From Acidobacteriota bacterium (lineage in GTDB: Bacteria > Acidobacteriota > UBA890), in NCBI GenBank assembly GCA_965216935.1, contig OZ244217.1:3488279-3552278 (forward strand): DNA of 64,000 bases. The letters run 5' to 3'. Positions 1 to 64,000 of this stretch are shown one piece after another; the first letter of the stretch is position 1, and every line of letters starts with the position of its first letter. The position numbers and the translations under genes are program-made. The notes beneath the pieces were generated by a model, which saw only the letters and a program-made list of their open reading frames with translations, did not search any database and had not been told where the DNA came from.

Positions 1-679
1 TGAGGCTGCCAATACGCCGCAAAGCGGGATCCGACAGCGCCACCCCGGGACGAAACCGCATGCCGAGCGACCACGCGTGCGGTACGAGGGAAAGCCACTG
101 CACGAGGCCCCCGACGACCGCCGCGATCGCCCACACGTAGATCGGCGCCTCGCTCCTGGCCATGAACACGACGGAGCCGATCAAGGTGAGGTTGTAGAGA
201 ACCGGTGTGAAGGCGGCGGCGGCGAAACGATCGCGGGCGTTCAAGACCGCCATTAGCGCCGCCGCCGCCGAAATGAAGATCAGGTACGGGAAGGTGATCC
301 AGGCCAGGCGGGTAGCGATCACCCAGGCGTCCCGGTTTCCGGGCAACAGCACCCAGCGAACCAGCAGCGGGGCCGCCAGGATGCCCAGCACGGTGAGCAC
401 GGTCGCCAACGCCGCGATCACCAGGTGGAAGGTATCGGCGAGCCTCCACAGGTCCTCCTCTGGCCGCTCCGCCGCCTCGTGTTCGAAAACCGGGACGAAT
501 GCCGCCGAGACGTTTCCTTCGCCCACCAGGCGTCGTAGAATATTCGGCAGTCGAAAAGCGGCCACGAAGGCGTCGGCGTATAGGCCCGTGCCGAAGAAGT
601 AGGTCGCCACGATATCCCGACCGTACCCCGCAATGCGCGATACCAACGTGATTGCGGCGACGGCTCCCACCGAGCGCAA
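1..679 (-). CDS. murJ: Lipid II flippase MurJ/MviN, 5' part only (runs off the window start)
   Basis: Not in the ORF track. Manual translation gives LRSVGAVAAITLVSRIAGYGRDIVATYFFGTGLYADAFVAAFRLPNILRRLVGEGNVSAAFVP, the typical MurJ N-terminus. Start uncertain: TTG at 679 or in-frame TTG at 757. Confidence 0.9.
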   Translation of the reverse strand, partial: MRSVGAVAAITLVSRIAGYGRDIVATYFFGTGLYADAFVAAFRLPNILRRLVGEGNVSAAFVPVFEHEAAERPEEDLWRLADTFHLVIAALATVLTVLGILAAPLLVRWVLLPGNRDAWVIATRLAWITFPYLIFISAAAALMAVLNARDRFAAAAFTPVLYNLTLIGSVVFMARSEAPIYVWAIAAVVGGLVQWLSLVPHAWSLGMRFRPGVALSDPALRRIGSL

Positions 680-712
680 GACACGCGCCTTTTCCGCCGC
701 AGCACCGGCGGA

Positions 713-741
713 TTGACCGGGTTCGGGGACCGTCCTATTCT
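713..741 (+). promoter_or_regulatory. Putative sigma70 promoter of rpsT
   Basis: TTGACC (713-718), 17 nt, TATTCT (736-741); GGAG RBS at 759-762. Confidence 0.6.
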
Positions 742-772
742 TCTCTTCTGTCGTCAACGGAGCCTATCAAAA

Positions 773-1042
773 ATGCCGATTATCAAGTCTGCCAAGAAGC
801 GAATGCGCCAGAACGAGCGGCGCAACGCCCGCAATCGAATGCGTCGCTCGACCCTGCGGACTTCGATCCGACGGTTGCACGAAGCGATTGCCGCGGGCGA
901 CCAGGACGCCATCCGGGCGCAATGGGTCAAGACGCAAGGTCTGATCGACCGTACCGCCCGCCTCGGCGTGATTCATCGCAACGCCGCCGCGCGTACCAAG
1001 TCGCGCCTGGCGCGCCGTATCCAGCAAGCCAGCGCGGCCTGA
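773..1042 (+). CDS. rpsT: 30S ribosomal protein S20
   Basis: MPIIKSAKKRMRQNERRNARNR...GVIHRNAAARTKSRL; ATG at 773 with an RBS. Confidence 0.97.
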   Translation: MPIIKSAKKRMRQNERRNARNRMRRSTLRTSIRRLHEAIAAGDQDAIRAQWVKTQGLIDRTARLGVIHRNAAARTKSRLARRIQQASAA

Positions 1043-1067
1043 GTCCTTCTCGCTCCGCCCCCGCCGC

Positions 1068-2114
1068 TCATGCGGCGCAGACACGTCGACACAGGCGTTC
1101 CAGCGTGCCGCGACTGCCGGCTCCGCGCTGCATCTTGACCGCGCCGTCCGAACGCGAGCAGGCGACGAGAAGGGACTCCAGCGCTGGAAGGTCCGCGGGC
1201 GCGGCCTTGCGTAGGATCTGCCTGCGCTGATCCCAGCGCCCGCCGAGTTGCTGCAGCAATTCCCTCTCCGGACAGCCTCGACCGGCCAGGTCCCTCGCCG
1301 TGATCAACTGGCGAATGACCCAGCTGACCATCGCCAGGATCCTCACCGGTTCCTCGCCGTCATCCAGCAGGCGGTTGAGCACCCGCAGCGCCGCGGCCGG
1401 CCTTCCCGCGATCAAAGCGTCGGTAAGCTCGAACACCGAGTGCTCGCGGCTCCGCCCCAGGAGCTGCTCGAGGTCCCTTGCTTCGAGACGTCCGGCTCCG
1501 GCGGCGAACAGCTCCACCTTGTCGAGCTCCTGATGCAATTGCTGCAAATCGAGCCCCACCATTTCGAGCAGATAGGCAACGGCGTCCGGCGCGATCTCGA
1601 ATCCTCGAGCCGAGGCCGAGCTTTCGATCCAGCGTCGCACGTCCGCCTCCCGTTCCGGCGGATCACACTGAACCTTGGCGGCGTGCGTGTTGAGCGATTT
1701 CGACGCCGCTCGGCGCGCATCCAACTTGCGAGCTTCGAACACCAGGCAGGTGGCCGCCACCGGATCGGCCAGGTATTCCTCCAGCAAGCCGCCGTCGGAG
1801 CCGGACGGGGGCTCGAACCCGCTCACCAGAACGACGCGCACGGGGCCGTCCTGGGCGGCCAGGAAGAGCGGTAGCGAGCGCGCCTCGTCGATGACGGTCG
1901 ACAGCGGTGTGGCGGCGCCGTCGAGCCGGAGGACCGTCATGTCCGGGTCCTCGTCTCCGGCGACGGCCTGGAGTATCGCGTCGACAGCGCGGCGCCGCAG
2001 ATAGTCTTCTTCGCCGACGACGAGGTATACGGGTGCAATCGTCTGTCGCTCCAAGGCGCGGGCCAGTTGCGCGACGGTCATCCCACTGCTGCGCGACGAA
2101 CGCCGGCGCGCCAC
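1068..2114 (-). CDS. holA: DNA polymerase III delta subunit
   Basis: PVYLVVGEEDYL, ELDKVELF and SVFELTDAL motifs; leuS-lptE-holA synteny. Confidence 0.93.
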   Translation of the reverse strand: MARRRSSRSSGMTVAQLARALERQTIAPVYLVVGEEDYLRRRAVDAILQAVAGDEDPDMTVLRLDGAATPLSTVIDEARSLPLFLAAQDGPVRVVLVSGFEPPSGSDGGLLEEYLADPVAATCLVFEARKLDARRAASKSLNTHAAKVQCDPPEREADVRRWIESSASARGFEIAPDAVAYLLEMVGLDLQQLHQELDKVELFAAGAGRLEARDLEQLLGRSREHSVFELTDALIAGRPAAALRVLNRLLDDGEEPVRILAMVSWVIRQLITARDLAGRGCPERELLQQLGGRWDQRRQILRKAAPADLPALESLLVACSRSDGAVKMQRGAGSRGTLERLCRRVCAA

Positions 2115-2115
2115 G

Positions 2116-2646
2116 TCAGAAGCCCTCGAGAATGCTCGCGACGACGGAGCGGGCGAACTCGAGGGCGATCTCGTCTACGGCGACGTTGCTGACGTCGAAG
2201 AAGGCCGTCGGGTCCGACTCGAGCTCGAACTGCTGGCGAAAGAGAAAGGCGTTGTTCGAGTACAGAACGCGGTTCTGGACGAGGTCTCGGAAGTTCACCT
2301 GGGCGCGAATCTGCACCAGAAAGTTGGTTGCCTGCTCCTCCGCACCGATGCCGATCGGCGTGACGATGAAGCTGGTAATGGTGCCGGTGAGCTCGGCGTC
2401 CGCCGCATCCGGGTCGGCGATGACACTGAAGTCACCCCGTGAGATGAACTCGCGGGTGACCGCATCGGTAATTCGCACCTCGACCTCGAAGCGCGGCGTG
2501 TCGTTCTCGAACGTCGGTATCGCCACCGTCCGGATGTACTCCGGGAGGAAGGACCCGGTGCCCACCAGGGCGTATCCGCAACCTTGCAGCACGAGGAGGA
2601 CGGGGAGCACGAAAAGAGCTCGGAGAAAAGGCCTACGGCTGCTCAT
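2116..2646 (-). CDS. lptE: LPS-assembly lipoprotein LptE family
   Basis: Lipobox LQGC followed by [13 protein letters not shown]; lies between leuS and holA. Confidence 0.85.
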
Positions 2647-5228
2647 GAGGTGATCAGACTGATGATCTTTCCGGGAACGACGACGCTTCGAACCACGTCC
2701 TTGCCCTCCAGATGCCGGGCGACGTTCTCTTCGCTCGCAGCCGCCTCGATCAGGGCTTCCTTGTCATCGAGGTCTGCAGGCACCTCGACCGTCCCGCGCA
2801 CCTTACCATCCACCTGAACCGCGATACGCACGGTTTCTCGCCGCAGCACGGCGGCATCATAGTCCGGCCAGCGATGGTCGAGCACGTAGCCACGGTGCCC
2901 CAACATTTTCCAGAGCTCCTCGCTGATGTGCGGGGCGAACGCCGACAGCAGCGTCACCAATCGCTCGAAAGTATCGCGATACACCCAGGCGTGTTCCCCG
3001 GCTTCTGCCGCGGGAATCTCTGCGATGGCCGCGTAGCAGTCGTTGAGCAGCTCCATCATCGCCGCGACCGCGGTGTTGAAATGCAATCGCTGGTCGATCT
3101 CCTCGGTTACCCTGCGGGTCGTATCGTGCGCCTTGCGGCGCAACCGCGCCAGAGCATCCGGGAGACCTTCGACGTTCCCGCTCGTGCCAACCCCTTCGAG
3201 TGCCAGGCGCGATTGCTCGACGATCGTCCAGGCCCGGCTGAGAAAGCGGGCGCAGCCCTCGATGCCACCCTCGTCCCATTCGAAGTCGCGCTCCGGCGGG
3301 GCCGCGAAAAGGACGAAGATGCGCGTCGCGTCCGCGCCGTAGCGATTCACCATCGCTTCGGGGTCGACGACGTTGCCGCGTGACTTCGACATCGCCGAGC
3401 CGCCCATCAGCACCATTCCCTGGGTCAGCAATCGATCCACCGGCTCACGCACGTCGAGCAGCTCCATGTCCGCCATCGCCTTGCAGAAGAAACGGAAGTA
3501 GAGCAGGTGAAGGACGGCATGGGTGATTCCGCCGATGTAGATGTCGACCGGGAGCCAGTAATCGGCCGCCGCGCGCGCGAACGGCGCGTCGGCGTGGTCC
3601 GGGGACAGGTAGCGCAGGTAATACCAGGAGGAATCGACGAACGTGTCCATCGTGTCGGTCTCGCGCCGCCCCGGCCCACCGCACGTCGGACACTCGACGT
3701 TGACGAACGACTCCACCTTCCCCAACGGCGAGCCCCCCTCGCCCGAGAGCTCCACTTCTTCCGGCAGGACGACCGGAAGATCTTCGTACGGTACCGGGAC
3801 GACGCCGCATGACTCACAGTGGATCACCGGGATCGGCGTTCCCCAGTAGCGCTGGCGTGATACGCCCCAGTCCTTGATCTTGTAGTCGACTGCTGCCGCA
3901 CCGAAACCACCGGAATCCGCGTCCGCAACCATCTTGCTCTGCGCATCGGCCGAGCTCATGCCCGCGTATGCGCCGCAGTTGGCCATCAGAACGCCGTAGA
4001 TCGGCGCGGCTTGTTCCATCTCGGCGGGTTGCTCGCCGTCTGCGGGCGCGATCACCGGGCGGATCGGCAGGCCGTATTTGCGGGCGAACTCGAAGTCGCG
4101 CTCGTCGTGGGCCGGTACCGCCATGATTGCTCCGGTGCCGTAGTCCATCAGAACGAAGTTGGCGATCCAGATGGGCAGCCGCTCGCCGTTGAACGGATTG
4201 ACCGCGTAGTGGCCGGTGAACACGCCTTCCTTCTCGCCCTCTTCGCCCGGCCGCTGCCTTCGGTTCATCTTCTCCAGCGCGTCGATCCGGGCTGCAAACG
4301 CGGCGGCGTCCATGTCCGAATCGGGGCCCGGCCCCTCCTCGTACCAGCTCCGAGCCAGCGGATGCTCGGGGGCCAGCACCATGAACGTGGCGCCGAATAT
4401 GGTGTCGATCCGGGTTGTGAAGACCTCCAGAGGAGCTCCGGATCGATCTCCGGCGCCGTTGCCCCCACCATCGCCATCGCCTTCTGTCTCGTCCAACTCG
4501 TCGCTGCCGGCCGCGTCGCCGCTCGCAACCGAGAACGTGACACGTGCCCCGGTGCTGCGGCCGATCCAGTTCCGTTGCATCGAGCGGACACGATCCGGCC
4601 ACCCTTCGAGGCTTTCCACGTCCGCAAGCAACTCTTCGACGTATTCGGTGATGCGGAAAAACCACTGCGACAGGTGGCGCTCTTCAACGACCGAGTCACA
4701 TCGCCAGCACAGACCGTCTTCGACCTGCTCGTTGGCCAGAACCGTCTCGCACGACGGACACCAGTTCACCAGGGCGTCTTTGCGATAGGCGAGATCGCGC
4801 TCCAGAAAGCGGAGGAAGAGCCACTGATTCCAGTGGTAGTACTCCGGCGTGTGGCTGGCGATCTCGCGATCCCAGTCGTAGGCGAAGCCCAAGGTCTTCA
4901 GCTGAGCCCGCATCGCCGAGATGTTCTGCCGCGTCCACGCTACCGGGTGAACGCCGCGCTGAATGGCGGCGTTCTCCGCCGGCATCCCGAAGGAGTCCCA
5001 TCCCATGGGGTGCAGGACGTTGAAGCCGCGCAGGCGGCGGAAACGGGTGACGACGTCGCCGATGGCGTAGTTGCGGACGTGCCCCATGTGCAAGCGTCCG
5101 GAAGGGTACGGCAACATTTCCAGGCAGTAGTATTTCTCGCCCTCGGCATGCTCGTCGGTGTGAAAGACGCGATCGCGCGCCCAGCGTTTCTGCCATTTCG
5201 GCTCGATGGCGCTCGGATCGTACTTCAC
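2643..5228 (-). CDS. leuS: Leucine--tRNA ligase
   Basis: HMGH and AMSKS motifs, [18 protein letters not shown] start at 5228 overlaps the nusB stop; the ORF-track extension to 5618 is spurious. Confidence 0.98.
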
Positions 5229-5656
5229 GGCTCTACCGCCCCACTGCGTTCGCCGACGCTGTGCTTGATTGCGTCGAGAATCCCGTTGACGAAGGGCCCC
5301 GCCTCGGGGCCGCTGAAGCGCTTGCACAATTCCATCGCCTCGTCGATGACGACGGCCGGCGGCGTCTCGGGTTCGTACGTCAACTCGTAGGCCCCGAGGC
5401 GGAGAACGCTCTTCTCGACCCTGCCGAGCCGATCCAGGCGCCAGTGCTCCGCGCGCGCCGAGATCATAGCGTCGATATCCGCAATATGCGCGACCGTCCC
5501 GCGAAACAAGGCCTCCGCGAAGCGCTTCAGCGCCAGATCGGGCGGCCCATGGCTCTCCCAGTAGCCCTGCAGGATCTCTTCCGGCTCGGCGTCGGTAACA
5601 TCCCACTGGAAGAGGCACTGGATGGCTGCCTCACGCGCCTTGTGTCGCGTGCCCAT
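5225..5656 (-). CDS. nusB: Transcription antitermination factor NusB
   Basis: [32 protein letters not shown]; ribH-nusB synteny. Confidence 0.96.
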
Positions 5657-6146
5657 CGACTGCCCCTCCTCTCGAGATCTCGGCGAACAGGTTGACCATC
5701 TCGATGGCGGCAATGGCCGCCTCGGCACCCTTGTTTCCGCATTCGCCTCCGGCGCGGTCCAGGGCTTGCTCTCGCGAATCACAGGTCAGGACGCCGAAGA
5801 TAACCGGAATACCGGATCGCACCGACACGTCGGCGAGTCCCCGGGCAACCGCCGAGCCAAGATAGTCGAAATGGGGCGTCTCGCCCCGGATCAGGGCGCC
5901 CAGACAAACGATCCCGTCTACGCGGCCGTCTGCCAGCCGCGCCGCCGTCATCGGCAGCTCGAAGGCCCCCGGGACCTGGTGGACCTGAACCGTCTCGTCG
6001 CTTGCCCCGTGCCCGAGGAACGTTTCGCGCGCCCCGTCGAGTAGTGCTCCGGTGACGTCCGCGTTGAACCGGCTGACGACGACGGCGAAGCGGTATCCCG
6101 CAGCGGCGTCGGCGCTCAATTCGATGTCATCGCGTAGCCGGCTCAT
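5631..6146 (-). CDS. ribH: 6,7-dimethyl-8-ribityllumazine synthase
   Basis: VVSRFN, VPGAFELP, IRGETPHFDY, NKGAEAA. Confidence 0.97.
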   Translation of the reverse strand: MSRLRDDIELSADAAAGYRFAVVVSRFNADVTGALLDGARETFLGHGASDETVQVHQVPGAFELPMTAARLADGRVDGIVCLGALIRGETPHFDYLGSAVARGLADVSVRSGIPVIFGVLTCDSREQALDRAGGECGNKGAEAAIAAIEMVNLFAEISRGGAVDGHATQGA

Positions 6147-6275
6147 GAGACCTGCTCGTGGGCGAAAAGGAAGACGGCACAGTGTACAACCGCACGCCGC
6201 TCAGCGCCGTCCGGCGGCCGATTCCGGATCACGACGTCCCCCTCGCGAGACCGTGCACACCTTCACCCGGGCTCG

Positions 6276-7298
6276 TTAGCGCGAGCGCTGGTACCGATTC
6301 ACGTTGTTGTTGTGCTCTCGCAGAGTCCGCGCGAAGGCGTGCGAGCCGTCGTTGCGGCCGACGAAGTAAAGAAACTCGGTCTCCGCCGGCGCCAGCGCGG
6401 CCGCAATGCTGGCCTCGCCCGGGTTTGCGATCGGGCCCGGCGGCAAGCCGCCGACCCGATAGGTGTTGTACGGCGACGGGTTGTCGAAGTCGGCCCGGCG
6501 AATGTTCCGATCGGTGCGGCCGTCCAGGTAGAGGGCGTACAGCAGCGTCGGATCGCACTGCAGCAGCATCCCGATGCGTAGGCGGTTGTGGTAGACGCCC
6601 GACACCAGGGCGCGCTCGTCCACCCGGCCGGTCTCGGCTTCGATCAGCGATGCGATCGTGATGATCTCCCGCGGGCTGAAGCCGGCCTCCGCTGCCGCCG
6701 CAGAGCGTTCCTCGTTCCACACCTCGCGAAACTGATCGACCATCATCGCGACGATGTCGGCGGCGCCGGCGCCCTCCGGTGCGAAATACGTGTCGGGGAA
6801 CAAATAGCCTTCCAGGTCGGAGGCGTCGGGGTCGATGTCGGCAACGAGCGAAACGTCTCCCGTGGCCTGCCAAGCTTCGTCTCGGGCCCCGAACCCGGCG
6901 GCCGCGAGGGCGTCGGCCACTTGCCAGCGCGTCGCCCCTTCGAGAACCGTCACGGAAGCGAGCAGCACCTTTCCCTCCGTGATCACCTCGGCGACCTGGC
7001 GCAGCGATGCCGGGCCTTCGAAGCGATAGCGCCCGGTGTGGATACTGCCCTGCAACCCACTGAGGCGCAGCCACCACCGCAGCTCGCGGGCGCTGCGAAC
7101 GACTCCGTTGTCGGCAAGCAGTGTCGCGACGCTTCCAGCTGTCGCCCCCGCCGGGATGGACACCACAACCGGGTTGCCATCGTTGCCATCGAACGGGGTC
7201 TCGAGCGCCGCGACTCCGGCTCCGAGGAGCACCCGGAAAGACAGGTAAAGGACGACAACCAGCAGAATCAGCGGGGTCAGGAGGCGTCGAAGGCTCAT
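6276..7298 (-). CDS. mltG: Endolytic transglycosylase MltG (YceG)
   Basis: N-terminal TM helix, LEGYLFPDTY, ASLIEAE, SPYNTY, GLPPGPIANPG; ATGA overlap with ruvX. Confidence 0.96.
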   Translation of the reverse strand: MSLRRLLTPLILLVVVLYLSFRVLLGAGVAALETPFDGNDGNPVVVSIPAGATAGSVATLLADNGVVRSARELRWWLRLSGLQGSIHTGRYRFEGPASLRQVAEVITEGKVLLASVTVLEGATRWQVADALAAAGFGARDEAWQATGDVSLVADIDPDASDLEGYLFPDTYFAPEGAGAADIVAMMVDQFREVWNEERSAAAAEAGFSPREIITIASLIEAETGRVDERALVSGVYHNRLRIGMLLQCDPTLLYALYLDGRTDRNIRRADFDNPSPYNTYRVGGLPPGPIANPGEASIAAALAPAETEFLYFVGRNDGSHAFARTLREHNNNVNRYQRSR

Positions 7299-7729
7299 GC
7301 TGTCGCCCCTCCATTGCCCGGGTTGGCTGCGAGAAATCCTTGCAGGATCAACGCCGCGGCCACCCGGTCCGTCGCCCCCTTGCGCCTGCGCCGCTTCACG
7401 CCCGCGTCGATCAGCATCCGCTCTGCCTGCGCGCTGCTGAGACGCTCGTCCCACAGCTCGACGCGCACGTCGAGCTCGCGCCGCAGCCGCTCCGCCGCCT
7501 CCTCCGCCGCGTTCGCCTCCGCCCCGTGCGAACCGTCCAGGCGGCGCGGGAGGCCGACGACGATTCCACCGACGTTGCGCTCGGCGACCAGGCGCCGGAT
7601 CTCCTCCATGGGGAGGGAGCCGAAGCCGCGCGCTTCCAGGGTCGTGTGGGGCTGCGCGATCATGCCGCCGGCGTCGGTTATCGCGACCCCGATGCGCCGG
7701 CTGCCGAGGTCGAGCGCGATCCAAACCAT
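7295..7729 (-). CDS. ruvX: YqgF/RuvX pre-16S rRNA nuclease
   Basis: ALDLGSRRIGVA, VVGLP, WDERLSS, DRVAAALILQ. Confidence 0.96.
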   Translation of the reverse strand: MVWIALDLGSRRIGVAITDAGGMIAQPHTTLEARGFGSLPMEEIRRLVAERNVGGIVVGLPRRLDGSHGAEANAAEEAAERLRRELDVRVELWDERLSSAQAERMLIDAGVKRRRRKGATDRVAAALILQGFLAANPGNGGATA

Positions 7730-7809
7730 CCGGTCAACGTATCACAATGCCCGGCGTCGTGATTCGTGTTACTTTTGCCTCCTGTCGATCCATCTTCACC
7801 CGGCGCAGC

Positions 7810-8412
7810 ATGTATCTGACCAAGCGGCAAAAGGAAATCCTCGACTTCGTTCGCGAGCACGTCGAGCGTCAAGGCTATGCCCCGACGCTGCAGGAAATCG
7901 GCGCCCGCTTCGGCCTCTCCTCCCCGGCGACCGTGTACAAACACGTCGAGCAGCTGGTGCAGAAGGGGTACGTGCGCAAGGCCCCGCACCAGGGGCGAGG
8001 TATCCAGCTTGTCGACCCCGAACCCGTTCGAACGGTCGAGCTTCCCCTCCTCGGGCAGGTGGCCGCCGGTCGGCCGATCGAGGCCGTCGCCGAGGCCGAA
8101 ACCGTCAACGTCCCGCCGGATTTCGTCGGCCGCAAGCCGACCTATGTTCTGCGCGTCCGCGGGAGCTCGATGATCGACGAGCAGATCCGCGATGGCGACT
8201 ACGTTATCGTCGAAGATCGGACCACAGCCGAGAACGGTGAAACCGTCGTCGCCCTGCTGCGTGGCGAGGAGGTGACGATGAAGAAGTTCTACCGCATCGG
8301 CGAGCGCATCCGCCTACAACCCGCGAATCCCACCGTGGAGCCGATCGTGCTGCCGGAAGATGACGTTCGCATCCAGGGGGTCGTCATCGGCGTCATGCGC
8401 CGTTACCGCTGA
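7810..8412 (+). CDS. lexA: SOS repressor LexA
   Basis: LTKRQKEIL HTH region, VAAG cleavage site, GSSM catalytic Ser, TMKK catalytic Lys. Confidence 0.96.
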   Translation: MYLTKRQKEILDFVREHVERQGYAPTLQEIGARFGLSSPATVYKHVEQLVQKGYVRKAPHQGRGIQLVDPEPVRTVELPLLGQVAAGRPIEAVAEAETVNVPPDFVGRKPTYVLRVRGSSMIDEQIRDGDYVIVEDRTTAENGETVVALLRGEEVTMKKFYRIGERIRLQPANPTVEPIVLPEDDVRIQGVVIGVMRRYR

Positions 8413-9259
8413 GCTTGGCGTACAGGTGGCTCATCGCCGCGAGGTAGCCCAGAGGCTGGCCGACGTCGAAGTGCAACCCCTGTAACGCCCGCCCCGCGAG
8501 TCCGCCCGTCTTGACCAGCCGCTGGAACGCAGGGACATCGTCCCATTCGCCTTCCTCCGGTGGTCCCGTGGCTTCGAGCGCATCGTAGAAGCCAGGGCCG
8601 AGGGCATAGCGGGCGCACCCCCGGAGCACGGGCTGGTCGCCTTCGACACGGAACGTCCCCGGCCGTTTGTCGCCCAACTCGACGATACGAAAGTCCCGTG
8701 GCGTCAGCTGCTCGAGCCGGACCCGCCCGACATTGCCGAGCTGTCCCGCGTTTTCCGGCTTCACTTCGATGAGGCCGATCGCGTCCAGGCCGGTGATGCG
8801 CCGAGTTTCCGCCACCTGCGCCAGCGCCGGCGGACCGCCGTCGAACCAGTTGTCGGGCACGACGACACCGAACGGGTCGTCCCCTGTCACCGGCCGACAA
8901 CGCACGAGCGCGTCGCCGAGGCCGAGCGGTTCCGGCTGCTCAACCACCTGCAACGACACGCCATCGGGCCATCCAGGGTCGGCGGCCCGCCGCTCCACGT
9001 GCTCACGCACACGAGGCTCCCGGGGAGAAACCACCACGATGACGCCGGCGACCCGCGCTTGGTGCGCTTCCTCGAGGGCCCAATCGAGCATCGGGCGCAA
9101 TCCGATCGGCAGAAGAACCTTCGGGACGACATCGGTTGCCGGGCGCATCCGCGTGCCGCTTCCCGCTGCGGGGATGACCGCCCAGGGAAGTAGTGAGACA
9201 GAACCTTGGCCGCCGCTCGCCGCCCCCGCGTCGGGACCGTGCGTTTCGTCGCCGCTCAT
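8393..9259 (-). CDS. Sugar-phosphate nucleotidyltransferase (GalU-like)
   Basis: VIPAAGSGTRMRPAT..PKVLLP, QPEPLGLGDA; ATGA overlap with the upstream SDR. Confidence 0.85.
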   Translation of the reverse strand: MSGDETHGPDAGAASGGQGSVSLLPWAVIPAAGSGTRMRPATDVVPKVLLPIGLRPMLDWALEEAHQARVAGVIVVVSPREPRVREHVERRAADPGWPDGVSLQVVEQPEPLGLGDALVRCRPVTGDDPFGVVVPDNWFDGGPPALAQVAETRRITGLDAIGLIEVKPENAGQLGNVGRVRLEQLTPRDFRIVELGDKRPGTFRVEGDQPVLRGCARYALGPGFYDALEATGPPEEGEWDDVPAFQRLVKTGGLAGRALQGLHFDVGQPLGYLAAMSHLYAKLSGNGA

Positions 9260-10014
9260 CCGCAAAGCACGTTGCCGCCGTTCACGTTGACCACCTCTCC
9301 CGTCATGTACGAGGCCAGGTCGCTGGCCACGAAACAGACGACGGCAGCGATCTCTTCCGGCTCCCCTGCCCTCCCCAAAGGTATCCCCGCGGTAATCGCC
9401 GGCCCCTCTGCCGCCAGGGCGTCCGCGGCCATGTCCGTACGCACCCAACCGGGCGCGACGCAGTTGACGCGGATCCCGTCGCCGGCCAGCTCGGGCGCCA
9501 GCGACTTCGTCCACGAGATCATGCCGCCCTTCGACGCCGCGTAGTGTCCGTGGCCCGCCTCGCCCCGTTGCCCGGCGGTCGACGAGATGTTCACGATCGC
9601 GCCGGAAGCGGACTCACGGAGGTGCGGAAGGGCGGCTCGCGTTACCAGGTACATCCCCTTCAGGTTCACGTCGATCATCTCGTCCCAGTCCGTCTCCGAC
9701 ATCGACTCGATCGGAGCGGCTTTCCAGATGCCCGCATTGCACACGAGGATATCGAGACGGCCCCAGCGCTCGATGCACGCCGAGACGATCGCCTCGACGT
9801 GCGCGGCGTCGGCCACGTCGCCACCCACGGCGAGGGCCTCTCCCTGTGTCGATTCGATCCTCTCGACGACCTCGGCGGCGGCGTCCCGGCGGCTGCGGTA
9901 GTGCACCGCCACCGCCGCCCCGGCCTGCGCCAATCCGAGAGCAATGGACCGACCGATGCCACGCGAAGCGCCGGTCACCAGGGCAACCCGGCCGTCCAAT
10001 TCGATTCGAGTCAT
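9256..10014 (-). CDS. SDR family oxidoreductase (FabG-like paralog)
   Basis: TGASRGIG, CNAG, YAASK, NCVAPG. Confidence 0.92.
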   Translation of the reverse strand: MTRIELDGRVALVTGASRGIGRSIALGLAQAGAAVAVHYRSRRDAAAEVVERIESTQGEALAVGGDVADAAHVEAIVSACIERWGRLDILVCNAGIWKAAPIESMSETDWDEMIDVNLKGMYLVTRAALPHLRESASGAIVNISSTAGQRGEAGHGHYAASKGGMISWTKSLAPELAGDGIRVNCVAPGWVRTDMAADALAAEGPAITAGIPLGRAGEPEEIAAVVCFVASDLASYMTGEVVNVNGGNVLCG

Positions 10015-10646
10015 TCGTTACCCCGCCTGAAGGTGACCGCGTACCAGCTGCCGACCGGCGTCACCCGGCGAACGTCCTCGACCCGGATCTGCGCCCGGTC
10101 GAAAAGGGGCTCGAGGGGAAAATCGGCGTGAAAGCCCAGAGTCGCGGCGGTCACCTTCGACAGACCACGCTCGATCGCCGCGAGCAGAGGATTGCGGGGG
10201 GAGAAGTGGTTGAGCACGATCAGCTTCGCACCGGGCCGGCATACACGGCTCATGTCGTGCAATAGCGCCACGGGATGCGGTGCGGCCGACACCACGAACG
10301 GAGCGATGGCGGCGTCGAACGTCGCGTCGGCGAACGGCAAGCGCGACCCGTCGGCTTCCACCAGCGCGGCCTCGCAGCGCAGGCGGCTGTCGTGCAGGCG
10401 CGGCAGCGCTTTCTCGAGCATCGCGCGGGAGAAATCAACCCCGGTGAAGCGGCATCCCTCCGGGACGAGAAAAAGGGACAGCCCCGTGCCGACGCCCACC
10501 TCCAGGACGCTGTCGCCCGGCTGCAGGTCGAGCATCGCCACGGCACGACGGCGGGCGCCCGAAAGCAGCGGTCCGAACGTCCAGTCGTAGACTTTGGACC
10601 AGCGCGAATACGCCGCCTGCACCTGTTCGGTGCCCATCGTGCTCAC
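10011..10646 (-). CDS. Class I SAM methyltransferase, PmtA-like phospholipid N-methyltransferase
   Basis: AYSRWSKVYD..FG, VLEVGVGTGLSL, LNHF; GTGA overlap with the upstream stop. Confidence 0.8.
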   Translation of the reverse strand: MSTMGTEQVQAAYSRWSKVYDWTFGPLLSGARRRAVAMLDLQPGDSVLEVGVGTGLSLFLVPEGCRFTGVDFSRAMLEKALPRLHDSRLRCEAALVEADGSRLPFADATFDAAIAPFVVSAAPHPVALLHDMSRVCRPGAKLIVLNHFSPRNPLLAAIERGLSKVTAATLGFHADFPLEPLFDRAQIRVEDVRRVTPVGSWYAVTFRRGNE

Positions 10647-11500
10647 GGCCGCACCTTCTCGACCGTCTGCCGGGCTTCTCCGGGACCGGGAGGGATCATC
10701 CACGTGGCGCCATCCCGCGCCAGCGAGACCGGTCCCACGAAGGCGGCCTGCGCCTCCCCAAGGCACGCCTCGAGCTCCTCATCGCTCCGTGCGCCCAGGT
10801 GCATTAGCACGAGGCGCCGGACGCCCGCCCTCGAGGCCACCTCCGCCGCCTCCAGTGCGCTCGAGTGCCCCTTCGAGAAGCCTTCCCTGCTTCGGTGCGG
10901 ACCGCCGCAGTCGTGCAGCAAGACATCGACCTTCGTCGCCAAACGGGCAACCTCGTCGGACGGCCGCGTGTCCGAGGAGTAGCACACAGCGCCTGCTTCC
11001 GAGCCGAAGCGGAGGGCAGCCGTCTCTCGACTATGTGCGGACGGCAGGGCCTCGAACGCCCCATCGGAGAAACGGAATCGCTTTCCGGGCCGTAGATCGA
11101 TCTCGTGCGTCTGCAATGTCGGGTATCCGTCGCCGTCCACCCGGTAGGCTCGCACGACATCCCGAACGGTGTCGAGTGTTTGCCTCGGGGCCCAGAGCTC
11201 CACGGCGTCCGGCTTTCCGGCGATGGCCATCGCCTGAAGCAGGTGCGGCAGCCCGTAGACGTGATCGACGTGGTCATGGCTCAACACGACACGATTCAGC
11301 ATCTGCGGAGAGAGGCCGAGGCGTTCCAACTTTTGCACGATGGAGCCCGGGCACTCCACCAGCGACCAGCCGTTCGCATCCGCCAGCAGGAGGCCACTGG
11401 TGTCCCGTGCGGCCGTCGGCCAGCCGCTTCCCGCGCCCAGCACGTGGACGAGAATCTGCCCGTCGTCGACCGGTGGCGAAAGGTGCTGCGTGGCGGTCAA
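10643..11500 (-). CDS. MBL-fold metallo-hydrolase, RNase Z-like
   Basis: LGAGSGWPT, HDHVDH (HxHxDH), SSDT, GHSS, LMHL. Confidence 0.85.
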   Translation of the reverse strand: MTATQHLSPPVDDGQILVHVLGAGSGWPTAARDTSGLLLADANGWSLVECPGSIVQKLERLGLSPQMLNRVVLSHDHVDHVYGLPHLLQAMAIAGKPDAVELWAPRQTLDTVRDVVRAYRVDGDGYPTLQTHEIDLRPGKRFRFSDGAFEALPSAHSRETAALRFGSEAGAVCYSSDTRPSDEVARLATKVDVLLHDCGGPHRSREGFSKGHSSALEAAEVASRAGVRRLVLMHLGARSDEELEACLGEAQAAFVGPVSLARDGATWMIPPGPGEARQTVEKVRP

Positions 11501-12645
11501 GCCGGGATTGCAGCGGGATTGCGGATGCCCTTCTCCAGGGCATCTTCGAGAAGGCGGAGCTGCAATTTCCGGAGATCCCCGCCCAGTTCCTTTCGCAGCG
11601 CCCGCTGGATCGCCGCGCCGTTGCCGTTCGCCAGCACATCCGAAATCGGATCCAGATAGGCAGCGGTCCCGAGCTTGTCTGCACCCGGGGCCGCGTCGGC
11701 CAGCATGCGGCGCACGTAGTCCCGCATCGACATGGCCTCGCCCGTCTCTGCGTCGCAGACGTCAGCATCGAGACCGAAGCGGGCCCCCTTCCAGCGGGAG
11801 TCCTCCAGGTAGGCCCAGGTCAAGCGCGGCTCCGGCACGCCCTCCCTGTGAGCATCGCCGTACGCAACAACGAGCGCCTGGACGAGGGCGACGATGGCAG
11901 CGGTGCGGGGCAGCGACAGCTGTACGTCGCAGGCGCGAAACTCCACCGTGCCGTACTGTGGGTGCACGCGCACGTTCCACCAGATCTGGCGCGGCTTCGA
12001 GATTGCACCCGAGGCGATCAATCCGTCGATCTGGGCGGCGAAGTCGTCATAGCTGTCGAGCCGAGGCGGTATTCCGGCGCGCGGAAACGCACCGAACGAA
12101 TACACCCTCGCCGCATCCCAGCCGGTATCGAGCCCGTCGAGGAAAGGCGAGTTGGCGGCGATGGCGATCATCGGCCCGATCCATTTCCGCAGCCTGTTGG
12201 CGACGTACACCGCCCGATCCCCATCGTCGACCCCGACGTGCACATGCAGGCCGAAGGTGATGTTCCGCTGCGCCACATATCCGAGCTGGTCGTGCACCCA
12301 CTGGTAGTCAGGCGTGTCGACGAAGCTCTGCTCCTTGGGGTCGGCGTAGGCGTGCGTCCCGGTGAGGCCCAGCGTGCAACCGGCCGCCTCCGCCAGGGCC
12401 TGCACACGCCGGCGCTTGTCCAGCAGGTTGTCGATCCCCTCTTCGACCGTTTCGGAGACCTCCGTATTCGCCTCGACCAGGGTCAGCAACAGGTCGTAGC
12501 TGAGCCGCTCACGCAGGTCCGGGGCAGCGCTCGACATGATCTCGTCGACTTTCGGTACCAGGTCTCCCGTCTGCGGGTCGCAGATCTGGTATTCCTCCTC
12601 GATACCGAGGGTCGGGCGCGGACTGGGCTCGAAGGCGATCGACAT
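11497..12645 (-). CDS. YbdK-family carboxylate-amine ligase (GCS2)
   Basis: TLGIEEEYQI, FGLHVHVG, ANSPF, WWNVR..P.YGTVEFRACD. Confidence 0.92.
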   Translation of the reverse strand: MSIAFEPSPRPTLGIEEEYQICDPQTGDLVPKVDEIMSSAAPDLRERLSYDLLLTLVEANTEVSETVEEGIDNLLDKRRRVQALAEAAGCTLGLTGTHAYADPKEQSFVDTPDYQWVHDQLGYVAQRNITFGLHVHVGVDDGDRAVYVANRLRKWIGPMIAIAANSPFLDGLDTGWDAARVYSFGAFPRAGIPPRLDSYDDFAAQIDGLIASGAISKPRQIWWNVRVHPQYGTVEFRACDVQLSLPRTAAIVALVQALVVAYGDAHREGVPEPRLTWAYLEDSRWKGARFGLDADVCDAETGEAMSMRDYVRRMLADAAPGADKLGTAAYLDPISDVLANGNGAAIQRALRKELGGDLRKLQLRLLEDALEKGIRNPAAIPA

Positions 12646-12749
12646 GATCTTTCCGGCTGATGTACAGGACAGCTGGCGAGTTTATCAAAGCGCGGCGCCC
12701 GCCGCCCATGGCCGTGCGCACGGTCTGTAAGGCCGCACGCCCGACCAGG

Positions 12750-13682
12750 CTACGACATGCGGGCCTCGATCGCGGCGAGAATCTCGAACGCCGTCGCCAA
12801 CGCCCGGCGAGCCGACTCGGCGTTTGCGAGAGGCGTTCCGCGACTCTCGCAGCACGCGATGAAATCCCGCAGCTGACGCAACAGCGGTTCTTCGCCGGAG
12901 GCGTCGATCTTGTCCATGTCGATACCGCTCGGCTTGCCGTCGGTACGCAGCAGACGGTAGTGCTCGACGGTCTGCTTCGTGTAGTCGACCGAAAGATAGG
13001 CCTCCGGTTGAAAGACACGGACCTTCCGAATCCGGTTCACGCTCACTCGGCTGGCCGTCAGGTTGGCGATGCACCCGCCGGCGAACTCCAGGCGAGCGTT
13101 GGCGAAGTCGATCGCCTCGGTGAGGATCGGGACGCCGACGGCGCGGATCTCCACCACCTCGTCGCCCACGAGTGCGTGCACGATGTCGATGTCGTGGATC
13201 ATGAGATCCAACACGACATCCGTTTCCAGGCTGCGAGGAGCCAGCGAGCCGAGCCGGTCGACTTCGATGAAACCCGGCCGCTCGACCCGTTCCGTCATCG
13301 CTGCGACCGCCGGGTTGTAGCGCTCGATGTGGCCCACCTGGAGGATCCGATCGGTTGCCCGGGCCGCCGCGATCAACGCGTCGGCGTCCTCCAGGGACGA
13401 TGCCAGGGGCTTCTCGATCAGAGCGTCACAGCCGCTTTCGAGGCATCGGACCCCGATTTCCCGGTGGTCCGGTGTCGGCACGGCAACCGCGACGGCGTCG
13501 ACCGCCGCAAGCAGGCTGTCGAGGTCCGCGAAGGCGCGTCCACCGAACTTCTCGGCCACCTGTCGGGTGCGACTCGGATCGATGTCGTGCGCACCGACGA
13601 ACTGACAACCCGGCAACTCGTGCAGCACGCGGGCGTGGTGCGTGCCCATGGCGCCGACGCCCACGACTCCGGCCCGGATCAA
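12750..13682 (-). CDS. Gfo/Idh/MocA oxidoreductase, GnnA-like UDP-GlcNAc 3-dehydrogenase
   Basis: GVGAMG, EKP, VGHIERYNPA, DVVLDLMIHDID; TTGA overlap with lpxI inside the lipid A cluster. Confidence 0.85.
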   Translation of the reverse strand: MIRAGVVGVGAMGTHHARVLHELPGCQFVGAHDIDPSRTRQVAEKFGGRAFADLDSLLAAVDAVAVAVPTPDHREIGVRCLESGCDALIEKPLASSLEDADALIAAARATDRILQVGHIERYNPAVAAMTERVERPGFIEVDRLGSLAPRSLETDVVLDLMIHDIDIVHALVGDEVVEIRAVGVPILTEAIDFANARLEFAGGCIANLTASRVSVNRIRKVRVFQPEAYLSVDYTKQTVEHYRLLRTDGKPSGIDMDKIDASGEEPLLRQLRDFIACCESRGTPLANAESARRALATAFEILAAIEARMS

Positions 13683-14536
13683 CGAGCCTCTCCACGGGAC
13701 GCAGTCTCGCGACGACGTGCAACGACGGCGATTCCCGCTGCCTCGGCCCGGCTGAGAAAGTCGTCGGCGTCGAGCAGCACGGTAATGTCGGCCTCCACAC
13801 AGAGCGCCGTCGTCCCCGCGTCTACCATCGCCGTGACGGTCTCGGCCCCGATCACCGGCACGTCGAAGCGCAAGTCCTGGTCGGGCTTGCCGACCTTGAT
13901 CAGCACCGTCCCGGGCCCCGCGAGAGACCCGGCGCGCCGCAGGCAATCGTCCGTACCCTCCATCGCCTCGACCGCGACGACGGCACGGTCCTTCACGACG
14001 ACCGATTGCCCGATGTCCAGGCCACCGAGCTGCTTGGCGATCCGCCAGCCGTGATCGATGTCTTCCCGCTCACGATCGTCGGCGCCGCGGGCCGTCAGGG
14101 TCCCCTGGCGGACGATGTGTGGCTGCAGGAAATCGGTACACTCGAGTAGTTCGATGCCCGCGCCGGCCATCAGGTTCACCACCGCCTGAATCAGCGAGTC
14201 GGTGTGGCGGACCGAAACGGTGGACAGCAGGCCCTTCATCGAAGCGTTGTCGGGGGCTTCGTAAATCTTCTGCTGTTCGACCTTGCCGGCCATCACCGCC
14301 TGCCGGATCCCCTCGCCGCGAAAGCTGTTCAGCAGGCTGAGGAAGCCGCTCACATCGCCCCACTCGAGCCAATGGACGCGCTCCGCGATCTCTTCGATAC
14401 GGGGCTCGGTCACATCGCGAATGGCGATACCGACGACCGAGCGGCCCTGGGCGCGCGCCTCTTCGGCGACGACGTACGGCATGCGGGTGCTGCCGGCGAT
14501 CAACGCCAGCAGGTCACTTGACGATTCCGTGCTCAC
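13679..14536 (-). CDS. lpxI: UDP-2,3-diacylglucosamine pyrophosphatase LpxI
   Basis: LIAG, DIGQSVVV, AVEAMEGTD, KPDQDLRFDVPVIG. Confidence 0.93.
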   Translation of the reverse strand: MSTESSSDLLALIAGSTRMPYVVAEEARAQGRSVVGIAIRDVTEPRIEEIAERVHWLEWGDVSGFLSLLNSFRGEGIRQAVMAGKVEQQKIYEAPDNASMKGLLSTVSVRHTDSLIQAVVNLMAGAGIELLECTDFLQPHIVRQGTLTARGADDREREDIDHGWRIAKQLGGLDIGQSVVVKDRAVVAVEAMEGTDDCLRRAGSLAGPGTVLIKVGKPDQDLRFDVPVIGAETVTAMVDAGTTALCVEADITVLLDADDFLSRAEAAGIAVVARRRETASRGEAR

Positions 14537-15311
14537 TGTTCCGCACGAACTCGACCAGCGTGCCGATCTCCGGAGAAGCGAAGTCCTCTGCCGCGATCGC
14601 CTCGAGGGCCTGGGTTGTGTTCAGGCTGCTGCGAAACAGCAGACGGAAGGCTCGCTTCAGCTCGGCCAGCGTGTCGGCGTCGAAGCCGCGACGCTTGAGA
14701 CCGACGGTGTTGAGGCCGAAGACCTGGCAATGGTTTCCCTGCACGGTGCAATACGGAACCACGTCCTTGGTCACGCCCGAATAGGCCGCGACGAAGGCGT
14801 GCTGGCCGACACGGCGGAACTGCTCGACTCCGGAGAACGCGCCGACGTTCACCCAGTCCTCGATAACGACGTGGCCGGCGAGCGTCGCGGCGTTGCCGAA
14901 AATGACGTGATCTCCGACGATGCAATCGTGAGCGATGTGGCAGTAAGCCATGAAGAGGTTGTCGGAACCGATGCGGGTGTGCCCGCCGCCGCCTTCCGTC
15001 CCGACGTTGGCGGTGACGAACTCCCGAAACACGTTGCGGTCTCCGGCTTCGAGGTACGACACTTCGCCGTGATACTTGAGATCTTGCGGGATCGTGCCGA
15101 CGCAGGCGTGCGGGAACACCTCGCACTCCTCGCCCAGCGTCGTGTGGCCCTCCACGACCGCGTGGGCGCCGATCTTCGTCCCCGGCCCCAGCGTCACATG
15201 CTCTCCGACGGTCGCGTACGGGCCGATGATGACGCCATCGGACAGCTTGGCGCCGTCCTCGATCACCGCGGTGGGATGACACTTCCACTTTCCGGCGACT
15301 GCCTGGCTCAT
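14514..15311 (-). CDS. lpxA: Acyl-ACP--UDP-GlcNAc O-acyltransferase
   Basis: HPTAVI, PQDLKY, HIAHDC, LAGHV, GLNTVGLKRRGF. Confidence 0.97.
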   Translation of the reverse strand: MSQAVAGKWKCHPTAVIEDGAKLSDGVIIGPYATVGEHVTLGPGTKIGAHAVVEGHTTLGEECEVFPHACVGTIPQDLKYHGEVSYLEAGDRNVFREFVTANVGTEGGGGHTRIGSDNLFMAYCHIAHDCIVGDHVIFGNAATLAGHVVIEDWVNVGAFSGVEQFRRVGQHAFVAAYSGVTKDVVPYCTVQGNHCQVFGLNTVGLKRRGFDADTLAELKRAFRLLFRSSLNTTQALEAIAAEDFASPEIGTLVEFVRNSEHGIVK

Positions 15312-15802
15312 GGGCCTGACTGCCCCGCGGGTTGCACCGTCACGCTCCCGTTTTTTTTTTCCAGCTCGGGCACCTCGACCAGAACCGAAAACAGCGTGGC
15401 TTCGGCGGCGAGCTCACCGTCGACGGTGGCGCGTGCCAGTACCTGGCAGCTCTTCGAACGCACCCGCAGGACCTCGATCTCGCAGCGTAGTTGATCGCCG
15501 GGCACGACCGGGCGACGGAAGCGCACTTTGTCGGCGCCGGCGAAGTAGACGAAGCGGCCGTCCATGTCCTCTTCCTCGTTCAGAAACAGAACGGCTGCCA
15601 CCTGCCCCATCGTCTCGAGAATGAGCACGCCCGGCATGACCGGATTCCCCGGGAAGTGTCCCTGGAAAAACGGCTCGTTCATCGTCACGTTCTTGATGCC
15701 GACGATGCTCCGCCGGGGCTCCATCTCGACGATGCGATCGACGAGGAGAAACGGATAGCGGTGCGGCAGCAGCTCCAGAATACGGCGAATGTCGACGCTC
15801 AC
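15308..15802 (-). CDS. fabZ: 3-hydroxyacyl-ACP dehydratase
   Basis: [29 protein letters not shown]. Confidence 0.97.
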
Positions 15803-16875
15803 TCTGTTTCCTTCTTACTCTCTTCCAGCGCCGCTTCGACGCGACGCAGCCGGCGCAACACGTCCGGAAGCGCCTTGACGGCGGCCATGGCGCGCCGCCA
15901 TCGAGATACTTCGAGTTGCGGATACCCGGCGACGACGTGCCCGTTCGGCACCGAGCTCGTGACGCCGCTGCCACCCGCGATCATCACGCCGTCTCCAACC
16001 TTGATGTGCCCCCTCAGTCCGGCTTGCCCACCGATCATTACACCCTTGCCAACGACGGCCGAACCGCCGAGACCCACCTGCCCACACAAGATGCTGTCGG
16101 GCCCGACGACGCAATTGTGGCCGATCTGCACCAAGTTGTCGATCTTCGTGCCCCTTTCGACCTTCGTTGTCCCGAGGGCACCGCGGTCAATACAGCTGTT
16201 CGCGCCGATCTCGACGTCATCCTCGATCGTCACACCACCGACCTGTGGGATCTTCAGGTGGCGGCCTTCCTCGGTCGCATAGCCGAAGCCATCGGCGCCC
16301 AGCACGACGCCGGCGTGAACGATTACCCGGTCACCGATGGTGACGGACGAGTACACCGTGACGTTTGGATACAGGCAGCTGTCCCGCCCGATCCGCGTGC
16401 CGTCTGCCAGCACGCACCCCGCCCCGATGTGCGTGTTCGCACCGATGGCACAGTCTTCGCCGATCACGGCCCGCGCCCCGACAGACACGCCTTCGGCAAG
16501 CTCGGCGGACTCGGCGATCACGGCCGTCGCGTCGACCGTCCCGGCAGTGGCTGACTGGGGCACGAAGTGGCTCACCACCGTGGCCACGGCCAGGTAGGGA
16601 TTGTCGACGCGGATCAGCGCCAGGTCGTCCCGGGTGCCCGACGGAACCGTGAAGCTCCGCGACACGATGACACCTGCAGCCTCGGTCTCGGCGACAAGCT
16701 GGCGGTACTCCGGCAAGGCGCAAAAGCTGAGCTCATGGGCGTCGGCATCCTGCAGCCCGGCCACGCCGTGCACGGAGATACCCTCGTCGCCCTCGACGGT
16801 GGCGCCCAACAGGCGCGCCACCTCACCCAGCGTCGTCGGCCCCCCCGCCGCGAACGCTTCAGAATGTGGTGCCAA
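15799..16875 (-). CDS. lpxD: UDP-3-O-acylglucosamine N-acyltransferase
   Basis: Hexapeptide repeats, GADGFGY, KIPQVG, KIDNLVQIGHN; start approximate. Confidence 0.96.
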   Translation of the reverse strand: MAPHSEAFAAGGPTTLGEVARLLGATVEGDEGISVHGVAGLQDADAHELSFCALPEYRQLVAETEAAGVIVSRSFTVPSGTRDDLALIRVDNPYLAVATVVSHFVPQSATAGTVDATAVIAESAELAEGVSVGARAVIGEDCAIGANTHIGAGCVLADGTRIGRDSCLYPNVTVYSSVTIGDRVIVHAGVVLGADGFGYATEEGRHLKIPQVGGVTIEDDVEIGANSCIDRGALGTTKVERGTKIDNLVQIGHNCVVGPDSILCGQVGLGGSAVVGKGVMIGGQAGLRGHIKVGDGVMIAGGSGVTSSVPNGHVVAGYPQLEVSRWRRAMAAVKALPDVLRRLRRVEAALEESKKETE

Positions 16876-19552
16876 TCGCGAACTCGAAGGACGACCGCTC
16901 CTCGCCGAATTGCGGCAGGGGATCGAAGTTGTAGGCCCAGAAAAACCGGAACGGGACGTTGAAGACCGGCATGAACACGCGGAACTCTACCCCGGCGGTC
17001 TTGCGTAGCTCGTCCAGCGGCAGCGAGAAGGTGTCGTCCCAGGCCGCGCCGCCGTCGGTGAATACCGCGATCCGCACCGGATTGGCCAGCTGGAAGATGT
17101 ATTCGACGTTGTACTGCAGCGCCCGGGTGCCGCCGATGACGTTGCCGAACTGGTCGACCGGGCTGATGGCGCGAAGCTGCGTGCCGCGCACCGAGTTGCT
17201 GCCGCCGAGGAAGAAACGCTCGAAGATCGGCACGACTTCCAGGTCGCCGAAGCGCTCGACCGCGCGCAGGTCGACGTTGAACGCGAAGATCTGTGAGACC
17301 TGGGCCCCGACGCCGCGGCCTTCGCGTACCGTCGGGATGTACCAGGTGGTCGTGAAGCCCGCCTTCCAGAAGTCGAGCGAGCCGCCCAACGGGCCGCCGG
17401 CAAGCTCCAGCGATCCGGTGTGGCGCCTGCCGCTCGACGGATTGAAGGGGTTGTTGATCGTGTTGAAGATGATGTTCGGCCGCACACTGCTCGTCGTCCG
17501 CTCTCCCTGCACCAGGAACAGCGAGTTGAAGATCGGGTCGGAGAGGCCGAAGAACGAGTTACTCAGGTTGCCGATGTCGATGAACGTGTAGTTGTACTCG
17601 AGGAAAAGCGTGGTGAACTCGGCTCGGTCCAGCGGAAAGCCGATCCGGGTCGATACACCGCTGCTCTTCTGCTGGAAATCGATGTAGTCGAGGTTCGAGC
17701 GGAACAGGTCGAATCCGAATCGAATGCTCTTGTCGAACAGATAGGGTTGCAGGAAGGAAAGTCGGGCGGACGTCGTCCTGCCGCCGAACTGGCCGTTGAA
17801 CGAGAACGTCTGGCCGCGACCAAAGAGGTTGCGCGTGGCGTAGCCGAGCTGCACGAAGGCTCCCTCGAGCGCCGAGACACCACCACCGAAGCTGACCTGG
17901 TTACGGCCGACCTCGGTGAGGCGCAGCTTGATATCGACCTCACCCGCCTGCTGCACTCGGTTCTCCATCTCCGCCGGATCGAATTCCTCGCCGGGCGCCA
18001 GGGCGGCGCCGATCGGATCCTGGACGATGGTGACCTCTTCCTCGATGTTGTCGAAGTATCCGAGCTGCTGGATGCGGAACTTGCTGGCGTCGACGCGGCT
18101 CTGGCTCCACAGATCGTTCTCGTTGATCCGCAGGTTCCGCCGCATGACGTAGTCGCGGGTGTTCGTATTGCCCTCGAACTCGATGCGACGAACCGTGTAC
18201 AGGCCGTTCTCTCGGATCAAGTAGCGGATGTCGGCCACACCGGCTACCGGATCGGGATCGGGCTGCGGGACAACCGCCACCTGGAAGTAGCCAAAGTCGC
18301 TGTAGATGTTCTCGATGGCGGTCTGGGCGTCGACAACGCCCTTGACGTCGATCAGCTCGCCGGGGGCGATCGGCACGAGCGAGGAAAGCTGCTCGTCGGT
18401 GAAACGCGTGTTGCCCTCGATGAGGATATCGCCGAGGCGGTACTGCGGCCCCTCGTTGATCGGAATCGTCAGGTAGAGCCGCCGGGTCTCTCCCATCGGC
18501 CAGGTCCGGTCGATGTCGTACACGCGTACCTCGGGCTGGCCGATATCGATGTCGAGATAGCCGAGGCGCCGGTACTCCTGCCCGATGTTGATTCCGTCGA
18601 ACTCGAAGCCGGCGGGCGAGTAGCGGTCGTTCTTCGTCAGGAACGAGAACAGCCAGTGCTCGCCGGTCTTCTTCGCCATCCAGCGGAGCTCCTTCTGGGT
18701 GAACTGCTCGGCGCCCTCGAAGTAGACGTGCTCGATGCGCACGGTATCGCCCTCGACGACGTCGTAGACCGCGTCGACGCCGCTTCCCTCGAGGGCGGGC
18801 TGCTCGGAGTACTCCACCTGGACGAACTGCAGCCCTTCGTCGCCCTGCAGCATGGTGGTGAGCACGTCGCCGGCACGCTCCATCCGCTGCCGGTTGATCG
18901 GCTGGTCGAAATTCACCGGCATCTCGAGCAGGTCCATACGCTCGGTGAGTGCGTCGACGTCGCCCTTCTCCGTGCCGGTGATGCGGACTGCCCGAAGAAT
19001 GGGCCGTTCGACCACCCGGATAATGACCGCGACACCGCCCTCTACCCGTTCCCATGACATCTGAATGTCGTCGAAGAAGTCGGAGTTCAGCAGCGTCAGG
19101 AAGTCGTTCTGTGCCGTTGCCCAGTCGAACGGGGACCCCTCGAGCAGTTGCATGAAGAAGGTGACGGTCTCATCCCCGTAGGCCTCGTTCCCCTCGATGC
19201 GAACCTCGATGACTGTCTCGCCTTGCGGCTCCTGCGGCGGGGTACCGAGCTGCAGACGCGTCCGCATCAAGCTCGGATAGAGGCTCCAGAAGACGCTTGA
19301 GCGTGGCTCGGAGGCCAGTGCCGGGGCCGCGGCAGTACCGGTGGCCTCGACGGTGCCCGAGCTGGTGGCGCTTCCGGCCGCCTCCACCGCACCGACGCCG
19401 CTACCGGCATTCTTGACGGTGCTCGGACCGGCGCCGCCGGCCGCGGCCTCCACCGCGGCAGGAGTCAGCGCCAAAACGGTCGCCAACAGCCCGGCGATGG
19501 CGAGCGTACGTCGACGGGATACGGGCGATTCGAAACGTGTGCGTATGGGCAT
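16859..19552 (-). CDS. bamA: Outer membrane protein assembly factor BamA
   Basis: POTRA-like repeats, ERFFLGGSNSVRG, C-terminal FEFAIGTTF. Confidence 0.95.
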   Translation of the reverse strand: MPIRTRFESPVSRRRTLAIAGLLATVLALTPAAVEAAAGGAGPSTVKNAGSGVGAVEAAGSATSSGTVEATGTAAAPALASEPRSSVFWSLYPSLMRTRLQLGTPPQEPQGETVIEVRIEGNEAYGDETVTFFMQLLEGSPFDWATAQNDFLTLLNSDFFDDIQMSWERVEGGVAVIIRVVERPILRAVRITGTEKGDVDALTERMDLLEMPVNFDQPINRQRMERAGDVLTTMLQGDEGLQFVQVEYSEQPALEGSGVDAVYDVVEGDTVRIEHVYFEGAEQFTQKELRWMAKKTGEHWLFSFLTKNDRYSPAGFEFDGINIGQEYRRLGYLDIDIGQPEVRVYDIDRTWPMGETRRLYLTIPINEGPQYRLGDILIEGNTRFTDEQLSSLVPIAPGELIDVKGVVDAQTAIENIYSDFGYFQVAVVPQPDPDPVAGVADIRYLIRENGLYTVRRIEFEGNTNTRDYVMRRNLRINENDLWSQSRVDASKFRIQQLGYFDNIEEEVTIVQDPIGAALAPGEEFDPAEMENRVQQAGEVDIKLRLTEVGRNQVSFGGGVSALEGAFVQLGYATRNLFGRGQTFSFNGQFGGRTTSARLSFLQPYLFDKSIRFGFDLFRSNLDYIDFQQKSSGVSTRIGFPLDRAEFTTLFLEYNYTFIDIGNLSNSFFGLSDPIFNSLFLVQGERTTSSVRPNIIFNTINNPFNPSSGRRHTGSLELAGGPLGGSLDFWKAGFTTTWYIPTVREGRGVGAQVSQIFAFNVDLRAVERFGDLEVVPIFERFFLGGSNSVRGTQLRAISPVDQFGNVIGGTRALQYNVEYIFQLANPVRIAVFTDGGAAWDDTFSLPLDELRKTAGVEFRVFMPVFNVPFRFFWAYNFDPLPQFGEERSSFEFAIGTTF

Positions 19553-19643
19553 CGGAGTCGTCAGGGGGATCGTGCGGGAGCGCCCGAACGAGGGAAATAT
19601 TAGCGTAAAAGAGGCGCTCTTGCCCGGCCGCGGGGAATCCAGC

Positions 19644-22088
<2,445 letters not shown>

Positions 22089-22248
22089 TGCTCGTCGGCC
22101 AGGGCTAGTACGGCCCAAATCGACGGCTCCTTGTGGGCGCGCGCCCCTAGCGTTTGCGCGAGCCACCCGCGACGCCTAAGGAGCCGCCGCACATTTCGAG
22201 TATAGCGGACGCTCTCGCGCCGCAACAAGACAAGGCTATGGGCCGCGA

Positions 22249-22995
22249 TCACACCGCTTGCGGCGACCGGGCGTCCTCCTCGAGCCGCCCGCGGGGCTGC
22301 ATGCGAAGGACCCGATCGAACCCCTCGACCAGGGCCTCGTTATGGGTCGCCATCAGGATCGCGGCCCCATGTTCATCCTGCATCCGGGCGAACACCTCCA
22401 TCACCCGCAGCCCGGTTTCGACGTCGAGATTCCCCGTGGGCTCGTCGGCAAGCAGCAGGCTCGGTTGCCGTACGAGGGCCCGCGCGATGGCGACCCGCTG
22501 CCGTTCCCCGCCCGACAACTGGGACGGAAAGTGGTGCGCCCGCGCCTCCAACCCGACCTGGACGAGCAGGTCGGCAGCCCGCTCTCGCACCAGCTTCGTG
22601 TCCCGGCCGATCAGCAGCGGCATCATGACGTTCTCGAGGGCGGTGAACTCGGGCAGGAGCTGAAAGAACTGGAAGACGAAGCCCACCTCCTGATTGCGGT
22701 AGGCAGCCAGGTTCCGCTCGTCCATCTTCGCCAGGTCGTCGCCCCGAAAAGCGATGGACCCGTCATCCGGATGATCCAGCCCACCGAGCAGGTGCAGCAG
22801 TGTGCTCTTGCCGATGCCACTGGCCCCGAGCACGGCAATGCGCTCACCCGCCGCGATGCGCAGATCGGTCCCCTCCAGAACGTGCAACACGTCGTCGCCG
22901 GAGGGATACGACTTGCCTATGCCCTGCGCCTCGATGACCGGAACGCCATCTGCGGCCGCCTCCGGCTCCCCGTCCCGCGCCAGCGCCTCACTCAT
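22249..22995 (-). CDS. lolD: Lipoprotein-releasing ABC transporter ATPase
   Basis: GASGIGKST, LSGGERQRVAIARAL, ADEPTGNLD; downstream of lolC/E. Confidence 0.88.
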   Translation of the reverse strand: MSEALARDGEPEAAADGVPVIEAQGIGKSYPSGDDVLHVLEGTDLRIAAGERIAVLGASGIGKSTLLHLLGGLDHPDDGSIAFRGDDLAKMDERNLAAYRNQEVGFVFQFFQLLPEFTALENVMMPLLIGRDTKLVRERAADLLVQVGLEARAHHFPSQLSGGERQRVAIARALVRQPSLLLADEPTGNLDVETGLRVMEVFARMQDEHGAAILMATHNEALVEGFDRVLRMQPRGRLEEDARSPQAV

Positions 22996-24247
22996 GCCGA
23001 AGCGCCTCTACCGGATCCAATCGACTCGCCCTCCAGGCCGGGTACAGCGTCGCCACGAACGACACCAGAACCGCCATCAGTGCAATGACGGCGAAGTCGA
23101 CCGGGCGGACGACGAACGGCACGTGGGACAGGTAGTAGACCGATTCCTCCAGCGAGATGAGCTGGTAGCGGTCGGCGATCATCGACGCCCCGATGCCCAG
23201 AAAAAGGCCGGTCGCCGTTCCCATCAGGCCGATGAAGAGCCCCTGGAAGATGAACGTGTAGAGGATTCCCCGACGGGTCGCCCCCATCGAGACCAGAATG
23301 CCGATGTCGCGGTTCTTCTCCATGACCATGAGCACGAGCGTAGCGACGATATTGAGCGCGGCGACGAATACGATCAGGCTGATGGTGACGAACATGGCGA
23401 GGCGCTCGAGCTGCAGGGCGGAGAAGAATGCCGAGTTCATCCGCTTCCAGTCGGTCATGATGAACTCGTTGCCCACGTCGGCCTGGATGCGCTCCATGAC
23501 CGCGTCGGTGTCATAGATGTCCTCGACGCGAACCTCGACGAAGCTGGCGACGTCCGAGCCGCCGTCGGCACCGGCCCCCTCGTAGAACATCTCCTGCGCC
23601 GTGCGCAGGTCTACTAGGGCCCAGTTGTTGTCATACTCGTACATGCCGGCTTCGAAGATGCCGACGACCCGCAGGACCACCGTCCGGATCCATCCGCCGG
23701 CAGCGAACGGTGTGATCCGGTTCTGGTCGTAGATCATGACGTTCATCCGGTCACCGACCCGTAGTAGCAAGGCGTCCGCCATGCCCCGGCCGATCAGCAC
23801 GCCGTCATCTTCTCCGCGCACCCGCAGGTCGGCGGCGCTCCCCTGCTCGATCCGGTCGACGAGGTCGGTAGTGGCCGTCTCGACGTCGATACCCTTGAAT
23901 GTGGCGAAAGACTGCCTGTAGCTCGTATTGATCGCGGCGGGGCGCAGGACGACGGCAGAGGCGTCGCGCACCCCCTCGACGCGGCTCACGACGTCGACGA
24001 CATCGTCGAACGCCCCGAGCGGGGCCTCCCCTGCTCCCCAGATCACGATATGGGCGTTCGCACCGATGATCTTCGCCTGGATGTCCTGCTGGAAGCCCGT
24101 CAGCAGCGCCAGTGCGATGACCAGCGCGGCGACGCCGACGGCGATGCCGAGCACCGACACGAATGAGACGATCGAGGTGAATGCTTGCTTGCGACGCGCC
24201 TTGAGGTAGCGCAGGGCGAGGAACAGTTCGTATCGCTTGGCACTCAT
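22988..24247 (-). CDS. Lipoprotein-releasing ABC transporter permease LolC/E
   Basis: ELFLALRYL, MVMEKNRDIGIL..MGA, YPAWRASRLDPVEALRHE. Confidence 0.92.
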   Translation of the reverse strand: MSAKRYELFLALRYLKARRKQAFTSIVSFVSVLGIAVGVAALVIALALLTGFQQDIQAKIIGANAHIVIWGAGEAPLGAFDDVVDVVSRVEGVRDASAVVLRPAAINTSYRQSFATFKGIDVETATTDLVDRIEQGSAADLRVRGEDDGVLIGRGMADALLLRVGDRMNVMIYDQNRITPFAAGGWIRTVVLRVVGIFEAGMYEYDNNWALVDLRTAQEMFYEGAGADGGSDVASFVEVRVEDIYDTDAVMERIQADVGNEFIMTDWKRMNSAFFSALQLERLAMFVTISLIVFVAALNIVATLVLMVMEKNRDIGILVSMGATRRGILYTFIFQGLFIGLMGTATGLFLGIGASMIADRYQLISLEESVYYLSHVPFVVRPVDFAVIALMAVLVSFVATLYPAWRASRLDPVEALRHE

Positions 24248-24327
24248 GCGCACACGTTATCCGATTGGTGACAGCCGTTGGTGGCAGCTTCGCGTAGCCA
24301 GGCCCACCACACGTTCGCCACGGGTCG

Positions 24328-25806
24328 CTAGTCGCCGTCCTTCGGCTTCAACAAGGGGAACAGGATGACGTCCCGGATCGAGGCCGAGTCGGTCAGCAGC
24401 ATCATGAGTCGGTCAATGCCGACACCGAATCCGGCCGCCGGCGGCATGCCGTGCTCGAGGGCGCAGATATAGTCCTCGTCGACGCGCTGCTCGGACAGCT
24501 CCTTGGAACGAGCCCGGCCCATCTCCTCCATGCGGGCGCGTTGCTCGCGTGGGTCGTTGAGCTCGGAGTACCCGTTCCCGGTCTCGAGACCGCCCCAATA
24601 GATCTCGAAGCGCTCGACCAGAGCGTCATCCTCCGGCGAAGATTTGGAGAATGGAGAGACGTCCCGCGGAAAATGGGTAATGAAGGTCGGCGAGACGAGC
24701 TCGGGCTGCACGAAGCGACCCAACGCCGCATCCCACATGTAGCCGAGACTTAGGTCGTCCGCCGGTACGTCGCGCTCCGACAACCACACCCGTAGCCCGG
24801 CCTCGTCATCGAGGATCTCCGCCGGAACGCCGCCGATCTCGACCAGGGCGTCGGCGAACCTCATCCGCTTCCACGGCCGTCGCATCGATACCGGCCGCCC
24901 CTGGTATTCGAAGTCGGCCGTCCCCAGAACCGCCTCGGCGGTCACCGACAGAAGCTCCTCGACAAACTCCATCATGCGTTGGAAGTCCCAGTATGCGGCG
25001 TAGAACTCCAGCATGGTGAATTCCGGATTATGCTGGGTCGAAACGCCTTCGTTCCGGAAGTTGCGATTGAGCTCGTAGACCCTCTCGAGACCGCCGACCA
25101 GCAGGCGTTTCAGATACAGCTCCGGTGCGATGCGCAGGTAAAGATCGATGTCCAGCGTGTTGTGGTGGGTGGTGAACGGACGCGCCAGAGCGCCGCCGTA
25201 CTGCGGTTGCATGATCGGCGTCTCGACCTCGACGAACGCATTCGCGTCCAGGTGTGCCCGCAAAGCTCGCAGGGCGGCGGCCCGGGCCCGGAAAACCTCG
25301 CGAACGTCGTCGCTCGCCGCCAAGTCCAGATAGCGCTGGCGATAGCGGATCTCGGTGTCCTTGAGCCCGTGCCACTTCTCCGGCAAGGGTCGCAGCGCCT
25401 TGGACAGCAGCGTGTAGGTGGCGGCCTTGACGGTGAGCTCGCCGCTGCGCGTGCGCATCAGCACACCCTCGACGCCGACGTAGTCACCCAGGTCGAGATC
25501 CTTCCAGGCCGCGTAGGCGTCCTCGCCGATATCGTCCCGACGGACGTAGATCTGGATCGTCCCCGTGCCGTCGCTCAGGTCGGCGAAGGAGGTCTTGCCG
25601 TGGGCCCGCGAGCTGACGATCCGACCGGCGACCCGGGTCGCCTCGGCAGCGGCGTCCAGCTGCTCGGCGTCGTGATCTGCGTAGCGCGCGCCGAGGGCTC
25701 CGACCGCGGCATCAACGTCGTAGCCATTGGGAAAGGGATCTACGCCGGAGGCCTCCAGCGCTTCGAGCTTCCGCCGCCGGATCTCGAGAAACTCGGGCTC
25801 GGCCAC
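24328..25806 (-). CDS. lysS: Lysine--tRNA ligase (class II)
   Basis: LPEKWHGL, YLRIAPELYLKRL, FRNEG, GIDRL. Confidence 0.98.
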   Translation of the reverse strand: MAEPEFLEIRRRKLEALEASGVDPFPNGYDVDAAVGALGARYADHDAEQLDAAAEATRVAGRIVSSRAHGKTSFADLSDGTGTIQIYVRRDDIGEDAYAAWKDLDLGDYVGVEGVLMRTRSGELTVKAATYTLLSKALRPLPEKWHGLKDTEIRYRQRYLDLAASDDVREVFRARAAALRALRAHLDANAFVEVETPIMQPQYGGALARPFTTHHNTLDIDLYLRIAPELYLKRLLVGGLERVYELNRNFRNEGVSTQHNPEFTMLEFYAAYWDFQRMMEFVEELLSVTAEAVLGTADFEYQGRPVSMRRPWKRMRFADALVEIGGVPAEILDDEAGLRVWLSERDVPADDLSLGYMWDAALGRFVQPELVSPTFITHFPRDVSPFSKSSPEDDALVERFEIYWGGLETGNGYSELNDPREQRARMEEMGRARSKELSEQRVDEDYICALEHGMPPAAGFGVGIDRLMMLLTDSASIRDVILFPLLKPKDGD

Positions 25807-25812
25807 GGCTCG

Positions 25813-27054
25813 TCAGTAGCGCTTGAGTAGCAGCGCGGCATTCGTGCCGCCGAATCCGAATGAGTTCGACAGGGCGTACTCGAAGTTGACCTCGCGAGCC
25901 TCGTTCGGCACGTAGTCGAGGTCGCATTCCGGGTCCGGCGTCTCGTAGTTGATCGTCGGCGGCACGACCTGGTCTCGCAGGGCGAGCGCCAGGATGCCCG
26001 CCTCGACGCCGCCCGCGGCGCCGAGCAAGTGCCCCATCATCGACTTGGTCGAGGACACCGGCATGGTCGCCGCGTGGTCGCCGAAGACCCGCTTGATGGC
26101 CATCGTCTCGATGCGATCGCCGGCGGGCGTGGACGTGCCGTGCGTGTTCACATAGCCGATCTGGTCCGGAGTGACGCCGCCGTCGTCGAGCGTGGTCTGC
26201 ATGACCCGCGCGGCGCCGTCGCCGTCCGGCGGGGGTGAGCTGATGTGGTAAGCATCGCCCGACATGCCGTAGCCGACGACTTCCGCGACGATCGGCGCAC
26301 CGCGCTTGCGGGCCGATTCCTCCGCTTCAAGAACCAGGACGCCGGCGCCTTCGCCGAGGATGAAGCCGTTCCGGTCGGCATCGAACGGACGGCTCGCCCT
26401 CTCGGGCTCCTCGTTGCGGGTCGAGAGGGCGCGCATCGCGGCAAAGCCGTCGATCGCCAGGGCGCAGACGACGCCCTCCGTACCGCCTGCAACCATCACC
26501 TCCGCGTCGCCCCGCGAGACGATCTCGAAGGCGTCGCCGATGGCGTGGGCGCCGGTCGTACATGCCGTGCACGTGGCGGAGTTCGGACCCGTGAGGCCGT
26601 ACTTGATCGACACCCAACCCGCTGCCTCGTTGACGATCAGGCCGGGAATGAAGAACGGGCTCACCTTGCCCGGCCCCTTGTCCAGCAACGTCCGATGGTG
26701 AACCTCCATCATGTTGAGGCCGCCGATTCCGGAGCCGATGAGCACGCCCATGCGGTGTGGCTCGTAGGGCCGATCTTCGCCATCCAGGCCGGCCGCCTCG
26801 AGGCCGAACTCCGCCGCGGCCAGGGCGTACTGGATGTGGTAGTCCATCTTCTTCAGGTCCTTCTTGGTGGCGTAGTCGAGGGGATCGAACCCCTTGACCT
26901 CGCCGGCGATCTGCACCGCAAAGCCCTCGCAGTCGAATTTCGTGATCTTCGAGACACCGGGGACTCCGGCGACGCACTTCTCCCACGTTTCGTCGGTACC
27001 GACACCCAGCGGGCTGACGATACCGACACCGGTGACCACGACTCTTCGCTGCAT
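25813..27054 (-). CDS. fabF: 3-oxoacyl-ACP synthase II
   Basis: TACTTG, HGTST, GHLLGAAG, SNSFGFGG. Confidence 0.97.
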   Translation of the reverse strand: MQRRVVVTGVGIVSPLGVGTDETWEKCVAGVPGVSKITKFDCEGFAVQIAGEVKGFDPLDYATKKDLKKMDYHIQYALAAAEFGLEAAGLDGEDRPYEPHRMGVLIGSGIGGLNMMEVHHRTLLDKGPGKVSPFFIPGLIVNEAAGWVSIKYGLTGPNSATCTACTTGAHAIGDAFEIVSRGDAEVMVAGGTEGVVCALAIDGFAAMRALSTRNEEPERASRPFDADRNGFILGEGAGVLVLEAEESARKRGAPIVAEVVGYGMSGDAYHISSPPPDGDGAARVMQTTLDDGGVTPDQIGYVNTHGTSTPAGDRIETMAIKRVFGDHAATMPVSSTKSMMGHLLGAAGGVEAGILALALRDQVVPPTINYETPDPECDLDYVPNEAREVNFEYALSNSFGFGGTNAALLLKRY

Positions 27055-27114
27055 GGAAAAGAACCTGTTCGCTGTGGGCGGCCCGGGAGACGAGCGCCGC
27101 CGGCGGATGACCGT

Positions 27115-27348
27115 CTAGCCCGAGTGCTTCTCGATGTAGCTGACGGCGTCCTGCACCTTGGCGATCTTCTCGGCGTCCTCGTCGGGAATCTCGAGGTCGA
27201 ACTCCTCTTCGAACGCCATGACCAGCTCGACGGTATCGAGGGAGTCGGCGCCCAGATCGTCGACGAACGACGCTTCCGCCGTCACTTCGTCGGCATCGAC
27301 GCCGAGCTGCTCGACGATAATCTTCTTTACTTTCTCCAGGGTGTCCAT
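27115..27348 (-). CDS. acpP: Acyl carrier protein
   Basis: [20 protein letters not shown]; AGGAGG RBS. Confidence 0.98.
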
Positions 27349-27415
27349 CGGCTACCTCCTGCTGACGCGCTCTCCGGTGCGCTATGAAGAGACAAGGTCG
27401 TTCCTCGTGGTACCG

Positions 27416-28162
27416 CTACATGTACATGCCACCATCAACACTCAAGACCTGACCGGTGATGTAGGCAGCGTCTTCGGATAGCAGAAAACGTACGGTCCCC
27501 GCCACATCGGGTCCCGTACCCAGTCGATTCAGCGGAATCTGCTCTCGCAGCTTCTCCACGACCGCTTCGGACAGGCCCGACGTCATCTCCGTGGAGATGT
27601 AGCCGGGCGCCACCGCGTTGACCGTGATGTTTCGCGACGCAACCTCTCGGGCCAGCGACTTGGTAAAGCCGAACACACCCGCTTTTGCGGCAGCGTACGC
27701 CGTCTGGCCGCCGTTGCCGAGCAATCCGACCACCGAGCTGATGGTGACGATTCTGCCCCGGCGCCGACGGACCATGGATCTTAGCACGGCTTTTGAGCAG
27801 TTATAGACCCCGGTGAGGTCGGTCCGAAGCACCGCATCCCAGTCCTCCGGGTCGAGGCGCAGCAGCAGGTTGTCGCGCGTGATCCCGGCGTTGTTGATCA
27901 GCGCGTCAATTCCCTCGAACCGATCCAGCGCCGCGGCCACGGCGGCGGCGACGGAGTCTGCGTCGCCGACATCCATCGACACGGCAAGGACCTCGACACC
28001 ATGGGCGGACAGGCGTGATCCGACTTCCTCGCAGGCCTCCTTGCGGCGCGAGGCGAGGACCAGGTTGCAGCCCTCGGAGGCCAGGCGCTCCGCAATGCTC
28101 TCACCGATCCCCTGCGACGCTCCGGTGACCAACGCTACCTGCCCTTCGAACGCGCCCGCCAT
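27416..28162 (-). CDS. fabG: 3-oxoacyl-ACP reductase
   Basis: NNAGITRDNLL, YAAAK; lies between fabD and acpP. Confidence 0.95.
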   Translation of the reverse strand: MAGAFEGQVALVTGASQGIGESIAERLASEGCNLVLASRRKEACEEVGSRLSAHGVEVLAVSMDVGDADSVAAAVAAALDRFEGIDALINNAGITRDNLLLRLDPEDWDAVLRTDLTGVYNCSKAVLRSMVRRRRGRIVTISSVVGLLGNGGQTAYAAAKAGVFGFTKSLAREVASRNITVNAVAPGYISTEMTSGLSEAVVEKLREQIPLNRLGTGPDVAGTVRFLLSEDAAYITGQVLSVDGGMYM

Positions 28163-28171
28163 GTTCTCCCC

Positions 28172-29107
28172 CTAGGCCGTGGCCAGCGCTTGAACCACGG
28201 CGCTGATCTCTTCGACTTCATCGACGGAAAAGATGCCCACGCCACGGCCGAGCGTCCGCTTGACCAGCCCGCTCAGCACCCGTCCGGGGCCGACTTCGAT
28301 GAACGTGTCCACGCCCTGGGCGGAGAGAAACTCGAGGGTCTCGCTCCAGCGAACCGGGCTGGTGACCTGTCGCACGAGCGCGTCGCGCGCCGCGCCGCCC
28401 GCCCGAATCGCGGCGGCGTCGACGTTGCAGACAACCGGAAACGCCGGGTCGGCAAAGTCTGCTGCGGCGAGCTCCGGCTCGAGACGATCCGCGGCCGGCT
28501 GCATGAGCGAGCAATGGAAGGGCGCGCTGACGTTGAGGACAACCGCACGACGAGCGCCGGCGTTCTTCGCCTCGTCCACCGCAGCTTCGACGGCCGAACG
28601 GTGGCCGGCAATCACTACTTGGCCGGGCGCGTTCATGTTGGCCACCTCCACGACTTCGCCGTCCGGGCGGGCGGCGCAAATCGCATCGACGGCCTCGAGG
28701 TCGAGCCCCAGGATCGCCGCCATCGAGCCCTCGCCCTCCGGCACGGCATCCTGCATGTAGCGGCCGCGGTTGTGCACCAAGCCGGCGGCCGTACCTACGT
28801 CGAGGACCCCTGCCGCTACCAGAGCCGAGTACTCACCCAGCGAATGCCCGGCCACCCAGTCCGGCTGCAACCCCTTCGCCGCCAGCACCGCGTGCAGAGC
28901 GCTGCTGAAGGCCAGGATGGCCGGCTGGGTGTTCTGTGTCAGGCGGAGCTCCTCCTCGTCGCCCTCGAAGCACAGATCGGTGATCGACATCGGCAACGCC
29001 GCATCGGCCCGGTCGAAGACATCGCGAGCCTCCGGAAAGCCGGCATACACGGCCTTCCCCATGCCGGCGTACTGCGACCCCTGTCCGGGGTAGAGGAACG
29101 CGATCAT
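28172..29107 (-). CDS. fabD: Malonyl-CoA-ACP transacylase
   Basis: PGQGSQ, GHSLGEY, VSAPFH. Confidence 0.97.
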   Translation of the reverse strand: MIAFLYPGQGSQYAGMGKAVYAGFPEARDVFDRADAALPMSITDLCFEGDEEELRLTQNTQPAILAFSSALHAVLAAKGLQPDWVAGHSLGEYSALVAAGVLDVGTAAGLVHNRGRYMQDAVPEGEGSMAAILGLDLEAVDAICAARPDGEVVEVANMNAPGQVVIAGHRSAVEAAVDEAKNAGARRAVVLNVSAPFHCSLMQPAADRLEPELAAADFADPAFPVVCNVDAAAIRAGGAARDALVRQVTSPVRWSETLEFLSAQGVDTFIEVGPGRVLSGLVKRTLGRGVGIFSVDEVEEISAVVQALATA

Positions 29108-30093
29108 GCGAGCCCCGCGAGCATCTCTTCGATGCGATCGTTCACGCCATGCTGTCCGTATTCCATGGTCACTCGAATCCCGTTCATGATGGCGCGCGCC
29201 GAGGATCTACCGTGGCAGATCACGCTCAAGCCGCGAGCACCGAGAAGCGGCGCGCCGCCGAATTCGGCGTAGTGCACCCGCCCACGGTAGCCCCGAAACG
29301 CTCCGCGCGCGATCCGCGCGCCCAGACGATTGCGCGGTGAGCTGGTGAGCTCTTCCCGCAGAAGGTGCAACATCGTTTCGACCACCGCCTCGGAGGTCTT
29401 GAGAACGACGTTGCCGGTAAACCCGTCGCTGACCACCACGTCGGCGTCTCCGCTGTAGATCTCGCGGGCCTCGACGTTGCCGAGGAAGTTGAGCGGCGAC
29501 GCTTCCAGCGCTCCATATGCCTCGCGCACGAGGTCGGTCCCCTTCCCGGCCTCTTCGCCGATCGACAGCAGCCCGACGCGCGGTTTGTCGAGCCCCATGA
29601 TCGTCTGCGCGAAGAAGCTCCCCATGACGGCGAACTGCACGATCTGACGGGGCTTCGGGTCGACGTTCGCACCGACGTCGAGCAGCACCGTGCGGCCGCG
29701 TCGACTCGGCAAGATGACGGCCAGCGCCGGCCGATCCACGCCGGTAATGGTTCCGACGTACAACTTCACGGTGACCATCACTGCGCCGGTGTTGCCGGCG
29801 GAGACCAAGCCCTGCACCTCACCGTCCCGCAATAGCCGGGCGGCGACGTGTATCGAGGAATCGCGCTTACGGCGCAAGGCCGTCGCCGGAGACTCGTCCA
29901 TGCCGACGACCTCTTCCGCGTGCACCACGCTGATCGAAGGAACGGACGCGTGCCGCTCGAGCACGTTGCGGATAGCGTCCTCGCGGCCCACGAGAACCAC
30001 GTCGGCGCCGAGCTCCCGCGCCGCCATGACGGCGCCGGCGACCGGATGCTCGGGGGCGTGGTCTCCCCCCATGGCGTCAACGGCTATCTTCAT
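29104..30093 (-). CDS. plsX: Phosphate acyltransferase PlsX
   Basis: IAVDAMGGDHAP, SAGNTGA, DGFTGNVVLK. Confidence 0.97.
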   Translation of the reverse strand: MKIAVDAMGGDHAPEHPVAGAVMAARELGADVVLVGREDAIRNVLERHASVPSISVVHAEEVVGMDESPATALRRKRDSSIHVAARLLRDGEVQGLVSAGNTGAVMVTVKLYVGTITGVDRPALAVILPSRRGRTVLLDVGANVDPKPRQIVQFAVMGSFFAQTIMGLDKPRVGLLSIGEEAGKGTDLVREAYGALEASPLNFLGNVEAREIYSGDADVVVSDGFTGNVVLKTSEAVVETMLHLLREELTSSPRNRLGARIARGAFRGYRGRVHYAEFGGAPLLGARGLSVICHGRSSARAIMNGIRVTMEYGQHGVNDRIEEMLAGLA

Positions 30094-30147
30094 CGCGTCC
30101 AGCCCGGGGCGCTGCTCGAGGCCGTAGTGCAGATCAGGATCAGGCGG

Positions 30148-30330
30148 CTAGTCTTCGTCGGCGGCCACGACTGCCCGCCCTTTGTAGTGCCCACAGTGGG
30201 CGCAGACGCGGTGCGGTGCTTTGTCCCGGCCGCAATTCGGGCATTTCGACCGGCCCGGCGCCGCCAGGCCGTCGTTCGCACGACGGCGATCGCGGCGCGC
30301 GCGCGAATGTCTTTTCTTGGGAAGTGCCAC
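30148..30330 (-). CDS. rpmF: 50S ribosomal protein L32
   Basis: MALPKKRHSRARRDRRR, CPNC and CAHC pairs. Confidence 0.96.
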   Translation of the reverse strand: MALPKKRHSRARRDRRRANDGLAAPGRSKCPNCGRDKAPHRVCAHCGHYKGRAVVAADED

Positions 30331-30357
30331 GGTTCGTTCCTTTGCAGGTGTTTGCTT

Positions 30358-30879
30358 TCAGATCCGATCACGCAGGTCCTTCAGCGCCGCCCATCGTGGG
30401 TCGGCGGGAGGATCGCAGTCGCACTCGGTTTGGTTGAGGTTGGCGCCGCACGTGGGACACAGCCCTTTGCAGTCGTCCGCGCAGAGGATCTTCATCGGTA
30501 CCTCCAGAAGGATCTGCTCGGCGAGCAACTCCTGCCCATCGATCACGCCGCCTCGGTAATAATCAAGATCCAAGTCGTCTTCGTCAAGCTCCACGGCCTG
30601 ATCCGTCTCACCCGTATCGGCGGTCACGAACACCGCCTGAAACGCACGATCGACGGGTATCTCGAGCATGCGGGCACATCGACTGCATCCCGCCTCCACC
30701 CGGGCCGTCAGGCTTCCCTCGAGGGAAACGGTCGAGCCCAGGCGCGTGACCCACAGGTCGTAGCCGACCGGTCCGGGCACCGCGAGGTGATCGGCGTCGC
30801 CTTCGGTCACGAGCGCGACGTCGACAGCACCTCGCAATCGCTTACCTTCGGCGGGGACGTCGTCGACGAGGATCTTCAC
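30358..30879 (-). CDS. DUF177/YceD family protein
   Basis: CSRC, CKGLCPTCGANLN, DPRWAAL; upstream of rpmF; GTG start at 30879 inferred. Confidence 0.9.
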   Translation of the reverse strand: MKILVDDVPAEGKRLRGAVDVALVTEGDADHLAVPGPVGYDLWVTRLGSTVSLEGSLTARVEAGCSRCARMLEIPVDRAFQAVFVTADTGETDQAVELDEDDLDLDYYRGGVIDGQELLAEQILLEVPMKILCADDCKGLCPTCGANLNQTECDCDPPADPRWAALKDLRDRI

Positions 30880-30928
30880 GGCCTTCGACTGCCGAACGGC
30901 TCGGAGAGGACGCGGGTCGAGCCCGCCG

Positions 30929-31273
30929 TCAGGCCGGAGCCTGGGACGCAGCGACCCGGTCCACCATCTTGACGATGGTCTCCTTCGAGCCCGCGCCGAC
31001 CATCTGGTCGTGGATCTCACCGCCGTTGAACACCAAGATCGTCGGAATACCGCGAATCTGGTAGCGCGCAGCGATCTCGCCGAAGTGGTCGACGTTGAGC
31101 TTGGCCACCTTCACGCGGCCGGCGTAGTCCGTCGCCACCTGGTCGATGGTCGGCGCCAGCATGCGGCAGGGACCGCACCACTCGGCCCAGAAGTCCACCA
31201 GGACCGGCGTGTCGCTCTTGAGAACCTCTGCTTCGAAGTTGTCAGCCGTCAGTTCGATGATTCCTTCGGTCAA
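30929..31273 (-). CDS. trxA: Thioredoxin
   Basis: DFWAEWCGPC; TTG start after AGGAG. Confidence 0.95.
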   Translation of the reverse strand: MTEGIIELTADNFEAEVLKSDTPVLVDFWAEWCGPCRMLAPTIDQVATDYAGRVKVAKLNVDHFGEIAARYQIRGIPTILVFNGGEIHDQMVGAGSKETIVKMVDRVAASQAPA

Positions 31274-31286
31274 CGTCTTTCTCCTG

Positions 31287-31694
31287 TTACGCGGCCAGAT
31301 TCCCGGCTCGCTCACGAATGAATTCGATGATGTCCGTCGTCGTCGTTCCGGGAGGGAAGATCGCGTCGACTCCCAGCTCCCGCAGCCGCTCGACGTCCCG
31401 ATCCGGGATGATGCCGCCGACGACCAGCAGGATGTCTGCCGCCCCTTGCTCCTCCAACAACTCGACGACTCGCTCCAGTATGTAGTTGTGGGCGCCGGAG
31501 TGAATCGACAGGCCGATTACCTGCACGTCCTCTTGCACTGCAGCCTGCACGACCATCTCGGGTGTCTGCCGTAGCCCGGCGTAGATCACCTCCATCCCGG
31601 CATCGCGCAGCGCCCGGGCGACCACCTTCGCGCCACGGTCGTGGCCGTCCAGGCCGGGCTTGGCAACCAGTACTCGAATGCGTTTTTCGGTCAC
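31287..31694 (-). CDS. Cobalamin-binding small subunit of an acyl-CoA mutase (IcmB-like)
   Basis: [13 protein letters not shown] (DxHxxG), VGGIIP. Confidence 0.93.
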
Positions 31695-31744
31695 GGTCTT
31701 GCCTCGGTCTCGGGATCCGACAGATTCGCTCGCGGTTGCGCTGC

Positions 31745-33463
31745 TCAGAAAATCGGTTGCTCTTGATACTCGCCGAACACGTCGCGCATGGCGCCGCAGA
31801 TCTCGCCCACGGTTGCGTAGGCGTGCACCGCCTCGAGGATCCTCGGCATCAGGTTCTCGTTGCTCGCCGCCGCTTCGCGCACGCCCGCAAGCGTCCGTTC
31901 GACCGCATCACCGTCTCTGCGAGCACGCAGATCTTCGAGCGCCGAGAGCTGCTCTTCCTCGACGGAATCGTCGATGTACAGGTACTCGATCGGCTCTACG
32001 TCGTCCTCGGCGTAGGCGTTCTGCCCGACGATGATGCGCTCGTTGGACTCGATCTCCCGCTGGTACTGGAAGGCCGCTTCCTGGATCTCTCGCTGCGGAT
32101 AGCCGTTGTCGATGGCGGCGACCATGCCCCCGAGCTCGTCGACCTTGGCGAAGATCTCCTCCGCTTCGCGCTCGAGATCCGACGTCAAGGCCTCCACGTA
32201 GTAGGAACCGCCGAGCGGGTCGACCGTGTTGCTCACACCGCTTTCATGGGCGATGACCTGCTGGGTGCGCAGCGCGATGATTGCGTTTTCCTCGGTGGGA
32301 AGCGCGATGGTCTCGTCCAGGGCGTTCGTGTGCAGCGATTGGGTACCGCCCATCACGGCCGCCAGAGCCTGCACCGTGACCCGCATCACATTGTTGCGCG
32401 GCTGCCGGTCCAGGAGCGTGCAACCCGCCGTCTGCGTGTGGAACCGCATCCACCAGGAGCGCGGAGATTTGGCCCCGTAGCGGTCACGCATGTAGCGGGC
32501 CCAGAGCTTCCGCGCCGCACGATACTTGGCCACCTCTTCGAAAAGATCGTTGTGGGCGTTGAAAAAGAACGAGAGCCGCGGCGCAAAAGCGTCGACGTCG
32601 AGGCCGCGTTCCAGGCCGACCTGCACGTATTCCATACCGTCCCGCAGCGTGAACGCGAGCTCCTGGGCCGCCGTCGACCCTGCCTCGCGAATGTGGTACC
32701 CGGAGACGCTGACCCAGTTCCAGCGCGGCAACTCGGCGGTGCACCACTCGATCACGTCGCCCATGATCCGCATCGTCGGACGCGGCGGGAAAACGAAGGT
32801 CTTCTGCGCGATGAACTCCTTCAGCACGTCGTTTTGGATCGTTCCGGCGAGCAGCTTGCGGTCGATGCCCTTCTTCTCGGCCGCCGCCACGTACATCGCC
32901 AGCAGCACGATGGCAGGGTGGTTGATGGTCATCGACGTGGTGACTTGGTCCTGCGGGATCTCGTCGAACAGAGTCTCCATGTCGGCCAGCGAATCGATGG
33001 CCACGCCTTGCTTGCCGACTTCGCCGCGGGAGATCGGATCGTCCGAATCTCGGCCGACCAGCGTCGGGTGGTGAAACGCTACCGAGAGCCCTGTCTGCCC
33101 CGACGCCAGCAACTTGCGATAGCGCTCATTCGAGTCCTTCGCCGTGCCGAAGCCGGCGAACTGCCGCATCGTCCACAACTTCCCCCGATACCCGGTCGGG
33201 TGCACGCCCCGCGTGTAGGGAAACTCGCCCGGGTAGCCGATGTCGGCATCGTAGGAGAGATTGCGGTCCCCGAGATCGTCGCGGGTGTACAGCTCCTCGA
33301 CCGGACGGCTGGAAGCGGTAATGAAGGGGCCTTCGCGCTCCGGACGCTTCTGTCGCGCCGGCTCGTAGGTCTCCTTCCGCCAGCGAGCCTTGCCGTTGTC
33401 GTCAACTCCGGCAGAATCTCCGTCGATCGCGGCGGATTCGGACAGGACCGGGTCGTCGGCCAT
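31745..33463 (-). CDS. B12-dependent acyl-CoA mutase large subunit, isobutyryl-CoA mutase-type residues
   Basis: [38 protein letters not shown]; ATG at 33463 with a GGAG RBS. Confidence 0.9.
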
Positions 33464-33652
33464 GGAGTTTGCTCCGGCTGGATTCTGTGCAAACAACGAA
33501 AGGGCGGAAACCAAGAAACGTCGCGGCGAACCCACCGGCTAACCGCCGCGGGGCGCAACCCGGCGATTATCCCACACGCCGCTCGCGGCGGCTACGTGAA
33601 CGTCCTCCGGCAGCTGGTGGCCGTCACAGCGCCCGTTCTCAGCCCGCTGGCT

Positions 33653-34792
33653 TCAGCGAGTCAGCGCGCGGGCAATCACCAGGCGCTGGATTTCGGATGT
33701 GCCCTCGTAGATGGTCGTCACCCGGGCGTCACGATACAAGCGCTCGACGGCGTAGTCGCTGACGTACCCATAGCCGCCGTGGAGCTGAACGGCGTCGTAG
33801 GCGACGCGATTGGCCATCTCCGAGGCGTACAACTTGGCGCAGGAGGCCGCCATGGTGTCCGCCTCGCCGGCATCGCGCAGGGCGGCGGCGCGCAGATAGA
33901 GCAGCCGCGCGGCGCGAATCTCCGACGCCATGCCGGCCAAGGTCGACTGCAGGCCCTCGAAACGCCCGATCGGCCCTCCGAACGCCTCGCGCTCGCACAC
34001 ATATCGGAGCGATTGAACGAGGGCTGCGTGGGCGATACCGACGGCTTGGGCCGCGATGCCGGCCCGGCCGCCGTCCAGGCTGTGGAGGGCGATCTCCAGC
34101 CCCTGCCCGCGGTCTCCCACCATCCACTCGGCCGGAACGCGGCAGTCGTCAAAGGCCACCTGGCTGGTGCGGGAGGAGCGGATTCCCATCTTTTCTTCCT
34201 CGTGAACGACGGCGACGCCGGGATGCTCCGCCGGCACCACGAAGGCGCTGATTCGACCCCGAGCCGCGTCGGGGTCGGTCACCGCGAACACCAGCATGGC
34301 GCCGCACACGGATCCGTTGGTCACCCACGCCTTCGTGCCGCTGAGAACGAACTCGTCGCCCTCCTTGTCGGCTCGAACCACCAACCCCCCGGCATCGGAC
34401 CCGGCTCCGGGCTCTGACAGGCAGAAGGCGCCGAGCCACTCGCCCTGAGCGCATGGGCGCAGGAAACGCTCCTTCTGGGATGCCGAACCGTACGCCTGCA
34501 GCGGGGCGCAGTACACCGAGTTGGTCACGCTGATGGCGACACACGTCGAGGCATCGCCCCGCGCCAGCTCCTCGAGAACGAGGCAATACGTGATCAAGTC
34601 GAGCCCGGCGCCGCCGTTCGACTCGTCGATGGTCATGCCGAACAGACCGAGCTCACCAAGTTGCCGGAACACGTCCTGCGGGAACGTCTTGCCCCGATCC
34701 CAGCCGTCGGCATTCGGCGCAACCTCGGCGGCGACGAAATCGCGCACCATGTCGCGGATCATCAGCTGATCTGCGGTCAGATCCCAGTTCAT
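33653..34792 (-). CDS. Acyl-CoA dehydrogenase (short/branched-chain type)
   Basis: FCLSEPGAGSD, GTKAWVTNG, HGGYGY, IYEGTSEIQR. Confidence 0.93.
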   Translation of the reverse strand: MNWDLTADQLMIRDMVRDFVAAEVAPNADGWDRGKTFPQDVFRQLGELGLFGMTIDESNGGAGLDLITYCLVLEELARGDASTCVAISVTNSVYCAPLQAYGSASQKERFLRPCAQGEWLGAFCLSEPGAGSDAGGLVVRADKEGDEFVLSGTKAWVTNGSVCGAMLVFAVTDPDAARGRISAFVVPAEHPGVAVVHEEEKMGIRSSRTSQVAFDDCRVPAEWMVGDRGQGLEIALHSLDGGRAGIAAQAVGIAHAALVQSLRYVCEREAFGGPIGRFEGLQSTLAGMASEIRAARLLYLRAAALRDAGEADTMAASCAKLYASEMANRVAYDAVQLHGGYGYVSDYAVERLYRDARVTTIYEGTSEIQRLVIARALTR

Positions 34793-34811
34793 CGGCTGCC
34801 TCCGCGGCCGC

Positions 34812-35921
34812 TCAGCCGGTGGCGTCGGCGAACAAGTCGGGCAGGAGCTGCCGGGCGACCTCGTGACGCTGTGATTCGGCCGCACCGTGGTGCAACTCCA
34901 GCGCCTTGGCATCGCGATACAGGCGGCCCGCGACGATCGCGGCGTCACCCGTTTCGGGCCCGAGGATCTGCACGGCGCGGCGGCTGGCGCCGATCGCAGC
35001 CTCTACCGCCAGCAAGCGGGCCATGGCCGCCGCCTCGCGGCGCTCCTGCGGGTCGGTTACCGAGCAGGCGTACCAGGTCAAGAGCCGACCGGCTTCGGTC
35101 TCCGTAGCCATGTCGGCAAGCATCCACTGCACGGATTGAGCCCTGTCGAGGGCGTCGGGCGACGCGCCGACGTGTGCGGTCCCCACTTCCAGCGCGGCCC
35201 TTCCGATGCCGGTGCAGACCGCCGCGAGGCAAACCCGGGCGTAGTCCGCCGCGGCGTCGAGCGTCGCCACCGGGTCGTCCAGGGACAACGATGCCGATGC
35301 TGCGGCTCCCTCCAGCGTGACCGTCGCGGTACCCGAGCCGTTCAGGCCGAGTCGCTGCGGCTCCTCGCCAACCGTCACGCCGGCGGCGCCGGCATCGACC
35401 AGAAAGATGTCCAGATCACCCGCGTCCCGGCTTCTCGCCGGCACGACGAGGACGTCCGCCCCCACCGCGCCGACGACGCCCCGCGCAACGCCGGTCAACG
35501 TCTCGTCCGATCGCACAACCGAAACCGACGGGGCGTCGAGCAACGATGCGCCGCCGTCCAGAACCAACGCCGCCGTCCGTGCTCCGGACAGGAGGTCGGC
35601 GAACAGGCTCCCGGAGTCACTCCCGTCGTCCGCTGCGCCGACAATGAGCGCCGCGGCCAGGTGCCCGACGGTCGCTGCCGCCACGCTGGCGCTCGCGGCG
35701 CCGATCTCCTCGAGGATCAGAGCGTGATCCGCGTCACCGTCGCCTGCACCTCCACATGAGCCCGGCATTGCCGGGGCCAGAAGCTCTCCCAGGCCGCGTA
35801 CGAGCGAGGCCGAATCCGCCTCGCCCTGATCGACATCGGCGGCAGCCTCACGTACGGTTCCCGCCGCCTGGAGGGCTCGTTCTTGTAGCGCCCTTTCGCT
35901 CTCGTTCAACCTCGGGTCCAT
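34812..35921 (-). CDS. Acyl-CoA dehydrogenase-family protein with degenerate active-site motifs
   Basis: ACAD C-terminal pattern QSVQWMLADMATE, AVQILG, RLYRDAK; no SEPxAGSD or YEGT. Confidence 0.8.
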   Translation of the reverse strand: MDPRLNESERALQERALQAAGTVREAAADVDQGEADSASLVRGLGELLAPAMPGSCGGAGDGDADHALILEEIGAASASVAAATVGHLAAALIVGAADDGSDSGSLFADLLSGARTAALVLDGGASLLDAPSVSVVRSDETLTGVARGVVGAVGADVLVVPARSRDAGDLDIFLVDAGAAGVTVGEEPQRLGLNGSGTATVTLEGAAASASLSLDDPVATLDAAADYARVCLAAVCTGIGRAALEVGTAHVGASPDALDRAQSVQWMLADMATETEAGRLLTWYACSVTDPQERREAAAMARLLAVEAAIGASRRAVQILGPETGDAAIVAGRLYRDAKALELHHGAAESQRHEVARQLLPDLFADATG

Positions 35922-36442
35922 CAATCCTGCTCCGGTTCTTGCATCGGGGGAAGCGCGTCGAACATGGGTCGCAGACGGGCGTACGTCCCCTCTGGTGTCT
36001 CCGGGATCACGCGGGTATCGGCCGTCGCGCTCATGAAGCTGGCATCACCGAGCCATCGCGGCACCACGTGGAGGTGCTGGTGCTCCCAGATGCCCGCCCC
36101 GGCCGCCCGGCCGATGTTCATCCCGACGTTGAATCCGTGCGGACCGTATGCGTCTTTGAGGATCGTCTCACAGACCCGGGCCAGCCGCATCATTTCCGCC
36201 AGGCCCTCGTCCCGTGCCGACCCCAGGTCCGCCACGTGCTCGTACGGTGCAACCATCAGGTGCCCGTTGCTGTACGGGTACTTGTTGATGATCACGTAGT
36301 TGAGGACGGCGCGATGAAGCACCAGGTTGGCCGCGTCCGCGTCGGGACCGCCGGCGACGACATCGCAAAGAACGCACCCTTCCGCGCTGCCGCCCAGGCC
36401 GCTCACGTAGTCAAGCCTCCACGGTGTCCAGAGACGGTCCAT
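35921..36442 (-). CDS. HIT-family hydrolase (Ap4A/FHIT-like)
   Basis: LWTPWR, NKYPYSNGHL, HQHLHVVPRW. Confidence 0.93.
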   Translation of the reverse strand: MDRLWTPWRLDYVSGLGGSAEGCVLCDVVAGGPDADAANLVLHRAVLNYVIINKYPYSNGHLMVAPYEHVADLGSARDEGLAEMMRLARVCETILKDAYGPHGFNVGMNIGRAAGAGIWEHQHLHVVPRWLGDASFMSATADTRVIPETPEGTYARLRPMFDALPPMQEPEQD

Positions 36443-36542
36443 TCACCTGCCCGCGTCGCGGAATTGCGGGGCTGTTTCGCCCGCCGGCCCGTGCGTGAAG
36501 CTCCGCTTCACGGTCCCGGCGTTCGACGCCGAGTTGCGGAGC

Positions 36543-36818
36543 CTACTTGTTGACCAACTCCCGCAAGTCCTTGCCGGGCTTGAAGTAAGGCACGATCTTG
36601 GCCGGAACCTCGACCCGCTCGCCCGTCTTCGGGTTGCGCCCGATGCGAGCGCGGCGCTGGCGCAGCTTGAACGAGCCGAATCCGCGCAGCTCGATCTTCT
36701 CCTGCCGCTGCAGTGAGCCGACGATGCTGTCGAAGAACGTATTGACGACGACCTCGGAGCTCTTCTTGCTCAGACGCGACACCGCCGAAACTTCTTCGAT
36801 CAGGTCGGCCTTCGTCAT
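36543..36818 (-). CDS. ihfB: Integration host factor beta / HU family
   Basis: MTKADL, IELRGFGSF, GRNPKTGE; directly after rpsA. Confidence 0.85.
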   Translation of the reverse strand: MTKADLIEEVSAVSRLSKKSSEVVVNTFFDSIVGSLQRQEKIELRGFGSFKLRQRRARIGRNPKTGERVEVPAKIVPYFKPGKDLRELVNK

Positions 36819-36824
36819 CCGGCG

Positions 36825-38633
36825 CTACTCCTCGTCCTCGCGCTCCTCGTCGGACCCCGACTTCATCCTGCCGAGCCCCGAAAGGTCGATGACGTCGCCG
36901 AGCGAGATCTTGCCGTCTTGCTCGTACTGCGTCAGCGGCACCGCGGGGGCCTCGGGCTCCGGATCGCGTCCACTCGAGGGGCTCTCGGCTTCCTTGGCGG
37001 AAAGGCTGATCTTGTGCGACTCGGCGTCGATCTTGAGGATCTTGACCTTCAGCGAGTCGCCCACCTTGAGCTCGTCGGCGGGGTCCTTCACGTGACGATC
37101 GGCGATCTCGGAGACGTGCACCAGGCCTTCGATGCCGTCATCGAGCTCGATGAACGCGCCGAAGTTGGTCAGCTTCGTAACCTGGCCTTCGACCACCTCG
37201 CCTTGCTGGTGCTTCTCGGCGTACTTGTCCCAGATGTTGGGCCGCAGCTGCTTCAGGCCCAGCGAGAGGCGCTGCCGCTCGGCGTCGACGCTGAGAACGG
37301 CCACTTCCACTTCTTGGCCCTTCTGCAGCACCTCCGACGGGTGCTCGACCCGCTTGGTCCAGGACATGTCCGAAATGTGAATGAGGCCGTCGATACCTTC
37401 TTCGATCTCGACGAAGGCACCGAAGTCGGTGAGATTCCGCACCCGGCCCTGAATGATGTTGCCTTCCTCGTACTTGTCGGCGATCAGGCGCCACGGGTTG
37501 GGCTCGGTCTGCTTCATGCCGAGCGAGATGCGGCGGTTCTCCTCGTCGACGTCGAGAATCACCACGTCGACCTCGTCGCCGACCTCGACCAGCTTGGAAG
37601 GATGCTTGATGCGCTTGCGCCAGGACATCTCCGAGATGTGAACCAGCCCCTCGACGCCCTCTTCGAGCTCCACGAAGGCGCCGTAGTCCGTCAAGCTGAC
37701 GACCTTGCCGGGGATACGGGAACCGGCCGGGTATTTCTCGGATACGCCCACCCACGGGTCGGGCATGCGCTGCTTGTAGCCCAGCGAGACGCGCTCACGC
37801 TCGGGATCGAAATTGAGAATGACGACGTCGATCTCGTCGCTGATGCTCAGCAGCTCCGACGGATGGGCGATGCGGCCCCACGACATGTCGGTGATGTGCA
37901 GCAACCCGTCGATACCGCCGAGGTCCACGAACGCACCGTAGTCGGTGATGTTCTTGACGACGCCCTTCATCAGGTTGCCGGCCTGCAGCTGCTTGAGCGT
38001 GTCCTTCTTCTCTTCGGCGCGCTCGGCCTCGAGGACGATCTTGCGCGAGACGACGACGTTGGCGCGCCGCTTGTTCAGCTTGATGACCTTGACCCGGATC
38101 TCCTCGTTGACCATCGATTCGAGGTTGCGCACCGGGCGGATGTCCACCTGCGAGCCGGGGAGGAACGCACGGACTCCGATGTTGACGGCCAGGCCGCCCT
38201 TGACCCGATCGACGACCAGGCCGGTGATGATCTCGTCTTCCTTGTAGGCATCTTCGATCTTGCCCCAGACCTTCATCTTCTCGGCTTTTTCGCGCGAGAC
38301 GACGACGTTGCCTTCCTTGTCTTCGCAACGTTCGAGCAAGACTTCGACCTCGTCCCCGGCGGCGACCGAGATGTTGCCCTCGGCGTCGGCGAACTCCGCC
38401 CGGCGGACGATGCCTTCAGATTTGTAACCGATGTCTACGATGACCTCGTCCCCCGAAACTTCCAGGACGTGGCCCTTTACGACTTCGCCTTCGACCAGCT
38501 CTTGAAGGCTCTCGTCAATGAGTTGCATGAGGGTCTCTTCGTCGAGCAGGTCCTCATCGGGGAGCGTGACGGCGGATTCTTCCGCCATCAGGGGCTCCGC
38601 CTCGCTCGACTCGACCGCAGTCTTCCCCGGCAT
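36825..38633 (-). CDS. rpsA: 30S ribosomal protein S1
   Basis: Six S1 repeats (DYGAFVDLGGIDGLLHITDMSW and similar); GGAGG RBS. Confidence 0.98.
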   Translation of the reverse strand: MPGKTAVESSEAEPLMAEESAVTLPDEDLLDEETLMQLIDESLQELVEGEVVKGHVLEVSGDEVIVDIGYKSEGIVRRAEFADAEGNISVAAGDEVEVLLERCEDKEGNVVVSREKAEKMKVWGKIEDAYKEDEIITGLVVDRVKGGLAVNIGVRAFLPGSQVDIRPVRNLESMVNEEIRVKVIKLNKRRANVVVSRKIVLEAERAEEKKDTLKQLQAGNLMKGVVKNITDYGAFVDLGGIDGLLHITDMSWGRIAHPSELLSISDEIDVVILNFDPERERVSLGYKQRMPDPWVGVSEKYPAGSRIPGKVVSLTDYGAFVELEEGVEGLVHISEMSWRKRIKHPSKLVEVGDEVDVVILDVDEENRRISLGMKQTEPNPWRLIADKYEEGNIIQGRVRNLTDFGAFVEIEEGIDGLIHISDMSWTKRVEHPSEVLQKGQEVEVAVLSVDAERQRLSLGLKQLRPNIWDKYAEKHQQGEVVEGQVTKLTNFGAFIELDDGIEGLVHVSEIADRHVKDPADELKVGDSLKVKILKIDAESHKISLSAKEAESPSSGRDPEPEAPAVPLTQYEQDGKISLGDVIDLSGLGRMKSGSDEEREDEE

Positions 38634-38698
38634 GTTGTTGGGTCCTCCATCAATGAACTCGAAAGCGCCCGCACTTCGGGCGCCCGTCAGAATGGGTA

Positions 38699-38727
38699 AT
38701 GCTACGGCTCCACGGGGCAGGTGTCAA
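38699..38727 (-). promoter_or_regulatory. Putative sigma70 promoter of rpsA
   Basis: Minus strand TTGACA (38727-38722), 17 nt, TAGCAT (38704-38699); the leader has a GCGCCCG/CGGGCGC hairpin. Confidence 0.7.
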
Positions 38728-38787
38728 CGCGCAAACCCCCGTAAATAAAGGCGCTGAGCTACCTCGGGCCGGGGCGAAATCCACCCC

Positions 38788-39444
38788 TCAAGGGCCCCCC
38801 TGGCGCACGACTTTCAACATCGCGTCGACGCTCTCCTGCACCGATTGATTACTGGTATCGATGTGGATCGCGTCGGGGGCGGCTCGCAGAGGTGACACGC
38901 GTCGGCTGGTGTCGATGCGGTCGCGCTCCCGCACGTCCTCGACCACGCGGGCACCGTCACGGGTCTCACCCAGCTGCGCCGCGCGACGCGCCATCCGCGT
39001 ACCTTCGTCCGACGTAACGAAGAACTTGAAGTCGGCGTCGGGTAGCACCACGGTGCCGATGTCGCGGCCCTCGAGCACCCCGCCTTCACGCCCGGCCTCC
39101 TGCTGGCGGGGAACCATCCAGCGGCGTACGGCCTCGATCGCCGCCACCTGAGCCGCGGCCTTGCCAACCTCGGGGTCTCTCAGCTGATCGGTCACGTCGA
39201 TGCCGTCGACCCGGACCCGAAAGCTCTCCGGATCCGCCTCGATCACAAGGTCGAGCCCCTCCAGGCGAGCGACGATTTCGCCTTCTGCTTCGAGCCCCTC
39301 GCGCGCCACGACCCAGGCGACGGCCCGGTACATGGCTCCTGTATCCACGTAGGGCAACTGCAGCCGGCGCGCCAATTCCCGCCCGAGCGTGGACTTCCCC
39401 GAGCCGCTCGGACCGTCGATGGCGATGCGCAAACGCCCGCTCAT
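38788..39444 (-). CDS. cmk: Cytidylate kinase
   Basis: IAIDGPSGSGKST, DTGAMYRA, EGRDIGTVV. Confidence 0.97.
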   Translation of the reverse strand: MSGRLRIAIDGPSGSGKSTLGRELARRLQLPYVDTGAMYRAVAWVVAREGLEAEGEIVARLEGLDLVIEADPESFRVRVDGIDVTDQLRDPEVGKAAAQVAAIEAVRRWMVPRQQEAGREGGVLEGRDIGTVVLPDADFKFFVTSDEGTRMARRAAQLGETRDGARVVEDVRERDRIDTSRRVSPLRAAPDAIHIDTSNQSVQESVDAMLKVVRQGGP

Positions 39445-40202
39445 CCCCTGGCCTCCGCCCGCCGTCGCAGGGCTTCCACCTCGGCCGCCGACAACTCGCG
39501 CGCCTCGCCCTCCTCCAGCCCGGAAAGCACCAGCGGGCCGACGCTCGTTCGGATCAAGCGCTCGACCCGGTTGCCGATATCCCGAAACATCCGCCGGATC
39601 TGGTTCTTCTTCCCTTCGTGCAGGACGACGCGCAGCCGGGTGAAGCCCGCATGGGCGCTCCCGGACGCCCCCCCCTCGGGCTCGATGCGCTCGAGAACGT
39701 CGATGTCGCAGGGCATCAAGCGTCGGCCGTCGAGCTCGGGGCCTCGTCGAAGGCGCTCGAGGTCGTCCTCGGCCGGGCGCCCCCCGACCACGACTTCGTA
39801 CACCTTCTCGACGCCCCCACCGGGCTTCGTGATTCGTTGCATCAGCTCGCCGTCGTTCGTCAGCAGCACGAGGCCTTCGCTCTCGAGATCGAGACGTCCG
39901 GCCGGATACAGCCGCTCGGACACGTCGTCGGGAAGCAGGTCGACCACCACCGGCCGGCCGCGGTCATCCCGTGCCGCGCTGAGCACGCCGACAGGCTTGT
40001 AAACGACGAACGAGCGCGCCCGCTCCGCCTGCAGGGGCTTCCCGTCGAGTGTGACCAGGTCCTCGTCCGGGTCCGCCGTCGCGCCGAGCTCGCGGACCTC
40101 GCCGTTGACCGCCACTCGTCCCTCGACGATCAGCGCCTCGGCCTTCCGCCGGGAGGTGACCCCGGCTGAAGCGATGATCTTCTGCAGACGCTGATCGGCC
40201 AC
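39441..40202 (-). CDS. rRNA pseudouridine synthase (RluB/RsuA family)
   Basis: RLQKIIA..G..SRRKAE S4 domain, GRLD, EGKKNQIRRM. Confidence 0.93.
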   Translation of the reverse strand: MADQRLQKIIASAGVTSRRKAEALIVEGRVAVNGEVRELGATADPDEDLVTLDGKPLQAERARSFVVYKPVGVLSAARDDRGRPVVVDLLPDDVSERLYPAGRLDLESEGLVLLTNDGELMQRITKPGGGVEKVYEVVVGGRPAEDDLERLRRGPELDGRRLMPCDIDVLERIEPEGGASGSAHAGFTRLRVVLHEGKKNQIRRMFRDIGNRVERLIRTSVGPLVLSGLEEGEARELSAAEVEALRRRAEARG

Positions 40203-40213
40203 GGGGTTTGAGC

Positions 40214-40496
40214 CTAGGAGTGTGTCCGAGTAATGGGCGGGGTGCCGTTACGGGCACCGTGGGGGCAGATGCAAGGCGCGACGACGTAGGCGATTTCGTG
40301 CATATCGTCGAGGAGTCGCAACGAAGCAGATGCCCCCACGCTGCCCGTAACCCTTCGGGCGCAGGGGGGTTGCGGCGCATATGCTGCGTTGCTCGTCGTC
40401 CCCGATGCGGTCTGCATCGCCTTCCTCCTCGCGCCTTGCCTCTGCTCCGCAAAGCCCCTGCGCGGCACCCCGCCCATTACTCGGACACACTCCTAG
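40214..40496. mobile_element. 283-bp non-autonomous MITE/REP-like palindromic element
   Basis: Perfect 34-bp inverted repeats CTAGGAGTGTGTCCGAGTAATGGGCGGGGTGCCG at 40214-40247 and 40463-40496; CTAG at both ends; two internal hairpin modules; no credible ORF. Confidence 0.8.
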
Positions 40497-41146
40497 CTCT
40501 CGAGGAGCTCTTCGAACTCTTCCGGGTCGGGCAGCTCGTCGAGGTCACGAAGCCCGAAGACCTCGAGGAACTGGCGAGTCGTTCCATACGTAAAGGGCCG
40601 TCCGACCGCCCGCTTGCGCCCGGTGATACGCACCATGCCCTGGTCGCGCAACGTGCGGAGCGAAGCCGAAGGGTCGACACCGCGGATGGCGGCGATCTCG
40701 GCCTGCGTCACGGGCTGACGATACGCGATCACCGCGAGTGTCTCGAGCGCCGCCACCGAAAGCCGGGAGGGCTTCTCCACCTGACGAAGGGCGCGGATCC
40801 AGGCGTCGTACTGCGGTCGGGTGCCGAGCCGGAACCCGCCGGCGACTTCGAGAAGCTGCAAAGCACTGCCGGAGGCCTGCAGCCGATCCGAGAGAAGCAA
40901 CGCAGTGCGCTCCACCATCAGCGCCGAAACTCCATCCGCCCAATCGCGCTCCTGTTTCGAGCCGACGCTCGACATCGCCTGGACGATCTCCTGCACCGGC
41001 ACCGGCTCCTCGGCCGCGTACAGGAGTGCCTCGAGGACGGGAACGACCTGCTCGGCGAGTGTCTCGTCGCCGACCGTGACGCCGGCCGGGTCTGCTTCCG
41101 CTGCTTCTGCCGCCGACATGCGTTGCTCCCGTGTCTCGGCGCTCAT
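40493..41146 (-). CDS. scpB: SMC-Scp complex subunit ScpB
   Basis: LEALLY, LSVAALETLAVIAYRQPVT, GRPFTYGTT..FL..FGL. Confidence 0.96.
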   Translation of the reverse strand: MSAETREQRMSAAEAAEADPAGVTVGDETLAEQVVPVLEALLYAAEEPVPVQEIVQAMSSVGSKQERDWADGVSALMVERTALLLSDRLQASGSALQLLEVAGGFRLGTRPQYDAWIRALRQVEKPSRLSVAALETLAVIAYRQPVTQAEIAAIRGVDPSASLRTLRDQGMVRITGRKRAVGRPFTYGTTRQFLEVFGLRDLDELPDPEEFEELLES

Positions 41147-41895
41147 TGGGCTTGCTCCACCATCTCCGAGGGAAAGACGACAATTTTGCCGAACGAGGCC
41201 TCCTGAAAAGCACGGGCCTCCCCGGAACGAATCAGCTCGAGCAGCGCCAGAAAAGTGGCGATGAGCTTACCGCGCGGGTCGCCCTTCTCGAAAAGCACGT
41301 CGAACGGTAGCGGCTCACCGCCCTGAAGCCGGGTCCGCAACACCTCGACGCGCTCGGCCACGGGGTACTGATCGGCGCTCACCGCGAACAGGGACGGCGC
41401 TTCCAGGTCGGTCAGCAGCTCGCGGAAGGCGGCGACCAAGGAGAAGAGATCGGCCTCCACCACGTCTGTCTGCTGCTCGACGATCCCGCCCGGCTCGGGC
41501 TCGCCACGAAACCACACGGCGGCAACGCGAGCCTCCCGAGTGCGTAGATCGCGCGCCGCGATACGGGTGACCTGATGCTCGACGAGCTGCTCGAGGAGCG
41601 CTTCCTCCTCGGCCGCCAGTTGGTCCGCGTCGCCGGCTACCGACGGGCTGGGAAGCAGCGCCTGCGCCTTCAGGCGCACCAGGCTGGCGGCAACCTCGAG
41701 GAACTCGCTCACCGGCTCGAGATCGATCTGCTCCATGAAACGGAGCATCTCCAGATACTCTCCGGTGATGTCGGCCAGCGGCAGGTCGCGGATCTCGACC
41801 TCGTGGGCGCGCACCAGATGCAGCAGCAGGTCCAGCGGGCCCTCGAATTCACCCACCTGCACCCGATAGCGGTCGTCGATCACCGTCGGTCCCAC
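41143..41895 (-). CDS. scpA: Segregation and condensation protein ScpA
   Basis: FEGPLDLLLHL, TFLALLELI. Confidence 0.96.
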   Translation of the reverse strand: MGPTVIDDRYRVQVGEFEGPLDLLLHLVRAHEVEIRDLPLADITGEYLEMLRFMEQIDLEPVSEFLEVAASLVRLKAQALLPSPSVAGDADQLAAEEEALLEQLVEHQVTRIAARDLRTREARVAAVWFRGEPEPGGIVEQQTDVVEADLFSLVAAFRELLTDLEAPSLFAVSADQYPVAERVEVLRTRLQGGEPLPFDVLFEKGDPRGKLIATFLALLELIRSGEARAFQEASFGKIVVFPSEMVEQAQ

Positions 41896-41910
41896 GTCAC
41901 GGCGCCGTCA

Positions 41911-42558
41911 TCAGGGCAAGAAGTAGCCGGCGACACCGATCACCGGATTGATGATCTGCCACAGGACCCCCGACCACATCATCAGGATCAGGATGAAGAA
42001 CCCGTAGGGGCGCAACGACGCGTAGGCGCGTGCGGCGCCGCCGCTGAGGAAACGAGAGAGTATCCACGACCCGTCCAGGGGGTGCAGAGGGATCATGTTG
42101 AACGCGGCCAACGCGAGGTTGATCAACATGTTCATCTGCAGGAAGAAGAGCAACGGTGGCGCCCAGGCGTCGCCCATTTCCAGGCCCACGCGCAGCGGCT
42201 GCCACACCAGGTTGATCACCGCGATGGTGACGGCGGCGATGATCACGTTGCTGATCGGCCCGGCGGCGGCAATCCACATGTGGTCCCGCTTCGGGTGTTT
42301 CAGGTTGGCGGTGTTCACGGGCACCGGCTTCGCCGCGCCGAAGATCACCGGTGAGCGCAGCATGATCAAGATCGCCGGGAAGATGACCGTCATGAACGGA
42401 TCGATATGGGCGATCGGATTCATCGTCAGCCGACCTTGATCCTTTGCCGTCGTATCGCCCAACTTGTTCGCCGCCCAGGCGTGCGCCATCTCGTGGAAGG
42501 AGAGCGCGAACAACAAGACACCCACCTGGATCCCGATGTTTCCGTAGTCGAATCCCAT
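41911..42558 (-). CDS. Site-2 protease family (M50) membrane peptidase
   Basis: HEMAH, AAGPISN, FNMIPLHPLDG. Confidence 0.93.
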   Translation of the reverse strand: MGFDYGNIGIQVGVLLFALSFHEMAHAWAANKLGDTTAKDQGRLTMNPIAHIDPFMTVIFPAILIMLRSPVIFGAAKPVPVNTANLKHPKRDHMWIAAAGPISNVIIAAVTIAVINLVWQPLRVGLEMGDAWAPPLLFFLQMNMLINLALAAFNMIPLHPLDGSWILSRFLSGGAARAYASLRPYGFFILILMMWSGVLWQIINPVIGVAGYFLP

Positions 42559-42622
42559 GGCGCGATGCTACACGCAGGCGCGGTGCACGTCATCCGCCCG
42601 GAAGGCCCCGTACGCGTCTGAC

Positions 42623-42651
42623 TTGACCCTCCTTGGACCCCGTTCTACCTT
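42623..42651 (+). promoter_or_regulatory. Putative sigma70 promoter of the thiolase/DUF35 operon
   Basis: TTGACC (42623-42628), 17 nt, TACCTT (42646-42651). Confidence 0.55.
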
Positions 42652-42769
42652 CGCCTGAAGGGCGTTTTCGGCGGCTTCCAAGGCCGACGAACGAGCCCGA
42701 TACACATGCCGGGAGGCCCTCCCCTACCGGGCTCGCCGGCGTCCTCAGACACCCGATCGGAGCCTTTCT

Positions 42770-43924
42770 GTGCGCGGACAAGTCGCAGTCATCGGCGTCG
42801 GTGTCGAAGGGCTTTCTCCCCTCAGTCCCGAGCAGTCCTACCGGGAAATGATCCACGCCGCCGCGGTGCGTGCCTACACCGACGCCGGCATCGAACCCTC
42901 CGACATCGACAGTGTCGTGACGGTTGCGGAGGACTTCTTCGAGGGAGTCAGCATCTTCGACGAGTACACCCCCGACCAGCTCGGGGCGGTGCTCAAACCC
43001 ATTCACACGATCGCGGGCGACAGCCTGCAGGGCCTCGGCGCAGCGGCCCTGCAAGTCGCCACCGGAGCGTTCGACATCATCGTCCTGGAGGGCCACTCCA
43101 AGGCCTCCAACGTGTCGGACATCGGCGCTGTCGAGAATTACGCGCTGGACCCGGTATGGAATCGCCAGCTCGGCTTTCCCGCCGAGGCGGTCGCCGGCAT
43201 GGAAATGCAACGCTTTCTGCACGACACCGGCACGACCGAAGAGGAGTGCGCCGAGGTCGTGGTGAACAATCGTTTCAACGCCCTCGACAACCCCCGCGCC
43301 GCCTACGGCGCCGCCATCACGATCGACGATGTCCTCTCCGCTCCGGACCATTACGCCCCGCTGCGCGGCAGCCAGATCGCCGCGGCGGTAGACGGAGCGA
43401 TCGTCTTGGTTCTGGCCAGCGCCGAGATCGCCCGTTCCGGCGGGCGCGACCCCATCTGGATCGACGGGCTCAGCTGGTCCACCGGCCAGCCGGGATTGGA
43501 GGGCCGTGACTTCGGCCACGCCGACTACTGCGAGCAGGCAGCGATTCGCGCCTACGGCATGGCGGGCATCGACTCCCCGGCGCAGGCCATCGATTTCGCC
43601 GAGGTCGACGACCGCTTCGCCTACAAGCAGCTGCAGCACCTCGAAGCCCTCGGCTTCTGCGGGCCGGGAGAAGCCGGATCGCTGATGAGTCGAGGCGAGT
43701 TCAGCCGTGGCGGCGCACTTCCGGTCAACGTCAGCGGCGGAAGCCTGGGGGCCGGCCATATGTTCGAAGCGGCCGGTCTCTATCGCGTCGCCGAGGTCGT
43801 CGAGCAGCTTCGCTACGACGCCGGGCGGCAGCAGCTCGAAGACATCCAGCGTGGGCTGGTCCAATCCTGGCGCGGCGTACCCACCTCGACCGGTGGCGTC
43901 GCCGTGCTCAGCAACACGGTATAG
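42770..43924 (+). CDS. Thiolase-fold protein (SCP2/archaeal type) lacking the nucleophilic Cys
   Basis: VAVIGVG, NALDNPRA, DGAIVLVLAS, AEVDDRF, PVNVSGGSLGAGH. Confidence 0.88.
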   Translation: MRGQVAVIGVGVEGLSPLSPEQSYREMIHAAAVRAYTDAGIEPSDIDSVVTVAEDFFEGVSIFDEYTPDQLGAVLKPIHTIAGDSLQGLGAAALQVATGAFDIIVLEGHSKASNVSDIGAVENYALDPVWNRQLGFPAEAVAGMEMQRFLHDTGTTEEECAEVVVNNRFNALDNPRAAYGAAITIDDVLSAPDHYAPLRGSQIAAAVDGAIVLVLASAEIARSGGRDPIWIDGLSWSTGQPGLEGRDFGHADYCEQAAIRAYGMAGIDSPAQAIDFAEVDDRFAYKQLQHLEALGFCGPGEAGSLMSRGEFSRGGALPVNVSGGSLGAGHMFEAAGLYRVAEVVEQLRYDAGRQQLEDIQRGLVQSWRGVPTSTGGVAVLSNTV

Positions 43925-43926
43925 CC

Positions 43927-45099
43927 ATGGCAAAGACCGGACTGAGAAGAGTAGCGGCGGTCGGCGCCGGCATGACCAAGTTCATGCGCCGCGCACTGGA
44001 GACGCCGAAGGAGCTTTCCTACGCGGCCGCCTCCATGGCGCTGCAATCGGCCGACCTGCGCCGCTCCGATATCGATTGTTGTGTTCTGGGAACCGCGCCG
44101 GACGCATTCGACGGCGTTCACATGAACGCCGAGTACCTCACCGACGGCGCCGGCGGGCTCGGGCTACCGACCCTGCGCGGCTATGTCGGCGGCGGAACCG
44201 GCGTGTTTTCGGTCATCCAGGGCTGGTACATGGTGGCCTCGGGTGTATTCGACGTCTGCATGGTGTTGTGCGAGGAAAAGATGTCGGCCTGCCAGCCGCA
44301 TCCGCAGGGCGCCTTCGTTACGATCTTCGACCACACGACCGAGCGACCACTGCAGCCCAACCTGTTGTGGATCTTCGCCCTCGAAATGAACCGCTACATG
44401 ACCACGTACGGCATCTCGAAGCGCGACATCGCCAAGGTCGCGGTCAAGAACAAGGGCAACGCCCTGAACCATCCCGCCGCACAGCTCGGCGCCGAGCTCA
44501 CGGTCGACGACGTGCTGGAGTCGGAGGTCATGGCTTGGCCGGTCAACCGACTGGACGTGTCACCGACCAGCGACGGCGCCACCGCCATGATCCTGGCGGC
44601 CGACCACGTCGCCCGGCGCATCACCGACAAGCCGGTGTGGGTCGACGGCGTCGGGTGGAACCTCGATACGGCGTACTGGGCCACCCGTGATCTCGCCTAC
44701 CCGCGCTACGTCGAGAAAGCGGCGCGGGCGGCGTACGACATGGCCGGCATCCGCGAGCCGAAGAAGGAAATCGACATCGCGGAGCCGTACGACCCGTTCA
44801 CCTACAAGGAGCTGCACCACTTGGAGGGGCTGCAACTCGCCGACCGTGGCGAGGCGCCGCAACTCCTTGCGGACGGCGTTTTCGACCGCGACGGCGCCAT
44901 GCCGACCAGTCCCTCGGGCGGTCTGCTCGGCGTCGGCAACCCGATCGCCGCCGCCGGCCTGATGAAGCTCTGCGAGTTGTTCTGGCAGCTCCGCGAGGAA
45001 GCTGGCGACCGGCAAGTGCCCGGCGCCCCTCGCACCGGCGTGGCGCAAGCCTGGGGTGACCTGATGCAAGTCGGAACCGTGGTGGTGATGAGACGATGA
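43927..45099 (+). CDS. Thiolase-fold protein (SCP2/archaeal type) lacking the nucleophilic Cys
   Basis: VGAGMTKF, KNKGNALNHPAAQ, SPTSDGA, AEPYDPF, SPSGGLLGVGNP. Confidence 0.9.
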   Translation: MAKTGLRRVAAVGAGMTKFMRRALETPKELSYAAASMALQSADLRRSDIDCCVLGTAPDAFDGVHMNAEYLTDGAGGLGLPTLRGYVGGGTGVFSVIQGWYMVASGVFDVCMVLCEEKMSACQPHPQGAFVTIFDHTTERPLQPNLLWIFALEMNRYMTTYGISKRDIAKVAVKNKGNALNHPAAQLGAELTVDDVLESEVMAWPVNRLDVSPTSDGATAMILAADHVARRITDKPVWVDGVGWNLDTAYWATRDLAYPRYVEKAARAAYDMAGIREPKKEIDIAEPYDPFTYKELHHLEGLQLADRGEAPQLLADGVFDRDGAMPTSPSGGLLGVGNPIAAAGLMKLCELFWQLREEAGDRQVPGAPRTGVAQAWGDLMQVGTVVVMRR

Positions 45100-45848
45100 G
45101 CGCAGCGAAGAAGAAGAAAAAGACGACGAGGGCTGCCCGGAAACCGGCGGCGAAGAAGACGACGAGGGCGAACACCTCCGCGAAGAAGAGAACGGCGAAG
45201 GCTGCTCGCAAGCCGACGACGAAGAAGGCGAAAGCGAACACCTCGGCGAAGGCGCCCGAACGTACCGCCGCGCCCGCGCTGCCCCGCAGGTCCACCGCGT
45301 ACGCCAAGCGGCCGTCGCCGATGGAGGCCGATTTTCCCGGAACGCCGCTCTCGGGCCGCGATTTCTATGGCGGCAAGGTGATCACCTGGGACGACGAGTA
45401 CACCGTCGAGTACGACTGGGACGCCGGCGTGGCGATCTCGGCCTACCTCGACGGCCTGAAGAACGGACACCTGCTGGCATCGTACAGCCCCGGGAGCAAC
45501 CGGACGGTCGTGCCACCGCGCACCTTCGACGAGCTGAGCTGGACACCGATCGACGACCTGCGCGAGTTGCCGGGAACAGGCACGATCAACACGTTTTCGC
45601 TCTGCATGGTCAACTGGGATGCCACCCGGCGGGATGAGCCGCTGATGCCCGCCGTCATCGAGCTCGACGGCGCGTCACCGGGCATGGGCATTCTGCACAT
45701 GCTCGACGAGGTCGACCCCGATGACGTCGAGATCGGCATGAAGGTCGAGGCCGTGTGGAAGCCGGCCGACGAGCGCGAAGGCGCCATCACCGACATCCGC
45801 TACTTCCGGCCGCGGGGCAAGGTTCGCAAGAAGAAGGGAGATCGCTAG
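45096..45848 (+). CDS. DUF35-like OB-fold protein with a Lys/Ala-rich N-terminal extension
   Basis: GTGTINTFS, AVIELDGA, VEIGMKVEAVW, GAITDIRYFRP; ATGA overlap with the thiolase stop. Confidence 0.85.
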   Translation: MSAAKKKKKTTRAARKPAAKKTTRANTSAKKRTAKAARKPTTKKAKANTSAKAPERTAAPALPRRSTAYAKRPSPMEADFPGTPLSGRDFYGGKVITWDDEYTVEYDWDAGVAISAYLDGLKNGHLLASYSPGSNRTVVPPRTFDELSWTPIDDLRELPGTGTINTFSLCMVNWDATRRDEPLMPAVIELDGASPGMGILHMLDEVDPDDVEIGMKVEAVWKPADEREGAITDIRYFRPRGKVRKKKGDR

Positions 45849-45850
45849 CC

Positions 45851-46309
45851 ATGAGCAACACTTTCCGACGTGACTTCCGCAACGTCGACGCGCGCGCGTG
45901 GCACGGCAACATCCCCATGGGCCACAAGTACACCATGGGGGTCGCCGGCGAGCGGTTCTTCTCCCGTTTGCGCGACAAGGGAGAGATCAGCGCGACGCTT
46001 CACGAGGGCAACGACATCCCTACCCTCCCCCCGAGTCTGTACGACCCGGACAGCTTCGCCCCGGTCGAGAAGTGGGTGAAGGTGGGTCCCGGAGGCACAG
46101 TCGACACCTTCACCGTGTATGAAGAGGGAGACGACGTGAACGTCCTGGCGCTCATCCGCCTCGATGGCGCCGACGGTGGCCTCGTCCACTGGATCGGCGG
46201 CTGCGATCCGGGCGACGTCGAGATCGGCATGCGGGTGAAGGCGGTGTTCGAGCCCAAGAGCAAGCGCACGGGAGCGCTGGCCGACATCAGGCACTTCAGG
46301 CCGGAGTAG
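45851..46309 (+). CDS. DUF35-like OB-fold protein
   Basis: YTMGVAGERFF, GTVDTFT, ALIRLDGADGGLVH, VEIGMRVKAVF, DIRHFRP; ATG at 45851. Confidence 0.85.
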   Translation: MSNTFRRDFRNVDARAWHGNIPMGHKYTMGVAGERFFSRLRDKGEISATLHEGNDIPTLPPSLYDPDSFAPVEKWVKVGPGGTVDTFTVYEEGDDVNVLALIRLDGADGGLVHWIGGCDPGDVEIGMRVKAVFEPKSKRTGALADIRHFRPE

Positions 46310-46369
46310 CTGGGGCCGTAATCCGACCGAGCGCTCGCGCCCCTGCTCGATCCTGCTGGACCCGTGCGC

Positions 46370-47677
46370 CTACGGCCGACTCTGCTCGTCACCGGAGTCG
46401 ACCGCACCGGCCTCCCCGGGGAGCTGAAAGCGGAATCGCTTCACCTTCATCGTCCCCCATTCGTCCTCGACGACGAGTAGCAACACGTCGTCACGCCAGA
46501 AAGGCGAAAACAGGCGGCCCACGTCGGGACGCAATACCTCACCGAGGTAGTTTCCTTCGAGGTCGAACATGTCCCACACTCGGTCGGGCGGATAGCAGTC
46601 TTCTTCGGGGCCGGTATTCAAGTCGAACGTCACGTCACAGCCTTCGAGCCGGTGGCTCGAAGCCTCGCGCACGACCAGCACCCGGTTGCCCTGCGTCGGA
46701 TAGAACGCGTAGTAGGCAGGCTTGTGCGCGGGAATCTCCCGCCCGCTCCAGGTCCAGTCGGGAATGTCGTCGAACCGGCGCACGTTGGCGACAGTCGAAC
46801 GCGCCAGGTATTCCCGGTGATCGTCTTCGATCGGCACCGGGTCCCAGAAGCGGTGGGCTCTGACGATACGGCCGTCCGGATAGTGAATCTCGAACGAGTA
46901 GCTCCTGTTGTCACCGACGATCCAGGCGCCGGCGGGCGAATATGCTGAGACTTGGGTCGGCGAGTAGCTCACTCCCCGGTCGTTCCCGTCGACTGATATT
47001 TCGATGCGCTCGACATCGAGTCTGGGCATCTCGACGAGCTCGCCGACCGCCCCGTCCCGTCCTACCTGAACCATGCCGGTAATACGGTTCTCGAAAACTG
47101 GCGGGCCTCCGGGCGGGTAGAGAAAAGCCCGGGTGAACAGCGCGCCGTCGTGCCGCATGACCAGAGTGCCCGCCGACATGCGCATGTTCCCTGCGCCCCA
47201 ACGCCACGTCTCGAGCGACTCCCCCTCGTGCGAGTACACGTTGATACGCGGACTCGATCCCGACTCGCTGACGTACACCCTCCCATTGGAGTCGACGCGC
47301 ACCGCACCCGGGCGTTGGTATTCCCCGGGCCCCTGCCCGACGCCGCCGATGTCCCGGAGGTGGACCCCGTTCCAGTCGTACACACGCACGATCGGTATCT
47401 GCGTATCGACCACGTAGATCTCATCGTGCGTCGCAAACAGCTGCCCCGGCGAGCCGAGCATGTACTCCGGGGCGCCCGTCTCGACCCCGATGGAGGCCTC
47501 TTCGACCAACGTCGCGGGGCCACCCCACTTCGAGCCGGCGTCGTTCTTGACGACGGTAATCGCACCTTCCGTGGACACCGAGCCGACCCACTCTCCGGGA
47601 CCGTCGCTGTCCATCGCGGTGCCAGCACAGGACACCGAGGCAACCGCAAGACACAAGAAGATCATCGCCTGTCTCAT
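46370..47677 (-). CDS. Putative lipoprotein with an NHL-like / 6-bladed beta-propeller domain
   Basis: Signal peptide with lipobox-like SVSC; IYVVD, IGGVGQGPGEYQRP, GRVYVSE blade motifs. Confidence 0.75.
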   Translation of the reverse strand: MRQAMIFLCLAVASVSCAGTAMDSDGPGEWVGSVSTEGAITVVKNDAGSKWGGPATLVEEASIGVETGAPEYMLGSPGQLFATHDEIYVVDTQIPIVRVYDWNGVHLRDIGGVGQGPGEYQRPGAVRVDSNGRVYVSESGSSPRINVYSHEGESLETWRWGAGNMRMSAGTLVMRHDGALFTRAFLYPPGGPPVFENRITGMVQVGRDGAVGELVEMPRLDVERIEISVDGNDRGVSYSPTQVSAYSPAGAWIVGDNRSYSFEIHYPDGRIVRAHRFWDPVPIEDDHREYLARSTVANVRRFDDIPDWTWSGREIPAHKPAYYAFYPTQGNRVLVVREASSHRLEGCDVTFDLNTGPEEDCYPPDRVWDMFDLEGNYLGEVLRPDVGRLFSPFWRDDVLLLVVEDEWGTMKVKRFRFQLPGEAGAVDSGDEQSRP

Positions 47678-47856
47678 CGCATTTCCTCCCGGTCCCCACA
47701 GGAGTTTCCGAGAACCCTTTTAACGGATCTCTTCGGCGCAAACCAGGCGGCCCTTCGCAGCTCGTTGCGGGCTCCCGACCGGTGCGACGGCCGGGGTGCC
47801 AGCGCCGGAGACCTCGCATCGCACCCGAGCGCGCGCCGCCGTTTCCTTCATCACAA

Positions 47857-49659
47857 TCAGTCGTTGTCCCGTAGAAACTCAAAGACACCGACCGCCGTCT
47901 TCGGCCCGACGACCTCGGCCAACTCCGCTTCGTTGGCTTCGCGGATCCGCTTCACGGAGCCGAAGGATCGCAGGAGGGCGTGCTTGCGGCGCGGCCCGAT
48001 GCCGGGGATCTCGTCCAGGACGGATTCCCGCACGCGGCGCTGGCGGAGGCTCCGGTGATAGGCGATGGCAAATCGATGGGCTTCGTCGCGAACCCGCTGC
48101 AGCAAGCGCATCACCTCCGGGTGCCGCACCAGCGGTACCGGGGCCGATCGCTCGCCGAAGTAGAGAGTCTCCTGCTCTTTCGCCAGGCCGGCGACCGGCT
48201 GCGCCGACATGCCGAGGGCGTCGAGCTCGCCTCGAGCCGCGTTGAGCTGCCCGCGCCCCCCGTCGATCAGTAGGAGGTCCGGCGGTTCCCTCTCTCCGGA
48301 CACCACCCGCTTGAAGTGCCGGGTGACCACCTGCGCGATGGCCCGATAGTCATCCGGACTGTCGAGCCCACGGATCTTGAAGCGCTTGTACCCCGCCTTG
48401 TCGGGTTGGCCGCCACGGGTCCGCACCAGGGCTGCCACCATCTCGCCGCCTTGGGTATTCGAGATGTCGACGCATTCGATCACCTCGGGCGGGCGGCTGA
48501 GGTCCATGATCTCTTGCAACGTCCGGGCGCCGGCTTCGTCGGAGCTGCGGTCGTAGCGGCCGGCGAACGCCAGCTCGGCGTTGCTTGCCACGAGCTCGAG
48601 CAGACGCCGCTTCTCTCCCCGCTGCGGCACGAAGATTCGCACCGCGGCGCCGCGCTGTTGGCGCAGCCACGCCTCGATGGTCTCCTGTCCGGCGACCGGC
48701 GACGGGACGCACACCTCGGGCGGAAAGTACCGCTCACCGTGATAGTACTGCTGCAGAAACGTCGCCAGCAGCTCGCCGTCATCCGTCTCACCGATGCTGT
48801 CCCAGAAGAACTCCTTCCGATCGACGACGATGCCCCGGCGCATCAGGAAGACTTGCAAGGCGACCCGATCGCCGACCCGATGCAGGGCGAAGATGTCGCG
48901 GTCGTCCAGAGAGGTCGAGGCAATCTTCTGATCTCTCGAGGTGAGTCGAACGGCTTGCAACAGATCGCGATAGTGCGCCGCCCGCTCGTATTCCTGGGTC
49001 GCCGCGGCCTCGCTCATCCGCACCTCGAGGTCTGCCGCCAGCAAGTCGCTGCGACCGTCGAGAAACTGCAGCGCCTGGTCGACGCGCTCCCGATACATCG
49101 ACTCGTCACAAAGTGCCTCCACACACGGGCCGGCGCACTGGCCGATGTCGTAGTAGAGGCAGGGACGCTCCCAGGAACCATCGATATCGATGTTGCAAGG
49201 ACGGACGCCGAAGTAGCGGTACGCGAGCTGTTGCGTCATGTGGGCGCTGCTGGCCGGCGCGTAGGGGCCAAAGTATTTCTCGCCGTCGTTCTTCGCCTCG
49301 CGCACGTACTGGAGCCGCGGAAACTGCTCGCTCACGACCATTCGCAGGTAGGGGTACTGCTTGTCGTCCCGCAGCAGGACGTTGTAGCGGGGCTTGTTCT
49401 GCTTGATCAGGCTGTTCTCGAGCGCCAGCGCTTCCAGGTCGGTGTCGGTGACAATGAAATCGATGTCGACCGCTTCCGCCAGCATCGCCTCCTGTTTCGG
49501 TCCCAGGGTGTGCGCTCCGGACAAGTGCGAGCGGATGCGGTCGCGGATGCTCTTCGCCTTGCCGACGTAGATCGCCCTGCCCTTCTCGTCCTTGAACAGG
49601 TAGACGCCGGCTGCTGTCGGCAGCTTTGCAACGATGTCACGGAGCGCTGTAGAGCTCAT
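47857..49659 (-). CDS. uvrC: Excinuclease ABC subunit C
   Basis: GVY/IYVGKAK GIY-YIG domain, DDKQYPYL, IDGGRGQL, RDEAHRFAI, HhH. Confidence 0.97.
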   Translation of the reverse strand: MSSTALRDIVAKLPTAAGVYLFKDEKGRAIYVGKAKSIRDRIRSHLSGAHTLGPKQEAMLAEAVDIDFIVTDTDLEALALENSLIKQNKPRYNVLLRDDKQYPYLRMVVSEQFPRLQYVREAKNDGEKYFGPYAPASSAHMTQQLAYRYFGVRPCNIDIDGSWERPCLYYDIGQCAGPCVEALCDESMYRERVDQALQFLDGRSDLLAADLEVRMSEAAATQEYERAAHYRDLLQAVRLTSRDQKIASTSLDDRDIFALHRVGDRVALQVFLMRRGIVVDRKEFFWDSIGETDDGELLATFLQQYYHGERYFPPEVCVPSPVAGQETIEAWLRQQRGAAVRIFVPQRGEKRRLLELVASNAELAFAGRYDRSSDEAGARTLQEIMDLSRPPEVIECVDISNTQGGEMVAALVRTRGGQPDKAGYKRFKIRGLDSPDDYRAIAQVVTRHFKRVVSGEREPPDLLLIDGGRGQLNAARGELDALGMSAQPVAGLAKEQETLYFGERSAPVPLVRHPEVMRLLQRVRDEAHRFAIAYHRSLRQRRVRESVLDEIPGIGPRRKHALLRSFGSVKRIREANEAELAEVVGPKTAVGVFEFLRDND

Positions 49660-49719
49660 GGGCTAGCATCCAGCCTCTTTTCCTCGTAACCAGACCCATC
49701 ACACCTCCACCACGGCCTG

Positions 49720-51189
49720 CTACCGCGCGAACAAGGCGTCGAGTCGACGGGAACCGACGCCCGGCCGCCGTTGAGCCAGCAGCGCGTAGGAGCCCAGCGA
49801 AGCAAGGACCGCCGGAAAGATCTGATGGACGGTGGTGGCAATCGGGAAGCGCGGCCAGATCAGCAGCACTGCGACCCCGGCGACGATCGAGACGATCACC
49901 GAAGTCCCGTCGCCCTTCCTCCAGAACAGTCCCAGCAAGACGGCCGGCAGGAAACATGCGGCGTACAGCGAGCCGGACAGTACCGTCAGCGCGACGATGC
50001 CGCCGGGCGGACGCAGCGCCACCAGCGCGGTGAGCAGGGCGAAGACGACGACCCACAGCTTCGTACGCGAAAGCTCGGCAGAATCCTCCCCCGTGCCTCG
50101 AAGGACCCCGACGATGTCGCGCTCGGTCGTCGCCGCGACGACCAGCAGGACGCTGTCCAGTGACGACATGGCCGCCGCCACCATGGCGAGCAGCAGGAAG
50201 GCCGTCACTCCGGGGGCAAAGACGTCCCCCCGCGTGAGCAACATCGGCGCCACCTGGTCGGTATCGGAGACACCCTCCGGAATCACGCGCCGGGCATAGA
50301 GACCGATCGGAACCAGCAACGAATACACCAGCGCGAAGCTGGCCGTTGATACCCACGTTCCCACGCGCCGGGCTCCGTCGTCCCGCAGGGCGTAGAACCG
50401 GGACAGCTGACGGGGCTCGGTAACGAACTTCGCCGTGCCCGCCATCAGAACGCCGAGGGTGAAGATGAACGGCTGCGGCCCGCTCCATTCGAACAGATGA
50501 CGGGTTTCGGCGGCGCTCCGCAGAGGCTCCAAGGCTCCCAATCCTCCCGCCGCACGAACGGTTCCGGCGGACAACAGGACTGCCGCGAAGATCATCACGA
50601 CGCCCTGCACGGCGTCGGTCTTCACCACCGAGATGAAGCCACCGATCATCGTGTAGCCGACAACCACGACGAAGACGACCCCGATGGCGGCCCCGTAGGG
50701 GATCCCGAGAAACGACTGCACCAACCCACCGATCCCCTTGAACACCGCGGTCATGTAGAACACGGACGCGAACACGACGATGACGGCAGAAGCCACGCGG
50801 GCCGTGTCGCTGGCGAAGCGGAAGCCGATGAAATCCGGAATCGTCAACGACCCGAGCTTCTCGGTAAAGCGGCGCAAACGCGGCGCCACCCAGCGCCAGG
50901 CGGCGAACGAGAACAGCACTGCCATCGGCGCCAGCAGGAACCAGGCGATGCCCCACTCGTACGACTGTCCCGAGAAGCCGATGAACGAGTTGGTGCTCGA
51001 GTAGGTGGCGAAGAACGAGAAGCCGAGGGCCACGCCGCCGAGAGCCCGGCCGCCGATGTAGTAGTCGGCCACGCCTTTCGTCTCGCGTTTGCCGACCCGA
51101 GCGTGGTGGACGAGCACGAGCGTGTATACGAGCAGGAGCAAGTGCGCCGGCCAATACGTCCTGAGGCTGTCGATGATCACGTCGATCAA
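49720..51189 (-). CDS. Sodium:solute symporter family protein
   Basis: DYYIGGR, TIPDFIGFRF, GGFISVVKTDAVQG, AAAMSSLDS; many TM helices. Confidence 0.92.
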   Translation of the reverse strand: MIDVIIDSLRTYWPAHLLLLVYTLVLVHHARVGKRETKGVADYYIGGRALGGVALGFSFFATYSSTNSFIGFSGQSYEWGIAWFLLAPMAVLFSFAAWRWVAPRLRRFTEKLGSLTIPDFIGFRFASDTARVASAVIVVFASVFYMTAVFKGIGGLVQSFLGIPYGAAIGVVFVVVVGYTMIGGFISVVKTDAVQGVVMIFAAVLLSAGTVRAAGGLGALEPLRSAAETRHLFEWSGPQPFIFTLGVLMAGTAKFVTEPRQLSRFYALRDDGARRVGTWVSTASFALVYSLLVPIGLYARRVIPEGVSDTDQVAPMLLTRGDVFAPGVTAFLLLAMVAAAMSSLDSVLLVVAATTERDIVGVLRGTGEDSAELSRTKLWVVVFALLTALVALRPPGGIVALTVLSGSLYAACFLPAVLLGLFWRKGDGTSVIVSIVAGVAVLLIWPRFPIATTVHQIFPAVLASLGSYALLAQRRPGVGSRRLDALFAR

Positions 51190-51211
51190 CGGGGATCTTC
51201 CGCCTTTCCGA

Positions 51212-52726
51212 TCACGAGGGCGCGCTCACGAACAGATCACGCAGGGGCGGCTTGGTGACCTTCCCCATCGCGTTGCGAGGAAGGGCGGGCACCACGATTG
51301 TCTGTTTCGGAACCTTGTACGCTGCCATCCGCTCCTTGCACCAGCTACGCAGCGAGCCCACGTCGAGGCTCGCTCCGCCGGTCAGGACCAACGCGGCGCA
51401 GACCCTCTCTCCCCACTCTTCATCGGGGACGCCGACAACCGCAACATCATCGATCTCGGGACGCTGCCGAAGCCACGCCTCGATCTCGACCGCCGACACC
51501 TTGTAGCCGCCCGTCTTGATGATATCCACGCTGCGCCGACCGAGAATACGCCAGTAGCCGTCGTCCAGGGCGGCCTCGTCCCCCGTTCGAAACCAACCGT
51601 CCTCCCGAAACGCCTTTCGCGTCTCTTCGGGGCGGCACCAATACTCGCGAAAGACCTGCGGGCCTCGCACCTCGAGCTCACCCTGCTCTCCCTCGGCGAG
51701 GGGGCTCCCCTCCTCGTCGACGGTGCGCACTTCGACCCCCGGAAAGGGCTGGCCGACGGTTCCGGCGCGCCGCTCTCCGTGCAGGGGGTTTCCGAGCGCC
51801 ATGCCGATCTCGGTCATACCGTAGCGCTCCAGCAGGCGATGCCCGGTAATCTGTTCCCAGCGCTCGAGCAGCGGAACCGGGAGAGCGGCCGAGCCCGAGA
51901 TCATCAGCCGGACGGCGCGCGCGCCGGACGACCACCGCTTCCGCTCCTGCTCCCCGGCCTGTTCCCAGGCATCGACCATTCGCCGGTAGATCGTCGGCAC
52001 GGCCATGAACAAGGTCACCTCCCCGCTCGACAGACGCTCCCACACCGACGGCGGCTGCGGCGGCGAGAACTCACAGCACGCCCCCGCCCAGAGCGCGCAG
52101 GACATGGCGTTGATGATCCCGTGTATGTGGTGCAGCGGCAGCACGTGCAACACCCGATCGTCGGGGGTCCACTCCCACGAAGCGACGAGCGTGGCGATCT
52201 GCGCCTGGACATTCCCGTGCGTCGTGACCACCGCCTTGGGCGCTCCGGTCGTGCCGCTCGTATACACCATGAGCGCGGCCCTGCAGGTGTCGATTCGCGG
52301 AAGCGGCCCCTCCCGCTCACCGTTCTCAGCACCGTCGATGGACTCGACGTCGATCACCTCGATGTCGTCGGCACCGGCGATACGCACGGCATCGAGGACA
52401 CGCTCACGGTGCTGCTCGTCGGCGATCAGATACCGGGGCCGGGCATCGACCAGGAGACGGGCGAGCTCGGGTGCCGGGTGGGACTCCGCCAGCGGCACGG
52501 CGACGCCTCCGGCGCGCCAGATCGCCCATTGGGTGGCAACGTGATCGAAGCCGGGAGCCTGCAGAAAGACAACGCGCGATGCTGCGAGGTCCACTTCGCC
52601 GCCGAGAAGGTCGGTCGCCCGCATCGCGGAGAGCCGCAGCAGGTCCTCGTAGCGATACTGACCGCTTGCATCGCAGACGGCGGTGCGTCCCGCGGCTCGC
52701 CGCGCTCGCTCAATCTGCTCGAGCAT
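51212..52726 (-). CDS. Acyl-CoA synthetase, MatB/ACSF3 (malonyl-CoA synthetase)-like
   Basis: YTSGTTGAPK, LPLHHIHG, LERYGMTE, GWFRTGD; start uncertain (52726 or up to 52804). Confidence 0.85.
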   Translation of the reverse strand: MLEQIERARRAAGRTAVCDASGQYRYEDLLRLSAMRATDLLGGEVDLAASRVVFLQAPGFDHVATQWAIWRAGGVAVPLAESHPAPELARLLVDARPRYLIADEQHRERVLDAVRIAGADDIEVIDVESIDGAENGEREGPLPRIDTCRAALMVYTSGTTGAPKAVVTTHGNVQAQIATLVASWEWTPDDRVLHVLPLHHIHGIINAMSCALWAGACCEFSPPQPPSVWERLSSGEVTLFMAVPTIYRRMVDAWEQAGEQERKRWSSGARAVRLMISGSAALPVPLLERWEQITGHRLLERYGMTEIGMALGNPLHGERRAGTVGQPFPGVEVRTVDEEGSPLAEGEQGELEVRGPQVFREYWCRPEETRKAFREDGWFRTGDEAALDDGYWRILGRRSVDIIKTGGYKVSAVEIEAWLRQRPEIDDVAVVGVPDEEWGERVCAALVLTGGASLDVGSLRSWCKERMAAYKVPKQTIVVPALPRNAMGKVTKPPLRDLFVSAPS

Positions 52727-52845
52727 CGGGAACCGGTCTCTTGGCTGGCGGGGTTTCACGCGAGGCGACGCCTGCTCGGCGACGGTGGCAGTGCATCGCG
52801 CCATGGTGCCACGGATAGGGCGCGGTCGAATTGCTTGACGCCACT

Positions 52846-52868
52846 ACTATAGTTGCGGTACTTATAGT
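52846..52868. promoter_or_regulatory. Candidate PadR operator
   Basis: AT-rich inverted repeat ACTATA-N11-TATAGT between a TTGACG hexamer (52835-52840) and the padR ATG. Confidence 0.5.
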
Positions 52869-52872
52869 TTCC

Positions 52873-53223
52873 ATGAGCACGAAATCCATCGACGAGCATC
52901 TGCCCCTCGGCGACCTCACCTTCCAGATCCTTCTCGCCCTCGGTGAGCAACCGTCGCACGGATACGCCATCGGGCGCGAGATCGAGGAGCGGACCGGTGG
53001 TCGTCTTCGACCCACGACCGGGGCGCTATACCAGGCCCTCAAACGACTCCGTGACGAAGGCCTCGTGGCGCCCGATACCGACGCTGCGGCCTCATCGCCC
53101 GACGCCCGACGCAAGTACTTCCGGCTCACCGAGCTCGGGCGGCAGGTCACAGCCGCGGAGGCTCGCCGCCTGGACGGGCTCGTTGCAACGGCCCGGGCCC
53201 GGCACCTTTTCGAGCGGACATGA
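52873..53223 (+). CDS. PadR-family transcriptional regulator
   Basis: ILLAL...HGYAI, GALYQALKRL, RRKYFRLTELG. Confidence 0.92.
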   Translation: MSTKSIDEHLPLGDLTFQILLALGEQPSHGYAIGREIEERTGGRLRPTTGALYQALKRLRDEGLVAPDTDAAASSPDARRKYFRLTELGRQVTAAEARRLDGLVATARARHLFERT

Positions 53224-55937
53224 GCACGATATCTCGCGCCACGCGCCCCTTGCTCGTCGGCGTGTACGCCGCCGCGCTGCGCCTGCTGCCGCGCGAGAGT
53301 CGCCTCGAGTACGCCCCGGCGATGCTCGAGACGTTCACGCGCCGAGCGACCGATCTGCGCGGCGGGATCGTCGTCCACGCTGCCTTCTTGCTACGCGAGC
53401 TCCTCGGCCTGACGCGCCTCCGCGGCTGGAGGACACGGCCTGAGTCGACGCCCGCCGTCGGCCCGCCGAATCGAGGCACCCCCGGCCCGGCCCGTCGAGC
53501 CATGAGCTGGCCGACCGACCTGCGCCATGCCTTCCGGCGACTCCGGCGGGTCCCGGTATTCACTGCCGCGACCGTCATCACGCTGGCCCTTGCCGCCGGG
53601 GGCGCCACCGCGATCTTCAGCGTCGTGCATTCGATTCTCCTCTCCCCCCTTCCCTATCCCGATGCCCACCGACTGGTGGCGATCCGGACCGCGGCGCCCA
53701 GCGCCGGGGTCGACGACATGGAGATGACCATCGGTCTGTACCTCCAGTATCGCGAGCACGTGGACTCGTTCGCCTCCATCGCGCTCTACGATCGCGTCTA
53801 CCGGAACCTCACCGCGGATGGCGAGCCGGAGCGACTCGAGACGATCCAGGCAACCGACGATTTCTTCGCCACCCTGGGTGTCGAAGCCGCCCTGGGGCGG
53901 ACGCTCGGCGCAGTGGACACCGCGGCGGATGCCGAGTCGGTCGTCGTGCTCTCGAATTCGTTGTGGCGCTCACGTTACGGGGCAGACCAATCCGTGATCG
54001 GTCGCACCCTGCTGCTGGACGATCATCCGTTCACCGTGGTGGGCGTCATGCCGGCGGGCTTCGACTTCCCTCGCCCCGGTACCGACGCCTGGACCGCCTG
54101 GCACATCGACCCGGGAAACCTGCCCCTGGTGTCGTTCAGCTTCGATGCGGTGGCGCGGCTGGCGAACGGCGCCACGATCGACAGCACGGGGGCGGAGCTG
54201 CAGCGTGCGATTTCCACCTTTCCGGAGGCCTTCGGCTGGGATCGTGCCGAATGGGAGCGCATGGGCCTGGTCGGGTTTGTCCGCGATCTGAAGGCCCAGA
54301 CCGTCGGTGAAGTCGGCTCGACGCTGTGGCTGTTTGCCGGCGCCGGCCTCCTGGTTCTGCTGCTTGCCTGGGCCAACGTGGCGAACCTTTTTCTGGTTCG
54401 TGCCGAGGCGCGCGTCGGCGAGGCCCGTATCCGCCGGGCTCTGGGGGCGTCTCGCGGGCAGCTCGTGAGGTACTGGATGGCCGAGGGCCTCTGGATCGCG
54501 CTGCTTGCGGCGCTCCTAGGACTGGCGCTCGCGACGGCCGGAATCGACGCTATCGCCGAGCTTGCCCCCGATCTTCCTCGCGTGGGCACAGTCGGCATCT
54601 CCGGGCCGACAATGGCGTTCACCGCGCTTCTTACGCTCTTCGCCTCCCTGGTATTCGGCTCGGTGCCGCTGCTCGGTGGCGAGCGGGCTTCCGTCGACCG
54701 GAGGACGACGGCCGGGGTGGCCGCGCGGCGCCATCGCGAGATCCTGGTCGGCGTGCAGGTGGCGATGGCGCTCACCCTGTCGATCGGCGCGGCACTGATG
54801 CTGCAAAGCGTGAGCGGGATGATGTCGGCCGACCCCGGCTTCGACCGGAGCGACGTGCTGACGTTTCGCATCTCCCTGCCGAGCGCCGGCTATCCCGACC
54901 GCGAGGCGGCTGCCCGACTTCATCAGAGCCTCGTCGATCGGTTGACCGCCCTGCCGGGAATCGACCGTGCCGGGATCGCTCGGTGCCTGCCGCTGCAGGG
55001 CTGGTGCGGCGGGAATCCGGTTTCGAGCCCCGACTCGCCGCTGCCCGAAGAGGCCTTCCGCGACGTCGTCTCGGTGAAGCCCGTGAGTACCGGCTATTTC
55101 GAGACGCTGCGGATTCCGCTGCTCGCCGGCCGGTCGTTCCACCGCACCGATCAGTCTCTGCGCAACGGCGCAGCGGTCGTCAGCGAAGCGCTGGCAGCTC
55201 GCTTGTTCCCCGGCGAATCGCCGGCCGAGGTTCTCGGCAAACGGGTATCCCCTCAATCCGATCCGGGCGTGGACGCCTGGTACACGATCGTCGGCGTCGC
55301 CGCCTCGGTGCAGCGATCCCGCATCGCGGAGCCCGCGGCGGAGATGCTCTACGTGCCCCTTCTCGGGATCGGTAACGATCAGCACCTCGCGCCGATCCGT
55401 GACGTCATCGTTGCAATGCGCACGGACGGCCCGCCGCTGGCCGCCATCGACATGGCTCGCGCGGCGATACGAGACCTGGACGCAAACATCCCGCTGGCAC
55501 GGATCCGCACCCTCGCCGACATTCACGCCGCCGCCTCCGCCCGCAGCCGCCTCACGTCGCTGTTGCTGGCGCTCGCCGCCGGAACCGGCCTGCTGCTCGG
55601 AGCGATCGGCATATATGGTGTCGTCTCCGGGGCGGCGCGCCAGCGCACAGCCGAGTTCGGCGTGCGCGCGGCGCTCGGGGCCCGCGCCGCCGACCTTCTT
55701 CGCATGGTCATGGCCCGCGGCCTGGCGGTGATCGCAACCGGGGTGGTCGCCGGTGTGATCGCCAGCCTGGCGGCGGGCCGGTTCGTCGCCTCGATGCTCT
55801 ACGAGGTCGAGGCCAACGATCCGGCGACGTTCATCGGCGTGATTACGCTCTTGAGCGCCATCGGCGCCCTGGCGACCTGGTTGCCGGCCCGCCGCGCCGC
55901 CCGCATCGATCCCGTCGAGGCGCTCCGCTCGCGCTAG
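53220..55937 (+). CDS. Duplicated MacB/FtsX-like ABC permease (ADOP-type)
   Basis: DLRHAFRRL..P.F, NVANLFL.R, RRALGA and RAALGA in both halves, PARRAARIDPVEALR; coupled to PadR with no ATPase gene nearby. Confidence 0.9.
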   Translation: MSTISRATRPLLVGVYAAALRLLPRESRLEYAPAMLETFTRRATDLRGGIVVHAAFLLRELLGLTRLRGWRTRPESTPAVGPPNRGTPGPARRAMSWPTDLRHAFRRLRRVPVFTAATVITLALAAGGATAIFSVVHSILLSPLPYPDAHRLVAIRTAAPSAGVDDMEMTIGLYLQYREHVDSFASIALYDRVYRNLTADGEPERLETIQATDDFFATLGVEAALGRTLGAVDTAADAESVVVLSNSLWRSRYGADQSVIGRTLLLDDHPFTVVGVMPAGFDFPRPGTDAWTAWHIDPGNLPLVSFSFDAVARLANGATIDSTGAELQRAISTFPEAFGWDRAEWERMGLVGFVRDLKAQTVGEVGSTLWLFAGAGLLVLLLAWANVANLFLVRAEARVGEARIRRALGASRGQLVRYWMAEGLWIALLAALLGLALATAGIDAIAELAPDLPRVGTVGISGPTMAFTALLTLFASLVFGSVPLLGGERASVDRRTTAGVAARRHREILVGVQVAMALTLSIGAALMLQSVSGMMSADPGFDRSDVLTFRISLPSAGYPDREAAARLHQSLVDRLTALPGIDRAGIARCLPLQGWCGGNPVSSPDSPLPEEAFRDVVSVKPVSTGYFETLRIPLLAGRSFHRTDQSLRNGAAVVSEALAARLFPGESPAEVLGKRVSPQSDPGVDAWYTIVGVAASVQRSRIAEPAAEMLYVPLLGIGNDQHLAPIRDVIVAMRTDGPPLAAIDMARAAIRDLDANIPLARIRTLADIHAAASARSRLTSLLLALAAGTGLLLGAIGIYGVVSGAARQRTAEFGVRAALGARAADLLRMVMARGLAVIATGVVAGVIASLAAGRFVASMLYEVEANDPATFIGVITLLSAIGALATWLPARRAARIDPVEALRSR

Positions 55938-56005
55938 CAGGTCGTGCTGAGCGTGTGGTGAATCGGGCGAAGGGAGATCGCGCCCGAGGACGAGGCGGGC
56001 CGCCG

Positions 56006-57994
56006 TCAGGCGACACCCTGCACCTTTTGACGCTTCAGCTCCTGGATCCGATCCCGGAGCGACGCGGCGCGCTCGAAATCGAGCGCTTCGGCCGCATCGT
56101 GCATTTCCTTGTCGAGTTGCTCGAGCTTGCGCTCCAGCGCCTCTTCGCTGAGCAACAACGCTGTATCGACCTCCGAGAGGTCGACGTAGTCCTTGCCGAA
56201 GAACTCGCCGAAGGCGTCCGAGATCCTGCTGACCACCGTCTCGGGCGTGATTCCGTTGTCGTCGTTGTACGCCGCCTGCAGCGACCGCCGGCGCGCCGTC
56301 TCGTCCATCGCCTCGCCCATCGAGCGGGTGACCTTGTCGGCGTAGAGAATGACCCGGCCCTCGACGTTTCGCGCCGCGCGGCCGGCCGTCTGAACGAGCG
56401 ACGTCGTCGAGCGAAGGAAGCCTTCCTTGTCCGCGTCGAGCACCGCCACCAGGGTGACCTCGGGAAGATCGAGCCCCTCGCGGAGCAGGTTCACGCCGAC
56501 CAGCACGTCGAAGTCTCCGGCGCGGAAATCGCGCAACAGCTTCACCCGGTCCAGCGTATCGACATCGGCGTGCAGGTAACGCACCCGCACCGAGAGGTCG
56601 CGGTAATAGGAGGTCAGCTCCTCGGCCATCCTCTTGGTGAGCGTCGTGACCAGGACGCGCTCGCCACGGGTGGCGCGCTGCCTCACCTCATCCAGCAAGT
56701 CGTCGACCTGGCCGCGGGCCGGCCTGACCTCGATCTCGGGATCGGTCAGCCCGGTGGGACGAATCACTTGCTCGACGACGACCCCGCCGGAGCACTCCAG
56801 CTCGTAATCTCCGGGGGTTGCCGAGACGTATACGGTCTGCTCGACCAGGTCCTCGAACTCACCGAACGTCAGCGGCCGGTTGTCGAGGGCGGACGGCAGG
56901 CGGAAACCGTGCTCGACCAGGTTCAGCTTGCGGGAGCGGTCACCCTCGTACATTCCGCGCAGCTGCGGCACCGTCATGTGGCTCTCGTCGATCACCACCA
57001 TGTAGTTGGACGGCATGTACTCGATGAGTGTCGGCGGCGGCTCCCCGGCCGCCCTCCCGGTGATATGGCGCGAGTAGTTCTCGATGCCGTGGCAATAGCC
57101 GATGGTCCGCATCATCTCGAGGTCGAAGCTGGTGCGCTGGTGCAGGCGTTGGGCTTCCAACAGCTTACCCTCCTCCTGCAGCACTCCGAGGTGCTCGTCG
57201 AGCTCGGCCTTGATCGTCTCGATCGCTTCCACCCGGCCCTCGCTGGTCGTCACATAGTGGGAGCCGGGATACAGCGAGATGCTGTCGAAGCTCTCCTCGA
57301 CGTCGCCGAACAGCGGGTCGATCGTGGAAAGCTCGACGATCACGTCGTCCTCGAGCACCACCCGCAGGGCATCCTGTCCGTACGCCGGAAAGATCTCGAT
57401 GTCGTTGCCGCGCACGCGGAACTTGCCGCGCTCCAGCTCGCCCGAAGTGCGGGTGTAGTGAACCTCGACGAGACGGCGGAGGAGCTTCTGCCGCAGGAAC
57501 CTGTCGCCCACCGCCAGCGGAACCAGCATGCCGTAGTACGCCTCGGGCGAGCCCAGGCCGTAGATGCAGGAAACCGACGCGACGATCAAGACGTCGCGAC
57601 GCTCGAACAGTGCCCGCGTCGCCGAGTGACGCAGGCGGTCGATCTCCTCGTTGATCAGCGTTTCCTTGGCGATGTAGGTGTCGGTCGACGGGATGTACGC
57701 CTCGGGCTGGTAGTAGTCGTAGTACGAGACGAAGTACTCCACCGCGTTGTTCGGGAAAAAGGCCTTGAACTCCTGGTAGAGCTGCGCCGCCAGCGTCTTG
57801 TTGTGGGCAATCACCAGCGTCGGCCGTTGGACCTCCTCGATGACCTTGGCGATCGTGAAGGTCTTCCCCGACCCGGTCACACCGAGCAGAACCTGATGCT
57901 CCTGCCCGCCATCGAGCCCGTCGACGAGGTGTCGAATCGCTTCCGGTTGGTCCCCCTGGGGATCGAACGCCGACTCGACGACGAAACGGCTCAC
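56006..57994 (-). CDS. uvrB: Excinuclease ABC subunit B
   Basis: [38 protein letters not shown]. Confidence 0.98.
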
Positions 57995-59169
57995 GCCAGC
58001 TCGCCGAACGCGGCCGCCATCCGGTCGAGGGCTTCCTCCAAACGAGACATCTCGACGGCGAAGGACAGCCGCAGGTAGCCATCCCGGCCGAACGCCGTCC
58101 CCGGCACGGTGACCACTCCGGCCGCGTCGATGACGTGGGTAGCGAGGTCACTGGAATTCCCGATCGCATCCGTGTACAGCTCGGACACGTTGGGAAATGC
58201 GTAGAACGCGCCCATCGGGGAGCCGCAGCTGACCCCCGGCATCGACGAGAGGCCCTGCAGCACCTTCTCGCGCCGCTCGGTGAATGCGGCGAGCATCTCG
58301 GCGAACTCCGGCTGCTCCTCGGTGAGCGCGTCGAGAACGGCCCACTGGCTGATCGAAGTCGGGTTGCTGGTGAGGTGGCTCTGCAACCGAGCCATTGCCT
58401 TGATGAGCTCACGCGGCCCCGCCGCCCAGCCGATGCGCCAACCGGTCATCGCCCACGTCTTGGAGCAGGAGCCGATCATCAAGGTCACCTTCTTCGCTTC
58501 CGGGCCGAGGTTCAGCGGCGAGCCGTGCACCGCGCCGTCATAGAGGAAGCGGTCGTAGGTTTCATCGAAGACGATCACCAGATCCCGGTCGAGCGCAACG
58601 CGGGCGATGTTCTCCAGCTCGTCGGGCGGGATCACCGCGCCCGTCGGGTTGCTCGGGGTGTTCAGGATGATCGCCTTCGTGCGATCGGTGCACGCCGCGT
58701 CGATGTCGGCCGCACGCGCAATGAAACCGTCCGCCTCGTCGGTGTCGACGAACACCGGCCGCCCTCCGGCGATCCGCACTTGCTCCGGAAACGACACCCA
58801 GTACGGCGTCGGAATGACGACCTCGTCGCCGTCTTCGACGAGAGCCTGGAAGGCGGCATACAGGGCGTGCTTGCCACCACACGTAACGATCGTCTCGTCG
58901 CGGCTGTAGTCGATGCCGTATTGCCCTGCGTAGTGGGCGGCGATCGCGTCGCGCAGCTCCGGAATCCCGGGGCCCGGTGTGTATCGGGTCTTGCCTTCCT
59001 CGATGGCGCGGATGCCGGCGGCAGAGATACTAGCCGGGGTGCCGAAGTCGGGCTGGCCCGGTCCCAAGTCGATGACATCGACCCCCTGCTCCCGGAGCCG
59101 CGCCGCCTTTTCGGCTGCGGCCAGTGTGGCCGAGGGGCTGATCTGGGCCAATCTCTTGACGATTTCCAT
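57991..59169 (-). CDS. PLP-dependent aminotransferase class I/II (AspC-like)
   Basis: [24 protein letters not shown]. Confidence 0.93.
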
Positions 59170-59257
59170 GCCGATCGATTCCTTCCCTATTCCGTGTTCT
59201 TGCGCGGGGCCGAGACCCTACCGGGGAAACCCGCCGCGCCGCTCGGCGCCCCTCGGG

Positions 59258-59740
59258 TCATTCTGCGATCTTCGCCGCCAGCCGTGCCTCGACTTCCGGC
59301 GGAACCAGTCCGTCGATCGAGCCGCCAAGCGAGAACACCTCCTTGACCAAGCTCGATGAGACAAAGGTGAATTCTTCGTGCGGGACCATGAACAGCGTCT
59401 CGATCTGCGACTTCAGCCGCCGGTTCATCAACGCCATCTGCAACTCGTACTCGAAATCGGTCGGCGCCCTCAGTCCGCGGATGATCGCCTGCGCCCCGCA
59501 CTTCTCGGCGAAATCCACCAGCAACCCATCGAACGCCTGAACAGTGATATCGGGATCGTTTCGGTACAACTCTTCGATCATCTCGAGCCGCTCGGCGACC
59601 GTGAACATCGGGTCCTTCTGCGGATTGCGCAAGATGCCGATATGAACCTTGGCGAAGATCGCCTTGGAGCGTTCCACGATGTCGGTGTGCCCATTCGTCA
59701 TCGGGTCGAATGAGCCCGGGTAAACGGCGACGCGCTCCAT
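59258..59740 (-). CDS. coaD: Phosphopantetheine adenylyltransferase
   Basis: YPGSFDPMTNGH, RGLR..TDFEYELQMA, SSSLVKE. Confidence 0.97.
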   Translation of the reverse strand: MERVAVYPGSFDPMTNGHTDIVERSKAIFAKVHIGILRNPQKDPMFTVAERLEMIEELYRNDPDITVQAFDGLLVDFAEKCGAQAIIRGLRAPTDFEYELQMALMNRRLKSQIETLFMVPHEEFTFVSSSLVKEVFSLGGSIDGLVPPEVEARLAAKIAE

Positions 59741-59792
59741 GATGGTCTCCGCGCGTTTCGGCTGGATCGGATCCCGGAAGCACCGGGGCGGC

Positions 59793-60356
59793 CTACGAGT
59801 CCGTCAGTATACCGAAGAACGAGAACGAAGTATCGCCGACGCGGAGCACCCGGATGGGCATCCAGCCGGTCGGCGGATCGGGTACGGAGCCGGTCCGATG
59901 CTCGATGATCGCGATTCCCCCCGCTGCCAGAATCCCCGCCTCCGCCACGTCCCTCAGCAGCCCGCCGGGGTCGGGACGATCGTAGGGCGGATCGGCGAAA
60001 ACCACGTCGAAGGCATCGCCCCTGTCGGCGAGGCGGGCAGCGGCCGCTTTCCACGGTGCGCGAAGGATCTCGGCGATTTCCCCGATACGGCAGATGTCGA
60101 TGTTGTCGGCCAGGATCGCGGCCGTTCGTGCGCGGTTCTCGATGAACACGGCCCGGGCGGCACCGCGACTGATCGCCTCGATTCCCACGGCTCCCGACCC
60201 GGCAAATCCGTCGAGAAACCGAGCCCCTTCCAAACGCGGCGCCAGGACGTTGAAGAGGCTCTCGCGAGCGCGGTCGCTCGTCGGACGCACCGTCTCGGAG
60301 CGGGGCACTTTCAGCCGTCGCCCCTTGCAGCTCCCGGCGATGACACGGACGCTCAT
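59793..60356 (-). CDS. rsmD: 16S rRNA m2G966 methyltransferase
   Basis: RVIAG..KGRRL, RPTSDRARESLFN, FAGSGAVGIEA, DPPY. Confidence 0.95.
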   Translation of the reverse strand: MSVRVIAGSCKGRRLKVPRSETVRPTSDRARESLFNVLAPRLEGARFLDGFAGSGAVGIEAISRGAARAVFIENRARTAAILADNIDICRIGEIAEILRAPWKAAAARLADRGDAFDVVFADPPYDRPDPGGLLRDVAEAGILAAGGIAIIEHRTGSVPDPPTGWMPIRVLRVGDTSFSFFGILTDS

Positions 60357-62464
60357 CCCGCCCCCATCCCGCCGCCAGGTCGCCACCAGAGAGCACGCAC
60401 TCGCCGTCGGAAGGCGGCGCCCTCATCGTCGTCCGCCTGCGCCAATCGGACCGCCTCGACCCGCGTCGCCTCCAGCCAATCGTGGTCGCGGAACGGGTCG
60501 CCGACCCGCAACCCGACGATACCGGCCTGGCGGGTCCCCAGCACTTCGCCGGGCCCCCGCAGCTCCAGATCTTTCTCGGCAATGACGAAGCCGTCGCGGG
60601 TCGACCGGATGGCCTCGAGGCGTTGCGACGCCATCGGCGTGACGGGCTCGTGAGCGACGAAGACGCATCGCGATGGGCTCGCACCTCGGCCCACGCGACC
60701 CCTGAGCTGGTGCAGCTGCGCCAGGCCGAAAGACCCGGCGTGGCCCACGACCATCAGCGTCGCGTTCGGTACGTCGACCCCGACCTCGATCACCGTCGTT
60801 GCCGCCAGCACGTCCACTTCCCCGTTCGCGAATGCGCCCATCACCGCCGATCGCTCGTCCCGCGGCTGCGCCCCGTGCAGCAGGCCGACGCGTGCGTCCG
60901 GCAGCTGCCGCGACAGATCGGCCTGCAAACGAACCGCGGCGGCGAGATCCCCCTCCCCCGCCTCGATATGCGGCGCCACCACGTAGGCCTGCTCTCCGCG
61001 GTTCACGACCTCTCGAAGCATCCGCACCACCCGCGACCATTGGCTGGCCGGGACCACCGTCGACGTCACCGGTTGCCGCCCGGGAGGCGCATCCTCGATG
61101 GCGTGCACGTCGAGGTCTCCGTAGACCGTAAGGGCGAGTGTGCGAGGAATCGGTGTCGCCGTCATCACCAGCAGGTCGGGGGCAGCCTGGCCCTCCGGTC
61201 CCTTGCGCCGCAAGGCGGCACGCTGCCTGACCCCGAATCGGTGCTGCTCGTCGATGATCGCCAGGCGCAGGCAACGGAATTGCACCGACGGCTCGAGGAG
61301 CGCGTGCGTCCCGACCACCAGTGAAGTGTCGCCGCTCTCGATCTTCCGCAGCATCGCGGCGCGCTCGGCCGGCGCCGTGCTTCCGGTGAGGCAACCGATG
61401 CCGACGCCCAACGCTTCGGCCCACGCACCGAGCGAGGAGGCATGCTGCCGGGCGAGAATCTCGGTTGGGGCCATCAACGCGACTTGCTGCCCCGACAGAG
61501 CGATCATTAGCGCGACAGAACCCGCGACCGCCGTCTTGCCGCAGCCGACGTCGCCCTGCAGCAAGCGGTGCATGGGCTGCGGCGCCTTCAAGTCCGCGAG
61601 GATCTGATCGACCGCGGCTCGTTGCCCGCGGGTGAGCGCGAACGGAAGGACGTCGAGAACGCGCTCGAGAACATCGTGCCCGAGATCGGCGGAATCAGCG
61701 CGACGGGTTCCCGCCTCACGTCGCTGCAGGCGCGCGGCGACCTGAAAGCCGAGGAACTCCTCACAGATCAAGCGCCGATGCGCGGCCGACCGAAAGCTGT
61801 TCAGCTCCTGAAGCGCGTCGTCCTCGCCGGGCTCGTGGACGCCGCGCAATGCCGTCCCGCGCCCGATCAGCCCGAGGGTTTCGAGGCTGGCCGGCGGCAG
61901 GACCTCTTCGACCTCGCCGAGGTCTTCGAGAGCGGCGGCGATGAGGCGCCGCAGCACGCCCGGAGACAGATCCCCCACCCGCCGGTAGATCGGCACGAGA
62001 CGACCGACGTGGCGCCCCGCGGAGCTGTCGAACTTCTCGTATACGGGGTTGGCAAGCTGCAGCTTTCCCTTGTGCTCCCCGACTCGACCGAACAGCAGAA
62101 CCACGTCCCCCGTCCCGATGTCATCTGCCACGTAGGGCTGTCCGAACCAGACCACTCTCAGGTCTCCGCTCGGGTCCGATACCGTCGCCTCGGCTCGCCC
62201 CCGCCCACCGCGCCCGACGCGACGACAGCGCCGCACCTCGGCCTTCACGGCACAGTCTTCTCCGGGCCGGGCCTCAGCGACCCGGATCAACCGCGAGCGA
62301 TCTTCATAGCGAAACGGAAGATACAGAAGCAGATCTTCGACCGTCTCGATGCCCGCCCCGGCGAGGAGAGCTGCGCGGCGCGGCCCGACGCCGCGGACAC
62401 GACTGACCGGGGCGGACAGGTACTGCCACCCGCCTGGCTCGCCAACCTCTACAATCGTGTCCAT
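60353..62464 (-). CDS. recG: ATP-dependent DNA helicase RecG
   Basis: LLQGDVGCGKT, DEQHRFG, MTATPIPRTL, QLHQLRGRVGRG; start at ATG 62464 inferred. Confidence 0.96.
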   Translation of the reverse strand: MDTIVEVGEPGGWQYLSAPVSRVRGVGPRRAALLAGAGIETVEDLLLYLPFRYEDRSRLIRVAEARPGEDCAVKAEVRRCRRVGRGGRGRAEATVSDPSGDLRVVWFGQPYVADDIGTGDVVLLFGRVGEHKGKLQLANPVYEKFDSSAGRHVGRLVPIYRRVGDLSPGVLRRLIAAALEDLGEVEEVLPPASLETLGLIGRGTALRGVHEPGEDDALQELNSFRSAAHRRLICEEFLGFQVAARLQRREAGTRRADSADLGHDVLERVLDVLPFALTRGQRAAVDQILADLKAPQPMHRLLQGDVGCGKTAVAGSVALMIALSGQQVALMAPTEILARQHASSLGAWAEALGVGIGCLTGSTAPAERAAMLRKIESGDTSLVVGTHALLEPSVQFRCLRLAIIDEQHRFGVRQRAALRRKGPEGQAAPDLLVMTATPIPRTLALTVYGDLDVHAIEDAPPGRQPVTSTVVPASQWSRVVRMLREVVNRGEQAYVVAPHIEAGEGDLAAAVRLQADLSRQLPDARVGLLHGAQPRDERSAVMGAFANGEVDVLAATTVIEVGVDVPNATLMVVGHAGSFGLAQLHQLRGRVGRGASPSRCVFVAHEPVTPMASQRLEAIRSTRDGFVIAEKDLELRGPGEVLGTRQAGIVGLRVGDPFRDHDWLEATRVEAVRLAQADDDEGAAFRRRVRALWWRPGGGMGAG

Positions 62465-63335
62465 GAATCTCGAGTCTCCGAAGTCATCGCTGCCCACAGC
62501 TTCTCCGGACATCCTTCTCGCTGCGGCAGTCGCATTCGAATTGCACCCGTTCGCCCGTCGGGTCGGCGTCGAGCCCCCTGCATTCTCCATCGCGCACGGC
62601 AATCATCAGGGCCGCCGCGTCGCTCTTCTATCCACCGGGATGGGCCGTCCGGGAGACGCCGCATTCCGCGATGCCGTACACGAGCTACGCCCCGGCGCCA
62701 TCATCAACGTCGGCATCGCCGGAGCCCTCGATCTCACCCACCCGGCCGGGGCTCCCTGGCTCGTGACCGAGTGGCGACACCCCGCCCCGCCGCACGAGGT
62801 TGCCGCCACGGCGAGCACCCAACTGTCCGGCGAGATCGGATCGACTCTCGATCGCGCCGGCGTTCGCTGGGAGCAGGCTCGTGCGGTCATGGTGGACGAG
62901 CCGCTCCACGATACCGTCGAACGCGATCGTATCCGCGACGGCTGCGGGGCGCACCTGGTCGAGATGGAGGGCGCCGCCTGGGCCGACATTGCGGCGGCGG
63001 CGGACATCCCTTTCGCCGCCGTGCGGGTCGTATCGGACCACGCCAACCGGCCGCTCCCCGGCCCGAAGCCGGTCGGCGGTGGGCGCCGCGCCTGGCTGCT
63101 GCACGATGACGGCACGCCGCGGAAGCTGCGCCTCGCCTGGGCTTTCCTGGTGTCGGGAGCATGGCTCCGGCCGAAGCACAACCTGGCCGAGGTCAAGGAG
63201 GCAGGGGGACAGTTTCGTGAAGCCTTGCAAGGGCTCGAACAGGTCGCCGAAGCACTCTTTCCCGATCACCCGGCCGAGCCCGTCTCCTCGGCCGGCCCCG
63301 TCGGTCCTGTCGACTCGGCCGATCCAGCCGGGTGA
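62463..63335 (+). CDS. Nucleoside phosphorylase-fold protein (MTA/SAH nucleosidase or HpnG-like)
   Basis: TGMG, INVGIAGAL, VEMEGAA, VRVVSD. Confidence 0.75.
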   Translation: MNLESPKSSLPTASPDILLAAAVAFELHPFARRVGVEPPAFSIAHGNHQGRRVALLSTGMGRPGDAAFRDAVHELRPGAIINVGIAGALDLTHPAGAPWLVTEWRHPAPPHEVAATASTQLSGEIGSTLDRAGVRWEQARAVMVDEPLHDTVERDRIRDGCGAHLVEMEGAAWADIAAAADIPFAAVRVVSDHANRPLPGPKPVGGGRRAWLLHDDGTPRKLRLAWAFLVSGAWLRPKHNLAEVKEAGGQFREALQGLEQVAEALFPDHPAEPVSSAGPVGPVDSADPAG

Positions 63336-63402
63336 GAGCCGCGCCGGGCGCGGAAGCGGGTGTCATGTCGTCATCCCGGCGTCGCGGACCCCTCGCCGTC
63401 CT

Positions 63403-63452
63403 TTGACTCGGTTTGCGGATTCGCTTAGTGTCCGTTGTGCAACTTTGTGCAA
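63403..63452 (+). promoter_or_regulatory. Putative promoter with a tandem operator
   Basis: TTGACT (63403-63408), 17 nt, TAGTGT (63426-63431), then TTGTGCAA twice at 63435 and 63445. Confidence 0.5.
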
Positions 63453-63485
63453 GACTGACAACGAATCACCAACGGGGACCATCTG

Positions 63486-63920
63486 ATGAACGCTCGCCAG
63501 CGGCGCTACCTGGTCGCGAGCCTGAAGTCTCTCTCGGTAATTTCGGCCGCCACCTGCGGCGCGTTGCTCCTGCTCGGTTGGATCTTTTCCGCGGATCCGC
63601 GCGCCTCCGGGACCGCTTTTTCGCCCGTCACCCTCACCGCACTGCTGCTGGCTTCCGGCGTGCTTTTGTGGCTGGCGCATTTCGTCACCTTGGGCCATGA
63701 GGTTCGCCTGCGGCCGATCGTCACGCCGAGCCAGCCGCTGCCGCGGAAGTTCAGCGACGATTGCCCCACCTGGCCGACCATTCTCGCCTGGCTCGTGACC
63801 GACTTGAACGACGACGACGCGCATCGGATCAGCACGCACGTGTCCGCCTGCGAGAATTGTCGTCGGCGCCTGGCCTTGATGAACGCGGTTCAGGAGATGA
63901 GCTCGGACCGGCGCCGATAG
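63486..63920 (+). CDS. Membrane protein with a C-terminal zf-HC2 (ZAS-like) motif
   Basis: Two hydrophobic helices, then CPTW...THVSACENC (C-x24-H-x3-C-x2-C). Confidence 0.7.
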   Translation: MNARQRRYLVASLKSLSVISAATCGALLLLGWIFSADPRASGTAFSPVTLTALLLASGVLLWLAHFVTLGHEVRLRPIVTPSQPLPRKFSDDCPTWPTILAWLVTDLNDDDAHRISTHVSACENCRRRLALMNAVQEMSSDRRR

Positions 63921-63928
63921 CAAACCTT

Positions 63929-64000
63929 CTACTGCAGCTGCACCGATACGAGCTGCGAGACGCCGCTTTCCTGCATCGTCACGCCGTAGAGAAGATCCGC
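63929..64000 (-). CDS. smc: Chromosome segregation protein SMC, C-terminal 23 residues (partial)
   Basis: Manual translation ADLLYGVTMQESGVSQLVSVQLQ* matches the conserved SMC C-terminus (LYGVTMxExGVS). Confidence 0.85.
   Translation of the reverse strand, partial: ADLLYGVTMQESGVSQLVSVQLQ

Follow-up and report, generated by a model that had tools for sequence, protein, structure and literature searches.

The closest described counterparts of the element reported here are the insertion sequences (ISs) of the IS1182 and IS5 families and their MITE derivatives, with which it shares about 20 terminal nt (19 of 21 positions), the CTAG flanks that surround the ISs and the association with DDE transposases containing DUF772; only the tips are common to both, however, and the 220-bp core of the element does not occur in the ISs. 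Textbook MITEs have conserved ends, between which the interior drifts. Correia elements of Neisseria (CREE/NEMIS), which measure approximately 100-155 bp, possess a single family of terminal inverted repeats (TIRs) and carry IHF, promoter and RNase III features, are comparable in being small and bounded by TIRs, in duplicating a TA, in lying often beside or within transcription units and in forming long hairpins in mRNA. They are nevertheless distinct, having no known sequence similarity to the present family, which is 280 bp long with two internal hairpins and many classes of ends, and which is found in Acidobacteriota and in PVC metagenome-assembled genomes (MAGs). ERIC, RUP, BOX and REP/BIME sequences are likewise dispersed, structured, non-coding repeats co-transcribed with their neighbours, but REP requires a RAYT transposase, none of which is encoded in the genome studied here, and ERIC, RUP and BOX lack the core of this family. 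Finally, and by analogy only, animal CORE-SINEs, V-SINEs and Deu-SINEs retain a conserved central domain while exchanging mobilisation-specific ends between partners, although these are eukaryotic retroposons moved by LINEs via RNA, whereas the present family consists of DNA elements with TIRs.

The locus was analysed within a window of 64,000 nucleotides (C1:3488279-3552278) from an Acidobacteriota genome of 5.92 Mb, with 66.8% G+C and an estimated completeness of 96%. The element spans 283 bp (positions 40214-40496 of the window) and represents the full-length, two-module form of what is designated below as subfamily A, with module 1 lying on the left on the plus strand. Its left TIR (40214-40247, + strand) starts with CTAG, its right TIR (40463-40496, + strand) ends with CTAG, and the two 34-nt repeats are 100% complementary to each other; the right CTAG provides the TAG stop of scpB, all of this as the original prediction had described. 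Between the TIRs lie two hairpin modules, also correctly predicted. Module 1 (M1; 40247-40351, with the plus strand as its sense strand) is a conserved imperfect hairpin with the motifs GATGCAAGGCG, GGCGAT, ATCGTCGAGGAG and GCAGA, the arms of which (40247-40272 and 40326-40351; 26 nt) are 88% complementary. Module 2 (M2; 40359-40463, + strand) also forms a local hairpin, with 26-nt arms (40359-40384 and 40438-40463) that are 81% complementary, and is a more degenerate, inverted copy of M1: over 75 nt, the cores of the two modules (40262-40336 and 40374-40448) show 72% complementarity, which identifies them as inverted copies of one motif. The modules are separated by a central mini-hairpin (40352-40358, + strand) composed of CC, a 3-nt loop and GG. 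It had been predicted as a CCC-TTCG-GGG tetraloop, but actually reads CCC-TTC-GGG, and the family keeps only two C-G pairs (CG in 22 of 22 and 20 of 22 sequences, respectively) around a variable 3-nt loop. At the module ends the sequence is GTTACGG...CCGTAAC, an order which we take to be opposite to that of integron attC core sites. The element is without coding capacity: its three ORFs had no Pfam matches, no reading frame is open in all of 22 aligned members, and gap runs of a single nucleotide account for 79 of the 172 runs in their alignment.

All genes around the element are encoded on the minus strand, in the order scpA, scpB, element, rluB, cmk and a gene for a six-domain S1 protein. 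The scpB gene (40493-41146; Pfam SMC_ScpB, E-value 5e-47) ends with a TAG stop codon at 40493-40495, corresponding to the CTA of the right CTAG and apparently rebuilt from the duplicated TA and the terminal C/G of the element. The rluB gene (39441-40202) starts 11 nt past the left end of the element, its GTG start codon (40200-40202) lying 290 nt after the scpB stop, a distance that shrinks to 11 nt if the element is removed. Both scpA (41143-41895) and cmk (38788-39444) overlap their respective neighbours by 4 nt. This gene order by itself suggests that the element would be co-transcribed with scpA-scpB-rluB-cmk. Scanning of positions 39900-40800 for promoters and terminators returned 0 and 0 sites, with neither a sigma-70-like promoter nor a U-tract terminator. 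No related transposase is encoded in the window, in agreement with the original prediction, as the DUF772, DDE_Tnp_1 and DUF4096 matches of the genome are all located outside C1:3488279-3552278.

Comparison with related genomes revealed the empty site. The search for ScpB succeeded in 23 of 26 relatives, in 22 of which scpB and rluB are both present at the locus and are separated by an alignment gap of at most 103 nt between ScpB and RluB, versus 290 nt here; none of these 22 loci thus holds an insert of the size of the element, and none of the 12 junctions that were read directly contains it. The junction of one relative from the same genus reads ...gaaggCTAGgagg..., and in the other relative of the same genus the scpB stop is TGA. 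As anticipated for an insertion into a stop codon that leaves the gene intact, scpB keeps its stop and the C-terminus of ScpB is intact in comparison with relatives. The element was therefore, with high probability, newly inserted at the scpB stop in the source lineage and is specific to it. In a different family of the order, a remnant of about 60 nt carrying a subfamily C end sits exactly at the scpB stop CTAG (L058, G016:C2, approximately 2050-2123), an insertion that occurred independently of the one in the window but at the same site. Short-read contigs from samples X1 and X2 cover the locus in pieces, those on the rluB side reaching 40241/40243 and those on the scpB side beginning at 40468; none of the contigs of these two samples joins across the element, and no movement was observed. 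Sample X2 also contains two joints that skip 78 and 82 nt inside M1, on short pieces which may stem from other copies.

The element belongs to a multi-copy family, as had been proposed. A BLAST search of the source genome with the element gave 66 matches, and a search with an nhmmer family profile gave 87 matches merging into 56 loci, 20 of them near full length. Reading of the copies distinguished subfamilies with a common interior and different ends. Subfamily A, with ends CTAGGAGTGTGTCCGAGTAATGG..., comprises the scpB copy, which is its sole full-length representative in the genome, together with three copies of 199-205 bp, single copies of 72 and 54 bp, and fragments. Subfamily B, with ends TAGCAGGGTGCGGAAAAACTCC, has two copies, the core of which is 92% identical to that of the scpB copy, and subfamily C, with ends CTAGCAGGCCGTGGTGAAAGTGT, has sixteen two-ended copies of approximately 281 bp, besides numerous ends that are solo or short. 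Where they overlap with the scpB copy, the short copies of subfamily A match it at 98-99% identity, and three of them (G000:C1:221628, 953913 and 1606343) have kept M2 and lost the interior of M1, each with breakpoints of its own; they are thus deletion derivatives rather than precursors, and M1, the better-conserved module, is the one that is repeatedly deleted. Several degenerate relatives were also encountered. Within the window, positions 49664-49723 hold a subfamily C remnant of about 60 bp, in which nothing separates the 3' arm of M1 (GCCTCTTTTCCTCGTAAC) from the right TIR, with CTAG on the left and CTAC on the right, and positions 55934-55965 hold a degenerate left end resembling subfamily C (CTAGCAGGTCGTGCTGAGCGTGT...) with no recognisable core behind it. 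Elsewhere in the genome (G000:C1:3843323-3843416), a lone M1-like hairpin with no recognisable TIRs lies directly after a TGA codon, beside an apparent tRNA gene on the opposite strand.

The sequence flanking the copies is informative about the target. CTAG occurs at 1,718 sites in the chromosome, versus approximately 18,000 expected from base composition, being about ten times rarer than expected. It is concentrated outside coding spans, with only 276 sites inside them according to a crude gene map in which 65% of the chromosome is covered and each ORF lacks its first 30%, and about a quarter of the sites (423 of the 1,718) are gene stops as called with a crude predictor based on G+C by codon position. 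Of the subfamily A end matches, 17 of 21 adjoin CTAG, as do 65 of 121 ends of subfamily C. In the left ends of subfamily C with a TA flank (xTAG), x is C in 31 cases, T in 3, G in 3 and A in 1, while the G is constant; in right ends with a TA flank (CTAy), y is G in 34 cases, A in 4, C in 1 and T in 1. Several two-ended copies even have unlike outer bases, for example GTAG...CTAG. A variable outer base next to a fixed inner base, together with these unlike pairs, fits the duplication of TA, with the G and C being part of the element and CTAG being the preferred context. Judging from few informative pairs, it is therefore more likely that the duplication is TA within a preferred CTAG than all four bases, although the flanks of one subfamily B copy, TTAG...TTAG, could equally result from a duplication of 4 bp. 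As to the CTAG duplication for which the original prediction had proposed a test, CTAG is present at both ends, but a full 4-bp duplication is disfavoured by the flank statistics. At the scpB locus, a target-site duplication is present as TA within CTAG on both sides, its length (2 or 4 bp) being inferred; the putative left copy is TA at 40215-40216, within CTAG 40214-40217, and the putative right copy is TA at 40494-40495, within CTAG 40493-40496, and the element proper most likely runs from G40217 to C40493. A preference for stop codons, which the original prediction had also proposed to test, was seen in the two-ended elements, 17 of 28 of which abut a predicted gene stop (one right end being counted twice); gene stops make up 34 of the 92 CTAG sites flanking elements, versus 389 of the 1,626 other CTAG sites. 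This habit is explained by the rarity of the target, by the share of it that TAG stops provide and by the element's rebuilding of the stop.

Candidate transposases were sought through shared ends. In the source genome, a 1.5-kb IS was recognised in four copies from subfamily C ends paired at a distance of 1,498 bp; it encodes a 472-aa transposase with DUF772, a DDE_Tnp_1_6 match of 21.9 bits (below the Pfam cut-off of 25.1) and IS1182 as its best NCBIfam match (158.6 bits, below the cut-off of 270). This resident IS has 21-23 terminal nt in common with subfamily C. One 1.3-kb IS with subfamily B-like ends encodes an IS5-family transposase (NF033581, 280 bits); with the four copies of the 1.5-kb IS, it accounts for all five DUF772 genes of the genome. 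A third IS5-family element is present in five identical copies (e.g. G000:C1:520581-521326), with DUF4096 and DDE_Tnp_1 in two frames and ends CTAGGGCCTGTTAACAC; all five copies are inserted in CTAG, and in 5/5 the right CTAG is followed by T. The ISs and MITEs of this genome have only their terminal 21-23 nt in common and the core of approximately 220 bp is absent from the ISs, which rules out that the element is a simple internal-deletion derivative of an IS. No transposase was found within 177 loci (256 kb) around cores, and no element combining subfamily A ends with a transposase was detected either in the source genome or among the 26 genomes of the same order. At C1:5017855 and C1:3099119, where a subfamily A end stands alone, no obvious transposase ORF adjoins it. 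Among 401 genomes of the phylum, subfamily A-type ends were found in 40 (a tally that includes the unpublished G070 and G160), with a single pair 1,527 bp apart, in G196. This pair delimits a 1.53-kb IS (G196:C157) with CTAG on both flanks, the first 21 nt of which match the scpB element at 19 positions and the 429-aa transposase of which, with DUF772 and DDE_Tnp_1, belongs to the IS1182 family (NF033551, 377.8 bits vs the cut-off of 270). An IS1182-type partner with the same ends, as originally envisaged, does therefore exist, but in another genome: the source genome has no close homologue of the G196 transposase. Since no transposase with subfamily A ends is present in the source genome, the scpB copy is either orphaned or cross-mobilised by the resident 1.5-kb IS1182-like element; in both cases, the shared ends point to an IS1182/IS5-type DDE transposase as the probable mobilising enzyme.

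Thermodynamic and comparative analyses were applied to the fold of the interior. The 283-nt sequence folds at -192 kcal/mol on the plus strand and -190.9 kcal/mol on the minus strand (z-scores of -15.2 and -13.6, respectively), with 0 of 200 shuffles as good. While the single-sequence minimum free energy structure prefers long-range pairing between M1 and M2, RNAalifold applied to 22 diverse full-length members gave the TIR stem and two local hairpins. In this alignment, the local hairpins have 94.2% of cells paired and 33 of 62 pairs changed on both sides, with 0 of 500 shuffles as high, versus 74.3% of cells and 16 of 78 pairs for the long-range pairing, a level reached by 213 of 500 shuffles; the long-range pairing was consequently rejected. 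The conserved structure that had been predicted is thus upheld in the form of the two local hairpins and not in that of the long M1:M2 pairing. Compensatory change in the module stems, also predicted, was strong; in M1, 77 distinct copies showed 96.9% of cells paired and two-sided change in 22 of 26 pairs (227 cells), with 0 of 500 shuffles as high and slid controls at 29-51%; 65 of these copies were retrieved by a pattern fixing 18 nt of the 5' arm, where invariance is by construction, and the relatedness of the copies means that shuffle controls overstate their independence. Covariation of the TIR 'pairs' results from the requirement that a single transposase fit both ends. M1 is much better conserved than M2, and its conserved positions form purine-rich internal loops, including tandem G·A/A·G and the run GAGGAG, whereas the apical loop is variable.

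The substitution pattern is also unequal between the strands. Within M1 stems of the 77 copies, G·U/U·G pairs number 59 versus 15 for A·C/C·A, and in 104 module sequences the respective numbers are 70 and 18; in 93 of the 104 copies the sense strand has the better fold of the two strands, partly due to the conserved G·A loops. The wobble bias and the better folding of the sense strand point to folding of one strand, either RNA or single-stranded DNA (ssDNA). Orientation relative to the upstream gene is unbiased, being sense in 7 and antisense in 5 cases in the source genome and 3 and 4, respectively, in other genomes (10 and 9 in all), which argues against a role tied to read-through transcripts of the host. 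The M1 sense strand coincides with the leading-strand sequence in 14 of 20 full copies and is opposite in 6, which is not significant and likewise speaks against such a role.

The core extends far beyond the source genome. A search of a species-representative genome collection with the M1 pattern recovered at least 115 stretches, and among the matches listed 93 are real members according to the profile search. These 93 include 83 from records titled as Acidobacteriota or one of its classes, 7 from PVC-labelled MAG loci (Planctomycetota, Brocadiaceae or Chlamydiota), 2 from records titled 'uncultured bacterium' and 1 from a 'Deltaproteobacteria' MAG; one of the Planctomycetota matches is on a scaffold of 5.97 Mb. 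When the phylum was sampled evenly, using genomes assigned to Acidobacteriota by record titles and including the unpublished G070, the core was present in 56 of 401 genomes and in 35 of 229 genera. No match to the pattern was found in viral contigs, and none was found in a plasmid collection. At least eight unrelated TIR classes surround the same two-hairpin core, nearly all of them flanked by [C/T]TA[G/A]. By sequence comparison, the identity of the core and the identity of the ends are uncoupled: the scpB copy and subfamily B of the same genome have a core identity of 0.92 and an end identity of 0.49, while the reverse holds between the scpB copy and L158 (0.74 and 0.89, respectively) and between a subfamily C copy of the source genome and L110 (0.62 and 0.89, respectively). 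The core of the scpB copy is 0.86 identical to that of a subfamily A copy of G003. One locus (L034, G019:C15, 1464-1741) is a hybrid, its left end (TAACAGGGTGCTGAAAAACTC) resembling subfamily B and its right end subfamily C; the presence of unlike ends in a single copy provides direct evidence of end exchange.

The family appears to be uncharacterised, as the original prediction had surmised. Covariance models of Rfam 15 gave nothing related at E-values up to 1 in the window region and nothing at E-values up to 0.1 in 10 loci of other members. A weak match to the gyrA RNA over the 3' end of scpB (window 40490-40573, minus strand; 24.2 bits vs a gathering score of 45, E-value 0.002) and a match to a plant miRNA family, both sub-threshold, were taken as chance. 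No description of the element family was found in the literature searched; the supplementary sequences of a general MITE census (PMC11602168) could include members, and in PMC8841776 MITEs figure only in the reference list.

Taken as a whole, these data very probably identify the element as a MITE of the IS1182/IS5-type superfamily, moved in trans by a DDE transposase; the non-autonomous mobile element that had been predicted is recognisable in its multiple copies, in the empty site of relatives and in the IS with matching ends in G196. It would be a non-coding passenger whose transposase, of IS1182/IS5 type, recognises about 20 nt at each end. Insertion would have taken place into the TA of the CTAG formed by the last sense base of scpB and its TAG stop, and after duplication of this TA the element's own first G and last C would regenerate CTAG on both sides, preserving the scpB stop. 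The flanks alone would also suit a transposase of the IS630/Tc1-mariner family, since these enzymes duplicate TA and prefer CTAG; such an origin is nonetheless disfavoured and very improbable, as the genome has no match to the IS630-type DDE_3 domain (PF13358) and the ends of the family match those of ISs that encode DUF772/DDE_Tnp_1 transposases of the IS1182 or IS5 family and have the same CTAG flanks. The strong structure of the element and its position inside an operon could suggest instead a fixed cis-regulatory structure of scpAB-rluB or a REP/REPIN-type palindrome moved by a RAYT enzyme. Both are refuted by the copy number and the empty sites, namely the 56 dispersed family loci in the source genome and the site lacking the insert in 22/22 relatives; moreover, the RAYT transposase that the original prediction had considered is absent (0 matches to Y1_Tnp, PF01797, in a genome 96% complete), and long TIRs with TA flanks are not features of REP sequences.

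Interpretation of the core is a separate matter from the MITE identity of the element. In the mechanism considered here, the conserved two-hairpin core, which has been combined with many different transposon ends, would act as a fold of one strand, RNA or ssDNA, aiding the spread of the element or its toleration; this reading of the core draws on stems kept by compensatory change and on the one-strand wobble bias of M1. In its broadest form, put forward tentatively and judged somewhat less probable than its opposite, M1 may be a functional one-strand fold repeatedly refitted with the termini of at least eight IS5/IS1182-type transposons in Acidobacteriota and PVC bacteria, a bacterial counterpart of the CORE-SINE principle. 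A more specific version, which would add to the MITE identity and is possible though unlikely, sees in the core, and mainly in M1, a functional structured RNA that uses MITE ends as a vehicle and possibly serves as a stabiliser, a processing site, a terminator of the upstream mRNA or a small regulatory RNA. Covarying stems around conserved purine-rich internal loops with a varying apical loop, a G·U count on one strand four times that of A·C, the better folding of the sense strand and the persistence of the core at approximately 60-75% identity beneath exchanged ends are all in its favour, as is the location of 17 of the 28 two-ended copies directly after a gene stop, where transcription would reach them. 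On the other hand, ssDNA also tolerates G·T wobble, the conserved G·A loops by themselves account for part of the energy asymmetry, no orientation is preferred with respect to the upstream gene, the scan around the scpB copy detected no sigma-70-like promoter or U-tract terminator, and no Rfam family matches. Conversely, the hairpins may be functionless, since palindrome arms can also stay alike by intrastrand repair instead of selection: hairpin-templated repair or arm conversion, together with recent common descent, would then keep the palindromes, and the variety of ends would reflect recombination among decaying elements. The cores do cluster by genome and not by end type (0.92 between subfamilies A and B of the source genome vs 0.86 between its subfamily A and that of G003), suggesting homogenisation within genomes, the hybrid L034 with unlike ends exists, and M1 interiors have been deleted repeatedly. 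This explanation is nevertheless considered improbable, even more so than that of a structured RNA, because arm conversion predicts perfect palindromes, whereas asymmetric internal loops of conserved sequence persist in 77 copies from many genomes, and because it does not predict the excess of G·U on one strand; M1 is, moreover, far better conserved than M2.

As a MITE, the scpB element is ordinary in kind. It illustrates why elements that seek CTAG land on stop codons, given that CTAG is rare, that a quarter of its occurrences are gene stops and that the stop split by insertion is rebuilt. For annotation, the family is relevant in that its 280-bp repeats break short-read assemblies and sit within operons. 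The family departs from textbook MITEs in that conservation is reversed: the ends are exchanged, whereas the hairpin core, with its covariation and strand bias, is retained in many families of one phylum as well as in PVC-labelled MAGs. The main question that it raises is why such a core is conserved beneath interchangeable transposon ends. If the core is functional, the family would make it feasible to study how selection acts on what a non-autonomous element carries, and would supply a new structured motif of nucleic acid from a phylum that has received little study. Should the core indeed be the unit that is maintained, then it is the core, and not the ends, that would persist in these genomes, either through better transposition or as a portable RNA structure placed after stop codons.
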